DNA from: an uncultured delta proteobacterium
GTDB taxonomy: Bacteria; Desulfobacterota; Binatia; UBA9968
NCBI GenBank assembly: GCA_963755715.1
Contig: CAVWLW010000059.1
Coordinates: forward strand, 1 to 64,000
Reading direction: 5' to 3'
Length of the DNA: 64,000 nucleotides
Numbering within the stretch: position 1 is the first letter of the stretch; every line of letters begins with the position of its first letter. Both the position numbers and the translations under genes were made by a program. The notes under the pieces are model-generated. The model was not told the DNA's origin. It was given only the letters and a program-made list of their open reading frames with translations, and did no database searches. This document shows, piece after piece, positions 1 to 64,000 of this stretch.

Positions 1-2
1 CG

Positions 3-490
3 GTAGTCGAGAACAAGGAGAAAGCGTTAAATTACACCAACGCGGCCAATGCAATAGACGCAGCAATAAATCAAGCCAACATTGAAGTGACTAAACCGTC
101 GCCGAACTACGGGGCAGCCTTGGTCAATCTCAGCGCACAGGTGACTCAGGTAAAAAATGATCTGGAGCTCAGCAGAGCCGATCTGGCCGCGAGAGATAAA
201 CACATCGAGGAACTGGTCGACATTCTAATCCGAAAAAAGCTCCCCTCGCCAATCAGGTTATCTGATGACGATGTCGAGGTAGGTGTTGGCCAAATCGTCA
301 AACTGGAAGTGAAGATGGAGGCAGCGTCGATCCAAACCGAACGAATATCTCCAAAAAAGACTTGGTCGACGTCTCGTATGAGAAGACCAATCAAACCATC
401 TCGATTAAAGGCATCAAGCCCGGCAGCACGATGATTAAATTTCGGAATAAAGAAGGCATCAGTGCGAGCGTGGTTGTCACGGTAAAATAG
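3..490 (+). CDS. 3' part of a hypothetical protein (coiled coil plus C-terminal beta-rich/Ig-like segment), frameshifted near 345
   Basis: Open frame from the window edge (VVENKEKALNY...) joins ORF 87..434. Another frame continues ISKKDLVDVSYEKTNQTISIKGIKPGSTMIKFRNKEGISASVVVTVK to TAG at 488-490. Confidence 0.5.
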
Positions 491-1505
491 GTCGTGAACC
501 TGTGACAAGAGGCAGTCACCAGACATTGAGAATGTCCTTGATCCAGCCCGTACTAACCCTTCCGACAATCCAAAGCTTCAAACACTTCCACGGGCCTAGC
601 GGCCATTCCGGATCCGGCACGCTATTGAACGGAGCGAAGCGGTGTGAACGGCTTGAACGTTTGAAACGCTTAATGCCACGCCGATCGAAACCTGAATTCA
701 CTCGACTAAACATACCTTTCGGCGACCATAATACGGCCCTAAACCGGCAGACGAAGCTCAGTGATATAAGTAAAACTTATAACAGTGATATAAGTATTTT
801 GTATTGGACGGAGCCGATTACAAGAGTTATTAACATCACCCAGCGGTCATGAGACGTCATCCTTTCGCGCCAATTGGCCAGAGAAACAGCATAAAAATGG
901 TTGATTAGAATAGTCAAGATACAAGACCTGACCCTAATTGCTTGACCCTATTTTACGCTTCTTCTTTACGTCGAAGTTTGGCTTGACTTTGTTCTCGTGC
1001 GTTTACCTTTTTTGCTTCGTCTCACTTCAAGAATCCCGAAACCAAGAAACGTGAAAATTGCGATGACACCGCCGTGCAACTCTGGGCCTGGGCCACCAAA
1101 AGCTGAGATAATCCCGGCAACGGCGCCAACGACACCGGAGAAACAAACAACAGAAGCGTATCAAGAGCGACCGCTTTGAGAAAGGCGAAGCCCTGATTAC
1201 ACCACTTTCGGATAGCGATACCGTAAAAAAGTACTGTAAGGATATTGAGAAAGGCTAAGGAATCCTGGCCCCAAATTCACTATAAAGTGTACTGTAACCA
1301 AAGTAGAACAAAAGGCCAGATGAGGCACCCTGAACCTAACAGACCTCGACCGATCCGCTGTAAAGCCAACCTTCCCGGAGTTTTCTGTCACTAGAGGTTT
1401 TTGATTCATCTTTCATCCATGCGCTCCTTACTTACTTTGCCGCCTATACTCCCGGGAGCACACCATTGTGCAACGAGGGAAGCAGAGTTGCGAGGGACGC
1501 CGGCG

Positions 1506-2056
1506 TCAATATTTGAGCGGTAAAATGTCTAAACCGAACTGGTTGTCATTTATTCTAGCCTGATAGAGTGTGGTGCAAGGCTTTCTTTTTTTTAAAATGT
1601 TTAAAACTGCTTTCCGGTCTCTGGGTGAGATCTTTGCCCCGAGGATTACGCCGGATAATTCGTTGCTTGGAAACACCTGCGGTCCGTGGCGGTCTAATGA
1701 AGGATTCGCCATTCTTCCTCGTAGCTCCAAACATCGACTGGTAGTCAAGTATCTCCTAGCAGACTTCTTACAGCCGCTCCGTCGGTAGGCGTTGAAGACC
1801 GGGTACTGCTTCTGGTAGCGGACCTGCTCAATGGTACAGCCGAATAGTCTTTGTCACTCGCCGCAAACTCCAGACATATACCCCTGTGACCCTCTCCGTA
1901 GTGAGACCATGAGAAGATATCCGGAGCGCACTGAGAAGAAAATCCCGACTTTGCGGTTGATCCTCTCGACTCTGAAAGCATTTTGCTCTCGTTTTGCTTG
2001 ACTATCTCCAGGGACAGCTCCTTGGTTATTAAATCTTCGAGTTGCTGTTCGGTCAT
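1506..2056 (-). pseudogene. DUF2971-like protein, fragmented
   Basis: WSHYGEGHRGICLEF motif in ORF 1745..2056; C-terminal part (LSGVILGAKIS...LYQA) lies in another frame, 1506..1748. Confidence 0.65.
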
Positions 2057-2363
2057 TTGGGATTTAGCTTTCCGGAGCTCTTCCGAGCAACGTCACGCTC
2101 AGCTGTTGCCTCAATTGCAAGTGGCAGTCAAAGGGATCCGTTAAATTCATCGAAGACTGCAAAGTAGATTTCGTTGTCCGTTAGACACGGAGGCTGTATT
2201 TGCGATCCTTGCCCTTCTTTAGCGACTTGTATTTATATAGATGAGACGGAATCATCTTTGCCGGTCCAAAGCTAATAGCGCAGCCAGCGTCACCAAAGGG
2301 GTCAAGTCCACTTTTTGTCGTAGCTCTGGTATAGGCTTCGGCTAAAATTTCTGGAGGTTGTAG

Positions 2364-2821
2364 GTGACTAACATCTTGCGGTTTTACTTTGCTATTTTAG
2401 GTCTCCCGATTTTGCTGATCTCAGATCTGACCTTTTCGTTCGCGCAAGTTGATCCGACAAAAACCCTGATTGGCACTTGGGAGGGACAGTTAATGCCGCC
2501 TTGCCTGTCGGTAACCAGAGGACATTGATGATTAACTCCGTCACGGCGACGGGCCAGGGGAAATGGCTAGCCCGCGGACGATTTGGTTACCCTGGTCAAC
2601 TAAAAGAGGGACCAGGAGGGCAGGAGATGGGTGTGACGGCAGAAGGCAACGACATATTTGTCGAGTTCGTTGTACTAAATAGTAGGGCTCCCGTTAAGCT
2701 CAAGTTAGTAGGCGACAATAAACTTGAAGGCACTATTGGCCTCGTTAGGCCTGATGGTCACATGGCCCACCTAAGAATCAGGTTTGAGAAAGCAAGTCCC
2801 AAGACCGGGGACACTAAATAG
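2364..2821 (+). CDS. secreted hypothetical protein, frameshifted near 2490
   Basis: GTG at 2364 gives a signal-peptide-like stretch then AQVDPTKTLIGTWEGQ, which shifts into ORF 2477..2821. Confidence 0.5.
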
Positions 2822-2864
2822 AAGTTACCCAATTGTCGAGTGCCTGATATGGCGGGAAATCGCA

Positions 2865-2961
2865 TTGAGCTCGCTTGAGGATCGCTATGACCAAAGTCGG
2901 TACCGATAACGAGATTCTCCTCACCCTCGTATGAGATCACATAGGCAAAGTCGTCATCTGC
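2865..2961 (-). pseudogene. amidohydrolase C-terminal remnant
   Basis: Translates ADDDFAYVISYEGEENLVIGTDFGHSDP, matching the ADEDIPY...GSDYGHNDP motif of the intact paralogs in this window. Confidence 0.7.
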
Positions 2962-3059
2962 ATGTGATTAGGGTCAGCCTCTTAGAGAATCTTTTTAGCT
3001 CTCTGTCCGGTGGTTCTCGACCCAAGCCCGTAACCAAGCGTTTGTTTCCTCTGGCACCT

Positions 3060-3620
3060 GCCAGAAGAAGCCGTGCGACTGGCCTTTAAGAATCTTTAAT
3101 TTGATACCGGAATACGGGTGGCGAGGACTTCCGACTGTGGTACGTGGTTGCTGCCACCGACATCCGCATCCCCGACAACGACAAGCGTCGGGACCTTCAC
3201 CTCGCGAAGGCGGTGGGTCGCTTCAAAGTTATGTCGAGCGATGCAAAGCTGAAGGTAGTCCGGCAGCTTGGAGTGAGTGGGCCAAGCCGATTGATAAAAA
3301 TCACGGACGCGATCCGGATGGCGCTGGCGAAAGTCGGTCGTAAAGTAGGTCTCGGTATTCAGAGATATCGTGCCGGATAAATTCTTCAAATCCCATTTCA
3401 ATCAGATCCAGGACAAGGAAAAACTGTAGGCCAGGAATACAATCTGCCCCAGTCCTTGCGGCAGGGCCGAGCCGCTCGCGGCAAGGATGAGGCTTTTAAC
3501 TTTCCGTGGAAAATTCAATGCCATCGCAAGCGCAATGCGTCCTCCCATAGAATGGCCCAATACGTGAGCAGACTCTATTCCCAAGTGGTCGAGTAGCGCG
3601 GCGACGTCGCAAGCCATCTG
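3060..3620 (-). pseudogene. alpha/beta hydrolase fragment
   Basis: GHSMGG nucleophile elbow in 3402..3617; VKVPTLVVVGDAD in 3096..3401; frameshifted and 5'-truncated. Confidence 0.75.
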
Positions 3621-3661
3621 GTCAATCGCGCAGACTCCCTGAACGCGGCTGGAGCGGCCAC

Positions 3662-4166
3662 AACCTCTCGCGAAGGCGGTCGGCCATCCCCGGCTGTGGG
3701 CCTGGAGCAGTTACCGGGCAACAGGCGGACTGGCTACTATCCCCCGGTGTCTCACAGTGGATGAGATCCTCGCCTATTTTGGCCAGAGGCGCGGCCCGGC
3801 ACAGCAGAAATACCGGAGCTACGTAGCGGAAGGAGTCAGCGGCGCCACCATCTGGGAAAATCTGGAGGCACAGAGCCTTTTGGGATTGGAAGGATTCGCC
3901 GAGGCGCTGCGCGGGCATGTAACAGGCAAGCAGAAGGCCCGAGAGATACCCAAAGGCCAAAGACTTATCGGTCGTCCGAGTCTGGAAAAACTATTTAAGG
4001 AGCGTGGGAAGAAGAAAACAGCCACGGGATCGAACAAATCCGAGATGCGGTCGACCAACACGGCTACAGTCAGATCGAAGTCGCCCGCCATTTAAAGCTC
4101 CACTATTCGACGGTCAGCCGACTGATCAAGAGTATCGACAAAGACCGCGGTTCAAGACCTGAGTAA
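3662..4166 (+). mobile_element. C-terminal remnant of an IS200-like/REP-associated tyrosine transposase with terminal HTH
   Basis: HPRLWAWSSYRATGG...LTVDEILAYFG...KYRSYVAEG then (frameshifted) HGYSQIEVARHLKLHYSTVSRLIK. The HUH N-terminus is absent. Confidence 0.65.
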
Positions 4167-4295
4167 ATCACGCGTGCCGACAAAAGCGATGGCGGCGCAC
4201 CACGCCGAGCCTCCGCGGTGAACAATCCGAATCTTTCATTCACCGCAGTCCACCGTGTTTGAACATCGCCTGCGCTCTTTCTATAATTTTGCCAA

Positions 4296-5066
4296 ATGCT
4301 GAAAATCGCCACCTGGAACGTTAACGGGATCCGTGCGCGCGAGGCTCAGGTTCTTGAATGGATCGAGCGCGAGCGGCCGGACGTGGTCTGCCTGCAGGAG
4401 CTCAAATCGACCGTGGCTCAGGTGCCGGCGGCGCTCTGCGAGCTGCAGGGATATCGCTGTTACTGGCACGGCGAGCGCGCTTACTCGGGCGTGGGACTGC
4501 ACATCCGGCGCGACGCATTTGCCGACGAGCCGCAGTTTCGCCATCCCACTTTCGATGTCGAAACTCGTATCGTGACCGCGCAGGTAGGCGATTTTCTCTT
4601 CGTCTCGGTCTATGTGCCGAACGGCGGCAAAGATTTTCCCGCGAAGATGGAATTTTTGCGGCAGATGGAGGCGTTCATCGGCGAAGCCCACGCCGGCGGC
4701 ATGCGCGTCGTTTTGTGCGGCGACATCAATATCGCGCGCAGCGAACGCGACGTGCACCCCAAAGAGCGCAATCCCACCGTGGTGGGCCAGCGGCCGGACG
4801 AAAGAGAAATCTTCGAGCGCATCCTGGCGCGCGGGCTCGTCGACGTCGGCCGCGCGCTCGACCCGGACAACGATAATCTTTTCACCTGGTGGGCGCCCTG
4901 GCGCAAGTTGCGCGAGCGCAACATCGGTTGGCGCATCGATTACATCCTGGCGAGCGAACCCTTGGCGGCGAAAGCCGCCCGGTGCGCCGCCTATCGCGAG
5001 GTCGGCACCAGCGATCATGCGCCGGTTATCGCGGAGTTCGATCTGAATGATGAGGCAAGCAAATAG
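4296..5066 (+). CDS. xth: exodeoxyribonuclease III
   Basis: KIATWNVNGIR, LQELK, YVPNG, GDINIA, GWRIDYIL and SDHAPV motifs. Confidence 0.95.
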   Translation: MLKIATWNVNGIRAREAQVLEWIERERPDVVCLQELKSTVAQVPAALCELQGYRCYWHGERAYSGVGLHIRRDAFADEPQFRHPTFDVETRIVTAQVGDFLFVSVYVPNGGKDFPAKMEFLRQMEAFIGEAHAGGMRVVLCGDINIARSERDVHPKERNPTVVGQRPDEREIFERILARGLVDVGRALDPDNDNLFTWWAPWRKLRERNIGWRIDYILASEPLAAKAARCAAYREVGTSDHAPVIAEFDLNDEASK

Positions 5067-5117
5067 TAAGACTCGTGTACGTGCTCGTGGGTCGTCGTGG
5101 TTCGACGTCGGTTGGTT

Positions 5118-5196
5118 CACCGCGGAGACGCTGAGTTCGCAGAGGTTTTTGCAAAGAAGTTTCCCAACTCCGCGTCCTCAGCGCCTCTGCGGTGAA
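5118..5196. repeat. palindromic intergenic repeat (CACCGCGGAG...CTCTGCGGTG); related element at about 4200-4250
   Basis: Inverted arms caccgcggagacgctgag / ctcagcgcctctgcggtg. Confidence 0.7.
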
Positions 5197-5250
5197 TCCT
5201 GCTTTTATCCAGAATAGAAGCAGCGACCAGCCAAGAGTGCATGCAACGAA

Positions 5251-5916
5251 ATGAAAAAGCCGACTAAGAAAACCCGTTCGCCCGCGCCCGACTTGAGCAT
5301 CTTCGGCAAACTCGCCGAGTACAACCGCAAGCGCCGCTTCGAGGTAACGCCCGAGCCTGCCGGCAAGCTGAAGCGATCGCGTAAAAAAGCTCTGGAATTC
5401 GTCGTCCAAAAGCACCGCGCGAGCCGCTTGCATTACGATTTCCGCCTGGAGCATGACGGCGTCATGCTTTCCTGGGCCGTTCCCAAAGGTCCGTCCCTCG
5501 ATCCGGCGAACAAACGCTTCGCCATGCAGACCGAAGACCACCCCATCGAATACAACCGGTTCGAAGGCGTGATTCCGGAGGGCGAGTACGGCGGCGGAAC
5601 CGTGATGATCTGGGATCGCGGCACCTGGGAGCCGGAAGTCGACGATGTCGACGCGGCGCTCGCCAAGGGCGATCTCAAATTCACCCTGCACGGGGCGAAG
5701 CTCAAGGGTTCATGGGTGCTGGTGCGGATGCGCGGTCGACAATGGCTCCTGATCAAGCACCGCGACAAAGCCGCGTCCAACTTGGACATCGCCGCGGCCA
5801 AACCGCGCTCGGCAGTATCCCGCCGGACGTTGGCGGGAATTGCGCGGCGCGCCAGCGCCACCCCACGCCAGCTGAAGCAGGCCGAGGAAGCCGATCAAAT
5901 CAATATCCGGAACTAA
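5251..5916 (+). CDS. stand-alone LigD 3'-phosphoesterase domain protein
   Basis: EYNRKRRFEVTPEP, FVVQKHRASRLHYDFRLE, SWAVPKGPS, EDHPIEY and YGGGTVMIWDRG motifs. Confidence 0.92.
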   Translation: MKKPTKKTRSPAPDLSIFGKLAEYNRKRRFEVTPEPAGKLKRSRKKALEFVVQKHRASRLHYDFRLEHDGVMLSWAVPKGPSLDPANKRFAMQTEDHPIEYNRFEGVIPEGEYGGGTVMIWDRGTWEPEVDDVDAALAKGDLKFTLHGAKLKGSWVLVRMRGRQWLLIKHRDKAASNLDIAAAKPRSAVSRRTLAGIARRASATPRQLKQAEEADQINIRN

Positions 5917-6407
5917 GCCACATTTTTCTAGTCAATGAAGATGCTGCTTGTCGCCTCGATTTCCCAAAAGGCATTCGTCTTCATGATAAAAGAGGCAACC
6001 GTCGCAGATACTCGCCCCGCAGGAGTGACAATTGAATTCGTCGCCGTGGCGAATCTCGTGCCTGCACTCAGCGCATTCTATGGTTCCATTGATCAGTTGA
6101 AACATCGGAAGTTTCGCTTTTCACAGCCACCGTTCGAAAACAGCCACATCCATCCCAGTGCGGCACCTGTCGCTTAGCACGGTATCATCAAGCCGAGCAA
6201 TGAAAAAACCCGAATCGAGTATTTTTCGCGCATTGAGAAACTGCAGCGCTAAACGATGAACCGTGTCGAGATTTCAAGCAATCACGGAAGGAAATAACAA
6301 AACCACACGCTTCGCCGCGGAGCACTTGAGGGTCGAAGCCATTCGCCTTGACTCTCGGCTCCGCCTGTTGGAGAATCCGGCAAAACCGAATTGAAGGAGC
6401 ACACCAA

Positions 6408-7382
6408 ATGGTCACCACCAATGATCTGAAGGGCATCATGGCGATGATGCCGGCGTTTACGACGAAAGACGGCGATCGGATCGATGCGACGAATACCGTC
6501 GATACCGACGAGCTTACGCGCGCCGTGGACAAATTGATTCGCGACGGCGGCGTCAACGTGCTCACGACCACCGGAAGCTTCGGCGAGTTTCATACCCTGC
6601 TGTGGGACGAGCAAAAAAAACTAATCGAAGCGACCGTCGCGGCAGTGAAGAAACGCGTGCCGTTGTTTGTCGGCTGCACGAATTTGAATCCGCGCGAGGC
6701 GATTCGACAGGCGAAATTCGCTCAAGAGGCAGGCGCGGATGGTTTGCTGCTCGGTGTGCCCTTCTATTATCAGGCAACCGTGGACAATGCGGTGCAGTTC
6801 TATCACGACGTAGCCGATGCGCTGCCCAAGATGGGCGTGATGATTTATCACAATCCGACGCATCATCGGGTGACGATTCCTGTCAGCGCCTTCAAGAAAA
6901 TCACCGAGAAGCCAAATATCGTCGGCATAAAGGACAGCCATCGCACGCCACTGCAATTTGTCGAGCTATGCAGCATCACCCAAGGCAAGATGAGCATTTT
7001 CGTCAATCAGACGCAGATGTTTCCTTATTATCAACTCGGCGCGGCGGGCTGCTGGTCCTATAACGTTTGGATGGGACCGTCACCGGTCGTGACTTTGCGC
7101 GATGCCTGCCTTGCGCAGGACTGGGAAACCGCTAAGAAGATCTGTCTCGATCTCGAAAGCACCAACAGAGTCGGGCCGAATATCGGCAATCTTTCCTGGC
7201 GCGAAAACGCTTTCAAACTGGCGGTGAACGAGGCCGGCTACTGTACCGCGGGTCCATTGCGCGCGCCCTGGCGCATCGTGCCGCAAGAAGTCAAAGACAA
7301 CAGCAAGAAGATCGCGGCGTATTGGAAAACGCTCTGCGAGAAGTATCCGCTGGTCAAGGAAGCGACGAGGAAAAGCGCGTAG
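6408..7382 (+). CDS. DHDPS/NAL-family aldolase, NahE (hydratase-aldolase)-like
   Basis: ATNTVDTDE...GSFGEFHTL, IYHNP and Schiff-base GIKDS motifs; AGGAG RBS before ATG 6408. Confidence 0.85.
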   Translation: MVTTNDLKGIMAMMPAFTTKDGDRIDATNTVDTDELTRAVDKLIRDGGVNVLTTTGSFGEFHTLLWDEQKKLIEATVAAVKKRVPLFVGCTNLNPREAIRQAKFAQEAGADGLLLGVPFYYQATVDNAVQFYHDVADALPKMGVMIYHNPTHHRVTIPVSAFKKITEKPNIVGIKDSHRTPLQFVELCSITQGKMSIFVNQTQMFPYYQLGAAGCWSYNVWMGPSPVVTLRDACLAQDWETAKKICLDLESTNRVGPNIGNLSWRENAFKLAVNEAGYCTAGPLRAPWRIVPQEVKDNSKKIAAYWKTLCEKYPLVKEATRKSA

Positions 7383-7494
7383 AAGAAGGAATTGGAGTAA
7401 TGGAGTTTTGGAGTGGTGGAGTAATGGGAGAGATCTAAGACCGGACGAAGTTGATCAGAAGCGTACCAGCCACTTAAGGACAAGGGACCATTCA

Positions 7495-8583
7495 ATGAAC
7501 GAACATAAAATCATCGACGGCGACGGTCATGTAGTCGAAGACATTGCGAGCATCGTTAAATACATGCCCGAAGAGTACGTCGGCAGAAGCTTTTCGGAAG
7601 CGCGCGGCAAAAATCCTTTTCCGCCCATCGACCATCTGCATACCGCCAACCGTCACTTCACGCCGAAGGGCGCCTTCGCCAACGTCGGGCGCGAAGGCTG
7701 GGAGTTGTTCCTTGAGGACGTCGGCATCGGCACGACCGTGCTTTATACCAGCGCGGGTCTCGCCTTCGGCAAGATCGTCAGCCGCGACTGGGCCATCGAG
7801 CTGGCGCGCGCTTACAATAATTGGATGCATGACACCTACCTGTCGAAGAGCCCGCGCTTCAAGGCGATGGGCCTGATCCCCCTGCAAGAACCCGCCGAAG
7901 CGGTGATCGAGCTGCGCCGCATCGTGCGCGACTTGGGCTTCTCGGGCGCAATGCTGCCATCGATGGGCGTCAACATGCCGCACCTGGGGTCGGAAAAATA
8001 TTGGCCGATCTATGGCGAAGCCGAGCGTTTGGGCTGCGCCGTCGCGATCCACGGCGGCGCGCACGAGAACCTCTTGATGGACGACATGAGCCCCTACGCC
8101 GTCGCCAATGCGCTCGGCCATCCGATGAGTCAGATGATCGCCTTCGCCGGGATTATTTTTAACGGCGTCTTCGATAAATTCCCCGGCCTGCGCATCGGCT
8201 TCATGGAAGCGGGCTGCGCCTGGCTGCTGACCTGTATGGAGCGTTTCACCGGCTCCTGGGAAAGTCACGTGCAGTACGATCCGCGCAGCCGCTTTTTGCA
8301 ATTGAAGAAAGGCGAAAAAATCATCGACTATATTGTGCGCCAGATCGACGAAGGCCGCATCTTCGTCGGCTGCGAGGGCGAGGAGCTGAGCATCGCCGAA
8401 GCCGTGCGCATCACCGGCAACAAGCCCTATGTGTTCTCCACCGACTATCCGCACGAAGTCGATGCGCAGACCTGCAAGCATGAGCTGGAAGAGCTGCGCG
8501 AGAACACGCACCTCAGCGCGGCGGACAAAGATGCGATCCTGTTCGGCAACTCGCAAAGGTTTTATCAGTTGGCCCTCTCGTGA
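7495..8583 (+). CDS. amidohydrolase_2 family protein
   Basis: IIDGDGHV, AYNNW, AIHGG, FMEAG and STDYPH motifs. Confidence 0.92.
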   Translation: MNEHKIIDGDGHVVEDIASIVKYMPEEYVGRSFSEARGKNPFPPIDHLHTANRHFTPKGAFANVGREGWELFLEDVGIGTTVLYTSAGLAFGKIVSRDWAIELARAYNNWMHDTYLSKSPRFKAMGLIPLQEPAEAVIELRRIVRDLGFSGAMLPSMGVNMPHLGSEKYWPIYGEAERLGCAVAIHGGAHENLLMDDMSPYAVANALGHPMSQMIAFAGIIFNGVFDKFPGLRIGFMEAGCAWLLTCMERFTGSWESHVQYDPRSRFLQLKKGEKIIDYIVRQIDEGRIFVGCEGEELSIAEAVRITGNKPYVFSTDYPHEVDAQTCKHELEELRENTHLSAADKDAILFGNSQRFYQLALS

Positions 8584-8590
8584 CGAGAGG

Positions 8591-8660
8591 GTCATCCTGA
8601 GCGCGAGCGAAGGACTCGACGCCATGTAAAGCGAGAATCTTCGCCTGCGGCCAGAATGAC
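8591..8660. repeat. REP-like element, GTCATYCTGAG...CAGAATGAC family (other copies at about 14774-14856, 33133-33221, 34508-34589, 54471-54544, 58074-58103, 61754-61836)
   Basis: Recurrent terminal inverted repeats TGTCAT...ATGACA with internal GCGAAGGATCT/AGATTCTTCG arms, all intergenic. Confidence 0.8.
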
Positions 8661-8678
8661 ATTCGAGAGAAAAGACCC

Positions 8679-9770
8679 ATGAATACCAAGAAGCACAAAA
8701 TCATCGACGGCGACGGCCACGTGGTAGAAGATCACTCGGCGATCACGGCGCGCATGTCGCAGCAGTTTCGCGAACGGTTCGGGTCGGCGCGCGGCCCCTA
8801 TCCGCCCAACGATCACCTGCATGCCGCCAACGCGCATTTTTTACCGCCGGGGGCTTTTGCGAAAGTTGGCCGCGAGGGTTGGATCGATTTCATGGAAGAC
8901 GTTGGCCTCGCCAGCGCGGTGCTCTACCCGACCAACGGTTTGTCCTTCGGCCGCGTCGTCAGCTTGGACTGGGCCATCGAGCTGGCCCACGCTTACAACG
9001 ACTGGATGCACGACGAATATCTCAGCAAGAGCCACCGCTTTCAGGCGCTGGGACTGATCCCGCTGCAAGAGCCGGCGGAAGCGGTGAAAGAGCTGCGCCG
9101 GATCGTCAAAGAGTTGGGATTCTGCGGCGCGATGCTGCCGAGCACTGGCGTGATCGGCGCGCAGAATCATCTCGGCGACGAAAAATACTGGCCGATCTAT
9201 GAGGAAGCCAATCGACTTGAATGCTGCATCGGCATCCACGGCGGCGTGCACGATCACATGGGCCTGGACGACATGACGCCTTACGCGCCGGTCAACGCGC
9301 TCGGCCATCCCTTCGGTCAGATGGTCAACTTCGCCGGCATTCTTTTTAACGGCGTCTTCGACAAGTATCCCAAAGTCCGCTTCGGTTTCATGGAAGCCGG
9401 CGCCGGCTGGTTCGTCAACTGCCTCGAGCGCTTCGAGCGTTCCTGGAATAGCCACGTGCAATACGATCCGCGCGGGCGTTTTTTGAAGCTCCGCGAAAAC
9501 GAATCGATCACCGATTACATCAAGCGCCACGTCGACGAAGATCGCATTTACGTCGGCGTCGAGGGCGACGAGCTCACCTTGCCTTTCGCAGTCAGCGTCG
9601 TCGGCAACAAGCCGTTTATCTTCTCCTCGGATTTTCCGCACGAAGTGAACAACGACACGTGCAAAGCCGAGCTTGAAGAATTGGACGAAAACAAGCGGCT
9701 CACCCAAGCGGACAAAGATGCAGTGCGCTATCGCAACGCCGAACGCTTCTACGGTTTAACCCCAAATTAG
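8679..9770 (+). CDS. amidohydrolase_2 family protein (tandem paralog of 7495..8583)
   Basis: Same motifs, with long identical peptide stretches (LIPLQEPAEAV, NALGHP, HVQYDPR). Confidence 0.92.
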   Translation: MNTKKHKIIDGDGHVVEDHSAITARMSQQFRERFGSARGPYPPNDHLHAANAHFLPPGAFAKVGREGWIDFMEDVGLASAVLYPTNGLSFGRVVSLDWAIELAHAYNDWMHDEYLSKSHRFQALGLIPLQEPAEAVKELRRIVKELGFCGAMLPSTGVIGAQNHLGDEKYWPIYEEANRLECCIGIHGGVHDHMGLDDMTPYAPVNALGHPFGQMVNFAGILFNGVFDKYPKVRFGFMEAGAGWFVNCLERFERSWNSHVQYDPRGRFLKLRENESITDYIKRHVDEDRIYVGVEGDELTLPFAVSVVGNKPFIFSSDFPHEVNNDTCKAELEELDENKRLTQADKDAVRYRNAERFYGLTPN

Positions 9771-9934
9771 ACACAACTCTCTTGCCCCGTGGCGCCGGTC
9801 CGTTCCTATCAAGAGCGGAAGGGCGCCGCGACTGCCCCCCCTTCATCAAGATCGGATCTCGTGATAATTTTGCGGTCACGTCGCCATCGCCGGCGTCCTC
9901 ATCGAATACTTTTTTAATGGTCACTGCATAGAAA

Positions 9935-10780
9935 ATGCCGCTTACTTACCTCTGGTTGTTTCCGCTTGGACTGGCGATCGGCGCTTTCGGTACCTTGATC
10001 GGCGCCGGCGGCGGCTTTATCCTGGTGCCGATCCTTCTCATCGTTTATCCGAATGAAAACACCGAGCTGATCACAAGCATTTCCCTAGCAGTGGTATTTT
10101 TTAACGCGCTCTCCGGCTCGGTGGCGTACGCCCGCATGAAGCGGATCGACTACAAGTCGGGCATCATCTTCGCGGTGGCGACGATTCCCGGCGCGATCTT
10201 GGGTGCGGTCTCGACCGCTTACGTGCCGCGCTATGCCTTCGACATCATCTTCGGCGTCTTGATGATCGTCGCGGGCGCTTTTCTTTGGCTGTCGGCCAAG
10301 GATGATCACAAGCAGGCGCACGCGAGCCCGGCCAGCGGCGCGAACGGTGAGAAGCCGGCGCGCTGGACCGTGCGCGAATTGGTCGATGCCGACGGCGCTC
10401 GCTATCGCTACGCCTACAATCCGGTGGTTGGCATCGTGCTCAGCATATTCGTCGGCTTTATTTCGAGCCTCTTGGGGGTCGGCGGCGGCTTCATCCATGT
10501 CCCCGCACTGAGCCGCTTGTTGAATTTCCCGGTGCATATCGCCACCGCCACGTCGCACTTCGTCTTGGCGGTGATGGCCTTGACCGGAACATTGGTGCAC
10601 ATCGCCAACGGCGCTTTCGAGCACGGCGTGCGCAGGACCGCGATACTAGCGGTGGGGGTCGTCCTCGGAGCGCAAGTGGGCGCGCGCTTGTCGAATCGGG
10701 TCGGCGGCAAATGGATCATCCGCGGCCTAGCGCTTGCGTTAATATTCGTCGGCATCCGGCTGATACTCAGCGAGCTCTAA
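9935..10780 (+). CDS. TauE/SafE family (sulfite exporter-like) membrane protein
   Basis: Two GxGGG repeats (GAGGGFILVP, GVGGGFIHVP) and multiple TM segments. Confidence 0.9.
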   Translation: MPLTYLWLFPLGLAIGAFGTLIGAGGGFILVPILLIVYPNENTELITSISLAVVFFNALSGSVAYARMKRIDYKSGIIFAVATIPGAILGAVSTAYVPRYAFDIIFGVLMIVAGAFLWLSAKDDHKQAHASPASGANGEKPARWTVRELVDADGARYRYAYNPVVGIVLSIFVGFISSLLGVGGGFIHVPALSRLLNFPVHIATATSHFVLAVMALTGTLVHIANGAFEHGVRRTAILAVGVVLGAQVGARLSNRVGGKWIIRGLALALIFVGIRLILSEL

Positions 10781-10882
10781 CAATACGCTGCAGCGCGTTC
10801 GTCGAACCGACGCTTTGACAGCTCACGCACTCATGATTTACTCTTCTGGCCGCTAACCCAATTATTTTTCTTAGGAGCTTTC

Positions 10883-11896
10883 ATGAAACCACGGCGACTT
10901 TGGTTTACGCATGGGACGATCTCGCTCGCGCAACTCTGTGCGACAGTACTTTTTGCCGTCGCTGCGACCCAAGCGGCGCGCGCGCAATCCCTCACCAATT
11001 TTCGTATCGCGAACGGCACGAGCGGCGAAAATCCCGCGGTGCTCTGGGTCGGCGTCGATCAGGGCTTTTATCGCAAGCACGGCCTCAACGTCGAGGTCAT
11101 TTACATGCGCGTTGGATCGCTCGCCGCGTCGGCGTTGGTTTCCGGTGATGTGAACGCAGTGCTAACCAGCTCCAACGCCGTTTTGAATCTCGCCGCCGGA
11201 GGGTTGGATGTCGTGATCATCGGGGCGCTGTTCCAACGCCCCGAAGGGGATTTCATGGCTCGCCCTGAGTTCAAGAGACCCGAGGATCTTAAGGGCAAAT
11301 TGGTCGCGATTCAAAGTGTCGGCGGCGGCGGTTGGGCGAACAATATGCTGGCTCTGGATTACCTCGGACTCGATCCGGACCGCGACAACATCCGTTTCAT
11401 CGTTCTGGGCGATCAGCCCTCGCGCATCCAAGCTCTCGAAACCGGCCGCGCCCAAGCATCCTGGATGGGCTCGACCTTCAGCGCGCCGCTCAAGAAAAAA
11501 GGCTACACGCTTCTGCTCGATTTAAGCCGTGCGCCGATTCCCTACGTCGGCTCGTCCTTGGTGGTCAGGAAGACCGCGGCACATCAGGAGGCGAAGACCT
11601 ACGAAGCGTTGCTTAAGGGAACCATCGATTCGCTGCGGTTCTTTCAAAAACCGGAAAACAAACCGGTTGTCCTAAGGACGATGGCCAAACAACTCCGGCT
11701 TAACCGCGTGGAAGATGCGGAAATCGGCTACAACGCGATGGTCGCGGCCTACAGCAACGACTTGAAGCCCAAACCCGAAGGCCTGCAAAAGATTTACTCT
11801 ATCCTGTCCCGAACCAATCCCAAGCTCTCCACGTTGAAGCCGGAAACCGTCCTTGACGCTACGTTCATTCAGAGAATCCAGTCGAGCGGATATTGA
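10883..11896 (+). CDS. ABC-type substrate-binding protein (NMT1/SsuA-like)
   Basis: Signal peptide, GFYRKHGLNVEVI and EDLKGK motifs. Confidence 0.88.
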   Translation: MKPRRLWFTHGTISLAQLCATVLFAVAATQAARAQSLTNFRIANGTSGENPAVLWVGVDQGFYRKHGLNVEVIYMRVGSLAASALVSGDVNAVLTSSNAVLNLAAGGLDVVIIGALFQRPEGDFMARPEFKRPEDLKGKLVAIQSVGGGGWANNMLALDYLGLDPDRDNIRFIVLGDQPSRIQALETGRAQASWMGSTFSAPLKKKGYTLLLDLSRAPIPYVGSSLVVRKTAAHQEAKTYEALLKGTIDSLRFFQKPENKPVVLRTMAKQLRLNRVEDAEIGYNAMVAAYSNDLKPKPEGLQKIYSILSRTNPKLSTLKPETVLDATFIQRIQSSGY

Positions 11897-11925
11897 ACGG
11901 AGAAGCAAACTAGGAAGAGGCTTGC

Positions 11926-12030
11926 CTTGCCGATTTTTTTGCGGTTGCTTGTGTTCACCGAGTCAGGCGTCGCGCAGCTGCAAAAGTTTCGCGCTGCCAA
12001 CGGCGTTTCGGAGAAAACCAAAGAGGGTAA
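11926..12030 (+). pseudogene. N-terminal remnant of an SBP paralog
   Basis: LPIFLRLLVFTESGVAQLQKFRAANGVSE resembles AQSLTNFRIANGTSGE of the upstream SBP. Confidence 0.45.
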
Positions 12031-12033
12031 TCC

Positions 12034-12420
12034 ATGATCGCCCACATCGGCATCACAGTCAGCGACATCGAGATAAGTAAAAAGTTTTACGCTCAAGCGC
12101 TCAACCCGATCGGCTATCAATTACTGCGCGAATACGACGTGACACCGGCGCGGCCCGCCGCGAGCGCGGGATTTGGCGAGCCGCCGCGCGCCGATCTGTG
12201 GATTTACCAGGGCAAGCCGAACGTGGCGAGCACGCACATCGCTTTTCTAGTTACCAAACGGACGCTGGTCGACGATTTTTATCGCGCCGCGGTGGCAGCG
12301 GGCGGGCGAAACAACGGCGAACCGGGATTACGGCCGCAATATAGCGCCAATTATTATGGCGCCTTCGTCCTCGATCCCGACGGTTACAATATTGAAGCGG
12401 TGTGCAGAGAAGCGGAGTGA
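12034..12420 (+). CDS. VOC/glyoxalase family protein
   Basis: HIGITVSD...FY, THIAF, GEPGLRPQY and FVLDPDGYNIE motifs. Confidence 0.92.
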   Translation: MIAHIGITVSDIEISKKFYAQALNPIGYQLLREYDVTPARPAASAGFGEPPRADLWIYQGKPNVASTHIAFLVTKRTLVDDFYRAAVAAGGRNNGEPGLRPQYSANYYGAFVLDPDGYNIEAVCREAE

Positions 12421-12459
12421 ATAAGAGCTTGTGAGGTTAACAATAAGATGGCGCGTTTT

Positions 12460-12663
12460 TTACTGGGTATCTTTGCGCCGAACGTTGGAGTGTTTCATCA
12501 ACCAATTCTCAATCATTTTTCTTTTGAAGCGCCACTGATTTCCCACTTTGAACGCCGGCAGCTCCTTGTCCGCTAACAGTCGATAGACAGTGAATTTATC
12601 GACGTTTAAATATTCGGCTACTTGTTCTAGCGTCAGCAGTTGTTGGGGCAGTTGTTCGGGCAT
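12460..12663 (-). CDS. small excisionase-like helix-turn-helix DNA-binding protein
   Basis: LLTLEQVAEYLNV...TVYRL...LPAFKVGNQWRF. Confidence 0.88.
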   Translation of the reverse strand: MPEQLPQQLLTLEQVAEYLNVDKFTVYRLLADKELPAFKVGNQWRFKRKMIENWLMKHSNVRRKDTQ

Positions 12664-12905
12664 AGGCTACCAGTCCTCTACGAGTTATCCTTCAGACTCT
12701 CGAAAAATCCTTTCCCATTGCCATCAGTGAAACACCCTGAGATATTGGGGACAAGTTCTTATGTCAAAAAAAGATGAATAGCAAGCCCGAAAGTCGAGGC
12801 CGATAGGGAGGTCAAACCTCCGCCTTTTCGGGCTCGAAACCGAGCCCGATTGCGCGAAATCGCGATGCAGCTATGGGGAAAAAAATGGGCTGGCGGCGCA
12901 GCCGC

Positions 12906-13250
12906 TTACTTCGCCGCGCAGACCGTGATCTCGACCAGTGTGCCGGGAGTGAGTACGGCGCCGACCGCGGTGCGGGTCGGCAAATTCGACCTATCGACCC
13001 ATGCCATCCAGGCTTCGTTCATCTCGTCTTTGAGACCGGCATCGGCCATATAAACCGTCGCGCTTAAAATCCGCGACTTATGGGTGCCCGCCTTGGCGAG
13101 AACAGTGTCGATCTTTTTCAGCACTTCGGCCGTCTGCCCCTTCATGTCGAGCGATTTGTCATCGGCGACCGTGCCGGAGAGAAAAACCAGATCGCCAAAA
13201 ACCGCCGCGCTGCAATTCCATTCACGCGGATTGATTCTCTGTATGTCCAT
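12906..13250 (-). CDS. RidA/YjgF family protein
   Basis: VFLSGTV, QTAEVLKKID, MNEAW, PTRTAV and LVEI motifs. Confidence 0.9.
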   Translation of the reverse strand: MDIQRINPREWNCSAAVFGDLVFLSGTVADDKSLDMKGQTAEVLKKIDTVLAKAGTHKSRILSATVYMADAGLKDEMNEAWMAWVDRSNLPTRTAVGAVLTPGTLVEITVCAAK

Positions 13251-13345
13251 TGTCTTCCGTGCTCCTTTTGATGTGTCGGGCGACCGGCCGGTCGCCCCTA
13301 CCGCCGTCGTGTCTATTGCCTGTTGCCTAGTGGCTATTGCCGATC

Positions 13346-14731
13346 CTAAATCGGCGGTCTTTGCTCATACCATTTCATGTGCTGCTGATACGTGTAACCG
13401 GCGCGCAAAACAGACACCTCATCGAACGGCTTTCCCACCAGTTGCAACGCGATGGGGAGATTGTCTTCGGAGAATCCGCACGGCACGGACAACGTCGGCA
13501 ATCCGGTCAAATTAAACGGTCCGTGAAATTCCGGCACGACATGTTTAAACAACGTATCGATCGGGCCCACGTCTTTGATCAGCGGCGCCGGGCCCGCCTG
13601 GTTGGGGAGAGCCAAGCAATTCACCTTCTGAAAAACGTCGGCCAGCTCAGCGCGGCAGCGGCTGCGAATGCGCTGCGCTTGAATATAATCGGCAGACCCC
13701 GTCAGCAAGCCCAAGTAAATCCGCGCGCGTCGCTGCGCCGCGCCGGTGTTCAATATGGTGGCCGCGTCGCTTTTGTGCGCCGCCCAAAACTCGTTGTAGT
13801 AAATGACGGCGTTGGCAATGGTCGCCAAGTGGAGCGTTGGAATCTTAACTTCTTCCACGCGCGCGCCCAACGATCTAAGCTCGCTGATCGCTTCCTCCAC
13901 CCGTTTCAATACGATCGGCGCCGTGCGCGGCGCGCATTCGTCGATGTAAGCCTGCGGCACGCCGATCACCATACCTTTCACGTCGGCACGCAGCGCGCTC
14001 GCATAATCGGCCAGCGGCGCACTGCTCGACGTCGGATCTTTCGGATCGTGGCCGGCGATCGCGTTGAGCATATACGCCAGATCTTCGACGACCCGCGCCA
14101 TCGGCCCGCAGTGATCGAGCGACCAACTGAGCGGTGCAAGACCGTGACGGCTAACCCGCCCATAGGTCGCTTTCAAACCGGCGAGACCGCAGAATGCCGA
14201 CGGATTGCGAATCGAGCCCGCGGTATCTTCGCCGAGAGAACCCAGGCATAAACCGCCGGCCAACGCCGCGCCCGAGCCCGTGCTCGATCCGCCGGTGATA
14301 TGCTCCGTGTTCCACGGATTGCGTGGAATCGGCAACTCAGTATCCGGCAAGCTGCTCATGTGCAGTTTGCCCATCATGATCGCGCCCGCTTCGCGCAGCT
14401 TCCGCACTGCCGTCGCGTCGCCCACCCCTTTGGTAAATTGGCGAATGCGCGCCGGCGCGCCCTCGACGTCCAGTTGGTCCTTCACCGCGATGGGAATGCC
14501 ATGCATCGGCCCGCGCCAATTGCCTTTGGCAATCTCCGCCTCGGCCGCACTGGCTTCGCGCAGCGCGCTTTCCGCCATTAAATTGATATAAGCGTGCAGC
14601 TTGCCGTCGACGGCGTGAATGCGCTCGAGCACCGCCTTGGTCAAATCGACCGGCGAGAGTTGGCGGTCCTTAATAAGTTGCTGCGCTTCATGAATCGACA
14701 AGTAATAGAGCGGCTTTTCTGCGACGGCCAT
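13346..14731 (-). CDS. amidase signature family enzyme
   Basis: Lys-Ser-Ser triad motifs PIAVKD, GGSSTGS and DTAGSIR; AAAGGAG RBS before ATG 14731. Confidence 0.92.
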   Translation of the reverse strand: MAVAEKPLYYLSIHEAQQLIKDRQLSPVDLTKAVLERIHAVDGKLHAYINLMAESALREASAAEAEIAKGNWRGPMHGIPIAVKDQLDVEGAPARIRQFTKGVGDATAVRKLREAGAIMMGKLHMSSLPDTELPIPRNPWNTEHITGGSSTGSGAALAGGLCLGSLGEDTAGSIRNPSAFCGLAGLKATYGRVSRHGLAPLSWSLDHCGPMARVVEDLAYMLNAIAGHDPKDPTSSSAPLADYASALRADVKGMVIGVPQAYIDECAPRTAPIVLKRVEEAISELRSLGARVEEVKIPTLHLATIANAVIYYNEFWAAHKSDAATILNTGAAQRRARIYLGLLTGSADYIQAQRIRSRCRAELADVFQKVNCLALPNQAGPAPLIKDVGPIDTLFKHVVPEFHGPFNLTGLPTLSVPCGFSEDNLPIALQLVGKPFDEVSVLRAGYTYQQHMKWYEQRPPI

Positions 14732-14864
14732 GATTGGACTCCTTTCGATTTTCCAAATCGAGGAACGACGAAGAAAGATTTCTCCCTTAGGTCGAAATGA
14801 CACAACTGAGTCGCATTACCGGAGTCTTGTCATTTCGACCGAAGTGAGAGATCTTTCTTTGATC

Positions 14865-15058
14865 CTATTTTCCCGTCCACTCCGGGCGAAACACCGGACC
14901 CAAGTTCTTCCGCACCCAAATTCACGGAGTGCAACTGCTTTAAATTTTCCATGTACAAGCTCGATGATCTTTGAAAACTGCTCCAAGTCCCCTGCTTTCG
15001 GTTCCAGTCCTTCGCGTTTCAGCACCGCGATCAGATTTTCCTCGATCAATTTATCCAT
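14865..15058 (-). CDS. small GatC/AtzG-like protein (two apparent 1-bp insertions)
   Basis: RBS GGAGA. Correcting two indels gives MDKLIEENLIAVLKREGLEPKAGDLEQFSKIIELYMENLKQLHSVNLGAEELGPVFRPEWTGK*, directly upstream of the amidase. Confidence 0.5.
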
Positions 15059-15070
15059 GATCTTTTCTCC

Positions 15071-16870
15071 TTAGCGCGGCTGCGTGATCACATCCACCAC
15101 CGCCGGCTTGCCGCTTTCGACGATCGCTATGGCTTTGTCCAAGGTCGGCCCGAGCTGGTCCGGTTCGGTGATCGGGCCGAAAGCATCGACGTGAAGTCCG
15201 CGCGCGATCGCCGCGAGATCGGGCGCCGGCTCTTCGATGCGGATACCGATGCCTTTGTTCTCGACCGGGCGTTGACGCGCGCGCGCCATGCGTTCTTGAT
15301 GCTCCTCGTCGTTGTAATAGGAACGGTTGTTGAGCACGACCACGAGGAGCGGGATGTGGTACTTCGCCGCCGTCCAGAGCGCATTCGAAGTCATCAAAAA
15401 ATCACCGTCGCCGAGAATGCTCACGCACAGCCGGCCGCTTTCCCTGAAACCGAGCGCCGCGCCGATCGACGAAGGCAGTCCATAGCCGACCCCGCCGCCG
15501 CGCCCGCCGCCCATGCCGTGCGCCGGCTCGGTCACCTCGATCGCTTCGCGCCAGCGCCGTCCGTGCGACGACACCAGCGCCCAGGATTTTCCTTGTACCC
15601 GTTTGTTGATCTCCGTGAAAAAGCGCGCTTGCGAGATCGGTTTTTCGTTCCAAGTTTTTTCGATCCACTCTTGGCTCTTTTGCCGCGTCTCGCGATAGAT
15701 CGCTTCGATCTTCGTTCGTCGTTCCTGCACTTGCTTGGCGGAATCCTTGTTGGCGCTCAAGCGCTCGCGCACCTGCTCGAGCAACTGCGGCAATACGACC
15801 GCGGTATCGGCCGCCATCGGCACGTGCACGGGCAAGAGCCACATGTTATCGCTCACCCAGCTCTGGCGCTCGAGATCGAGCAACGTGATATGAATAACTT
15901 TGCAGCTCGGTGCAATGATCGGCGCGAAATTGCCGCGCTCGCGCACGGACGGCCCAAGCGGCACGCCCAAGCTCGGCACGTCGAGCGCCAACACGACGTC
16001 GGCGCCGCGCAAGGCGTCTTCACGCGCGTTGGTCAAATTCAATGGATGCGTGCTCGGAAATGCAAAGCGCCCGTCGGAGTCAATGACCGCCGCGCCCAGG
16101 GCTTCGGCCAGATCGAGCATCGGTGGCAGCGCTTTCGGGTTGCGTCCGACTTCGCCGGCGACGATCACCGGCCACTGGGCTTCGGCCAAAAGCCGCGACG
16201 CGTTGCGCAGCGATTCCGGGTTGGGCCCTGGCCCCGGCGGCGGACGGAAGAATTGCGCGTGCGGCACGACCATCGGTTTATCGATTTTCGCTTCCTGCAC
16301 GTCGCTATCGAGGCAGATGTAAACCGGGCCCTTCGGCTCGGTCATAGCAATCCGATAGGCCTTCAAGAAAGATTCGGCGACGGCGTCCACCGTATTCGGT
16401 TGGTCATCGAATTTCACATACTCACGCACCGCCAAACCCTGCACGTTCGCCGTGTGCACCCAATCCGTCGAGCGCCGGTTGGTGGTGTCCTGCGGCCCGC
16501 CGCCGCCGAGATTGAGTATCGGCGTGCGGTCGCACCAGGCGTTGAAGATCGCCATACTGGCGTGCTGCAAACCGACGATGTTGTGCAAGCCCGTCGCCAT
16601 GATCTCGCCGGTGGCGCGCGCGTAGCCGTTGGCAATCGCCACGGCGATCTCTTCGTGCGTGCACATGATCATCTCCGGCCCTTTGCCGGACTCGAAATTG
16701 ACCAGCGAATCGTGGAAACCGCGGTAACTCGCGCCGGGATTGAGCGCAATATATTTGATGCCCAACTCGCGCAACATCTCGGCCATCAGGTCGGAGCCGT
16801 ACTGGGCGTTGCTCCGGCGGCCGATCCCCGCCGCCCAGACTTCGGGAGTGCCTTTGCTTTGTTCTGCCAT
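15071..16870 (-). CDS. thiamine pyrophosphate-dependent enzyme (ALS/BFDC superfamily)
   Basis: NPGAS, CTHEE and GDGDFLM...NN TPP motifs. Confidence 0.92.
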   Translation of the reverse strand: MAEQSKGTPEVWAAGIGRRSNAQYGSDLMAEMLRELGIKYIALNPGASYRGFHDSLVNFESGKGPEMIMCTHEEIAVAIANGYARATGEIMATGLHNIVGLQHASMAIFNAWCDRTPILNLGGGGPQDTTNRRSTDWVHTANVQGLAVREYVKFDDQPNTVDAVAESFLKAYRIAMTEPKGPVYICLDSDVQEAKIDKPMVVPHAQFFRPPPGPGPNPESLRNASRLLAEAQWPVIVAGEVGRNPKALPPMLDLAEALGAAVIDSDGRFAFPSTHPLNLTNAREDALRGADVVLALDVPSLGVPLGPSVRERGNFAPIIAPSCKVIHITLLDLERQSWVSDNMWLLPVHVPMAADTAVVLPQLLEQVRERLSANKDSAKQVQERRTKIEAIYRETRQKSQEWIEKTWNEKPISQARFFTEINKRVQGKSWALVSSHGRRWREAIEVTEPAHGMGGGRGGGVGYGLPSSIGAALGFRESGRLCVSILGDGDFLMTSNALWTAAKYHIPLLVVVLNNRSYYNDEEHQERMARARQRPVENKGIGIRIEEPAPDLAAIARGLHVDAFGPITEPDQLGPTLDKAIAIVESGKPAVVDVITQPR

Positions 16871-16954
16871 CTTTCCTCCGTGTGAAAATATCGTCCAGCA
16901 AACTTCGATCGCAGCGCCGTAAGTTATCAGTCCTTGCGCCGTTGCTTCAATAGG

Positions 16955-17503
16955 CTATTTCAATCCTGCGCCGCTTAGCCGCAGCTGTTCGTTCACCAAA
17001 TCAATTGCTCCCTCCGCATCGGCCCGGTGCTCGCCAGGACGCGCGCCGCCGCTCGGGTGATGTGGGATTTCCACCAAGGGCAGCTTGCTCAAGCCAAAAA
17101 ACTTGGCCTCGGTGCGCGCCAGTTCCATAAAAATCGACTGGCAGAGCGTCACCGTTGGCTTTCCTTTCTTTTGCAACTCGATGGCGTCGTGGACACTCCA
17201 CGACGTACAAGACCCTCAAGCGCCCAAACCGGTAATCACCGCGTCGCAACGGTTTAAGATTTCCTCCATGATCGGTTTCGGCGCGCCTTGCATATGTGTC
17301 GGCTTGGTCTTGAACAGAACTTCTTTGGTGTGAAATTTTTCTCCAATCAGTTGCGCCAACTCTTGGAACATCGCCGTCGAGTTGGCCTGACCGTTGTCGA
17401 TGATGCCGATAACCCGCCCTTCAAGCGTATCGAGTCCCGGCACCAGCGGCCGGTCTTTGGGATTTAACGTCACCCTCGGATCGAGGAATTTGATCGTCGC
17501 CAT
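16955..17503 (-). CDS. UGSC-type selenoprotein (182 aa; Sec at codon 96, TGA at 17216-17218)
   Basis: ORFs 17216..17503 and 16955..17176 are in the same frame. Read-through gives VITGLGA-U-GSCTSWSVHDAIELQKKGKPTV, followed by a SECIS-like hairpin. Confidence 0.88.
17186..17204 (-). promoter_or_regulatory. putative bacterial SECIS hairpin
   Basis: mRNA GUCGUGGA-GUG-UCCACGAC: perfect 8-bp stem with a G-containing loop, starting 11 nt after UGA. Confidence 0.8.
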
Positions 17504-17795
17504 AATGCTGTCCCCCTAAGATGAGCGAAAGTTGATTGTTTCCTTATAGGCAAAGTCGCCCTTCGGCTGCAACCTTGTCGGCCGGCGATTTCTCGTTGAC
17601 AGGTTTGGGCAATTGTTTTAGCTCTAGCACGTTGCTGAAAAAAAGCTTCGGAATGCTTCGAGGGCCTCAGCATGAACGGAAAACCATCAATGATCGCACT
17701 AAGCGTCCGTTCGTCCTGAGCCCGGTCGAAGGACTCCGATAGAGTGTTTCAGCAGCCGGGCTAACGTCGTAACCGCCGCAAGAAACTTTTTTTCA

Positions 17796-18764
17796 ATGAA
17801 ACGCTTTTCTCCATCGACCCGCCACGGTTGGGCATTCCTCGCTGCGGCACTCTCTTTTATCGAACCGAGTATCTCCGGCGCGCAGGCGACATCTCTACGC
17901 GTCGGCACCAATTCACCGGCAAGCACCGAAGCCGTGCTGTTCAGCATCGCTAAGGACGCCGGTATTCTGAAACAGCATCAACTGGACGCCGAAGTGATCT
18001 ACATCGCCGGCGGCACGCTGTCGATGCAAGCGCTGGTCGGTCGCAGTCTCGATTTCATGTGCACGGGCGGGACTCCGTTCATCTACGCTTACCTGGAAGG
18101 TGTCCAGGGGAAGATCATCGGCGGAGTCAATAATCGCCTGCCCTACGGCTTCGTCTCGCTCGCCAATATCAAGACGCCGGCGCAGCTCAAAGGCAAAAGA
18201 ATCGGCATCAGCCGTTTCGGCAGCACCGACGACTTCGCGGTCAAACTAGCTCTGGCGCAATTTGGCTTGAACCCGAAAACCGACGTCAGCATCACCCAAA
18301 TCGGCGGCGCCGCGACTCGGCTCACGGCGCTCCAAGCCGGCAGCATCGATGCCGCCGTTCTCACCCTCGGTCTCGTGCAAATCGCGCAGAAAAGCAATCT
18401 TAACTTATTGTTGGACTTCATCGAAAAGGACATCGAGTACCAACAGGTCGCCATTATCGCGCGCGATGATTTGCTCAAAGCGCGCGCCGACGTCGTGCGC
18501 CGTTTCATGAAAGCGTATACGGAAGGGATTCGCTATTACAAAAGTCAAAAAGAAGTCGCCGTTCGAAAAACCATGGAGAAATTGCGTACCAACGACCGTG
18601 CGATCGGGGAATTCGACTACAATCAGCGCGTCCGCGCGCTCCCCGACGACGCCAAGCCGACGATCAAAGGGATGCAACTCGCCCTCGACGACATAGCCAA
18701 GGACAATCCGAAAGCGAAAAATCTTACGATCTCGCAGCTGGTGGATTTGAGTTTCATTCCGTAA
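17796..18764 (+). CDS. ABC-type substrate-binding protein (NMT1/SsuA-like)
   Basis: Signal peptide and QLKGKRIGISRFGS motif. Confidence 0.9.
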   Translation: MKRFSPSTRHGWAFLAAALSFIEPSISGAQATSLRVGTNSPASTEAVLFSIAKDAGILKQHQLDAEVIYIAGGTLSMQALVGRSLDFMCTGGTPFIYAYLEGVQGKIIGGVNNRLPYGFVSLANIKTPAQLKGKRIGISRFGSTDDFAVKLALAQFGLNPKTDVSITQIGGAATRLTALQAGSIDAAVLTLGLVQIAQKSNLNLLLDFIEKDIEYQQVAIIARDDLLKARADVVRRFMKAYTEGIRYYKSQKEVAVRKTMEKLRTNDRAIGEFDYNQRVRALPDDAKPTIKGMQLALDDIAKDNPKAKNLTISQLVDLSFIP

Positions 18765-18781
18765 ATAAGTGGAGGTGAATT

Positions 18782-19879
18782 ATGCCCGGTGTGATCGATG
18801 CCGATACTCATATCGCCGAATCGGAAGCCATGTGGCAGATGATCGACGAGAAGATGTACCCGCGTAGACCGGTTTTGCTGTCTCTGCCGGACGACACCTT
18901 ATACGGCGGCTGGAATGCGACCTGGCTCATCGACGGCAACATTTTCCCCAAGCCGGTCGGCAAAGGCGGCTTCCGTCTCGTCACCCCATCGGCTTCGAAG
19001 ATCCAGTCGAACAGACGCGATATTCAGGTCGGGTGCCGAGAGCTGACCGACGTCGCGGCCCGGCTTGCCGATATGGATCGTGGCGGCATCGCGGCTCAGG
19101 TCGTTTATCCGACCTTGTTTCTGATTTATCTCACGGACGACGCCGAGCTCGACGTGGCATTGTGCCGCGCCTATAACCGCTTCATGGCGCAAGCCTGCGC
19201 GCAGAGTCACGGCCGCATCCACTGGGTGGCGATCCCGCCGCTGCGCTGCATCGAGGAATCCGTGAAGGAGTTGAAGTGGGCCAAGCAAAACGGCGCCGTC
19301 GGCGTGTTCTTCCGCGGCATGGAAGGCAACTTGACGTTGGACAACCCGTACTTTTTTCCGGTCTATCACACGGCGATGGAGCTCGATCTACCGATCTGCA
19401 TTCACACCGGCTCGGGAACACCGGCCGTCACCGCGATGTTCGATCTCGAACGCAATCGGCAATGGTCTCACTCCGGCTTCCCACCGCTGCACGCGTTTCG
19501 CGATCTCGTGCTCAATCAGATTCCCGACATGTTTCCCAAACTACGCTTTGGCTTCATCGAAGCGTCTGCGAGTTGGATCCCGTACTTGATCCACAAACTA
19601 CGGCGCGACAACACCAAGCGCTGGAAAGCATCGTGGCAATCCCCTGCAGATCTTTTCGATGATTGCCGTTTTTTCGTCGCCTGCGAGGCCGACGAAGATA
19701 TTCCCTACCTGATCCAATACACCGGTGAAGGTCACCTGCTCACCGGCTCCGACTACGGCCACAATGATCCTGCGGAACAAGCTCATCTGGTGACGCAGAT
19801 GAGAGCGCGCGAAGATCTGCCGCCGAGTCTCGTGGAAAAGATTTTGTGCGACAATCCGAAAACACTTTACGGGATATAA
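18782..19879 (+). CDS. amidohydrolase_2 family protein
   Basis: IDADTH, YPTLFL, CIHTG, IEAS and GSDYGHND motifs; GGAGGT RBS. Confidence 0.92.
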   Translation: MPGVIDADTHIAESEAMWQMIDEKMYPRRPVLLSLPDDTLYGGWNATWLIDGNIFPKPVGKGGFRLVTPSASKIQSNRRDIQVGCRELTDVAARLADMDRGGIAAQVVYPTLFLIYLTDDAELDVALCRAYNRFMAQACAQSHGRIHWVAIPPLRCIEESVKELKWAKQNGAVGVFFRGMEGNLTLDNPYFFPVYHTAMELDLPICIHTGSGTPAVTAMFDLERNRQWSHSGFPPLHAFRDLVLNQIPDMFPKLRFGFIEASASWIPYLIHKLRRDNTKRWKASWQSPADLFDDCRFFVACEADEDIPYLIQYTGEGHLLTGSDYGHNDPAEQAHLVTQMRAREDLPPSLVEKILCDNPKTLYGI

Positions 19880-19950
19880 TGCGACTCGTAAAAAGCGCAG
19901 CTTCATGACTCCAGACTTGGAAGCGTACTCGAAGTTGGTGACTAGCGTTG
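19800..19950 (+). repeat. direct repeat copy A (amidohydrolase 3' end plus downstream DNA)
   Basis: Aligns with 26089..26241; identical 36-nt core 19819-19854 = 26111-26146. Confidence 0.85.
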
Positions 19951-20070
19951 GGCAGATGATCCCGACAGAGAAAAGCAGACAAAGAAGACACTCGGATCAT
20001 GCCGAAGTTTAGGCAAAGGCCGATCACTCGGTCCCTGCCGGTTGAGTCTAGCACTTCCATTGAGGCTCTT

Positions 20071-20124
20071 GCCTAACATTCGTTGCAGCCGACTGCCCAC
20101 GGCGGCCGAACTCAAGCATTAGCA
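20071..20124 (+). mobile_element. degenerate integron attC site
   Basis: GCCTAAC ATTCGTTGCAGCCG ... CGGCCGAACTCAAGC ATTAGC; the core GTT is mutated to ATT. Confidence 0.55.
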
Positions 20125-20129
20125 TCGGT

Positions 20130-20372
20130 TCAGGGGCGTGGTGATTCCGGGAGATTTTCATCAATCCATTGTTTCACCCAATGGATGGTGGCATCTTCGG
20201 CCTGTTCTTTGGAACTAAACCCTTTTACGCCATCGTTATAGACCGTGATACCCAAGCTTCCCTTACGGGATTGAAACTTGGCCGCGGTTTCCCAGAGACC
20301 GTCGTGGTCCTCCGTCGCAAAATCTATCGCGTGGCCACGGTAGGAGCACGAACCTCTTGTTTGGTTTGCCAT
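20130..20372 (-). CDS. hypothetical protein
   Basis: Compact ORF MANQTRGSCSYRGHAIDF...FSSKEQAEDATIHWVKQWID; no family recognised. Confidence 0.55.
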   Translation of the reverse strand: MANQTRGSCSYRGHAIDFATEDHDGLWETAAKFQSRKGSLGITVYNDGVKGFSSKEQAEDATIHWVKQWIDENLPESPRP

Positions 20373-20925
20373 GCTTTCAGATCCTATCATAAACGTCAGG
20401 GAAAATTCATCAGAGCTGACCCATCAGCACCCGCAGTGGGCGGTCGTGGCTCGACCCTGTGCAAGTCATCACGGCCCAGGCAAGTAACGCCTGGTGTCTT
20501 GTAGAATTTTATCGAATGATAGCGGCGGCGCGCATGGTTTGTTTGTAGGATTACTTAGCTTTTTTTTTCGGGTTTTGGCGGTTGAGTTTGAAAGGCCCAT
20601 TTATCACTTCCGCTACCGTTTCTCGGGCTAAGCGGCTAATGGAATTCCTTTTGGGCGGGAAGACTAATGGCTGACCTATAGCCCAGTCGGTCTTGTTTCG
20701 GTTCGACTTTCTGGTTCTTCTCTTCGCTTTTCTTGCCATAACATCAGAATAGATATTTCCCGGAGCGAGTTCAATTTGGCGACTTTTCCCATGCCGAAGC
20801 GCTGTAGATTTCCCATAACGACATCACCAGCGGGCTTTTGTAGCCGTCCAACTGGAGTCACGCCGGATGCGACACTGGATCAGAAAGACGCTCAAAGCGC
20901 ATAATTACTACCTTATACATCTTTG

Positions 20926-21234
20926 TCATGTCTGTGGAATACGGACTCCTCCCGTAACCGCATTGTTGCGGCTGAGAATATTCACCGCGTCTGATGCGCG
21001 TTCGTCGGCTTCGACGATAATCAGGACCTGCCCAGAACTAAGGTCGGGCAAGCTGGGAATTTCATCCCCCGCTAGGGCTTGTGCGTGAGCCTCCTCAACA
21101 AAACTTTTCTGCTCGGTTTCATCGTGCATCGCAACGAGAATCGATCTGTCGGTAAAGCCGGCGCCCTTTAATTCCTCAATGGCTTTTTTGGCGGCCTCGC
21201 GATCGTGAAGTAAGCCTGTCACTTTAAGCTGCAT
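20926..21234 (-). CDS. hypothetical protein, general-stress-protein-like
   Basis: GGAGGTG RBS; VTGLLHDREAAKKAIEELKGAGF pattern. Confidence 0.7.
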   Translation of the reverse strand: MQLKVTGLLHDREAAKKAIEELKGAGFTDRSILVAMHDETEQKSFVEEAHAQALAGDEIPSLPDLSSGQVLIIVEADERASDAVNILSRNNAVTGGVRIPQT

Positions 21235-21279
21235 TGAGCACCTCCCAGGGTTTAATTATTCTTGTCCCGTTAAAGAGAG

Positions 21280-21296
21280 AGCAAGTTTGGTGCCCA
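21280..21296 (-). promoter_or_regulatory. putative sigma-54 promoter
   Basis: TGGGCACCAAACTTGCT (GG-N10-GC) about 45 nt upstream of ATG 21234. Confidence 0.55.
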
Positions 21297-21641
21297 AAGC
21301 AGAAACAACTTTTAGGTTTGGGGCGCGATCTTTAATGCAATAAAAACATGGAGATGTTTTTGGATGGACGCGTTTGAGGTCTAGCAACGATTTCTATCTG
21401 TGTAGACAATATTCTACGAACTGTAGATAAACTCCGACGAAAGAGTTGTTGACAAGCTGGAGTCACGGTGTGCAAGCTACTCGTGAGTTACTGCGTTGAA
21501 TTGCGACACTCGGCCATCTCGTCAAAGCAATCGAAATATTCAGGCCGGAATTTGAGGCAGAGGGAAATTCAAACCACCGTATCCGTAAGATGCGTCATGG
21601 GCATCCAGCATTGCATCGACGGAAGAGAGGTAAGTGCCAGC

Positions 21642-22301
21642 ATGAAGGCTAGTATTTTTCTTGTTTTTGCAGCTCTACTCAGCGCATGCTCTACGTTCGC
21701 TCCCGGACGTGACGGCATGCAGGGAGATGTTGATCAAGCCGTGGCGATCATTGAACGCTTCGACGCGATTCCGGAGAAGGCAATTCCGCCGGCGGTAATG
21801 CGCGCAGCAAGAGGCGTAGCCATCCTGACCGTTACGAAAGTCGGATTTATTGGCAGTGTCAGAGGCGGGACTGGCGTTGTCGTTTCGCGAGTCGACAAGG
21901 GCTGGAGCGGTCCGTCGGCAATCGGTACGGGCGGGCTCGGCGCCGGCCTTCAGGCTGGGGCTGAGATCGCTGAGCTTGTAATTGTCCTCAACACTCCAGC
22001 AGCCGTCGACGCGTTTGCTAAAGGGGGAAACGTCACGCTCAGCGCCGCCGCGGGCGCAGCGGCGGGTCCTGTGGGACGTACCGCCGAGGCCGGTGTCGCC
22101 CCGCAGGCGGCTATGTATACTTACAGCCGCAGCCAGGGCCTTTTCGCCGGCATCTCCTTGGAAGGTACGGTAATCGGCACTCGGGACGAGGCCAATGCGG
22201 AGTATTACGGTAACCCGGTCGCGGCGAGAGACATTCTCTCAGGCAAGGTACAGCCACCGGCGGGTGCGAAGAAGTTGCAGCAGGCTCTATCGAAGCACTG
22301 A
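21642..22301 (+). CDS. Ysc84/SYLF-domain lipoprotein
   Basis: Lipobox LSAC; GWSGPSAI, AGPVGRTAEA and YSRSQGLFAGISLEG motifs. Confidence 0.9.
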   Translation: MKASIFLVFAALLSACSTFAPGRDGMQGDVDQAVAIIERFDAIPEKAIPPAVMRAARGVAILTVTKVGFIGSVRGGTGVVVSRVDKGWSGPSAIGTGGLGAGLQAGAEIAELVIVLNTPAAVDAFAKGGNVTLSAAAGAAAGPVGRTAEAGVAPQAAMYTYSRSQGLFAGISLEGTVIGTRDEANAEYYGNPVAARDILSGKVQPPAGAKKLQQALSKH

Positions 22302-22903
22302 GCCCAGTCAAAGTTTTTCTTCCATCACACACGCCAGAGATTCTACGATCGGAGAAATGATTAGGTCTCGCTAGGGCCACATAACGCCTGTCAAAAATGC
22401 CGAGCGCATTTCGCAGGGAAAACTGGCATGGAAGCCGCTCGCTGAGGCCTCCGGCGCAACACCGACAGCGCAAACGCTGGCGGCGCCGGAACCAAAGAAA
22501 AATCCCGAACAAGAAAGTGAAAGCGGACTTGCTGGACCGCCGTTTTAAGCGCCGAGATCGGCGCGGAGCTGAAGCGGGATAGGTGCGCTTCTGAACATCT
22601 AATTTTCACCGCAAACGTGGCAACACAGATTTCGTCATTACTCCGCGGTGATGCAGGGCTGTTCGGCAGCATTAGGTTTTACCACTAGACTCGTGCCGGC
22701 GGACGGTTTCCGTCCGCGGTTTTCGCTGAGCTCGTTAGCCCCTGACATTGATCTGATTTCGCCCCCGACCTAATTCAGTTTTTACTTTTTCCCAGGTCAA
22801 GACCTACCCATTTGGCCGATACCGACCGCACTTAGAAATGTTTATGTTTAATGGAGGCGGAATTCGGTGTTCCGACTGAATTAGAAATACTGGAGGATTC
22901 CAA

Positions 22904-23848
22904 ATGGAAAGCATATCCGAACCTGAAATTACGTTGAACGCTTTGTCGCGTGATCTGGCTCATGTCATCGAGCAAGTCAGTCCATCTGTGGTCGCAGTTA
23001 ACGCCCGGCGTCATTTGTCTTCGAGCGGCGTTTATTGGCGTGACGGCATCATCGTCACGGCTGCTCACACGATAAGACGGACTGACGACATTTCCATAAT
23101 CTTGACAAGTGGCCGAACGGTCGCGGCAGAGCTGGCAGGTGTTGATCCGAGTACGGATCTAGCTCTGCTTAAAATTGACAATGCAGAACTTTCTCCACCG
23201 CTTTTTGGCGACACTTCACAGATCAAGGTAGGTCATTTAATTCTAGCTATCGGCCGTGGTGCACAGAAAGGTCTTAACGCGACTCTGGGTATTGTGGGTG
23301 TTTTGAGCGGTAGCTGGCGTACCTGGCGTGGCGGACTCATCGATCAATACGTCGGTTTGGACCTCGCGCTCCACCCTGGCGCAGCGGGTGGTCCGCTGAC
23401 AGATTCACGCGGCCGTGTCTTGGGTATCAATAGCTTAGGGTTGTCAAGAAATATCGCGTTAACCATTCCTGTTTCTACAGTGAATCGTGTAGTCACACAT
23501 CTATTGGAAAAGGGACACATGAGCATGGGGTATCTTGGCCTGGGTATGCGCCCCATGCCGCTTCCGGAAAACTTGAAGAGCGCGCTGAACTTATCTGGAG
23601 ATTCCGGATTAATCGTTGTGAGCGTCGAGCCAGAGGGGCCCGGTGACAAGGCCGGTGTGCTATTCGGTGATGTGATAGTAGCTCTCGAAGGCAGAGCCGT
23701 GAGTAACATTCGTGACTTGCAAGCCTTTCTCGAACCAGAATCTGTGGGCAAAAGAGTACCGGTATCGATAATCCGGGGTGGCAAAACTATTGAGGTCAAC
23801 ATTACGATCGGTGCGCGGAGACAAAAGATAACTGAGACGAGCGAGTAA
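22904..23848 (+). CDS. HtrA-like trypsin plus PDZ protein lacking the catalytic Ser
   Basis: TAAH and TDLALL retained; PGAAGGPL replaces GxSGGPL; PDZ begins at GYLGL. Confidence 0.85.
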   Translation: MESISEPEITLNALSRDLAHVIEQVSPSVVAVNARRHLSSSGVYWRDGIIVTAAHTIRRTDDISIILTSGRTVAAELAGVDPSTDLALLKIDNAELSPPLFGDTSQIKVGHLILAIGRGAQKGLNATLGIVGVLSGSWRTWRGGLIDQYVGLDLALHPGAAGGPLTDSRGRVLGINSLGLSRNIALTIPVSTVNRVVTHLLEKGHMSMGYLGLGMRPMPLPENLKSALNLSGDSGLIVVSVEPEGPGDKAGVLFGDVIVALEGRAVSNIRDLQAFLEPESVGKRVPVSIIRGGKTIEVNITIGARRQKITETSE

Positions 23849-23860
23849 GGTAAGTCTCGC

Positions 23861-24496
23861 GTGATACGTGTTCTTATAGGAGCAAGGTCCGAAGTCGTAC
23901 GAGCAGGACTGACGTCTCTGCTGACTGCGGACCCTAGGTTCCAAGTCGTTGGAACTTTCTCGATCGACGATTTGACTCGGGTTGAGGATTTACAACCGGA
24001 AGTTGTGCTTTTGGATCTGGATTCTCCATCGGATGAGTCATTGTTGGCCGCGATCCAATCGGGCGGCGCTCTCGTTAATTCGTCCCTAATGATCCTAACC
24101 GAGGATCCAGAGAGCTTGGCAGTTGATGTCCTGGGCTCAGGCTTGCGCGCAATACTACCGCGATATGCGACGCCTGAAGAAATTATTGCTGCGATTCAAG
24201 CAGCCGCAACAGGGCTAGTTGCGTTACATCCGGACATTTTTGACTCCATGCTGTCCCGAATTCGTTCCGGGCAACAATCGGAACTCGATCCTTCGGGTCA
24301 GATTCTTACTCCGCGAGAGATTGAAGTACTGCGTATGATCGCCGACGGACTGGGTAACAAGGAGATCGCATCGAAACTCAGCATTTCGGATCATACGGTC
24401 AAATTTCACATCAGTTCAATCTTCGCCAAACTTGGCGCTTCCAATCGCGCCGAGGCCGTGACTCTCGGCATTCGACACGGATTAATTATGGTATAG
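23861..24496 (+). CDS. NarL/LuxR family response regulator
   Basis: VVLLD receiver motif; LTPREIEVL...GNKEIA...TVKFHISSIFAKL HTH. Confidence 0.92.
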   Translation: MIRVLIGARSEVVRAGLTSLLTADPRFQVVGTFSIDDLTRVEDLQPEVVLLDLDSPSDESLLAAIQSGGALVNSSLMILTEDPESLAVDVLGSGLRAILPRYATPEEIIAAIQAAATGLVALHPDIFDSMLSRIRSGQQSELDPSGQILTPREIEVLRMIADGLGNKEIASKLSISDHTVKFHISSIFAKLGASNRAEAVTLGIRHGLIMV

Positions 24497-24539
24497 ATAA
24501 AGGCGGCGGCTTGGGCGAATCCTAGCGAAAGGAGGAGAA

Positions 24540-25223
24540 GTGAGTTCACTTCTTGCGGCGGCGATATTTTTCCTCGGCATTCATTTTTTTATCTCGGGCA
24601 CTGCACTGCGCGGTAAGATCGTTGGGTTGATCGGCGAAGGACCGTTCCGAGGCGTGTTTTCGCTGATGTCATTGATCGGAATCATCTGGCTATGTCGGGC
24701 CTACGGCCAGGCTGAATACATTCAGCTTTGGGGAAAGCCGTATATGATTCGACCAGTCGCACTGATCGTGATGTTGGCGGCCTTTTTCTTTGTTGCGCTC
24801 GCGTTCACATCGCCGAATCCAACCGCCGTTGGAGGTGGCGTTTTCCTGGCTGAGAGCGAACCGGCCAAGGGTATCCAACGTATTACCCGCCATCCTTTTC
24901 TGTGGGGCGTCGGTCTTTGGTCCCTTACTCATTTGACACTTAATGGCGATCTCGCCTCTGTGGTTTTCTTTGGCAGCTTTCTGATCTTGGCGGTGGGAGG
25001 ACCTTTTTCGATCGATCGAAAACGCAAGAAAGCTTTCGGCGATGCCTGGAATCGATTCGCCTCCCTGACCTCGAACGTCCCCTTTTTTGCAATCATCAAG
25101 GGCCGCAACTCACTACAAATCGGCGAGATTGGCTGGTGGCGTGCGATTTTGGCGGTCATTCTCTATGGTTTGTTTCTTCACTTTCACAAAAAGCTTTTCG
25201 GCGTCTCGCCGCTGCCGGCGTAA
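24540..25223 (+). CDS. nnrU: NnrU family membrane protein
   Basis: GIQRITRHPFLWG, NGDLAS and TSNVPF motifs; AGGAG RBS. Confidence 0.85.
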   Translation: MSSLLAAAIFFLGIHFFISGTALRGKIVGLIGEGPFRGVFSLMSLIGIIWLCRAYGQAEYIQLWGKPYMIRPVALIVMLAAFFFVALAFTSPNPTAVGGGVFLAESEPAKGIQRITRHPFLWGVGLWSLTHLTLNGDLASVVFFGSFLILAVGGPFSIDRKRKKAFGDAWNRFASLTSNVPFFAIIKGRNSLQIGEIGWWRAILAVILYGLFLHFHKKLFGVSPLPA

Positions 25224-25578
25224 GCAGGACAGCAAAATGAATGCGTCGATCAGTTCGGGATTCTACGTACTACCACCGCCGCTCGGTTCATCTTGAGAAG
25301 TGAACACTGTTACCTCCTGCTGATCCTTTGAAGGACGCGAGGCAGGAATCCTGGTAGGAACGATTCAGGGCGTGTTCCGGCTGGCTCTCGGCCCGCCCCG
25401 CGAATCCGAGTAGCGGCCCGTAACGGTTGTCCGTTCTAAACGGACATCAAGGCCGCCGTCGGCGGCAAAGCCGGTCTCTCGCGGGAGAAGATCGAGGCTG
25501 CACTCGGCAACAGGGAGTCCAGCCCCTTGTCTGAGCGGGAGCGAATCACCTTCGGCATCGCTCTCCCGCCCAATTGAC

Positions 25579-25941
25579 CTACGTGGTTCCACTTTTCTGC
25601 GGATAAAGAATACAGCGAATGTTCTCGTCCTTGATTTCCCCGTTGGGATTAATGTAGCAAACCCACGTGCGGCTGCTCGGCACCGGCGAGAACTTTTCCT
25701 TTTCAACGGCAATATCGACGCCTTCTATGTCCACCGATATTGTCTTTTCGTTCTCCGTCTTCTTGAGGACGTTGACAGCTTGCGGAAAGCAGTCTCCCTC
25801 ACGGCAGCATTCCTTCCAGATTGGCAGCTTCTCTAATTCCGGTTCTCCGACGTCGTGACCCCACAGCCGGATTTCAGGCCCGTAAAATAGAGCCACGACG
25901 AACACGCCGTACCTGACCACGCATGTCAGTTTAGATTTCAT
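25579..25941 (-). CDS. small Cys-rich exported hypothetical protein
   Basis: Hydrophobic N-terminus; ECCREGDC...WVCY...IRCI. Confidence 0.6.
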   Translation of the reverse strand: MKSKLTCVVRYGVFVVALFYGPEIRLWGHDVGEPELEKLPIWKECCREGDCFPQAVNVLKKTENEKTISVDIEGVDIAVEKEKFSPVPSSRTWVCYINPNGEIKDENIRCILYPQKSGTT

Positions 25942-26088
25942 ATCTTCAGCCTAAAGACAAAATTGTCAGGACCCAAGACCTCACAACAAACTAGCGAAAT
26001 TTTCAGATGAAATTTTGGCCACTCGGTTGTAGAGAAGCTTTCTTAAAAGATTTCCTGTTGAGACTGGGTAAAATCTATGTGAAGTATG

Positions 26089-26241
26089 TGAGAACGCGCA
26101 AAGATCTGTCGCCGCCGAGTCTCGTGGAAAAGATTTTGTGCGACAACCCGAAAACGTTTTACGGGATATGACGCAACTCGAAGAAATGGAGCTTCTTGAT
26201 TCAGACTCGGAAGCAAACGGGAACGTTGGTGACTAGCGTTG
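26089..26241 (+). repeat. direct repeat copy B (amidohydrolase 3'-end remnant)
   Basis: Diverged copy of 19800..19950; encodes PPSLVEKILCDNPKTFYGI*. Confidence 0.85.
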
Positions 26242-26285
26242 AGGTCGCTGGCATCCGCAGTCGTCTATTTAGAAAGCGTCGGGCT

Positions 26286-26375
26286 GAGTTCGTGATCAAT
26301 CTCAAGGCGGCGAAGCAGATCGGCCTGACGATTCCGGCCAACGTGCTGGCGCGGGCGGATAAAGTTATTCGATAA
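26286..26375 (+). pseudogene. C-terminal remnant of an ABC substrate-binding protein
   Basis: EFVINLKAAKQIGLTIPANVLARADKVIR*, nearly the same as the end of 26533..27534. Confidence 0.85.
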
Positions 26376-26532
26376 TGCCGGGAAACCAAACTGCGACGCC
26401 AGGATTGAATTGAATTCTCCTTCAGTTCAATCTCGGGCTAAAAGTCTTCTTCCATCACTCGACGAATCTTTGTCACCTTCTATCGTAATTCTCACCTTCC
26501 TCTACTTCCGCCCGCATGATACATAACGAATC

Positions 26533-27534
26533 GTGTATGCAATGAAGAAAGCTCGTGTTTTATCAATCCTGTTGGTGGTGGTCCTGGTTGCTGTTGCAGT
26601 CATAGCCGCGCAGCCGCCGGAGCAAAAGGTCTATCGGATCGGCGTTCTCCGATCCGACACGCCATCGATTTTTGCTACACGTAACGAGGCTTTCCGTCAG
26701 GGTCTGCACGAACTCGGCTATGTGGAGGGGAAAAATATTGTCATTGAATATCGATATGCGGAAGGCAAGCTTGATCGGCTTCCCCTGCTCGCTGCCGAAC
26801 TGGTTGACCACAAAATCGATGTCATTGTAACTGGGGGTAATCAGGCCACTCTCGCCGCTAAGCAAGCGACCAGCACGATCCCAATCGTTGTCGGATCCGC
26901 TGGCAACCTTGTCCAGCTTGGAGTCGTCGCTAGCCTGGCTCACCCTGGCGGGAATGTCACTGGTTCGACGAGCATCTCTCCGGATCTTAGGAGGGAGCGA
27001 CTGAGGATATTGAAGGAAAGTCTGCCGAAGGTTTCGCGGGTAGCAGTTATTTCATATCGTCGAAGCGATGCCTTTCGCGACCGAGAAGAAGCCGCACGGA
27101 CGGAAATTGCGGCGAAGGCCTTGGGGATAACAATCCAACCTGTCCAAGTCGAAGCTCTGGACGAGTTTCGCGACGCCTACGCCGCGATCCAGAAAGACCA
27201 TGCCGACGCGCTAGTCATACTCCAGAGCAGTTTCACGTTCATTAATCGCAACCAGATCTTTGACTTCGCAAAGAAAAGGCACCTCGCATCGATGTGCGAG
27301 GCATTGTTGTGGACGGAGAACGGTTGCCTGATGTCCTACGGGCCCGACTTGCCATCTCAATATCACCGTGCCGCCTTCTTCGTCGATAAGATTCTCAAGG
27401 GCACCCATCCAGGCGACATCCCGGTGGAGTCGCCGACAAAGTTTGACTTCATTATTAACCTGAAAGCAGCAAAGCAGATCGGCCTGGCGATCCCGCCGAA
27501 CGTGCTGGCGAGAGCGGATAGGGTGATCAAGTAA
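26533..27534 (+). CDS. ABC transporter substrate-binding protein (ABC_sub_bind type)
   Basis: FRQGLHELGYVEGKNIVIEYRYAEG, SLAHPGGNVTG and LMSYGPD motifs. Confidence 0.92.
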   Translation: MYAMKKARVLSILLVVVLVAVAVIAAQPPEQKVYRIGVLRSDTPSIFATRNEAFRQGLHELGYVEGKNIVIEYRYAEGKLDRLPLLAAELVDHKIDVIVTGGNQATLAAKQATSTIPIVVGSAGNLVQLGVVASLAHPGGNVTGSTSISPDLRRERLRILKESLPKVSRVAVISYRRSDAFRDREEAARTEIAAKALGITIQPVQVEALDEFRDAYAAIQKDHADALVILQSSFTFINRNQIFDFAKKRHLASMCEALLWTENGCLMSYGPDLPSQYHRAAFFVDKILKGTHPGDIPVESPTKFDFIINLKAAKQIGLAIPPNVLARADRVIK

Positions 27535-27760
27535 GCGAAGAAAGCGAAGCGACGATTCTAGGATTGAATTGAATTCTCCGAGCGTTCCAAGGCGGATCTC
27601 TAGCGTATGCTTCCGGTCAGACTTCCTACCGTAGACGATGTACCGAGAAAGCCCATCGCAATTCGGTTAGACGCGAAAGTCTTGAGCCGGTCGCGCCAGC
27701 TATTCTTAAACGACTGGAACGTTTTGAACGCTTGGAACGACTGGAACCGTCCCATCTCAT

Positions 27761-28918
27761 TCAAGCCCCATCCACGTGCCCTTGCAGAAGTTCGGCCTGC
27801 CAGCGCAATAGTCTCCCGCTTTCCATAATCTCATCGACGGTCCGAGGCCGGCTCCGGGCGATGGCCTCGAGCGCGGCTTTAGGCGCCAAAGTCGAAGCGG
27901 CGATCCCCAGCTCTTTGGCGATGCGCGCGCATGCACCACGCAGCGCGTCGATCCGTTTCAAGCACTCGGCGCTTGGAGCCTCGACTCGTTCGCGTCGTCT
28001 CAGCTCCGGCCACTGCGCCTGGGACATCTCAGCCGCCCGGGTGATCGACTCTTCGAGTGTCGTCAGCAATGAGCCGCGAATATTTCGCGGCAGCTTAGGT
28101 CCTTGTTGCAGCCGCACGCCAGGGTGAGACTCCGCCCACGCGATGAGTTCCAATATTTGTTGATTGCCAAAGACCTTGAAAGGCGGCTGGTTCGCGCGTC
28201 TCGCATGCTCATCGCGCCAAAGCCAGAGTTCTCGCAGATAGGCCAGTTGGCGGCGGGTCAGCCGCCCGGTTCCTTTGATTCGCCAAGCATCGTCGGGGTC
28301 GCGTGACTTATCACGGCCCGTCGACTCCACCATCGCTCGGCAACTTTCCACGTGCCATTCGAGTCGGCTCCGTTCGCTCAGCTCGCGAGCCAAACAGTCG
28401 GCGAGCGGTGCGAGAAAGCGCGTGTCGTTGACCGCATAGCTGAGTTGCTTCTCGCTCAGCGGTCGGTGCGACCAGTCGGACTTCTGCCCTGCTTTTTCAA
28501 TCGTAACGCCAAAGTATTTCTCGATGAGCGCAGCCAGCCCGATCTGCTCGATGCCGAGCAATTGCGCCGCAATCATGGTGTCGAAAACTTCACGGCGCGC
28601 TCTGAAACCCAAAGACGTTCGCATCATGCGTAGATCGTAGTCGCCTCCGTGCAGAATCAGCGGCTTCACGGCCAACGCTTCCAAGAATCCGCTCAGGTCC
28701 AGCCCAGCGAGAGGATCGACGAGATAGTGTTCCTCTCCCAGTGAGAGTTGGATCAAACAAACCTTTTCGAAATAGTTGTGCAGACTGTCAGCCTCGGTGT
28801 CCACCGCGACCCTTTCAGCCGCGCCGATGCGCTCGATCAGCGCTTCCATCGCAGCGCGTTCGCGAACATAAACGTAATTCTCAGACTCCGGCGTATTCAA
28901 CGAATAGATCTCTTTCAT
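27761..28918 (-). CDS. rnd: ribonuclease D (DEDD exonuclease plus HRDC domains)
   Basis: AVDTEAD, CLIQLS, FDTMIAA, SDWSHRPL and YAVND motifs. Confidence 0.9.
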   Translation of the reverse strand: MKEIYSLNTPESENYVYVRERAAMEALIERIGAAERVAVDTEADSLHNYFEKVCLIQLSLGEEHYLVDPLAGLDLSGFLEALAVKPLILHGGDYDLRMMRTSLGFRARREVFDTMIAAQLLGIEQIGLAALIEKYFGVTIEKAGQKSDWSHRPLSEKQLSYAVNDTRFLAPLADCLARELSERSRLEWHVESCRAMVESTGRDKSRDPDDAWRIKGTGRLTRRQLAYLRELWLWRDEHARRANQPPFKVFGNQQILELIAWAESHPGVRLQQGPKLPRNIRGSLLTTLEESITRAAEMSQAQWPELRRRERVEAPSAECLKRIDALRGACARIAKELGIAASTLAPKAALEAIARSRPRTVDEIMESGRLLRWQAELLQGHVDGA

Positions 28919-29383
28919 TGGGTGCAAGCCGCATAGTGCCCACAGAAATTACCAGGCCACGACCTAATCATTTATCGAATTGATGGGAAGATGGAATTGA
29001 AAAGGGATCAAGCGCTTTGCCCAAAATCTTTCACAATGATCAAATAACTTGAGCAAATATGTCCTCAGATGTATGAACCATCAAGTGCTTCTCGAAAGAT
29101 TGTTAAGATTGGGATTGTTATGCCCGACCCCCCGGCGCCCGCCCTTCCTCAAGAAACTGAAACTGACTTGCAGCCTTGCCGACCTGAAACAGATAATCAT
29201 CGAGCGTTGACATATGGTTACCTCCGTGACGGAATATACCTGAAAGCACCTCATTGTGCATTGTCCACTTCACAGCTTGGCTGACTGTTTACCTTGCGCT
29301 AAAACAATGGGCCAAGCCGTGAAGCTTGACCCATCGTTTTGAGTCGCAAATCCTGCATTCTGCGACCTGAACGGAGCGATAAT

Positions 29384-29725
29384 ATGCCCCTTTCAAGTGA
29401 ACGAATTAAGAAATATCGGCGTTGGTTCGGCTGGACTTTTGTGGCATCACTGTTGGTTACAATGGGACTGGCAACGACATGGGCAGAGACCAAGCTGTTC
29501 ACGACCGCGGAGCTAGTGGCTATGGTAACTTCTTTCATGACGTTTTTCGGATTTGTGGCAACAACAATTATAACGTGGAGGAAGGAACGTCGAGAGAGTA
29601 ATCACGCAGCAATTGACCTCGAGAAAAAGAAATTAGAGCTTGAGAAGCTGCGCGAGGAGATCACTGCTAAAAACGCCGCAGCTCAAAACAAAAGAAAGAT
29701 GACTAAGCGGAGGCGCGGCGTTTAA
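29384..29725 (+). CDS. hypothetical membrane protein with coiled-coil tail
   Basis: Two hydrophobic segments followed by WRKERRE...LEKKKLELEKLR. Confidence 0.6.
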   Translation: MPLSSERIKKYRRWFGWTFVASLLVTMGLATTWAETKLFTTAELVAMVTSFMTFFGFVATTIITWRKERRESNHAAIDLEKKKLELEKLREEITAKNAAAQNKRKMTKRRRGV

Positions 29726-29766
29726 AAACAAAACCGTAGGTGTCGATGGGCAGGAATGCGATGCTG

Positions 29767-30844
29767 CTACAGACCGTAAAGCTTGCGTGGATTATCCGAC
29801 AGCATCTTCTCGACCATGCGCGGCGATAAATCCTTTCGCTCGCGAAACTCCGCCACCATATCTTCCTGGCGCGACGGATCGCCGTGCGGATAGTCGGAGC
29901 CGAGCACGAAAGAATCCTCGCCGATGATCCCGGCAATACCGCTCAGGTCTTCATCGGGTTCGGCGGTGACGAACACTCGGCCGGTTTTAAAATATTCGAT
30001 CGGGTCTTTGGCTTTTTTCTGCCTGGCGTTGTCGCGGCGCACTTGTTTAATTAAGAATGGAATCCAAGCCGCGCCCGCTTCCAAGAATGCGAAGCGCAGA
30101 TTGGGGATCTTCTCGAACGCCGCCGAGCTCATGATGCTGTTGAAGCCCATGACCACCGGCAGGATCGCGCTGTAGAAATTGGTCGAAGCGTCGAAGATAT
30201 CCGTCAGCGCCGGGCAACCCCAACCGAGATGCACGCAGATCGGCAGATTCAAATCAGCCGCCGCTTGATAGAACGGAAACAGGCTTTCATCGCCGAGCAG
30301 CTTGTCCCACGCCATCCCCTGCAGCATTACCGCGGCGGCGCCGATCTTCGCATGCGCGCTTGATCTCTTTGATCGATTCCTCGATATCGCGGATCGGCAC
30401 CAGCGCCGCGAAGCGAATCCGGTTTTTCGAAGCCGTCGCGCATTCGCCGAGAAAACTATTGTAGGCGCGCAGCAGCGCCGCTTCTAAGCGCAAGTCTTCT
30501 GAAGTGACCGTCAAGAAGAGGCTTGGAAACACGACCTGGGTGTCGATCTTCACCTTGTCCATATCGCGAATCCGCGCCGCGACATCGGTCAATTCCTGCG
30601 CGCCGATGCTCTCGCGTTTGAGCGAAGCGGCTTCCATGATCGTCGGCGTGCGAAAAATCGTGCCGCCTTTGCCCATGAGTTTCGGGTAAGTCTCGCCGTC
30701 GATCAGCCAGACCGCGTTGTATTTTCCATACACCGTGTCCGTGGCGAAACGCACCGGCAGCGGCCGGCGCGGCCGGAACTCCTTGTCCAACCGATCGAAC
30801 ATCGCCTCGGATTCTTCCACGTGAGCATCGGCATCGATGATCAT
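29767..30844 (-). CDS. amidohydrolase_2 family protein, frameshifted near 30350
   Basis: N-half (IIDADAH) in 30287..30844 and C-half (CVHLG, LEAG, GSDYPH) in 29767..30327. Confidence 0.85.
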
Positions 30845-30902
30845 ATTTAATTACTCCCTCGGGGATGGTTGAAATCCCTTGCCTTCAGGCGAAATGAAAG
30901 TT

Positions 30903-31011
30903 CGTCATGCCGGCCCTTCGTCAGGTCTCAGGATAAACTCCCGCCGACATCCAGGTTCGATTTGAGTTCGAGATCGAAAATCGCCTGGATTCCGGCTTCA
31001 GCCGGAATGAC
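30903..31011. repeat. REP-like element, CGTCATNCCGGC...GCCGGAATGAC family (also 40476-40557, 47222-47305)
   Basis: Shared arms with internal ATCCAG/CTGGATTCCGG inverted repeat. Confidence 0.8.
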
Positions 31012-31101
31012 CGGAACAAGAGTCGACTTCCAGTCGACCAATTCAGAACTCCTCGACTTAGAGCCAAGCGGTCGTTAAGTTACTTCTCAGAAACCATGCC
31101 G

Positions 31102-32098
31102 CTAATTTCCATACAACTTTTTAATGAAGCCGCTGTCCTCGATTTCTTTCAAGATCGACGGATCGATGAAGTCGCCGGGGTTGAGATTTTTCATTTGCGG
31201 GCGGGTCTTGGCGAGTTGATCGATGATGGTCTGAATGCCTTCGCGATCCGGATACGGAACTCTCCGGATCAGTCTCTGGGACATCTCCTCGTACGACGTT
31301 TGCACCAGGGACAGATCGTCGAGCCGCGTATACTTTTTCAAAACGTTTAGCGCAACGTCTTTGTTCGTTTTGAACACATAGATGCCCTCCAGATAGGCTT
31401 TCATGAAGCGAATGGTGACGTCCCGATTGGCGCGAATGAAACTCTTTCGCAGCCCCGAAACCGTGCATCGTGTAAGGTACGCCGAGCTGGCTTAAGTCCG
31501 CGAGCACGGAAGCGCCCGCCCGCATGGCAACGGTGGCAAATGGCTCCGAGAGAATCACCGCATCCACGGCCTTGTTTTGGAGCGCCATAACCTCTTCCTG
31601 CTCGCCGCCCACCTGGATAATGGCGACGTCTTTGTCGGGAACCAGACCCCAGCGACCGAGCGCATAGCGGATAGAAAAATCGCTGGCGCCGCCCAGCCGG
31701 GAAATTCCCACCTTCTTGCCTTTTAACTGCTCGGGCTTTTTCAGTTCCGGGCTCGCGATGACCTTGAACACAAAAGTGCTGAGCGTCGCCGTCAGGCCGA
31801 CGAAATCGGCGCCAGTCACGTTCGCGTTGATATTGGCCACACCACCACTCGTAATAAATTGAATCTCGCCCGCTAACGCCGCCTGAATCGCCCTTGAACT
31901 CACAGGGACAAAAAGCACGTCAACGTCCAACCCATACTTACGGGGCAGATCGAGCTCCTTCATGATGTAGACCGGATCGAATTGGATGCCGATGGAGGTG
32001 TAGGCGGCGCGGACCTTAGGCAGGTTTTGCCCCTGCGCGGCGTCGGCGAGAGCTACAATCAAAGCGAAACCAATCACCAATCTCATTACTCTCGGCAT
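31102..32098 (-). CDS. ABC-type substrate-binding protein (NMT1-like), frameshifted near 31450
   Basis: LKGKKVGISRLGG in 31121..32125; C-terminus (MKAYLEG...FIDPSIL) in 31102..31404. Confidence 0.85.
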
Positions 32099-32132
32099 GG
32101 TTGTCTCCTGTGACCTGTCACGCAATCACTTA

Positions 32133-33113
32133 TCACTGGCGGTACAGCCCGTCGATATAGCCGGACTTGTCCAGCTCGTCAATGAACCGGGTATCCACAT
32201 ATTCCTTCGCGTTGGCGGTTTTTGCCGCCGGCACTCGCTTCGCCAGATCTTCGAAGATCGTCTTGAAACCCTCGAGCGACGGATACGGTTTAACCTGGAT
32301 AAAACTTTTCAGAAGTTGGTAGGTGTCTTCCAATTCCTTTTCGTCTTTGATTTGCATGCGCTTAGAAAGCGCTCGCTTGGCGAGGGCCGGATTTGTACGC
32401 ATCAGATGAATTCCTTCGATCACGGACTTGACGGCTCGTCGCACGATGTCGGGATTTTTTGCAATAAACTTTTGCGTCGTGTTCAGACCCGTTTGCTGAA
32501 CCGGCAGATCCATCTCTTGCATGTTGACCAAAACATGCATGCCGGAAGCTACGGCTTTGAGATAGTAAGGCGGCTGAATGATCGCGCCGTCGATGATTCT
32601 GCCTGTGGATAAGGAAGCCAGGAGAACCGGCACGTCGCCGACCTGGACGTAGGAAACGTCTTTATCCGGATCGAGACCGAGTCTCCCGACCAGGAGCCGG
32701 GACATCGAATCGGTGACCGTGCCGAAGCGCGTGATGCCGAGCCGTTTTCCTTTGAGATCGGCGACGGTGCGAATCTCGGGGCGGACCACCAGCCGATAGA
32801 GCGGCTTGTTGAGAAAACTCGCGACCATCACCACGTCGACACCCTGCAATCGCGCCGACGAGAGCAGACTGCCGGAGTAGACGCACATGTCGATTTCTCC
32901 GGCGATCATCGCCGTCTGCCCAAGCGTCGTCTGTAAATAGAGTATCTGCGGGTCGATGCCGTTTTTTTGGAACAGCTTCCCTTCGTCAGTCACCCAGAGC
33001 ATTGCGTTACTGACCGTCGCGCCTGAGTAGCCGATGCGGATCTTGTCGGCGGCGACACTGGGTTGGAATGAAAGGGAGAAAATTCCAAGGAGCAGAAGTG
33101 GTATGAATATCAT
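32133..33113 (-). CDS. ABC-type substrate-binding protein (NMT1-like)
   Basis: Signal peptide; DKIRIGY and DLKGKRLGITRFG motifs. Confidence 0.9.
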   Translation of the reverse strand: MIFIPLLLLGIFSLSFQPSVAADKIRIGYSGATVSNAMLWVTDEGKLFQKNGIDPQILYLQTTLGQTAMIAGEIDMCVYSGSLLSSARLQGVDVVMVASFLNKPLYRLVVRPEIRTVADLKGKRLGITRFGTVTDSMSRLLVGRLGLDPDKDVSYVQVGDVPVLLASLSTGRIIDGAIIQPPYYLKAVASGMHVLVNMQEMDLPVQQTGLNTTQKFIAKNPDIVRRAVKSVIEGIHLMRTNPALAKRALSKRMQIKDEKELEDTYQLLKSFIQVKPYPSLEGFKTIFEDLAKRVPAAKTANAKEYVDTRFIDELDKSGYIDGLYRQ

Positions 33114-33297
33114 ATGGGTACGTCACAAACTGTGTCACCCTGAGCATCAGCGAAGGGTCTCGGCCGAGATTGTCGAACCAAAGTGAAGGATCTTTGCCTT
33201 CGGCTGCGCCTCAGGATGACACAGCTTGATCGTCAATTTGAAACGGATCAACCGTGAACGAATCTTCTCGGCAAAACGGCTTGAACGTTTTGAACTC

Positions 33298-34350
33298 TTA
33301 ATCCCGAATGACTTTCGTGACACTCCGCGTCGACCCGCCCTCGGGCGTGCTCTGGCCCCAGACGTGAATGTACTGCGACTGCGAGCCGTCGCCGCCGGCG
33401 ACGATGACGAGTATGTCCTCCGGCCTGTCGGTTACGGGAATGACGCTGTCGCGCGTCAGCTTGAGATCGGAGCGGCGCTTGACGCGCTGCTCGAAGGTCT
33501 CGTCGGGAAGATCTTTCATCCGATAGGCGGCGCGCTCCCAGATGAATTTCTGAACGTCCTTCTTGCTGAAACCATCGCCGGCGATGATCTTGGCATGCTC
33601 CGGGCAGATCACCATGATCGCTTCCGGCCCCGAGGGTCCGTCCATTTTTTGCGCGAAATTGATCAGTATGCCTTCAGCCTTCGAGCTGTCCAAATCCGAC
33701 GCGCGGATCGACGCGTCCGCGCTGATTGCGGTGACCGTGCTCTGCTCCGCTTTGAATCCGCGTTCGACGTGGAGCGGCTCCCACGGGCTCCCCTCCTCAT
33801 TTTCGCCGACGCAGATGGAATATTTCCCGGGCCAACCTAAAGTCGCTTTGCAGGTCGTGCCGGGATAGGAGCCGCCGATATTGCGTTTCACCAGTTGCAC
33901 GAAGCGACCGATGGTCGCATTGGCGCGCCATCCCTCGCCCAAGGCATTGGGGCCGCCGTTGATGTCTAGTTTTTTACGGATCGGGCCATTAATGATGATC
34001 ATCACCGCCGGCCCGCCGGTGGTCGCTTGCAGCGCATAAAGATTAAGCTTCGGATCCGTAATGGCTTCCACGGCCGCGATCAGCACCGGCATGTACTCCG
34101 GCTTGCACCCCGCCATGACGCCGTTGATGGCGATCTTCTCCACCGTCGCCTGTGCCCAGCGCGGCGGCACCGCGCCGATCACTTCGTCGGGCTTGCGCTT
34201 GGCCGCCGCGAGCATCTGCGCCACCCGTTCTTCCGTCGGTGGAATGATCGGCAACCCATCGCCCCAGCCTTTCTCTTCGAAAAAGGCCTGCGCTGCCCAG
34301 ATGTCATCGGGGATTTCGAATCGCTCCGCTTGAAGTGCTGTAGTTGCCAT
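33298..34350 (-). CDS. uncharacterised protein with GDGLPIIPPT / MAGC motifs (UGSC-associated)
   Basis: GWGDGLPIIPPTEERV, TVEKIAINGVMAGCKPEY, RANATIGR, ENEEGSPW and LHVERGF; GGAG RBS before ATG 34350. Confidence 0.85.
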   Translation of the reverse strand: MATTALQAERFEIPDDIWAAQAFFEEKGWGDGLPIIPPTEERVAQMLAAAKRKPDEVIGAVPPRWAQATVEKIAINGVMAGCKPEYMPVLIAAVEAITDPKLNLYALQATTGGPAVMIIINGPIRKKLDINGGPNALGEGWRANATIGRFVQLVKRNIGGSYPGTTCKATLGWPGKYSICVGENEEGSPWEPLHVERGFKAEQSTVTAISADASIRASDLDSSKAEGILINFAQKMDGPSGPEAIMVICPEHAKIIAGDGFSKKDVQKFIWERAAYRMKDLPDETFEQRVKRRSDLKLTRDSVIPVTDRPEDILVIVAGGDGSQSQYIHVWGQSTPEGGSTRSVTKVIRD

Positions 34351-34668
34351 TGCTGTACTTCTCCAATCAGATGCGTTCAAAGGTGATTACACCCCGCTTA
34401 CTTGAACGCGCCACAAGAATTACTTCTTCGCCCTCCTTGGAGGGAGAGGAAAAAGGTGAGGGTAGTTAACGGATACCCTGACGTCGCCCGCAAGGGACGC
34501 GACTTGATGTCATTCTGAGCCGAAGGCGAAGAATCTCGTCTTCGCAACGAGCTGAAAATGCGAGATGCTTCGCGTCGCTCAGCATGACATCCATATAATC
34601 GTGCGCACTGCGACATTCGGCGGTGAAGAGTGTAACCGACGTGCCGCTAAATCGTTGCAAACTAATTT

Positions 34669-35220
34669 TCAAGCAACAGCGGACTTCTTTTGTCGCGGAT
34701 CGAGCAGAATCTCGATCAGCTTACTGAACGCCGCGTCGGCTTTTTTGTTCACTTCTTCGATCTTCACCGTTCCGATCGGATGCTGCACGACCAGTACGGG
34801 ATGATCGGGCGCACCGAATGCCTCTTTCTCAGATTTCGCCAACGCGTCGAAGGCATTGGTAATCAACGTGATCGCAAAGCGGCCGCGCTTTTGAATCTCG
34901 ATTGAGTCGTGGACACTCCACGACGTGCACGACCCTCAATCGCCAAGCCCGCTGATAACGAAATCAGTCTGCGCCGCCAGTTCGTCGAGATATTCTTTGG
35001 GCGCGCCCTGCTGGGCCGTGAGCTTCCGGCGGCTAATCACTTTGGCGACGCCGTATTTTTCCTTGAGCTGTTCAGCGAAGCGCTCGGCCAGCTTGTCCAT
35101 GTTGGGCTTGCTATTATCGAGCAGGCCCAACACCTTGCCGCGCAGGTCCGCGAACTGCGGCAAGCTCGCGACTTTCGCCGCCGAGGATTGCGCCTTTCCT
35201 TCCGGACTGAGAACAATCAT
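34669..35220 (-). CDS. UGSC-type selenoprotein (183 aa; Sec at codon 95, TGA at 34936-34938)
   Basis: GGAGG RBS before ATG 35220. ORFs 34936.. and 34669..34866 are in frame; read-through gives VISGLGD-U-GSCTSWSVHDSIEIQKRGRFAITL...QHPIG. Confidence 0.9.
34906..34924 (-). promoter_or_regulatory. putative bacterial SECIS hairpin
   Basis: Identical 19-mer to 17186..17204, again 11 nt after UGA. Confidence 0.8.
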
Positions 35221-35240
35221 CTCATGACCTCCTGAAATTC

Positions 35241-35302
35241 GTAGGGGCAACCCCCTGTGGTTGCCCGTTCGACCCAGGGCAGGCACAGGGGCCTGCCCCT
35301 AC
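35241..35302. repeat. GTAG-type REP doublet (related single at 13275-13301)
   Basis: GTAGGGGCAACC...GGTTGCCC / GGGCAGGC...GCCTGCCCCTAC. Confidence 0.8.
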
Positions 35303-35350
35303 GCTGATAGATTGAAAAATCCAAATTGAACTACGACCGAACAACATATT

Positions 35351-36445
35351 CTATAATCCGTAAAACGCCTTGGGGTTGTCGTAGAGAATTTTTTGCACGG
35401 CCGATTGTGGAATATCACCCTTGTCCGCCCGAGCTTGAAGTTCCTTGCGGAATTCGAGCTCCATCGAAGGATCGCGGTGCGTGTAGTCCGAGCCCACCAT
35501 CAAGTTGTTTTCGCCGACAGTTTTAATGATATACGGAAGATCTTCGTCGACCTGGCAAGTAATATAGATGCGATTCTCCTCGAACACATTGACTGGCACC
35601 TCGATGAGCGGGACTCCGAGCACGCTGGTGCTCTCGCGTCCCTGCTGGCGCAATTGCTGGCGACGCAGATCGTAGGCAACGAACGGCGCCCACATCGAAC
35701 CTGCCTCGATGCAGCCGAACCGAAGCTTTGGAAACTTTGCCGGAATTCTATGAAGAATAAGCCCGAGCACGCCGTTGATCGCCGCGCCCTTCGTGCGCAT
35801 GAATTGGCCGTGGGAGAATTCCCGCGCCGGTGAGAAATCCGGCACGCCGGAGCCGGTGTGAATGCAGATCGGCAGATCGAGCTTCTCCGCTTCCGCGTAC
35901 AGTGGCTCGAAGTAAGGATCGGCCGGATACTTACCCGCTTCGCGATCGCCTTTTTTCAAGATGCCACAGGCGCCATGGTCTTTTGACCAGCGGATCTCCG
36001 CCAGAGACTCGTCCATATTCTGCAGCGGCGGCATGCAAACCCAGCGCAGTCGTCCACCCGATTGGCCGCAACGGTCGCCCAACCAGCGGTTATAACTCCG
36101 GCGCATTGCCGCGTTGATCTCAGGCTTTTCCGTCGCCTCCATCAAGAAAAGCGTGGGATAAATCACCTGGGTGTCCGTGCCGAGCTCATCCATGTGCTTG
36201 AGCCGTTTTTTCACATCGAGCAGCTCGCGCGTCTCCACGGTCGTGCCCGAATCTTTATCGCTGCGAATGAAACGAATCTGGCGCTTGCCATCGATCACCC
36301 AGTAGCGCGCCGGCGGTAATTTAGGATCCGGATTGGACGGGTAAGCGGTCGTTGGCTTGTACGACGAATCGCCGCCAGCCATGTATTCCCACGTAGCATC
36401 CGTTTCATCTATGTGTGTATCGGCGTCAATAATTCCCACGATCAT
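35351..36445 (-). CDS. amidohydrolase_2 family protein
   Basis: IIDADTH, YPTLFL, CIHTG, IEAG and GSDYTH motifs. Confidence 0.92.
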   Translation of the reverse strand: MIVGIIDADTHIDETDATWEYMAGGDSSYKPTTAYPSNPDPKLPPARYWVIDGKRQIRFIRSDKDSGTTVETRELLDVKKRLKHMDELGTDTQVIYPTLFLMEATEKPEINAAMRRSYNRWLGDRCGQSGGRLRWVCMPPLQNMDESLAEIRWSKDHGACGILKKGDREAGKYPADPYFEPLYAEAEKLDLPICIHTGSGVPDFSPAREFSHGQFMRTKGAAINGVLGLILHRIPAKFPKLRFGCIEAGSMWAPFVAYDLRRQQLRQQGRESTSVLGVPLIEVPVNVFEENRIYITCQVDEDLPYIIKTVGENNLMVGSDYTHRDPSMELEFRKELQARADKGDIPQSAVQKILYDNPKAFYGL

Positions 36446-36809
36446 GCTCTCCTTAATTTTTTCGAGGTCTTTTTGATTCTTAATACGCTTCGCCGGATTT
36501 TAAAAGAGCACGGTCAGGGCGCAGCATGCCGGCTCATGCATTTCACGTGTTTACGGTTAGGCGGCCATTAGCTTAGCTCGAATGGCTTTCGCCTTTTCAT
36601 TTTACTATGGAGACCCCTTATCACCCTCTTACATAGTATAAACGGCTCGGTCGGGTCAAAAACTCGTCAAAATTGCCGCCCGGTTTGGAAACGCTTGAAC
36701 CGGCTTGTCGAGCAATGGCGTAACGTTGACACAACTCTTAAGGCAGTGTTAAGCCAAACCAAGCTCAGTATGCCAAGAGCGCCCGCTATTTTTATTTAGG
36801 AGGATTGAA

Positions 36810-37853
36810 ATGATGAACGGCGTATCGGTGATCGACGCCGACGGCCATGTTTTGGAAACCGATGCGGAGCTGGAACAATACTTCGAAGGCTCCTACAAAG
36901 GCCACAAACGCTCCGGTGTATTTTCCATCTTCCCCTCTCTCGACGGCTGGCCGCGCGGTTTCGTCCGCGGCTTGGAAAAAATTAACCGCACTGGGGCGGA
37001 TAACTGGATCCAATTCATCGAAGGATCGAAGATCGATGCCGCCGTGCTCTACCCCACCGCCGGCCTTTCTCTCGGCTTGATCCAGGATCCCGATTGGGCC
37101 TGCGTCGTCGCCCGGACGTATAATAATTGGCTGCATGACCGTTACTGCAAAGTCGATCCTCGTTTAAAAGGTGTGGCGCTCTTGCCCGTACACGATCCCC
37201 AGGAAGCGGCGATGGAACTGCGCCATGCCGTCAAAGAGCAAGGCATGGTCGCCGGCCTTTTGCCCGCCGTCACGATGCTCAACAAAGGCTACGGCCACCG
37301 GGACTTTCATCCGATCTACAAAGAAGCGCAGGAGCTAAACGTGCCGCTGACGGTGCATGGCGCCGTCAGTCGCGGCTTGGGCTTCGATTTTCTGCAGACC
37401 ATGTCGATGATCCACACCCTCGAGCATCCAATCGCGCAGATGATCCAACTCACCAGCATCGTCCTCGACGGTGTCTTCGATTTGTTCCCGAAATTGCGCA
37501 TCGGCTTCTTGGAAGCCGGCGCCGGCTGGATTCCCTACATGATGGATCGGCTGGACGAGAAGTTTCACATCGACCGCAAGCGCAAACATTTTCCGCTGAG
37601 CAAGCGGCCGAGCGAGTATTTCAAGAGCGGCAACATCTACGTCACCTGCGAGACCGACGAGAAAATTCTCGACGTCGTCGTCCGCGAAATGGGTGAAGAT
37701 TATCTCATGTACCCGACGGACTTTCCCCACGAACGCCAAGCCGGAGAGTTCGCCGTCGATATTCCGGAATTTTGGGAACGAAAAGATTTGGCCGAAAGGG
37801 TCAAGCGAAAAATTCTCAGTGAGAATGCGAAGCGATTTTATAACATGGCGTAG
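36810..37853 (+). CDS. amidohydrolase_2 family protein
   Basis: IDADGH, YNNW, TVHG, LEAG and PTDFPH motifs; GGAGG RBS. Confidence 0.92.
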   Translation: MMNGVSVIDADGHVLETDAELEQYFEGSYKGHKRSGVFSIFPSLDGWPRGFVRGLEKINRTGADNWIQFIEGSKIDAAVLYPTAGLSLGLIQDPDWACVVARTYNNWLHDRYCKVDPRLKGVALLPVHDPQEAAMELRHAVKEQGMVAGLLPAVTMLNKGYGHRDFHPIYKEAQELNVPLTVHGAVSRGLGFDFLQTMSMIHTLEHPIAQMIQLTSIVLDGVFDLFPKLRIGFLEAGAGWIPYMMDRLDEKFHIDRKRKHFPLSKRPSEYFKSGNIYVTCETDEKILDVVVREMGEDYLMYPTDFPHERQAGEFAVDIPEFWERKDLAERVKRKILSENAKRFYNMA

Positions 37854-38157
37854 TATGGCCGCTCCGAAGTTCGTTTAAAAAGTCCAAACGATGGCAACAG
37901 CTGAAGTCGAACTCAAATCCCCCTTTGTCCCCCTTTTTCAAAGGGGGAATTTTCTCCATTCGATTCTCACCCCTCTTTGCCAAAGAGGGGAAGGGGAGAT
38001 TTCGAACAGAATGACGCTGGAATTATATAGCGAACTTCTAGGACAAAACCCGCCGTTCACCCTTCGAGAGCCTCAGGGCCGATACGATCCGGAGTTTGAA
38101 AAGACTGAGGATCTTCCGGTCATGCTGACCCTGTCAAAGCATGCCGAACCTTTTTTA

Positions 38158-39150
38158 TCAGAATCTCTTGAGCACCCCGCTCTCCTCCAAACGCCGCGAC
38201 AGACTCACATCGATGAACTGCTCCGGCTTTGCCGCCGCCGCTTTAGGATTCGATGCCGCTAAGATATCCAGGATCGTTTTCACACCGCTAGCGGTCGGCC
38301 GCATATTGGGGCTGTGCACTTCTTTATTGTCCGCATAAGTATTCTCTAGAATCTTTCGATCGCTGACTTTTGTATACTTGGCCATAATCCGCATCGCGCG
38401 CTCTTTGTCCGTTCTGAAAATGTGCACGCCTTCGGCGACCGAGTTGAACACCCGTTGTGCCTTGTCCGTCGAATCGCGCACGAACGATCGACGGGTGGCC
38501 AAGACGAACGATGGATACTCCACGCCGGCGCCGTTCCAGATGCGTTTAAAGCCGAGAGCTTCGGCCCGATAAGTCGCCGGCGGCGCGAGCATGGCCGCTT
38601 GAACCCGCCCGGCTTGCATCGCCGCTACCGACTCGGGATAGCCGCCGGACTGTATCAATGGCACGTCCTTCACCGCCTCCATGTTGTACTGAGCAAAACA
38701 CACCTTCGCCATATACGCGGTGCTCGAAGCCAAGCGGGTCACGGCCACAGTCTTGCCTTTGAGATCTTCGACCCTGGCGATCCCTGGGACGACATAAAGA
38801 CTGATCGGCGTCGTATTGGAAATAAACCCAGCGAGGGTAAGATCCGCGCCGCCAAGAATACCGCTCACGATCGGATCGGCGCCGCCATAAATGAAATCGA
38901 TTTCTCCCGCGATCAGCGCGCTGACCGCCACCGAAGAGCCGCCGATGTAGACGAGATCGGCGTCGATCTGATTTTTCTGATACAGTCGCTCATCAGTGGC
39001 AATCCATACGGGCGTAAAGATACCGCTGATGGAACTATAAGCCGCGCGGATTTTGTTTTGCGCTGGAGCGGAACTGTGAAGACTCAGGATAGAAAGCGTG
39101 ACCAGCAGGAATCGGCCGGCCACCGCTATGAAATCAACGGAGAACCCCAT
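38158..39150 (-). CDS. ABC-type substrate-binding protein (NMT1-like)
   Basis: Signal peptide; EDLKGKTVAVTR motif. Confidence 0.88.
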   Translation of the reverse strand: MGFSVDFIAVAGRFLLVTLSILSLHSSAPAQNKIRAAYSSISGIFTPVWIATDERLYQKNQIDADLVYIGGSSVAVSALIAGEIDFIYGGADPIVSGILGGADLTLAGFISNTTPISLYVVPGIARVEDLKGKTVAVTRLASSTAYMAKVCFAQYNMEAVKDVPLIQSGGYPESVAAMQAGRVQAAMLAPPATYRAEALGFKRIWNGAGVEYPSFVLATRRSFVRDSTDKAQRVFNSVAEGVHIFRTDKERAMRIMAKYTKVSDRKILENTYADNKEVHSPNMRPTASGVKTILDILAASNPKAAAAKPEQFIDVSLSRRLEESGVLKRF

Positions 39151-39182
39151 CAGGATGCAACCTCATACGAATATTTCTCGCG

Positions 39183-39211
39183 ATCATAAGAGAGCCCTAG
39201 GACGCTGTCAA
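39183..39211 (-). promoter_or_regulatory. sigma-70-type promoter for 38158..39150
   Basis: TTGACA-17 nt-TATGAT on the minus strand. Confidence 0.65.
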
Positions 39212-39306
39212 TCAAGCCCCTCTTTTGACAAACGATCGATCGCAAGGCGCTTGACGTAACGCTTGATTGCTCGCTAAATTCCCAGAGCGGCATGAAGGAG
39301 ACTAAT

Positions 39307-40671
39307 ATGACCGGAATCATCGACGCGGACACTCACATTGCAGAATCGGAGGGCATGTGGCGACTATTCGACCAGGATATGTATCGTCGCCGGCCGGTCA
39401 TGGTCGCCGCGCCGGATGACACGCTGTACCGGGATTTCAATGTTCTGTGGCTCATCGACGGCAACATCTTTCCCAAAGCCGCAGGCAAAGGCGGATTTCG
39501 TATTATCACGCCGACAGCTTCGAAACGCGAAGCCGGAAGAACAGACATCAGCCTCGGTTGCCGTGAAATTACCGACGTCGATGCGCGCTTGGCCGACATG
39601 GACAAGGCTGGAGTCGCCGTCCAGGTGATTTATCCGACGTTGTTTTTAATTCACGTCACCGACGACGTTGAATTGCAGGTTGCGCTATGCGCCGCTTATA
39701 ACCAATACCTGGCGCAGGTGTTTGCCAAGTCACGCGCGCGGCTTCGTTGGGTTGCCGTCCTGCCGCTGCACAGCGTTGATGAATCCATCAAGCAGATGCA
39801 CGAGGCCAAACTGAACGGCGCCGTAGGAATATTTTTCAGCGGCATCGTCGGCGCTCTCACTCTGAACAATCCGCACTTTTTTCCGATCTACGCCGAAGCC
39901 GAAAAGCTCGGCCTGCCGGTCTGTGTCCACACCGGTCAGAGTTGCCGCCATTTACTGGATTTCTTCGATCTCGAATTGAACGGAACTTTCGCGGCGTCGC
40001 ATCTGCCGCCGCTCATCGGTTTTCGCGATCTCGTGGCCAGCGAGATTCCCGAAAAATTTCCCGGCTTGAAATTCGGCTTTCTCGAGGTCTCCGCCAGTTG
40101 GGTGCCGTTCTTGTATCATCACTTAAAGCGCTCGGCGCGCCCGCGCCCGTCCTTTCCCACCGCGCGCTGGAAACATGCGTCGTGCAAAGACCTGTTCCGC
40201 GATTATCGAATCTACATTGCCTGTGAAGCCGACGAAGACATCCCCTACCTGGCAGAATACGTCGGCGAGGACCACCTGATGATCGGCTCGGACTATGGCC
40301 ACAACGATCCCGCAGAAGAAAAGGCCCTGGTCGAGACGATGAAAGCGCGAGAGGATCTTTCAGCTGCTCTGTTAGAAAAAATTCTGGTGCAAAATCCTAA
40401 GCATTACTTGGGCGCGCCTATTCGATCTAGTGATCTGGATCCGAAGTTCGGTGAATATCTCATACGCCTCTTCTCCGTCATACCGGCGAAAGCCGGTATC
40501 CAGACGTATTTGAATTTCCTGGATTCCGGGTCGCGGCCCCGCTTGCCCGGAATGACGATCGACGTTCGACTTGTTAAAGAACATCAGTGTTCTGTCCCAG
40601 AAGCTGACTTTGTAATTCCCGGATCGTTCCGTCCGAAAAATCTCCCCTTCCCCTCTTGGAAAGAGGGGTAA
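39307..40671 (+). CDS. amidohydrolase_2 family protein; homologous part ends near 40430, ORF then runs on through repeats
   Basis: AAGGAG RBS; IDADTH...GSDYGHND...KILVQNPK. The tail translates REP DNA (SVIPAKAGIQ). Confidence 0.85.
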   Translation: MTGIIDADTHIAESEGMWRLFDQDMYRRRPVMVAAPDDTLYRDFNVLWLIDGNIFPKAAGKGGFRIITPTASKREAGRTDISLGCREITDVDARLADMDKAGVAVQVIYPTLFLIHVTDDVELQVALCAAYNQYLAQVFAKSRARLRWVAVLPLHSVDESIKQMHEAKLNGAVGIFFSGIVGALTLNNPHFFPIYAEAEKLGLPVCVHTGQSCRHLLDFFDLELNGTFAASHLPPLIGFRDLVASEIPEKFPGLKFGFLEVSASWVPFLYHHLKRSARPRPSFPTARWKHASCKDLFRDYRIYIACEADEDIPYLAEYVGEDHLMIGSDYGHNDPAEEKALVETMKAREDLSAALLEKILVQNPKHYLGAPIRSSDLDPKFGEYLIRLFSVIPAKAGIQTYLNFLDSGSRPRLPGMTIDVRLVKEHQCSVPEADFVIPGSFRPKNLPFPSWKEG

Positions 40672-40717
40672 GAATCGCACTGAGAAAAATCCCCCTTTCA
40701 AACTTCGAGACGCCACA

Positions 40718-42376
40718 CTAATCGCCGCCTTGCAGCGGCTTACCGGCGAGTTCCGTCAGTGTCGCCGTTGGCGTAACGTATTCAAGGTCGGTCGACACCT
40801 CGATCAAGGCCGATCGGTTCGCGCTCATTGCCTGTTTCAGAGCCGGCAAGAATTCGTCGTCGCGATTTACCTTCAAACCCAACGCGCCGTACGCCGAGCC
40901 GAGTGCGGCGAAATCGGGATTCATCAAGTCGTTGCCGGAGGGACGCCCGGGATATTGCGCTACTTGGTGCATGCGGATCGAGTTGTATCCTTCGTTGTTA
41001 TAGACAATCGTGATGATGTCGGCGCCGAACTGTTTTGCCGTCGCCATTTCTTGCCCGGTCATGAGAAATCCACCATCGCCGCAGTGAGACACGACCATTC
41101 TCCCTGGATGCGCCAGCTTTGCCGCCACCGCGGACGGGACGCCCGGTCCCATGCATCCCAGACTCGGTGAGATATAGGAGTCCGCGTAATCGAATTCTAA
41201 ATAGCGCTGGTGCCACTGGCCGAAGCTGCCGGCGTCCGTCGTCGTGATCGCGTCCCGCGGCAACGCCGCCTTGAGATCCGCCATCACCCGCTCCATCGAC
41301 ACGCGCCGGGTCGGACGCTCGGATGGAGTGGCGTAGCGTTTTTGCGCGGCATGATGTTCCGCGACCCAACCCGCACGGCTCTCGTTCGGTCTCGGACCTT
41401 GAAATTTGAGCGCGGCGGCCAGCGCCGTTTTGGCGTCGGCAACGATACCGACATCGGGGCGCAAGTTCTGGCCGATTGCTTCTTCGTCTGGATAAATTTG
41501 AATGAACGGCTGTCCGGGTTTGGGAAAAGCAAAACTAGCGGTGGTCTGTTGGTTGAGCCGGCTGCCGATCACCACCACCAAATCGGCTTCATCGGAAACC
41601 AAATTGCGCGTGTGTTTGTTGGCGTTCGCCAGGTTGCCGATATAGTTCGGATGGTTGTTGGGAAAAGCATCCTGGCGCTTGTAAGAAGTGAGTACGGGAA
41701 CCTGAAACTTTTCAGAGAAATCGATCAACTCCTGCCGCGCGTTGGAATATTGCGTTCCCGACCCGGCGATCAACACCGGCTTTTTCGCCGCGTTAATGCG
41801 TTCGACGATCTGCTCGATCGATTTAGGATCGGGATCGGATCGTACCATTGGATACGGATCGATCATCGCAATCTTCGCGTCTTCTTCGAGCATGTCGCGC
41901 GGCAACGACACGACGACCGGTCCCGGCCGGCCGCTGCGCGCGATGTGAAACGCCCGCGCCATGATGCGCGGAACTTGCCGCGCGTCGTTGATCTCGATGA
42001 CCCATTTGGCGATGGTGCCAAAAAAATGCGTGTAGTCGATTTCTTGGCCCGCTTCCCGGCCGCGCGCCGCCCGACCGACTTGTCCGACGAGCAGCACCAG
42101 CGGCACCGAATCGTATTTTGCGCTATGGACCGCGATACTCGCATTGGTGGCGCCGGGACCGCGGGTAACGAGACAGACGCCCGGCATGCGTGTCGCTTTG
42201 GCATAGCCCTCCGCCATAAAACAAGCGCCGCCTTCCTGGCGATTGGTAATCAGGCGAATTTCCGGCGTGTCGTAGAGTCCGTCCAGAACAGCGACATAGC
42301 TTTCACCCGGTACGCAGAATACATGCCGTACACCCTCGTTGCGAAGACATTGAGCCACTGCATGACCGGCAATCAT
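40718..42376 (-). CDS. thiamine pyrophosphate-dependent enzyme (acetolactate synthase-like)
   Basis: VPGESY, RQEGGA, TRGPGATN and GDGGFLM...NN motifs. Confidence 0.92.
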   Translation of the reverse strand: MIAGHAVAQCLRNEGVRHVFCVPGESYVAVLDGLYDTPEIRLITNRQEGGACFMAEGYAKATRMPGVCLVTRGPGATNASIAVHSAKYDSVPLVLLVGQVGRAARGREAGQEIDYTHFFGTIAKWVIEINDARQVPRIMARAFHIARSGRPGPVVVSLPRDMLEEDAKIAMIDPYPMVRSDPDPKSIEQIVERINAAKKPVLIAGSGTQYSNARQELIDFSEKFQVPVLTSYKRQDAFPNNHPNYIGNLANANKHTRNLVSDEADLVVVIGSRLNQQTTASFAFPKPGQPFIQIYPDEEAIGQNLRPDVGIVADAKTALAAALKFQGPRPNESRAGWVAEHHAAQKRYATPSERPTRRVSMERVMADLKAALPRDAITTTDAGSFGQWHQRYLEFDYADSYISPSLGCMGPGVPSAVAAKLAHPGRMVVSHCGDGGFLMTGQEMATAKQFGADIITIVYNNEGYNSIRMHQVAQYPGRPSGNDLMNPDFAALGSAYGALGLKVNRDDEFLPALKQAMSANRSALIEVSTDLEYVTPTATLTELAGKPLQGGD

Positions 42377-42520
42377 AAATTATCCTCCGGATTTGTTGAG
42401 AAATATCTTCTGTCCTATAACGCCCGTTCCCTGTCGCTGTCAACGTTTGATAACGATCGGTGAGTTTTTACCAATTCTATAATCATGCAAGACTTCATCC
42501 GCCTGCAATCAAGGCTAACC

Positions 42521-42722
42521 GCCTGCGAAGCCGACGAAGATATTCCCTATCTAGCGGAATTCATCGGCGACGATCACCTGATGATCGGCTCCGACTACGG
42601 TTACAACGATCCGGCCGAGGAGAAAGCACTGGGTCCAGACAATGAAATCGCGCGAAGATCTTTCGGCAGAATTGGTTGAGAAAATTCTGATTCACAACCC
42701 CAAGCAGTTTTACTCGCTGTAA
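42521..42722 (+). pseudogene. amidohydrolase 3'-end remnant
   Basis: ACEADEDIPYLAEFIGDDHLMIGSDYGYNDPAEEKAL ... EKILIHNPKQFYSL*, a copy of about 40219-40430. Confidence 0.85.
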
Positions 42723-42939
42723 AAAATGAACGAACCACATTCAGCGTCTATTTGCAGTCTCAAACTTTTGCCAGACCCCACGGGGCGCTCCCAAAGATTT
42801 GCACAACTAAGCCGAGAACAGGTTGACATAATCGCTTAATATCGGATATTCAGGGGTAGTTGTCTTGCACACTCACACCGAACGAGACACTTCCTAGCAA
42901 GGCGAGTTACTGGCGCGAGCGCACGGAAAAGTTACCAGT

Positions 42940-44361
42940 ATGCGTCACCGGATCATCCATCTCATCAATCCAAAGACCGATTCACTGACCACGCGGCCAT
43001 TGTACCTGAATCGAGCGCTGTACTCGCCGCTCGCGGGCTTGCTCGCCGTCGCCGGCGCCATCCCGCGCGACCGTTACGAGGTCGTCTTGACCGATGAAAA
43101 CATCGAGTCGATCGACTACGATCTCGAGACAGATCTCGTTGGCATCTCCGCCATGACTTGCTACGTGAACCGCGGCTACGAGATCGCCGATGCATTTCGC
43201 GCTCGCGGGGTGCCGGTTGTCATGGGAGGCGTGCACCCGAGCTTCATGCCGCAGGAGGCGCTCAAGCACTGCGACGCCGTAGTAATCGGTGAGGTGGAGC
43301 TTGTGCTGGATAAGCTCCTCGACGATCTGGAGCGGGGCGAGATGCGCGGCACTTACAAATCGGACCGGCTGCATCCGATGAAAAACCTGCCGATGCCGCG
43401 GTACGACTTGATCAAGAAGAACCGCTACGTGAACCGCACGTTCGTGCAGACCTCGCGCGGCTGCCACCAAGGCTGCACGTTCTGCGCCGAGCCGCTGATG
43501 AACGGGCTCAAGTTTCGCTACCGTCCGGTCGAGGAGGTCCTCCGCGAAGTCGAGAGCTGCGGCTCGCGCATGATCTCGATCAACGATGCCGATTTTTTTG
43601 GCACGGCGGAGCGCCCGAAGGAAGTCATGCGCGCGCTCAAGGGTCGTGGAATTCATTGGCAGGCGGGCGTTACCTCAAAGCTCGCGCAAGACGACCGGAT
43701 GCTAGAGCTCGCCGCCGAGAGCGGCTGCACCTTGCTGAGCATCGGTTTCGAATCAATCACGCGTTCCACCTTGACGAGTGTACACAAGCACGTGAACCGC
43801 CCCGAGACCTTCGTCTCCCTCGTAGAGAAGGTGCACTCGTACGGGATCATGGTCTTCGGCCTTTTCATGTTCGGCTTCGACGGCGACGACGGCTCCGTCT
43901 TCGAGGAGACAGCTCGGTTCAACATCGGCGCGAACTACGATGCCTGCGCGTATTCGGTCCTCACCCCCTATCCGGGCACGCTAACATGGTACGAGATGAA
44001 GAAGGCCGATCGCATCGTCTCTTTTGATTGGTCAAAATACGACCAGGCAAACGTGGTCTATCGACCGGCGCAAATGTCAGGCGACGAACTCCGGCTGGGT
44101 CAGAGCTTCGCCTACGAGACATTCTATGCGCCATCGTCCATCGCCCGTCGCTTCCCGCTCCGCGGAGGGCGAAGTCGGCTCCAGTGGTCCATATACAATC
44201 TATTCATGAAGAAGGGTTCGGCGACCGAGCGCAAGGAGGCGGTGGCCGCGCCGACCGACGCGCCGGATGTGTCGCCGATGCCGCCTATCCTCCCCCTCAA
44301 GCGGGAGTGGCGCGAAGCGGTTCTCGAAGGGACAGGAACGCAGGGGCCTCATCCTGCATAA
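42940..44361 (+). CDS. cobalamin-binding-domain radical SAM protein
   Basis: VVMGGVHPS B12-binding-like domain; SRGCHQGCTFC (CxxxCxxC); IGFES and TPYPGT motifs. Confidence 0.92.
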   Translation: MRHRIIHLINPKTDSLTTRPLYLNRALYSPLAGLLAVAGAIPRDRYEVVLTDENIESIDYDLETDLVGISAMTCYVNRGYEIADAFRARGVPVVMGGVHPSFMPQEALKHCDAVVIGEVELVLDKLLDDLERGEMRGTYKSDRLHPMKNLPMPRYDLIKKNRYVNRTFVQTSRGCHQGCTFCAEPLMNGLKFRYRPVEEVLREVESCGSRMISINDADFFGTAERPKEVMRALKGRGIHWQAGVTSKLAQDDRMLELAAESGCTLLSIGFESITRSTLTSVHKHVNRPETFVSLVEKVHSYGIMVFGLFMFGFDGDDGSVFEETARFNIGANYDACAYSVLTPYPGTLTWYEMKKADRIVSFDWSKYDQANVVYRPAQMSGDELRLGQSFAYETFYAPSSIARRFPLRGGRSRLQWSIYNLFMKKGSATERKEAVAAPTDAPDVSPMPPILPLKREWREAVLEGTGTQGPHPA

Positions 44362-44530
44362 TAGACAGGCCTTGTCCTGGGAGCTGTGAGAGAATTCGCA
44401 CGCACGGTGACCAGGACGCGTAGAACAAATCCAGGTAAATGTCTGATAACGACGAAACTACTCCTGACCGCGCGCCCGCTTGTTAGCCCCTGAATAGAGA
44501 CAACAGATACCTGATAGAAGCCAAAAAGCT

Positions 44531-44694
44531 AAGCACGCTCCGCGCGCCCGCGGCGGTTCTTTCCCAACGCGCTGAAAGCACGCCTCGCGCGAGAACCTTT
44601 CCGCGACTACCGCATCTACGTCTGCTGCGAAGCCGACGAAGACATTCCCTACTTAGCGGAATTCATCGGCGAGGATCATCTGATGATCGGCTCG
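44531..44694 (+). pseudogene. second amidohydrolase remnant
   Basis: Degenerate copy of about 40125-40290 (FRDYRIYVCCEADEDIPYLAEFIGEDHLMIGS). Confidence 0.8.
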
Positions 44695-44994
44695 AATGCG
44701 GGATGGTAGCCATTGCAGGACGGACACGCTAATTCTTTAACCAACCGCGATTTTCTTGCCGTGACAGCCAACCTGTTAAGGTTTGCCCCTATCTGATTCA
44801 CACCAAAGGCTGATCAGGATGATATGAATATGGCTGACAATAGATGCGGCGCCAGCAAATCCAGGGAACACACCCGATTGACACTCCGGGATCACCAGTG
44901 TTAAGCGAAATTCGATTGTTGCAAAAAAACCGAAAGCGATGTCACGCGGGAATCACCGACGCCTCTACGCTTTGAACTGAAAGACAAAGCATTT

Positions 44995-46020
44995 ATGAAA
45001 CCCCATCTGCTGATTTTGACACTAGTTCTCTGGACAGCCGAAGCCGAGGCGCAAAGTTCTTTCTATCAGGGCAAGACAATTACCGTGTTGGCCGCGGCCA
45101 GCGCTGGCAGCGCCTACGATCTCTACGCGCGGCTGATGGCGCAGTTCATGGGCAAGCATATCCCGGGTAACCCGAATTTCATCGTGCAAAATATGACCGG
45201 CGCGGGATCGATCATTGGCGCGAACTATGTCTACAACGTTTCCAAGCCCGACGGCCTGACCATCGGCGCGATTCAGCCGTCGATTTATTTCAACCAGCTC
45301 ATGAAGCAAAAAGAAGTGAGATACGACTGGGCAAAGTTCGGCTGGATCGGCAGCTCCGACAAGTCCGATTATCTTCTCTATATGCGCGCCGATCTGCCTT
45401 ACAAAACCTTGGCCGACGTGCGAAAAGCCAAGGAACCGCCCAAGTGCGGCTCGACGGGAGCGGGAACTTCAGGCAGTTACATGCCCAAGCTGCTCGAAGA
45501 GACGTTGGGAACGAAATTTACCATAGTCGCGGGATACCAGGGCGGCGGCGAGATCGATCTCGCCGTCGAGCGCGGCGAGCTTCATTGCCGCGCTTTTACG
45601 ATTCAGGCCTATCATTCGCGCGAACCGTACCACACGTGGCGCAAAAAAAACTTCGCGCGCATCCTGATGCAAACCGGCCAGACCCGAGATCCGCGTTTGG
45701 CTGACGTGCCGACCCTGCGCGAACTGATGGACGAGCACAAGACGGCTGAAGCAGATCGGCGCATGGTCCCGATGGTGCTTGCCGCAACTGATTTCGGCCG
45801 CCCTATTGTCGCGCCGCCGGGCATTCCCGCGGATCGCCTGAAAATTTTCCGCGAAGCGTTTCTCAAAACCATGAAAGACCCGGAGCTCCTGGCGGAAGCG
45901 AAACGAAAGAACTTCGATATCACGCCGTCCACGGGCGAAGAGCTGGAAGCGTTGGCAAAAGTCGTCATGGCCCAGCCGCCGGAGATCGTAGAGCGGGTCA
46001 AGATTTTAATGGAGCAGTAG
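44995..46020 (+). CDS. tripartite tricarboxylate transporter substrate-binding protein (TctC/Bug)
   Basis: FYQGKTI, YDLYARL, IVQNMTGAG, KPDGLT and GYQGGGEIDLAVERGE motifs. Confidence 0.92.
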   Translation: MKPHLLILTLVLWTAEAEAQSSFYQGKTITVLAAASAGSAYDLYARLMAQFMGKHIPGNPNFIVQNMTGAGSIIGANYVYNVSKPDGLTIGAIQPSIYFNQLMKQKEVRYDWAKFGWIGSSDKSDYLLYMRADLPYKTLADVRKAKEPPKCGSTGAGTSGSYMPKLLEETLGTKFTIVAGYQGGGEIDLAVERGELHCRAFTIQAYHSREPYHTWRKKNFARILMQTGQTRDPRLADVPTLRELMDEHKTAEADRRMVPMVLAATDFGRPIVAPPGIPADRLKIFREAFLKTMKDPELLAEAKRKNFDITPSTGEELEALAKVVMAQPPEIVERVKILMEQ

Positions 46021-46142
46021 TCCCGGAATCCGAAAGCGATTTTAATCCGCCGGCGACATGCACCGTCAATTGACACACATCGGTGACGGTGTTAACGCGT
46101 CGAGGAGATAGCCAATCAGCTGAATTAGAAAGCGAGATATCC

Positions 46143-47152
46143 ATGAGCGAAAACTCCACAACTCAGTCCCGTTACATCAAGTCTTATGAAATCCGCCGCG
46201 CCTATCAAGGCGGCGTTCAATACCCGCCCGCGATTAGCGGCGTCCAGGGCGCCATCGACATCCATTGTCACGCCGACGCGGCGCATCAGGACGCGCTCTC
46301 AGTGGCGAAGCTCGCGTCGAAGAACGGCATGCGCGGCATACTTTATAAATCCATAGCCGGCAAGCAACGCGCCGAATCGGTGAAGAACGTGCGCGAAGCG
46401 CTGCACCGTTGGTGCGACGAAGAAAAAGTCGAGCCGATTCTGTGCTGGTCCGGCTGCAACGTCGCCAACCGCGCGGCTCCCCCGTCGGCAGCGAAAATCC
46501 GCGAGCAGCTCGATGGCGGCATCAACGCGGTCTGGATGCCGGTGGCGATGCACGCGAATACGCTGAGCCAGATCGGCGGCCGCAAATCTTGGTGGGACCC
46601 AACTGCCGGACGTGGTGAATTGACACCGGCATTAAGCTGGGACGAAGCGCTCAAGGTCGGCCAATATCTTTTGGATGAACACGGCAAACTCAAACAAGAA
46701 ATAAAAGAGATCATCCAAGTTTTGCACGATCGCGACGTCCCGTTGTTTTTCGGCCACGCGACCCACCCGGAAATCTATGCGTTGGCCGAAGAGTGCCAAA
46801 AATCGGCCACAAAAAGGCTGTGATCGATCACCCCTTTAGCCCATTTGTAAACTTGAGCATCCCGCAGATGACCGAGCTCGGCAAAGCCGGCATGTATCTC
46901 AACTTCACTTACGACGAGCTTTCGCCGCTGCTCGGCGTCGATCCCTTCGACATGTACAAGGCGATCCGCAGCATCGGCGTAGAACAGGTAACGCTCTCCA
47001 GCGATTGCGGCGAACCGCTCTTTCCCAACTCGGTGGAAGGCGTCAGGCAAATGCGCGCCTATATGGAAGCGTTCGGCTTGAGCAAAGAAGAGATCAAAAC
47101 CGTGAGCTGCGACAACCCGGCGAAGATTCTTGGCTTGAAAGCGGCGGCGTAA
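46143..47152 (+). CDS. amidohydrolase-superfamily/DUF6282-like protein, frameshifted near 46800
   Basis: GAIDIHCH, FGH, IDHP, LSSDCG and NPAKILG motifs split over two frames. Confidence 0.75.
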
Positions 47153-47367
47153 TCATCGGCGGCGATCATACTTGCTCGGGAATCAGTCGAATCCCTCTGG
47201 CCTTCGGCGGAAATCAGAATCCGTCATGCCGGCGAACGCCGGCATCCAGTTCATTTCGGTGAAGTCCAAAACACCGCCTAGATTCCGGCATACGCCGGAA
47301 TGACGAACGTGGAATCGACCTCAGTCAAAAAACTTGAACCTCTCTGATTCTAGCGGAGGTCTTAACA

Positions 47368-48342
47368 CTAACGCTTCGCCTTTTCCGCAAAGCTCCAATC
47401 GCGCACCGCCTGTTGGCTGAGCGCGGCTTTCGGTTTTTCCTTCAGCCTGAAAGTGCCGACGGCCAGCAGGTCGTCGATCACGGAATCGGGAAGAGTCAAT
47501 TCAGGATTATATTGATCGCGATAGAGCTTGAACAGTTTGTCCGCCAGCGCCGGCTCCACGCGCATGATTTTTTGAAACAGGGCGACACTGTATTCAGGAT
47601 TTTGCAGCAGATACAGCGTCGACAGCCTGAGTGCGCGCAAGAGCCGGACGATTTCGTCGGGGTCTTTTTCCATTTTTTTCTGCGTCGCGCCGATGCCGGT
47701 GATCGGAATGCGCACAAACTGACCCAGCTCCTGAGCCGACATGACTATGCGCAGCCCCTGCTTTTCCGCCGCGTACTCCGCCGGGCTGGTGATAACAGTA
47801 GCGTCCACGCTGCCGCTGACCACTGCCGCCAAGCGCTCGGGAGTACCGCCCCCGATCGCGAGGATCGTGAGATCTTTATTTGGATCCATGCCGCTCCGGC
47901 TTAGCGCGGCATAAGCCGCGTAGTCCGCCGAGCTGCCGAAGGAATTGATGCCGATTTTCTTGCCGCGCAATGCTTTGACGTTGTCGATTTCCGGCCGCGC
48001 AACCATGAAATAAGAGCTGTTCTTTGTAACCGCCGCCAATATCCTCACAGGCAACCCGCGCGCCGCCGCGCCGGTCAAGAACGGAAGAATCGTCGCGTAA
48101 TCCAGGTCGCCGGTCAGCAGCGCGGTGAGCATCAGATTCGTGCCGCGAAACGTGATCAGCTGAACCTTCAGGCCCTCCTTATCGAAAAATCCCTTTTCAT
48201 TGGCGACGACGTACGGCAGCGTGGTCCAGCTGCCGATGCCCGACCAGCCGAGATTGACGTCTTTGGCTTGGGCCACAGATGCTAAGGCGAAGCACAGCAA
48301 GATTGTTAGAGTCACCTTGGAGAACACACTGACTTTTCTCAT
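47368..48342 (-). CDS. ABC-type substrate-binding protein (NMT1-like)
   Basis: Signal peptide; KGFFDKEGLKVQL and LRGKKIGINSFGS motifs. Confidence 0.9.
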   Translation of the reverse strand: MRKVSVFSKVTLTILLCFALASVAQAKDVNLGWSGIGSWTTLPYVVANEKGFFDKEGLKVQLITFRGTNLMLTALLTGDLDYATILPFLTGAAARGLPVRILAAVTKNSSYFMVARPEIDNVKALRGKKIGINSFGSSADYAAYAALSRSGMDPNKDLTILAIGGGTPERLAAVVSGSVDATVITSPAEYAAEKQGLRIVMSAQELGQFVRIPITGIGATQKKMEKDPDEIVRLLRALRLSTLYLLQNPEYSVALFQKIMRVEPALADKLFKLYRDQYNPELTLPDSVIDDLLAVGTFRLKEKPKAALSQQAVRDWSFAEKAKR

Positions 48343-48670
48343 TAGGTTCGATCCTCTTTCAAAATCATTTCGTTGCGCAAATTTGACCCACAGAATCAGC
48401 GGCGATCAGGGATGTTCTGCCGTAATTTTCGGAGATTTGCCAGTAGCGCCCCTTTACAATACGAACGCGCGACGCCACGCGGCAGCGAGTGTTTTTGGAA
48501 TACCACGGCTGCCATTCCGAGCGCACCTACGCATTTGCTTTGTACTCAACAGCCGCCGTCAAGACTCGATTAACCACATGTAAGGAAACTGATATGGTGA
48601 TTTCTACCCGGTGACGTGCCCAACTAATAATAAACGTATGCGTCGCCGGCCCGGAAAGGAGAATCCTAAA

Positions 48671-49054
48671 GTGAGCGTACAGCTAAATCACACGATCGTT
48701 TGGTGCCGGGACAAGGAAAAGTCGGCGACTTTTTTCACGGAAGTCTTCGGCCTGCCAAGCGCCACTCCCTTCGGACCGATGCTCGTCGTCCCGCTCAACA
48801 ACGACGTGTCCATCGACTTCTACGAAAACGACGGCGAGATTTCCTCCCAGCACTACGCCTTCCTGATCAGCGAAGAAGAGTTCGACCAGATCTTCGCCCG
48901 CGTCCGTGATCGAGGGCTCAAGTACTGGGCCGATCCCTACCGAAAACGCCCCGGCGAGATCAGCCGGAACGACGGCGGCCGCGGCATATATTTCGAGGAC
49001 CCCGACGGCCATTTCCTCGAAATCCTCACACGACCGTACGGGAGCGGTGGGTAA
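48671..49054 (+). CDS. VOC family protein
   Basis: AAGGAG RBS plus GTG; LNHTIVW, QHYAFL and YFEDPDGHFLE motifs. Confidence 0.9.
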   Translation: MSVQLNHTIVWCRDKEKSATFFTEVFGLPSATPFGPMLVVPLNNDVSIDFYENDGEISSQHYAFLISEEEFDQIFARVRDRGLKYWADPYRKRPGEISRNDGGRGIYFEDPDGHFLEILTRPYGSGG

Positions 49055-49423
49055 ACGATGGCGACAAAAGAGTTAGTAGAATTAGGCAAGTCTGTCCCTA
49101 ACGGCACACTTGTGATCACCTGTCTCTCGTTAACCGATTGTTTATTAGGGACGCGGACTGCGGAGCTCGGCGGATACCTTAGGCTCGGTGCTGGACTGCG
49201 AATGCAGAGGATCCAAATATACGGAAACATCTTTCCGTCTTTATCGGCTTGTCTAATCCGAGAACACTTTACAAGTCCTCGTCCCCATTGTAAAAGCGGT
49301 CCAAGTGACAGCGGTGCGAACTGTAATATACAGAAGGAATGCAGTTCTATACGGAACCAGATAATCTTGGTTAGGCCGGACTATTAAACTGAAACGACGA
49401 TTCTACTGTCAATCCAGAGCCCT

Positions 49424-50551
49424 CTGAAGCTCGGATTCTTCATCCAGCCGGTCCACCCGCCATCCCGCCCCTATGCGGACGTTCTCCGCGAGGATCGCGA
49501 AGCGGTCGTGCTCGCCGATCGACTCGGCTATCGCGAGGCCTTCATCGGCGAGCATCTCGTCGACGCGGCCGAGACGATCACCTCGAGCCTCGCTTTCATC
49601 GCGAGCCTGGCCGATGCTTGCCCGTCGATCACCTTCGGTACCGGCGTGCTTCCGCTCGCCAACTACCACCCGGCGATGGCGGCGGCGCAGGTCGCGATGG
49701 TCGACCACCTGGTGCAAGGCCGGCTCGTGCTCGGCGTGGGGCCCGGCGTTCCCGGCGACGCGGAGGCATCGGAGACCTGGGCTCGGACCGCAACCGCAAG
49801 ACCCAGGAGGCGCTCGAGCACATGTGCCGGATCTGGAGCGAAGAGCCGCCGTACCGGATCGAAGGCGAGTTCTACCGGACCACCACGGAGCGCTCGCTCG
49901 ATCCGACGATCGGGGTGGGCGTCGCAGTCCGCCCGCTGCAAAGGCCGCATCCGCCCATCGCCATCACCTCGATCCGCCCGGACGGCCGGGGACCGCACGC
50001 GGCGGGAGCTCGCGGCTGGACCGGGATCTCGGCGACGCTACGTCGGCGCGTACGTCGTCCGCGCCCAGATCGAGAGCTACCTGGAAGGCCGGCGATCGGC
50101 GGGCCTGTCAGCCGACGCCTCCGGCTGGCGCGTGGCGCGCAGCGTCTTCGTGGCCGATGACGAGACCACGGCGCGTCGCTACGCGCATCGCGAGGACGGC
50201 GCGCACGGCTTCTACTTCCACGTGATGAGAACCAAGCTCGCGAAGGCCGGCGCGCTGGACGTGATGCGCGACTTTCCCGACCAGCCGGATTCCGAGCTCT
50301 CGACGAAGCGGTGCCTCGAGCGTCTCGTGATCGCGGGAACCCCGGAGAGCGTCGCGGACCAGATTCTCGCATTCCGCAACGAGGTCGGCGCGTTCGGCAC
50401 CCTGCTCTACACCGGCCACGACTGGGCCGATCCGGCGCTCGCCCGGCGCTCCATGGAGCTCATGGCGAACGAGGTCTGGCCCCGGATCGATCGGGCCGTG
50501 CATGGGACGACACCGAGAGAGCAAAGCGGCGGGAAGGTATATTCTGACTGA
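49424..50551 (+). pseudogene. LLM-class flavin-dependent monooxygenase with compensating frameshifts and no clear start
   Basis: LKLGFFIQPVHP...FIGEH...GTGV; middle part (RPLQRPHPPI) in another frame; IAGTPESVADQI near the end. Confidence 0.75.
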
Positions 50552-50656
50552 TAGATCGCGCAACAATTGCATGCAGCCGACGCAGCAAGAGGGCGCGGCT
50601 GATGCTGACGTTCATCCGCGCAAGGCTTCACGACGCCATCAATCCCAAAGGAGCAC

Positions 50657-50990
50657 ATGGCCAAGTACCTGATCTCTTTTCCAAGCGCGGCGATGGTTGT
50701 GCCGATGGCGAATGGGGGACAATGGTGCGACGCACACGCTGTGATTGATGAGGCGAAAGCCGCCGGTGTTTACGTCTTCGGCGGCGAGATCGACGAAGAC
50801 GTACCGCCCATACTCGTCTCTGCTGACGGCGCAGTTAAATGGGCGGCTATCCTTGGGCGCCCACGCTCGATGGCGGCTGAACCGAGTTGGAACGACTTCG
50901 CGCGATGAGGCCACCGCTTGGGCGGCGCGCAGCCAAGGCCTGACGCTGCGACCAAGAACTGGCGTGTTCGGGTTCGACCCGAAGTCCTAA
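50657..50990 (+). pseudogene. YciI-like protein, multiply frameshifted (probable gene cassette)
   Basis: AAGGAG RBS; MAKYLISFP...EAKAAGVYVFGG; followed by an attC site. Confidence 0.6.
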
Positions 50991-51024
50991 GGTCGAATGC
51001 CGGAAACGCCGCGGCTAAGATGAG

Positions 51025-51084
51025 GCCGTAACAATTCATTGAAGGCGAATTTGGCCTCGCGAGGGCTTAATCCAGACGTTAGGC
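51025..51084 (+). mobile_element. integron attC site (60-bp type)
   Basis: GCC(G)TAACAATTCATTGAAG...GGCTTAATCCAGACGTTAGGC; arms resemble classical 59-base elements. Confidence 0.75.
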
Positions 51085-51118
51085 GACTTATGTTTGCGGT
51101 GGTGCTTTATGCGAATTT

Positions 51119-51586
51119 ATGAATCCCGACATCATTCATGCTCTTGAGATCGCCGCTATCGTGGTCGCGGGGACGTTGACCGGCAGCGAACTTGCCGTGG
51201 CGGTGTTTTTTCACCCTCGTATCAGCCGCCTTGAGGACGCGGTGCATATCCGAGCCGCTCAGACATTGGCGAAGGTCCTCGGCACGGTGATGCCATTCTG
51301 GTATCCGCTTACATTTCTGCTTGCCCTTGCAGTGACTTTCGTTGCGCACACGACCCGAAGCACGCCGTGGTGGCTGGCACTCGCCTCGACGGTGCTTTTT
51401 GCCCTCATAAGTGTTTACTCCGTGCTCTTGCCCGTTCCCATCAACAACCAGGTTGCCCGCTGGCAGCCAGATTCTGTGCCAGCAAATTGGCGGGATTTGC
51501 GCCGGCGCTGGGATTTGCTTCATGCCATCCGGGTCGTCTTTTTAGTTATCGCTTTGATTCTTCTCGTTGCATCATGTGTTTACTAA
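51119..51586 (+). CDS. DUF1772 (anthrone oxygenase-like) membrane protein, gene cassette
   Basis: MPFWY, VPINNQV and RRRWDLLHAIR motifs; flanked by attC sites. Confidence 0.85.
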   Translation: MNPDIIHALEIAAIVVAGTLTGSELAVAVFFHPRISRLEDAVHIRAAQTLAKVLGTVMPFWYPLTFLLALAVTFVAHTTRSTPWWLALASTVLFALISVYSVLLPVPINNQVARWQPDSVPANWRDLRRRWDLLHAIRVVFLVIALILLVASCVY

Positions 51587-51593
51587 GCCAGTC

Positions 51594-51686
51594 GCCTAAC
51601 CATGCGCTGCAGCGAACCCGGCATGGCGTCGTGGTTTGCAATCGTTGCGTCCCGTGCGCCGGGTCGCTGAGCTTGGGTCGTTGGGC
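51594..51686 (+). mobile_element. integron attC site (93 bp)
   Basis: GCCTAAC CATGCGCTGCAGCGAACCCGGCA...TGCGCCGGGTCGCTGAGCTTGGGTC GTTGGGC, starting 7 nt after the stop codon. Confidence 0.85.
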
Positions 51687-51805
51687 CGCACTACACGCCA
51701 TGCCAAACGGAAAACCAGGTGACCATCCGATGGTTTGACAACCTCTACACCCCGGCAATAATCTTAATCGACATTTAGAGACATTACTTTTTCAAGGAGG
51801 CTCCC

Positions 51806-52201
51806 ATGTTCGATATCAAAGGAATCAGAACTTTTGCCACCAGCGCCAAGGATCTCGACAAGGCGGTGGAGTTTTATACCAAAGTGATCGGCGGCCAGAT
51901 CGTCAAAAAGGTCGAACCGACCGAAGAACAGAAAAAAGCCGGACAAGTGAAGGAAGTCGACGTCAGGCTCGGCAATTTCGAAGTGCATCTGTTCGATGCG
52001 TCGATCAAACCGCGCGAAGTCGACCCGCATCACACGCTGAACATTCCCTGGCAGGAAAAAGACAGGGCGCTTTCGTCGCTGCAAGACATCGGCGCGAACA
52101 TCGAAAAAGTCCGGCCGCACCGAGACAGCGATAATTATTCGATCAACGTCTTCGATCCCGACGGCAACCGCTGGGAACTGTCGTTCGTGAAGGGAAACTA
52201 A
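51806..52201 (+). CDS. VOC family protein
   Basis: AAGGAGG RBS; DLDKAVEFY and FDPDGNRWE motifs. Confidence 0.9.
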   Translation: MFDIKGIRTFATSAKDLDKAVEFYTKVIGGQIVKKVEPTEEQKKAGQVKEVDVRLGNFEVHLFDASIKPREVDPHHTLNIPWQEKDRALSSLQDIGANIEKVRPHRDSDNYSINVFDPDGNRWELSFVKGN

Positions 52202-52287
52202 ACCGAAGTTAAACTCGTTCAAGTAGTTCAAAGCATCCGAACCGATCCGGACCTATTGAACTACTTGAACGGCTTGAACGATTTGAA
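52201..52287. repeat. TTGAAC 9-mer tandem/inverted intergenic repeat (also about 625-670, 27706-27749, 33274-33297, 61864-61905)
   Basis: Units such as TTGAACGGC/TTGAACGAT, usually just 3' of genes. Confidence 0.75.
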
Positions 52288-52296
52288 TCTTCTACT

Positions 52297-53451
52297 TCAG
52301 TTGTACTTCTTCAGCACTTCTCGTGCGATCACCATGCGCATGACCTCGGAGGCGCCTTCGGTGATCATGCGGCTGCGCTGATCGACGAACCATTTCGCGA
52401 GTGGCAGATCCAAGGTCAAACCAATGCCACCGTGGATTTGCAGCACGCGATCGACGACGCGGAATGACATCTCGTCGGCGAACAGCTTGGCCATGTAAGC
52501 TTCGTTGCGAATGTCTTGTTTCTGGTCGTTCTTCCATGCCGCCTGATAGACCATCAAACGAGCGGCGTGCAGCTCGACGTACGAATCGGCCAGCTTGAAT
52601 GTAATGCCCTGCCGTTCCGACAGCGGCTTTCCGAAAGTGATTCGTTCTTTGGAATAGCGCGCGCCCATCTCGATGCAGCGCTCGGCAACACCTAAAGCGC
52701 GCGCGCCATGTTTCAGCCTGCCGATGCCGAGCCATTTTTGCGCTAGCTTGAATCCTTCGCCTTCTTTACCGACAAGATTTTCGACCGGGACTTTCATGTC
52801 GTCAAACGTAATATGCCAAGGTTCCTCGCCCATCATCGTCTTATATCGGGTCACGAGCGTCAGCCCCGGCGTTTTCATATCCACCATGAAGCAGGAAATA
52901 CCGCCGTGTGCACCTTTAGCTGGATCGGTCACGGCCATCAGTTGGCCGAAGCCGGCTTCACCGGCGCCGGTGATGAAGCGCTTGGTGCCATTGACAATAT
53001 AGTAGTCGCCTTGGCGTACGGCCCTGGTTTTCATCGAAGCCGGATCGGAGCCCGCGTCCGGCTCGGTCTGCATGAAGCAAAGCTTTTTCTCGCCGTTTCT
53101 AATCGGATCCAAAAAGCGTTTTTTCTGCTCGTCGTTCAAAGCGTAAAGGATCGGCCGGATTTCAGGCCCAAAGATGCCCTGACCGCGCGAGGGTAACGCC
53201 ACCGTGCGCGCCAATTCTTCCCACACCAACACCTGCGCCAAGCTCCCCAATCCGCCGCCGCCGTATTCTTCCGGCACATCGAACATCCACAAGCCCATCT
53301 CTTTGGTTTTCTTTTCCAGACGCTCGCGGATATCTGGTTTCAGTTCCATATTCTCGATCGTGTGCATCTCGACCGGAATGAGCTCCTTGTCGACAAACTT
53401 GCGCACCGTGTCTTTGAGCATCTGCAGTTCTTCAGGCAAATTGAAATCCAT
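52297..53451 (-). CDS. acyl-CoA dehydrogenase
   Basis: QTEPDAGSD, NGTKRFIT, LQIHGGIG and ITEGASEV motifs. Confidence 0.95.
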   Translation of the reverse strand: MDFNLPEELQMLKDTVRKFVDKELIPVEMHTIENMELKPDIRERLEKKTKEMGLWMFDVPEEYGGGGLGSLAQVLVWEELARTVALPSRGQGIFGPEIRPILYALNDEQKKRFLDPIRNGEKKLCFMQTEPDAGSDPASMKTRAVRQGDYYIVNGTKRFITGAGEAGFGQLMAVTDPAKGAHGGISCFMVDMKTPGLTLVTRYKTMMGEEPWHITFDDMKVPVENLVGKEGEGFKLAQKWLGIGRLKHGARALGVAERCIEMGARYSKERITFGKPLSERQGITFKLADSYVELHAARLMVYQAAWKNDQKQDIRNEAYMAKLFADEMSFRVVDRVLQIHGGIGLTLDLPLAKWFVDQRSRMITEGASEVMRMVIAREVLKKYN

Positions 53452-53548
53452 TCGTTTTCTCCGTGAAGTCCAGTAGCCAGAAGTCAGTATTCAGAATCCC
53501 CTTCGCTTTGCATTCTGACTTCTGAATTCTGATTTCTGACTCATACTT

Positions 53549-54368
53549 CTACTTCTTTTCCTCAACCTTATACGAGCCGAGGCCCGGCCGGTATTCCTTA
53601 CGCGCGAACTGCTGCAGCCCCGGCCGCCCGCCGATCGCCGCTTTGGCCTTATCGGAAATCAAGCCGGAGATTTCGTAGGCGACGTCCGGATTGGAGTAGA
53701 AGGTGTAGTACCACGCTTCTTTGACGGCATTGAGCGCCGATGGCGCTTTCTCTTTCAGGTTGTTGGCGATGTCCATCACTTCCTTGTCTAAATCCGCGCG
53801 CGGCACCGCTTTGGTAATCAAGCCGATCCGCTCAGCCTCTTTCGCGTTCATGGTTTTTCCCGTGAGCGCATAATAGAGGCCGTGCTTGGGCTGTAAATGC
53901 TCGGTCAAGACGATCGTCACTTCGCCGCCGGGAAAATGACCGAAGTTGACTTCCGAGAGACCGAATTGCACGTCGTCCGCCGCGATCGCGATATCGCAAC
54001 CGGTGACCACCGTGAAGCCGCCGCCGAATACCCAGCCGTTGATCTTGGCAATCACCGGCTGCGGCATTTTGCGCAGGATCTCGTTGCGCCACTGGCGCGA
54101 TTTCTCCCGCACCTCGTCGCGCACGCGCTCCGGTTGCGAATCCATCTCGATAAAATACTGCTTCAAATCCTGCCCGGCGCAAAAGCTCTCCCCTGCTCCG
54201 GTGATGATGATCACGCGGGTCTCCTTGTCATATTGCAGATCGGTTCAAGCAATCGTACATCTCCCGGTGCAACTGCGGGCTCATCGCGTTGCGCTTCTCG
54301 GGACGATTCAACGTGACCGTCGTCACGCCGTCTTTGTTGTCGACCAATAAAGTCTGATAGTTTGCCAT
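53549..54368 (-). CDS. crotonase, p-hydroxycinnamoyl-CoA hydratase/lyase-like, frameshifted near 54245
   Basis: MANYQTLLV...NRPEKRNAMSPQLH, then AGQDLKQYF, GWVFGGG, LSEVNFG, LYYALTG and RPGLGSY. Confidence 0.8.
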
Positions 54369-54566
54369 TGCCATTCCTCCTTCAAAATATTGTCGAATAA
54401 TTACTTCCTCGTCCTACTCCGTTCTAAGCAAAACTGTCAACGACTAGCGACGCGACAAGTTTGTTCTCGCTGTCATCCTGAGCAGAGCGAAGGATCTCGT
54501 CCCGATTCTAAGCCCAGATTCTTCGGCGTTGCCTCAGAATGACATCCATCGGTCAAATAAGATGGC

Positions 54567-55601
54567 TTAGCGCCGGACCAAGTCCCTGAGCAATTTCTTC
54601 CAGTGGTCCTCGGCTTTCTCGTATTGTTCGAGCGTGTAGCCTTTCTCCGGGTACCAGCGCTTGAAGCCATAGTTCTTGGTCGAGGTCGCGAAGCGGAACT
54701 TTTCTTCAAATATCTTTTGCCCTTCGGGACTGAGTAGAAAGTCTATAAACATAAGCGCCGCGTATGGATTGTTGGCTGCCGTGGGCAGGGCAACGCCGCC
54801 GGCGTTGGTCGGATTAAGATCCATCGGCATCCATTCGGTCGGCGCGCCCTTCGGCTTGCCTGAAAGCACGTGATTGCGAAAGATGGAGATCGACATCGGC
54901 ATCTCACCGGCCGCCATCAACTCATGCATCGCGCCGCCGGAAATCATATGCATCTGAATATCCAGCCCGCGCAATTGTTTGATGTACTCTTCGCCTTTGG
55001 CCTTGATCATCGCGCCGATGAAGCGCACTCCCGTGGTGTCGCCGCTGACGGCGATCTTGCCTTTGTATTCCGGCTTGGCTAACTCGGTAAAATTCTTCGG
55101 CACGTCGGCGGCGCGAATTAGGTTGCGATTGTAACCCAAGCCGACAATCGACTCGCGGTCCGTCGTCCAGAACACTCTTCCTTTGTCGGCCTCTTCCTTC
55201 GCGTCGTCGGGGAACTGCGCTAAATGCGGCGAAAAGTACGGTGAGAGCATCTTGTTTTCGCGCATCATCATCAGCGTCGCCGGGGTGGTCTCGATCAAGT
55301 CGGCGATGCTGCGCTTGGACTGCGCTTCGGTGATCAGCCGGCGCGTCAGATCGTTGGGCCCGGCGCGATACGTTTCAACTTTGATGCCCGGATATTTCGC
55401 CTCGAAAACGTTGGCGATATCGCGATGCGCGGTGAGGCTCGTGTACCAGACGAGCTTGCCTTCCTTCTTTGCCCCGGCCTTGAGCATCTCTTCTCGATCC
55501 GCGCCGCGATAGTTAGCGAGATCGGCAACCGATTTCGTTTGCGCGCCAGCTGGCGAGGCTGCGCAAAACCAGTAAACGAGCATGAGAACTAGGAGTGGCA
55601 T
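54567..55601 (-). CDS. ABC extracellular solute-binding protein (Fe3+/thiamine-binding-like family)
   Basis: AKKEGKLVWYTS, FEAKYPGIKV and FIDFLLSPEGQ motifs. Confidence 0.88.
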   Translation of the reverse strand: MPLLVLMLVYWFCAASPAGAQTKSVADLANYRGADREEMLKAGAKKEGKLVWYTSLTAHRDIANVFEAKYPGIKVETYRAGPNDLTRRLITEAQSKRSIADLIETTPATLMMMRENKMLSPYFSPHLAQFPDDAKEEADKGRVFWTTDRESIVGLGYNRNLIRAADVPKNFTELAKPEYKGKIAVSGDTTGVRFIGAMIKAKGEEYIKQLRGLDIQMHMISGGAMHELMAAGEMPMSISIFRNHVLSGKPKGAPTEWMPMDLNPTNAGGVALPTAANNPYAALMFIDFLLSPEGQKIFEEKFRFATSTKNYGFKRWYPEKGYTLEQYEKAEDHWKKLLRDLVRR

Positions 55602-55659
55602 CTTCTACTCCCTAAAATCTTTCCCACCCAATATTCTACCACTCCACGCCACTCCCATC

Positions 55660-58038
55660 TCACTCCAGCACCCCGTCGCGCTTGTGCGCGGCGATCGTCG
55701 CTTCGTCGTAGCCGACCACGTCGCGCAGCACGGCTTCGGTATCGCGGCCGAGCACCGGAAACTCCCAGCGCCGTGTCAGCTTCGCGTTGGCGAAGTGCAG
55801 AGGAAAATTCGGCAGGACGACGCGGCCGAGCCGCGGATTATCCACCGCGACTACGAAGCCGCGTTCTTTTAGTTGGGGATCGTTGGTCAGATCCTCGCCG
55901 GTTTGCACCGCCCCGCCTGGGATACCAGCTTTTTGTAATTGATCGCGCAGGGCAAAGGCATCTTGATCTTGGGTCCATTGCGCAATGATAGCATTGAGGG
56001 CTGCGCTGTTTTTCAGTCTCTCCGCGTTGGTTTTGAAACGTTGATCCTGCCCGATTCCCCCACCAATAAGCTGAGCCAACGCCGTCCACTGCGCTTCGTT
56101 TTCGGCGGCGATCACGCACCAGCGGTCTTCGCCTTTGCACGGGTAGCAATCATGCGGCGCGATGGCAATCGATGCATTGCCGACCGGCTCGGGATCTTTG
56201 CCCGTCGACGCCGCTTCCATCAAATTCGCGCCGATCATGAACGCCGTCGCTTCGGATTGCGCCAGGTCGATGAACGCGCCCTTCTTGTGCCGATCGCGAT
56301 GAAGCACGCCGGAAATAATAATAATCGCGCACAACGTCCCGGAAACGTAGTCCGGAAACACCGTCTGCGAGCCGATCGGCGGATGGGTATTGCCGGGATG
56401 ATTCCACATGTAAGTGAGCCCGGTAAATGACGTAATGTTCACGCCGACGGTCGAGAAATGGCGCTTGGGTCCGGTGGTGCCGAGGCCGGGCATGCGCAGG
56501 TTGACGATATCCGGCTTCACTCTGCACAGTTGGTCGTAAGACAAGCCGATGCGCTCGACTACGTCGACACTGTAGTTATCGAGCACGGCGTCTGCCTTCG
56601 CGACCAGGTCATGCAGCACACCCTGGCCCTTGGGATGTTTGAGATTGACCGTAAAAGAACGCTTGTTGCGGTTGAATTCGAGAAAGCGCGGCGAAAGATT
56701 CGGATCTTCGCCGGTGCCGAAAAAACGAAACGGATCCATGCCGCCCTTACTCGATTCGATCTTGAACACGTCAGCGCCCAATTCGGCGAGGATCGTCGTG
56801 CCGTAGGGCCCGGCGAGCACATGGTCGAAGCTGACGATGCGCATGCCGTCGAGGGGACCATTATCGCTATTCGGGGCGAAGGTCGTTTTGGTCGGTGCGA
56901 CTCGCTTCACGCTGCTATCGCGCCAGCTATCGAGCGGCGGCACGCTGCCCACTGCCGGCCGTGCGCCATCGATAACAAATGGCATCGCCGGCTGCCGCGT
57001 GCTGCCGAATCCGGCGTGCTCCACCGGCGCCATAAAACCGCGTCCGCGCACGTGCTCGTCGTTGGCAAACCCCATCGGCGTATTGACCGGCACGCAGGGA
57101 ATACCTTTCGCCTGCAACAGATCGGTGATCTCCGCCATGGTAAATTTGCCGATGAAAGCCTCGACCGCCGGATTGAGCTCATCGGCATGAGCTCTGCGAT
57201 AGACATTATTGAGCCAGTCCGGCGCATCGAACACCGCCGCATGATCTTTCCACACGCTGAGGAACAGTTTCCAATGCTGCCGCGTCACGTAAAGATAAAC
57301 GAAGCCGTCGCGACACTGGAAAATTTTCGCCGGCGCCACCGAGCCATGCTGGCTGCCGGCGCGCTTGAGAACCTGTTTTTCATTGGCCCACAGTCGGATG
57401 ATGTGCTCCTGCGTCGCTAGCGTCTCCTGCATCGACGCGTCGATGTGATCGCCTTGGCCCGTGCGCTCGCGCCGGTAAAGCGCGGCGAGCAAACCGGCCG
57501 TGGCAAACAAGCTCGCGAAATAGTAGGCCTGGGTTTCCGGCGGCTTGCATGGCGCCAGAGACGGGTCTCCCGAAATGTATAAGAACCCGCTTTCCGCCAG
57601 TGCGACGAGATCGTTGCACGCGTAGTTTTTCTTGGGTCCGGTTTGACCGAACGCGCTGATCGATGCCATCACGATGCCCGGATTGATCGCGGCGAGATCT
57701 TTGTAACCGAGCCCTTTGGCGTCCAACTCGCCCGGCTGAAAACTTTCGATCACCACGTCCGCAGTTTCAACCAATTGGCGCAACGCGGCGCGTCCCGCAT
57801 CGGTTTCCAAGTCGAGGACCTTGCTCGCTTTGCCCGCGTTCAGATGGGCGAACGTCGTGCTCAGTAATTTTCCGTCGGCAGATTTGACGAAGGGCGCCAG
57901 GTTGCGCACCGGGTCGCCGCCGGGCGGTTCGATCTTGATGACTTCCATGCCCAAATCGGCGAGCAGCCGCCCGCAGAGTTGGCCGCTCAAATCAGTCAAA
58001 TCCAATGCTCTAAAACCTTTGAGAAACTCTCCGCTCAT
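55660..58038 (-). CDS. family III (CaiB/BaiF) CoA-transferase, two fused domains
   Basis: LADLGMEVIKIEPPGGD and AGPYGTTILAELGADVFKIE; NRNKRS motif. Confidence 0.92.
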   Translation of the reverse strand: MSGEFLKGFRALDLTDLSGQLCGRLLADLGMEVIKIEPPGGDPVRNLAPFVKSADGKLLSTTFAHLNAGKASKVLDLETDAGRAALRQLVETADVVIESFQPGELDAKGLGYKDLAAINPGIVMASISAFGQTGPKKNYACNDLVALAESGFLYISGDPSLAPCKPPETQAYYFASLFATAGLLAALYRRERTGQGDHIDASMQETLATQEHIIRLWANEKQVLKRAGSQHGSVAPAKIFQCRDGFVYLYVTRQHWKLFLSVWKDHAAVFDAPDWLNNVYRRAHADELNPAVEAFIGKFTMAEITDLLQAKGIPCVPVNTPMGFANDEHVRGRGFMAPVEHAGFGSTRQPAMPFVIDGARPAVGSVPPLDSWRDSSVKRVAPTKTTFAPNSDNGPLDGMRIVSFDHVLAGPYGTTILAELGADVFKIESSKGGMDPFRFFGTGEDPNLSPRFLEFNRNKRSFTVNLKHPKGQGVLHDLVAKADAVLDNYSVDVVERIGLSYDQLCRVKPDIVNLRMPGLGTTGPKRHFSTVGVNITSFTGLTYMWNHPGNTHPPIGSQTVFPDYVSGTLCAIIIISGVLHRDRHKKGAFIDLAQSEATAFMIGANLMEAASTGKDPEPVGNASIAIAPHDCYPCKGEDRWCVIAAENEAQWTALAQLIGGGIGQDQRFKTNAERLKNSAALNAIIAQWTQDQDAFALRDQLQKAGIPGGAVQTGEDLTNDPQLKERGFVVAVDNPRLGRVVLPNFPLHFANAKLTRRWEFPVLGRDTEAVLRDVVGYDEATIAAHKRDGVLE

Positions 58039-58110
58039 AGCTCTTCTTTCGAATCTCCTTTTTGTAATAGTGCTGTCATTTCGAGCGGAAGCGAGAAATC
58101 TTTCTCGATT

Positions 58111-59238
58111 TTACGCTCCCACGTATCGGCTGCGCATGTCGTTCAGAATCTGCGCCGCTTCTGAAACCATGCGTTCGACGATCTCCCTGGCGGGGACGTT
58201 GTTGCGCTGCTCGCTCAACATTCCGGCAACCTGTCCGCCGGGAACATGCAAGAGATCGACGCGATTCGCCGCTTCGGCCGCGCGTCGCACTTCGTCCATC
58301 GCGTTGCCCTGGTAAGGCGTGGGCATCGCCTCAAGCCCCGAGCTCATCCAGGCCTTGATAACATCACTGCGATAGTGGCGCGCGAAGTGGCCACTGGTGT
58401 AGGCGGTACGGACAAAGTCTTCCGAAGTGCCATTAAGAATCTGCTTTTTGTAAATCGGATTGATACCGCCCTCTTGCGTCACCAAGAATGTCGTACCGCA
58501 CCAGACACCCACCGCGCCCAAGGCCAGTGCCGCCGCCACGCCGCGCCCATCGGAAATACCACCGGCGGCGACCACGGGTTTCGGTCTCACCGCGTCGACG
58601 ATCTGCGGAATCAAGGGAAAGTTGCCGATGGTTCCGGTGTGGCCACCCGCTTCATAGCCTTGGGCAATAATTACATCGGCGCCTTTGCGCGCATGGCTGA
58701 GCGCATGCTTGACCGCGCCGGCGAGCGCCATGACTTTGATGCCGCGCTCGTGCGCTAGGGGCACCACCTCGGCGGTATCGCCCAAGCCGATGATCAGAAT
58801 CGGCACCTTCTCTTCAAGAATCACCCTGAGCTGCTCGCGCGTAGCCGCGGGCGTTTTCACCCAGCTCTTTCGGTCCGGCGGCTGCGGCGTCAAGCCGAGT
58901 TTAGGAATCAACTCATCGTTGAACTTGGCGTGCTTGGGAAATTTTTCTTGGATCTCTTTGTGCACTTCGTCGGGGTCGGGAATTCTCACATCTTCCATTT
59001 TCGGCAGCGTGATATCGACGCCGAAGGGCTTGTCCGTCAGTTGCCGCACCGCGCGGATACGTTCGCGGATGACTTCGGGTCGGATCGAACTGCCGCCGAT
59101 GCAGCCCAAGCCACCGGCATTCGACACCGCGGCGACCAGCGCCGGCGGGGTCGTCAACCCTTCTTTGTCCCAGCCCATGCCGGCTTGGATGATGGGATAT
59201 TTGATATTCAGCAAATCACATAACGGCGTGTACAGCAT
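58111..59238 (-). CDS. nitronate monooxygenase / FabK-like flavoprotein
   Basis: PIIQAGM, AVSNAGGLG, QGYEAGGH and AAGGISDG motifs. Confidence 0.9.
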   Translation of the reverse strand: MLYTPLCDLLNIKYPIIQAGMGWDKEGLTTPPALVAAVSNAGGLGCIGGSSIRPEVIRERIRAVRQLTDKPFGVDITLPKMEDVRIPDPDEVHKEIQEKFPKHAKFNDELIPKLGLTPQPPDRKSWVKTPAATREQLRVILEEKVPILIIGLGDTAEVVPLAHERGIKVMALAGAVKHALSHARKGADVIIAQGYEAGGHTGTIGNFPLIPQIVDAVRPKPVVAAGGISDGRGVAAALALGAVGVWCGTTFLVTQEGGINPIYKKQILNGTSEDFVRTAYTSGHFARHYRSDVIKAWMSSGLEAMPTPYQGNAMDEVRRAAEAANRVDLLHVPGGQVAGMLSEQRNNVPAREIVERMVSEAAQILNDMRSRYVGA

Positions 59239-59260
59239 AGTCAAATCTCCCGAGAATTAG

Positions 59261-59364
59261 TGCTGAGTTCTGAGTCCTGAGTGCTGAGTTTCGGAAGATG
59301 GCAGCAGCCCGTCTCGCCTGTTCTGCCTTTCTTGCTCAGCACTCAGCACTCGTTACTCAGGACT
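59261..59364. repeat. inverted heptamer tandem repeat (TGCTGAG / CTCAGCA); similar element at 53470-53540
   Basis: Tandem xxCTGAG units followed by complementary CTCAGxx units. Confidence 0.7.
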
Positions 59365-60183
59365 CTATTTCTTCCGATCCTCCGGCTTCACATAGCCGGT
59401 CGTGCCGCCGCCTTTCTGCGAGTGCAGATAGCCTTCCACGTCGTTGAGCGGGTTGGTGTAGTAGCGCATGCGGTGCGAAACCAAATCGTCTGTCTTGAGC
59501 GCGGTCAGAAAATCCATGTCTTTCTGCATGTACGCGGCGATCTTCGCGCTTTCCAAGGTCACGGCGTTACGGCTGCCCAATTCTTTGGCCAGCTGTTCGA
59601 CGTTCGCCACCAACTGATCGTCTGGCACGACCTCGGAGACGAGCCCGATCCGCTCGGCTTGGGCCGCGGTTAGATTCCGCCCTGTGAGCTGAATGTAAAA
59701 CGCCTTCTTGATCGGAATGCCGCTGTGAAACAACGTCGAGGTCGCCACCGCGCCGTAGCTGCCGCGGATCACTTCCGGCATGCCGAACTTCGCCGACTCC
59801 GCTGCGATGCAGAGATCGTGGCCGTTGATCAGCGCCAAACCGCCGCCGAGACACCAACCTCGCACCGCGGCGACCGTAACCTGGGGCATATTGCGCAGCA
59901 CTCGCACGATTTCGTAAGTCGTTCCAGCGTGATCCCAGGCCCGTTTGCGCTTCCACGAATCGCGCAGATCGTAAAGATCGAGTCCGGAAGAATAAGAGTC
60001 GCCCGAGCCGGTCGTCACGACGCATTTGATCTTGTCGTTCTCAGCCAACTCCTTCAGTGCCGCGATCAACTCCGCCATGAATTTTTGGCTCATGGCATTT
60101 TTCTTTTCCGGCCGGTTAAACGTCAGCCACGCAACACCAGCCTCCGCGTCAATCTTCTGTAGAACAGTCGTCAATTCCGCCAT
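59365..60183 (-). CDS. enoyl-CoA hydratase/isomerase family protein
   Basis: FNRPEKKNAMS, SGLDL, GWCLGGG and FGMPE motifs; GGAGG RBS. Confidence 0.9.
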   Translation of the reverse strand: MAELTTVLQKIDAEAGVAWLTFNRPEKKNAMSQKFMAELIAALKELAENDKIKCVVTTGSGDSYSSGLDLYDLRDSWKRKRAWDHAGTTYEIVRVLRNMPQVTVAAVRGWCLGGGLALINGHDLCIAAESAKFGMPEVIRGSYGAVATSTLFHSGIPIKKAFYIQLTGRNLTAAQAERIGLVSEVVPDDQLVANVEQLAKELGSRNAVTLESAKIAAYMQKDMDFLTALKTDDLVSHRMRYYTNPLNDVEGYLHSQKGGGTTGYVKPEDRKK

Positions 60184-60270
60184 AAACATCCTCCAAATAT
60201 CTATCGTGATCCCTATCAGAACTAAAGGTGAATCATCAAACGGCGCGCGCGGCTCGACGCAAAAATAACG

Positions 60271-61236
60271 TTAAAGCCACTTGGCCTTGCGAAAGCGGTA
60301 AAACAAATAGAGATCGATCACGGCCATGGAAATCAACGAAACCGGATAACCGTGCTCCCACTGTATCTCCGGCATGTGCTCGAAGTTCATGCCGTAAATC
60401 CCCGCGATGAGTGTCGGCACGGCGACAAGTGCGGCGTACGCCGCGAGGCGCTTGGTCACCTCATTTTCTTGCAGCGTAATCAATGACAAGCTGACCGAGA
60501 TCGCCGTCGTCACCATGTCGCGCAGACTATCGATCGATTGGTTCAGCCGCACCAGATGGTCCGACACGTCCCTGAAATAATCCTGCAAACTGGCGCAGAG
60601 CTGCGGTACTCGACCGCCATGCAACCTGTTCATGGCCTCCAGCAGCGGCTCCGTAGCATGTCTCAGGATCATCAATTTCTGCTTGATAGAGTAAAGCGCT
60701 TCGATGCTTGCCCGCTCGGTCTGTTTCGCAAAGATCCGCTCCTCGACTCCTTCCAATTCCGTGGATATGGCATCGAGCACGGGAAAATAGCGGTCCACCA
60801 CCGCGTCCATCAAAGCATAAAGCACGTAGGCCGAGCCGTGACGCAGCAATTCCGGCTCCTCCTCGCATCGCTTGCGTACCTCGACAAATCCTTGTTTCGC
60901 CCGTTGACGCACCGAAAGAACGTAATTGCTGCCGACGAAGATACACACCTCGCCGACGCTGAGCTCCTCGCTGCCGTTCTCGATCATATGCAGCACGACG
61001 AAGAGCGATTGGCCGTACTCGTCGATTTTCGGCCGTTGATGTCCCTGGTGCGCGTCCTCGACGGCAAGATCGTGCAAGCCGAATTCCGCCTGCATCGCTT
61101 CTAGCTCGGCGCCGTCAGGATCCTTGAGAGCCACCCAAACAAAACAGCCGGGCTCATTTATAAACAGATGAATCTGACCGACGGGTACGTCGGCCACCTT
61201 CTTGCCGTCTTGATAAGCAACGCAGTTGATGAGCAA
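60271..61236 (-). CDS. corA: magnesium/cobalt transporter CorA
   Basis: HQRPK and YGMNF motifs; two C-terminal TM helices. Confidence 0.95.
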   Translation of the reverse strand: MLINCVAYQDGKKVADVPVGQIHLFINEPGCFVWVALKDPDGAELEAMQAEFGLHDLAVEDAHQGHQRPKIDEYGQSLFVVLHMIENGSEELSVGEVCIFVGSNYVLSVRQRAKQGFVEVRKRCEEEPELLRHGSAYVLYALMDAVVDRYFPVLDAISTELEGVEERIFAKQTERASIEALYSIKQKLMILRHATEPLLEAMNRLHGGRVPQLCASLQDYFRDVSDHLVRLNQSIDSLRDMVTTAISVSLSLITLQENEVTKRLAAYAALVAVPTLIAGIYGMNFEHMPEIQWEHGYPVSLISMAVIDLYLFYRFRKAKWL

Positions 61237-61273
61237 GAGGTAACCCCTTAGATACTAGATAGCGCTGCCAAGA

Positions 61274-61726
61274 TTAACGCTTTTCAATATTGGCGATATC
61301 CATCATGTCCCGTTGGCCGCCGTTGCGATACAGTCGTTTGCCTTTGCGCGGATAATCGACCACATCCTGAGGCAACCGTTGACCGATCACGAGACAGACC
61401 AGCGGCTCGGTGCCGTCGTTGACGGTTTCATGAGCGGGCCCGCCCGCCGGGAGGCCGATGAAATCCCCGGGTCCGATCTTGTGCGATTCGTCTCCGATCA
61501 CTTCCGTGCCGTGACCCGACAAAACATAAATCGCCTCGTCCTCATATTTATGCGCATGAAACTCCGTCGACTTGTCGCCCGGCGCGATCGAGATCAGATG
61601 AATCCCTATGTTCTTTAGACCCGCCTCATCGCCGAGCGATTTGTCCACCCGAATCGCAGCCGGATTGAGGTTGTGAACGCGACGAACGCCTGCCATGGCG
61701 GCAATCTTTTCAGCGGATACGTACAT
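61274..61726 (-). CDS. cupin domain protein
   Basis: FHAHKYEDEAIYVLSG...PGDF...AH motif; GGAGGTG RBS. Confidence 0.9.
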   Translation of the reverse strand: MYVSAEKIAAMAGVRRVHNLNPAAIRVDKSLGDEAGLKNIGIHLISIAPGDKSTEFHAHKYEDEAIYVLSGHGTEVIGDESHKIGPGDFIGLPAGGPAHETVNDGTEPLVCLVIGQRLPQDVVDYPRKGKRLYRNGGQRDMMDIANIEKR

Positions 61727-61906
61727 GAGCACCTCCTGTATTGAATATTTTCCTGTCATCTCGAGCACAGCGAGAGATCTTTCCGAGTCTGCTGCACCCT
61801 CGCCAAGAAAGATTTCTCACTTCGTTCGAAATGACAGCGTCGGCAATCAGTTCCAGCACAGCCAAACGGCTTGAACGATTTGAACGGCTGGAACGTTTTG
61901 AACGAC

Positions 61907-62776
61907 CTAGTCCCCATTCAACAAAAACGGCACGACGATCTCCGCCAACTCTTCCGGCTTCTCGTGCGGAATGTGATGGCCGGCGCCTTCGACCGGGACG
62001 ATCTTCGCGTTGGGAAAAAGCTGGGCGCGGTGACCGCGCACCGATTTCATGAAATCGCTCTCGGTGCCGTAGACAAACAGGATCGGACACTTGAGGCGCC
62101 GGATGAAAGCTTCGATTTGTCCCTCGGACATCGCCGTCGTCGTCCGGTAGCGCAGGATCGGATCATGCTTCCAGCGATATCTTCCGCCTTTATAGCTCGT
62201 ACCGTGGTGCGCCATGTGCAGCGCCGCTTGATCAGGAATCAGTGGAAAAGTTTTCTGCAGAGACTTGGCAGCGGATTCCAGCGAGTCGTGCGGAAAAGGA
62301 ATCTCGACATAATCCCTTCCTTTCAAGCGCTCGGCAATGATGTCCGGGACTTCATCGTCGGCACGGGCGAACGGGCCGAGCGATTCCAGCAAAACCAGGC
62401 TCTTCACTTTTTCCGGAAACGCCGCGGCGTAAAGCAAACACATGCTGCCGCCGAGCGAATGACCGACAATCGTCAACAGTTCTTTGTCTAGGTGCTTGAC
62501 TAAGCCGGCCAGGTCGGTGAGGAAATCTTCATGTTGATAGCCCCGACCCGAGGTTGGCCATTCACTATCGCCATGCCCGCGCAAATCGAGCGCCACCGCG
62601 TGTTGGATCGGCACACCGCGCTTGAGCAACGCCTCGAGAAAGTGATCCCAACTGCGCCCTTGATCGCGCACGCCGTGCACGAAAACGTAAGTCTCCTCCT
62701 TCGGATCGCCCCATTCCCAATAATGTAATCTCAAGCCATCATGATCAAAATATCGTCGTCTCGGTTCCAAATTCAT
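61907..62776 (-). CDS. alpha/beta hydrolase
   Basis: VHG, DLRGHGDS, GHSLGG and GAGHH motifs. Confidence 0.92.
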   Translation of the reverse strand: MNLEPRRRYFDHDGLRLHYWEWGDPKEETYVFVHGVRDQGRSWDHFLEALLKRGVPIQHAVALDLRGHGDSEWPTSGRGYQHEDFLTDLAGLVKHLDKELLTIVGHSLGGSMCLLYAAAFPEKVKSLVLLESLGPFARADDEVPDIIAERLKGRDYVEIPFPHDSLESAAKSLQKTFPLIPDQAALHMAHHGTSYKGGRYRWKHDPILRYRTTTAMSEGQIEAFIRRLKCPILFVYGTESDFMKSVRGHRAQLFPNAKIVPVEGAGHHIPHEKPEELAEIVVPFLLNGD

Positions 62777-62848
62777 GATTCTTTCGTCGCTGCCTTTCCT
62801 GTTGGATATCTGAGTTGAATCCGTCCACCGGATTTTTCTTGCTCATGC

Positions 62849-63832
62849 CTATTGCCTTCTTCCCAACTCTTTCAACGCTTCCTCCACATAGCTATGATCG
62901 ACATATTTTGCCGGCGCCGGCAGCGCGCCGCCTTTGAACAGACCTCGTTCAGCCGAGATTTGGATCACCGTGCGGATGCCCTCCACGTTGGACTCACCGT
63001 TGGGATTCCAGATTTTGTTTTCCGTGTAATATTCCCAGCCGCGCCGCGCCTGCTCGGGTTTGAGTTTCATCTCCTTCGAGAGAAACTCGATGGTCGGCTC
63101 TTTGTTGTCGTGCATCGAGCGCATGGCGAGCACCAGACCTTTCATGAAACGCACCAAGAGCGGTCGGTTCTTTTCCGCCCAGGAACGCTTCACTGTGACA
63201 TCGGTCAACTGATAGTTCGGAATGAAATCGACGACCTTGGCGATGACCGGATAGCCCATCTGCGCCGCTTCGTAGTTGAGCGGCACGGCGATGATCGCGG
63301 CGTCGATCCGGCCCGAAGTCAGAGATAAGAATGCCTGGGCCGAGCCGCCGACGTTGATCAGATTATAATCCTTTGGATACTCCATCCCCTTCGCCCGCAA
63401 CACGCGTCGCAACACGAACGCAGTGCCCGAAGTCAACCCCGATGAACCGATATTGGCGCCGCGTAGATCCTCGAAGCTTTTAAACTTTTTTCCGCCCATG
63501 ATGTAGTGCGTCAGTCCGTTGATCACGCCTCCGATAGTCGCGAGATCCGCCCCTTGTTCGACCGCGGCGATTACGGTGTCGACGCCCCCACTGGAGACGT
63601 ATACAGAGCCCCCCATCAAAGCCATCGTCGACTTGTCCGCGCCGTTCACGAGCACGAGTTCAACATCGAGCCCTTGCTTATCGAAGAAACCGAGCTTGCT
63701 CGCCACCCAGAGCGGACTGTAGCCGAGTGTCTTCGACGACGCGCTGATCGGCAGCTTCGGTTTGTCCTGCGCGAGCGCACTGGAGGAAACGATCAGCAAC
63801 AAGACCGCGATCGATTGGATCACAAGTCGCAT
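62849..63832 (-). CDS. ABC-type substrate-binding protein (NMT1-like)
   Basis: Signal peptide MRLVIQ...ALAQ; GFFDKQGLDVEL motif. Confidence 0.88.
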   Translation of the reverse strand: MRLVIQSIAVLLLIVSSSALAQDKPKLPISASSKTLGYSPLWVASKLGFFDKQGLDVELVLVNGADKSTMALMGGSVYVSSGGVDTVIAAVEQGADLATIGGVINGLTHYIMGGKKFKSFEDLRGANIGSSGLTSGTAFVLRRVLRAKGMEYPKDYNLINVGGSAQAFLSLTSGRIDAAIIAVPLNYEAAQMGYPVIAKVVDFIPNYQLTDVTVKRSWAEKNRPLLVRFMKGLVLAMRSMHDNKEPTIEFLSKEMKLKPEQARRGWEYYTENKIWNPNGESNVEGIRTVIQISAERGLFKGGALPAPAKYVDHSYVEEALKELGRRQ

Positions 63833-63854
63833 CGGTCTTATCGTCCTATGCTCA

Positions 63855-64000
63855 CTACTTTTGCGCCTCATCCACGTATTTGCGTACGAAGTCGATGACC
63901 TCGGCGGGAGCGCGCAACACTTTTTCACGAAGTCTTTCCCCATCCTCGCCTGTCTCAAAGCGTGGCTGGAACTTCATCACCTTTTTCGCTTCGCCGATAA
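63855..64000 (-). CDS. C-terminus of a probable TctC-like protein (runs off the window)
   Basis: IGEAKKVMKFQPRFETGEDGERLREKVLRAPAEVIDFVRKYVDEAQK* resembles the end of 44995..46020. Confidence 0.5.
   Translation of the reverse strand, partial: IGEAKKVMKFQPRFETGEDGERLREKVLRAPAEVIDFVRKYVDEAQK

What the first reader, a model, noticed from the sequence alone, without database searches (positions are those of the whole stretch)
33298..36445. Candidate selenium-dependent two-protein redox system: UGSC selenoprotein plus GDGLP/MAGC partner in a catabolic gene run
Seen: a co-oriented run of amidohydrolase, UxxC selenoprotein (34669-35220), uncharacterised 350-aa protein (33298-34350, conserved-looking GVMAGCKPEY Cys), two SBPs and another amidohydrolase. 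From memory, UGSC-type domains occur next to or fused with this GDGLP-type domain, and I know of no function shown for the pair. Inference: a two-subunit Sec-dependent reductase or lyase acting on a substrate bound by the SBPs and processed by the amidohydrolases. The second UGSC gene (16955-17503) has no adjacent partner and may share this one.
Basis: partly seen in the sequence, partly recalled or inferred. Interest (0 to 1): 0.85.

Follow-up and report, generated by a model that had tools for sequence, protein, structure and literature searches.

The report
UGSC selenoprotein with obligate partner enzyme
A small selenium-containing protein of a known but unexplained family sits beside a large unnamed protein with which it is almost always paired or fused in other bacteria, so the two probably form one selenium-dependent enzyme of unknown substrate.

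Summary
Gene 34669-35220(-) is a UGSC-family selenoprotein (Pfam PF24696, in-frame TGA at 34936-34938, SECIS-like hairpin; SelB and tRNA-Sec in the genome). Gene 33298-34350(-) belongs to a very large family with no Pfam, NCBIfam or PDB relative.

The two form a conserved module. In 151 genomes of the phylum, the same 18 carry both. 50 of 56 UGSC matches lie within 500 nt of a partner match on the same strand. 31 of 51 UGSC domains examined are fused to the partner, two of them in this genome.

The partner is not related to GrdE/PrdA. Its confident model has no solved structural neighbour.

Best reading: a two-part selenoenzyme, probably a reductase fed by thiol/selenol redox modules.

The fusion was reported in 2008 as "UGSC/Unknown_1"; no function is in print. 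This scan found the module before in at least 71 other genomes.

The parts
34669..35220 (-). UGSC-family selenoprotein gene: 183 codons plus a TGA stop at 34669-34671
   Evidence: PF24696 at 155.5 bits and NF041046 at 130.2 bits. Translation. AlphaFold2 model with pLDDT 94 shows alternating strands and helices.
34936..34938 (-). In-frame TGA read as selenocysteine (U95, motif D-U-G-S-C)
   Evidence: 45 of 51 UGSC domains in related loci have a TGA at this site. The genome has SelB at 416 bits and tRNA-Sec at 76.7 bits.
34906..34924 (-). SECIS-like hairpin (8-bp stem, 3-nt loop) that starts 11 nt after the UGA
   Evidence: Fold: -18.5 kcal/mol for the 56-nt stretch, z -1.7. The same hairpin follows the UGA of the second UGSC gene (z -2.5). 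The stem also encodes the conserved SWSVHD peptide, so it is not independent of the protein.
34351..34668 (-). 318-nt spacer between the two genes, holding short dispersed repeats
   Evidence: up to 9 genome copies of one part of the spacer. Depth spike at 34522-34600 in RNA-library contigs.
33298..34350 (-). Partner gene: 350 aa of an unnamed family (D31-G-L-P, MAGC82, C180, E183, R149)
   Evidence: No Pfam match even at E up to 10, no NCBIfam match and no PDB sequence match. 5638 cluster representatives at E<=0.001. Model pLDDT 96 and no Foldseek PDB match at E<=0.001.
16955..17503 (-). Second, unpaired UGSC selenoprotein gene (U96 at 17216-17218)
   Evidence: The nearest partner match on the contig is 15.8 kb away. 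A TPP-enzyme gene follows it 85 nt downstream.
35351..36445 (-). Context only: PF04909 amidohydrolase gene upstream
   Evidence: Adjacency is at chance level for this genome.
31121..33113 (-). Context only: two NMT1/SsuA-like solute-binding protein genes downstream
   Evidence: Enriched beside the module within this genome (4 of 6 sites against a 0.159 background) but not found beside it in the other genomes.

Best explanation
The two genes encode the two halves of one selenoenzyme.

The small half (UGSC) is an alpha/beta domain. It carries selenocysteine at the start of a helix in a U-x-x-C motif. It is a distant relative of the selenocysteine-bearing C-terminal half of the GrdB/PrdB 'selenoprotein B' subunits of glycine/betaine and D-proline reductases.

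The large half (350 aa) is a separate, uncharacterised domain. It has an invariant polar core (D31, T39, N76, N144, R149, E183, E185, W190) that most likely binds the substrate.

Inferred cycle:
1. The selenolate acts on the substrate held by the partner.
2. The neighbouring Cys of U-x-x-C, or a partner Cys, closes a selenenyl-sulfide.
3. A thioredoxin-reductase-like or ferredoxin:thioredoxin-reductase-like module re-reduces it.

Shown here: the gene is a selenoprotein gene, the two halves are tightly coupled or fused, and the UGSC domain is homologous to the GrdB-type Sec domain. Inferred: physical contact in the split form, reductase chemistry and the electron donor. The substrate is unknown.
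For: 1. Selenoprotein status. Family scores are above cut-off, the TGA sits in the U-x-x-C motif, a hairpin follows it, and SelB and tRNA-Sec are in the genome.

2. Coupling.
- In this genome 3 of 4 UGSC genes have the partner beside them, two as single fused reading frames.
- In a sample of 151 genomes of the phylum, the partner is found in 18 and UGSC in the same 18.
- 50 of 56 UGSC matches lie within 500 nt and on the same strand as a partner match: 39 with UGSC 5' and 11 with UGSC 3'. 53 of 56 lie within 2 kb.
- One of the two matches with no partner on their contig does have one.
- 31 of 51 UGSC domains in 45 stretches are fused to the partner by 4-41 aa linkers.
- Of 148 top partner-family representatives, 68 are 385 aa or longer, and 45 of those 68 carry PF24696.
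- Both domain orders occur.

3. Redox context.
- Other partner-family members carry a Redoxin/AhpC-TSA CxxC domain in place of UGSC (P0250, P0272).
- Others carry a ferredoxin:thioredoxin reductase catalytic domain (P0238; P0260 is UGSC-partner-FeThRed_B).
- Pyridine-nucleotide disulfide reductases are among the commonest operon-like neighbours, 4 of 103.

4. GrdB/PrdB relation.
- hhalign of 51 UGSC domains against 4 PF07355 selenoproteins of this genome gives probability 96% and E 4.5e-9, with Sec aligned on Sec.
- With greedy settings the alignment runs end to end, UGSC 4-181 on GrdB-like 205-434.
- The reversed control and 10 column-shuffled controls give 0.8% or less.

5. Sec is nearly obligate: 45 Sec, 1 Cys and 5 neither among 51 domains. 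The ocean survey counted 255 Sec against 21 Cys forms (PMC2398784, Table 2, passage read). In PrdB the U151C change abolished activity (PMC11229817, passages read).
Against: - No experiment and no structure of the pair. Complex prediction could not be run, so contact and the geometry of U95 relative to the partner's pocket are unknown.
- The hhalign target was built from only 4 sequences of this one genome, defined by Pfam and not by biochemistry.
- Pfam's own GRDB model does not hit UGSC.
- The partner shows no relation to GrdE/PrdA (hhalign 0.1%) or to GrdB-like proteins (1.8%). No pyruvoyl site can therefore be claimed.
- Five of 51 UGSC domains have neither Sec nor Cys, so some copies cannot do selenol chemistry.
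- A CxxC thioredoxin-fold domain can replace UGSC. That fits a plain electron-carrier role as well as a catalytic one.
- A 318-nt repeat-bearing spacer separates the two window genes. Co-transcription was not shown.
- Neighbour genes give no consistent substrate clue.
Confidence: 0.7

Rival explanations
1. UGSC is only a dedicated thioredoxin-like electron carrier. The partner is the whole enzyme. It uses its own Cys82/Cys180 pair as nucleophile and resolving thiol, as in methionine sulfoxide reductase or arsenate reductase, and UGSC merely reduces that disulfide.
For: - Both Cys are kept in 27 of 49 partner domains, including the window's.
- UGSC can be replaced by a Redoxin CxxC domain or joined to an FTR-like domain.
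- Four of the 5 UGSC-like domains without Sec or Cys sit on partners that keep Cys82.
- The 2008 paper proposed a thioredoxin-like fold (PMC2398784, passage read).
Against: - Cys82 is lost in 12 and Cys180 in 18 of 49 partner domains. 11 of the 12 without Cys82 keep Sec in UGSC, so in those there is no partner disulfide of this kind to reduce.
- Sec is nearly obligate (45:1), unlike typical thioredoxin-type carriers. In the ocean survey the Trx-like 1 family counted 321 Sec against 7,880 Cys forms (PMC2398784, Table 2).
- The predicted secondary-structure order is an alternating strand-helix pattern, not the thioredoxin order. The nearest detectable relative is the catalytic GrdB-type domain.
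Confidence: 0.2
2. One reading: the module acts on the compound imported through the adjacent binding proteins and processed by the adjacent amidohydrolases, as one catabolic pathway.
For: - The genes are co-oriented in the window.
- Within this genome a binding-protein gene of the same family lies within 350 nt of 4 of 6 module sites, against a 0.159 background (post hoc binomial P about 0.007).
- In other genomes the module often sits among organic-acid transporters (TctC/TctA, DctM, MFS), GntR/FCD regulators, CoA ligases and CoA transferases.
Against: - The binding-protein and amidohydrolase clusters beside the module were found only in this genome among 45 stretches.
- No neighbour family exceeds 4 of 103 operon-like ORFs.
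- The genome has about 447 and about 145 loci of the two families.
- Amidohydrolase adjacency is 1 of 6 sites against 0.055 (P 0.29).
- No permease or ATPase genes were identified among the genes examined beside these binding-protein genes.
Confidence: 0.12
3. The pair is not an enzyme. It is a selenium or sulfur trafficking, storage or sensing couple.
For: No substrate is known. Some copies lack all redox residues in both domains (L036, second copy).
Against: - Up to 13-14 matches to each family per genome (G034) and varied catabolic neighbourhoods fit substrate-diversified enzymes better than a housekeeping carrier.
- The invariant polar Arg/Glu/Asn core looks like a small-molecule site.
Confidence: 0.05
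4. The TGA is a true stop. The 'UGSC gene' is two fragments or a pseudogene that lies beside an unrelated gene by chance.
For: Under table 11 the frame is split into 116-aa and 65-aa ORFs.
Against: - The Pfam match runs across the TGA (residues 3-172).
- 45 of 51 relatives have a TGA at the same column.
- The genome has the Sec machinery.
- Co-occurrence is 18 of 18 genomes.
Confidence: 0.01

Closest known systems
UGSC-containing selenoprotein family (Pfam PF24696, NCBIfam NF041046) and the 'UGSC/Unknown_1' fusion of Zhang and Gladyshev 2008 (PMC2398784)
   Same: The window protein scores above both family cut-offs and has the U-G-S-C motif. Fusion of UGSC to a conserved unknown domain with conserved Cys is what that paper reports (passages read).
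   Different: That paper's Figure S1A is in a closed supplement, so I could not confirm that Unknown_1 is this partner domain. [quoted passage not shown] Here the partner family has 5638 cluster representatives and is strictly coupled to UGSC in a non-marine phylum sample.
Selenoprotein B subunits of the Stickland reductases: GrdB/GrdF/GrdH with GrdE/GrdG/GrdI, and PrdB with PrdA (Pfam PF07355 and PF09338)
   Same: - Sec sits in a U-x-x-[CS] motif after a beta strand and before a helix, followed by an E-x-x-G-I-P-x-V segment.
- Profile homology places Sec on Sec.
- The selenoprotein is always encoded beside a larger second subunit (for this genome's Grd-like pairs; for UGSC).
- Sec is strongly required.
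   Different: - UGSC corresponds only to the C-terminal half of GrdB-like proteins and is not hit by PF07355.
- The partner is not related to GrdE/PrdA (hhalign 0.1%) and has no PF09338 match, so there is no evidence for a pyruvoyl group.
- I did not look for GrdA or GrdC/D genes beside the module.
- The carriers found here and in the protein searches are soil and aquatic lineages, not amino-acid fermenters.
Thioredoxin-type modules fused to their target enzymes, and the ferredoxin:thioredoxin reductase relay (Pfam PF02943)
   Same: A small dithiol/selenol-thiol module is encoded beside, or fused to, the protein it serves. FTR-like and thioredoxin-reductase-like proteins are fused to or adjacent to some members.
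   Different: The predicted UGSC secondary structure is a five-strand alternating beta/alpha pattern, not the thioredoxin order. Sec is in the small module, and the partner's cysteines are dispensable in many members.

Membership tests
UGSC family (seleno)protein (PF24696 / NF041046) | Score above the curated family cut-offs | tested here: met
   PF24696: 155.5 bits against 25. NF041046: 130.2 bits against 125. The second copy (16955-17503) passes Pfam at 138.3 bits but is below the NCBIfam cut-off (112.3 against 125).
UGSC family (seleno)protein (PF24696 / NF041046) | U-G-S-C motif with in-frame UGA (or Cys) at the first position | tested here: met
   GLGD-U-GSC with TGA at 34936-34938. 45 of 51 relatives have a TGA at this site.
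Bacterial selenoprotein gene in general | SECIS stem-loop just downstream of the UGA | tested here: inconclusive
   An 8-bp hairpin starts 11 nt after the UGA in both window copies, but z is only -1.7 and -2.5 and the stem encodes a conserved peptide. Rfam found nothing in the window.
Bacterial selenoprotein gene in general | Sec insertion machinery in the genome | tested here: met
   SelB TIGR00475 at 416.1 bits (cut-off 242.25). tRNA-Sec RF01852 at 76.7 bits (gathering score 47). SelA and SelD were not searched.
GrdB/PrdB selenoprotein B (PF07355) | Match to the family model | tested here: not met
   No PF07355 match for either UGSC protein at E<=0.01. That Pfam model ends just before the Sec.
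GrdB/PrdB selenoprotein B (PF07355) | Homologous Sec-bearing domain with Sec at the equivalent position | tested here: met
   hhalign 96%, E 4.5e-9, Sec on Sec. Controls 0.8% or less. End-to-end alignment with greedy settings. This is remote homology, not family membership.
Stickland reductase protein B / Prd complex | Second subunit of the GrdE/PrdA family (PF09338) that self-cleaves at Cys to give a pyruvoyl group | tested here: not met
   The partner has no Pfam match at E up to 10. hhalign against this genome's five PF09338 proteins gives 0.1%. Whether the G-C82 bond is cleaved cannot be tested here, and Cys82 is absent in 12 of 49 domains.
Thioredoxin-fold redox protein | Thioredoxin fold with the redox motif at the first helix | tested here: inconclusive
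   The model has alternating strand-helix units, E30-35 to H154-172, with U95 between strand 3 and helix 3. That is not the thioredoxin order. No three-dimensional comparison of this model was run.
Partner family (unnamed; possibly 'Unknown_1' of PMC2398784) | Any curated family or solved structure | tested here: not met
   No Pfam or NCBIfam match. No PDB sequence match for P0002. The profile search gives only weak hits to HisF or HisF-derived TIM-barrel proteins at E>=0.012. Best Foldseek PDB hit has E 2.7e-3 and TM 0.19.

The most novel reading that the evidence does not exclude
UGSC plus its partner is a new branch of the Stickland-type selenoreductases that works outside amino-acid fermenters. 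A PrdB-like selenol attacks a carbon next to a carboxylate on a substrate held by a non-homologous, fold-orphan subunit. It cleaves a C-N, C-O or C-S bond reductively and is recycled through a selenenyl-sulfide by thioredoxin-reductase-like or ferredoxin-dependent modules. The many paralogues per genome would be substrate-specific versions used in organic-acid catabolism. One of the most abundant selenoproteins of surface waters would then have a chemistry.
Probability: 0.3. Interest if true: 0.85.

Novelty: new variant of a known kind. Interest (0 to 1): 0.68.

Why it matters
UGSC has been listed among the most abundant selenoprotein families of ocean and freshwater metagenomes since 2005-2008. 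A 2026 review still lists it among selenoproteins identified by bioinformatics whose biological functions remain largely uncharacterised (PMC2398784 and PMC13188914, passages read).

Three results make the question testable at the bench:
- UGSC has a fixed partner of a very large family that no curated library names.
- The partner's confident model has no solved structural neighbour.
- The Sec domain is related to the catalytic selenoprotein B of the glycine and proline reductases.

The experiment that follows is to co-express the pair, or take a natural fusion, supply a thioredoxin system and screen substrates. The work also shows that gene callers cut these genes at the UGA: many database entries begin just after, or end just before, the Sec codon.

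Tried and rejected
Complex prediction of the window's pair
- Nothing can be said about an interface or about how close U95 lies to Cys82.
- I did not run a three-dimensional comparison of the UGSC model.

Searches for a relative of the partner
- Pfam at E up to 10 and NCBIfam found nothing.
- PDB by sequence with P0002 and with a natural Cys-type fusion found nothing. The family profile gave only weak hits to HisF or HisF-derived TIM-barrel proteins at E>=0.012.
- Foldseek against the PDB gave class I fumarate hydratase and cyanuric acid hydrolase at TM 0.16-0.24, which is not significant.
- Two protein-atlas look-ups returned only the family's own unnamed clusters, with automatic 'thioredoxin' names.
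- hhalign of the partner against GrdE-like and GrdB-like proteins, and of UGSC against GrdE-like proteins, gave 0.1%, 1.8% and 2.0%.
- The first hhalign of UGSC against the Pfam-delimited GrdB part gave only 2.6%, because that part stops before the Sec.

Expression and co-transcription
- 23 runs were listed.
- Contigs of four soil RNA libraries from four studies lie on both genes at 90% identity or more. Examples: X5, 176-211 nt with 0-1 differences in the partner gene; X10, 465 nt across the UGA.
- These are contigs of libraries that may hold DNA. None spans the spacer, so neither transcription nor co-transcription is shown.

Other dead ends
- Rfam found nothing in the window.
- Pairing of the orphan UGSC with a particular partner by nearest-neighbour similarity gave no signal.
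- The search for a conserved neighbour gene found none above 4 of 103 ORFs.
Full report
**1. What is in the window**

On the minus strand lie, in order of transcription:
- a PF04909 amidohydrolase gene (35351-36445);
- a 183-codon gene interrupted by one TGA (34669-35220);
- a 318-nt spacer;
- a 350-codon gene (33298-34350);
- two NMT1/SsuA-like solute-binding protein genes (32133-33113 and 31121-32125).

Further downstream, an amidohydrolase-like stretch at 29767-30844 is split into two ORFs in different frames. tblastn with the window's amidohydrolases finds a match about 2.46 kb from the module, which places it in this stretch.

Read with TGA as Sec, the interrupted gene gives GLGD-U-GSCTSWSVHD, with U95 at 34936-34938. 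Its real stop is also a TGA. It scores 155.5 bits on Pfam PF24696 (cut-off 25) and 130.2 bits on NCBIfam NF041046 (cut-off 125).

An 8-bp hairpin starts 11 nt after the UGA. The same hairpin follows the UGA of the second copy at 16955-17503. Its folding energy is only modestly better than shuffles (z -1.7 and -2.5), and it overlaps a conserved peptide, so I count it as consistent and not as proof.

The genome holds SelB (416 bits) and tRNA-Sec (76.7 bits).

**2. The partner**

The 350-aa protein has no Pfam match even at E up to 10, no NCBIfam match and no PDB sequence match. It is nevertheless a member of a very large family:
- 7232 of 8000 scored candidates reach E<=0.001 in the 90% clustered collection. 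The named ones among the 120 listed are all called hypothetical.
- 5638 representatives of 50% clusters reach E<=0.001.

With 148 aligned sequences, AlphaFold2 gives pLDDT 96 and pTM 0.93. Foldseek against the PDB finds nothing at E<=0.001. The best hit is a class I fumarate hydratase chain at E 2.7e-3 and TM 0.19.

Residues kept in 90% or more of the family include D31-G-L-P, P38-T39, N76, G81, C82, P84, G122-P123, N144, R149, C180, E183, W190 and G319.

**3. The two belong together**

In this genome:
- There are four UGSC matches and four full-length partner matches, plus two partner fragments on one further contig.
- On two other contigs the two domains are one reading frame, UGSC first.
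- One of those fusions has the motif H-U-S-T-C, has MAGA instead of MAGC, and is followed by a thioredoxin-reductase-like gene.

In a sample of 151 genomes of the phylum:
- The partner profile finds 18 genomes, and PF24696 finds the same 18.
- Of 56 UGSC matches, 50 lie within 500 nt of a partner match on the same strand: 39 with UGSC upstream and 11 with UGSC downstream. 53 lie within 2 kb.
- Two have no partner match on their contig, and one, the window's second copy, is 15.8 kb away.
- One of those two does have a fused partner when its contig is searched directly.

In 45 stretches (40 fetched loci, three loci of this genome and two window parts):
- There are 51 UGSC domains.
- 31 are fused to the partner through linkers of 4-41 residues.
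- 1 is in the same frame behind a TGA.
- 19 are separate genes.

Among the 148 best partner-family representatives, 68 are 385 aa or longer, and 45 of those 68 carry PF24696. Many of these entries begin just after the Sec codon or end just before it, so they are gene calls cut at the UGA. Both domain orders occur as fusions.

**4. Clues to chemistry**

(a) Sec is nearly obligate. Of the 51 domains, 45 have the TGA, 1 has Cys and 5 have neither. The ocean survey counted 255 Sec against 21 Cys forms (PMC2398784, Table 2, passage read).

(b) Other partner-family members carry different redox modules:
- a Redoxin/AhpC-TSA domain with CxxC (P0250, P0272);
- a ferredoxin:thioredoxin reductase catalytic domain (P0238);
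- UGSC-partner-FeThRed_B in one chain (P0260).

(c) Pyridine-nucleotide disulfide reductases are among the commonest operon-like neighbours, 4 of 103.

(d) The partner's cysteines are not universal. Counting the window's protein once, both C82 and C180 are kept in 27 of 49 domains. C82 is Ala or Gly in 12 and C180 is lost in 18. Eleven of the 12 without C82 still have Sec in their UGSC domain. So the selenol does not generally depend on the MAGC cysteine. What is universal in the partner is a polar core of Asp, Thr, Asn, Arg, Glu and Trp.

**5. Relation to the Stickland reductases**

This genome has PF07355 (GrdB/PrdB family) genes. At least four are intact, and each lies just downstream of a PF09338 (GrdE/PrdA family) gene. 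Reading on past the end of the Pfam match shows an in-frame TGA at once: ILT[SA]T-U-GT[SCG], then a helix and ELEKAGIPxV. This looks like UGSC's GD-U-GSC ... LExxGIPxV.

The profile comparison gave these results:
- hhalign of the 51 UGSC domains against the four full-length GrdB-like proteins: probability 96% and E 4.5e-9 over 73 columns, with Sec on Sec.
- Greedy settings: UGSC 4-181 aligned on GrdB-like 205-434.
- The reversed target and ten column-shuffled targets: 0.8% or less.
- Partner against GrdE-like proteins: 0.1%. Partner against GrdB-like proteins: 1.8%.

The UGSC model (pLDDT 94) is a five-strand alternating beta/alpha domain with U95 between strand 3 and helix 3. That is not the thioredoxin order suggested in 2008.

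In D-proline reductase, the Sec of PrdB attacks the alpha-carbon of the substrate bound on PrdA, and the U151C variant was inactive (PMC11229817, passages read). By analogy, and as inference only, I propose three steps:
1. The UGSC selenol acts on a substrate held by the partner.
2. A selenenyl-sulfide forms with the second Cys of the motif.
3. Thioredoxin-reductase-like or FTR-like proteins re-reduce it.

**6. The neighbourhood**

- Among 423 neighbouring ORFs of the 45 stretches, the binding-protein cluster (8 members) and the amidohydrolase cluster (7 members) occur only in this genome.
- Among 103 operon-like neighbours, no family exceeds 4. TctC, Pyr_redox_2 and NMT1 have 4 each. TctA, DctM, AMP-binding, molybdenum hydroxylase, MFS and GntR/FCD have 3 each.
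- This genome has about 447 loci like the window's binding proteins and about 145 like its amidohydrolases.
- A binding-protein locus lies within 350 nt of 4 of 6 module sites, against 0.159 for random 1.6-kb intervals. The post hoc binomial P is about 0.007, and clustering of paralogues is not modelled.
- An amidohydrolase does so at 1 of 6 sites against 0.055 (P 0.29).

The general theme in other genomes is uptake and activation of organic acids. This is compatible with a catabolic role but names no substrate.

**7. The second UGSC gene**

It is followed after 85 nt by a TPP-dependent enzyme gene and then an amidase gene. The genome also has an unpaired partner gene on another contig, between an SDR-type epimerase gene and binding-protein genes. 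So two free UGSC genes face two free partner genes. Nearest-neighbour similarity does not tell which pairs with which.

**8. What is known**

UGSC is a catalogued selenoprotein family of unknown function (PMC1976440, PMC2398784, PMC9312934 and PMC13188914; passages read). The 2008 paper reports a fusion of UGSC with a conserved domain, 'Unknown_1', that carries conserved Cys. Its Figure S1A is in a supplement I could not see, so identity with this partner is likely but unverified.

Two full-text searches ('UGSC' with 'selenoprotein', 9 papers; 'UGSC' as a whole word, 17 papers) turned up no functional study. In the passages I read there was no mention of a relation to GrdB/PrdB.

Earlier notes of this scan describe the same module in at least 71 other genomes, and some name GrdB as the closest known family. 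I reached the same points from my own calls before reading them.

**9. Limits**

The UGSC model was not compared in three dimensions.
- The GrdB-like target alignment has four sequences from one genome.
- RNA-library contigs of four soil studies lie on both genes, but they show neither transcription nor a joint transcript.
- The co-occurrence sample covers one phylum. Kin are not independent.

**10. Verdict**

This is a further instance of a widespread, already noticed but uncharacterised two-part selenoprotein module. It is best seen as a variant of the GrdB/PrdB-type selenoreductases with a non-homologous, fold-orphan second subunit.

Noticed in passing
whole genome (G000); in the window e.g. 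31121-33113, 38158-39150, 17796-18764, 35351-36445, 36810-37853, 39292-40671: Extreme expansion of two families. tblastn with the window's proteins finds about 447 NMT1/SsuA-like solute-binding protein loci (373 of them 750 nt or longer) and about 145 PF04909 amidohydrolase loci in 7.4 Mb. No transporter genes were identified among the genes examined beside the binding-protein genes in the window.
   Followed up: partly
G000 C57:47178-49583, C56:1523-3936, C64:97590-100093, C25:20346-22691 (loci L051-L054, L058-L062): Four intact GrdE-like (PF09338) plus GrdB-like (PF07355) gene pairs. Each GrdB-like gene has an in-frame TGA directly after the Pfam match (U-G-T-S/C/G). These look like protein-B-type selenoproteins. 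I did not look for GrdA or GrdC/D. A fifth pair on C14 looks broken into pieces.
   Followed up: partly
window 13346-17503 (-): The unpaired UGSC gene is followed after 85 nt by a 599-aa TPP-dependent enzyme gene and then an amidase gene. A similar TPP enzyme gene lies near a UGSC-partner pair in one other genome (L013).
   Followed up: partly
window 29767-30844 (-): An amidohydrolase-like gene is split into two overlapping ORFs in different frames (29767-30327 and 30287-30844). This is a frameshift or an assembly error.
   Followed up: no
window 34351-34668 and 35221-35350: Short dispersed repeats flank the UGSC gene, with up to 9 and 12 copies in the genome by blastn-short. They cause a depth spike and foreign joints at 34522-34600 in RNA-library contigs.
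   Followed up: partly
L008 616-3522 (G000 C64): A fused UGSC-partner gene with motif H-U-S-T-C and with MAGA in place of MAGC. A thioredoxin-reductase-like gene with a CASC motif follows directly.
   Followed up: partly
G034 and G124 (loci L038-L050): Two genomes of the phylum give 13-14 and 9-11 matches to the two families, partly in tandem arrays. One reading frame in L036 (G126) holds UGSC-partner-UGSC-partner, and the second unit has no Sec or Cys in either domain.
   Followed up: partly
G000 C50:1743-2302 (L009, L010): Two short partner-family fragments, one with a TGA inside. Probably a decayed copy near a contig end.
   Followed up: no
protein ids P0126, P0127, P0157, P0181, P0241, P0245: Partner-family proteins of about 710-740 aa with two to four matched stretches, apparently holding two tandem partner domains and no UGSC domain. 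The two that were scanned individually have no Pfam match.
   Followed up: no
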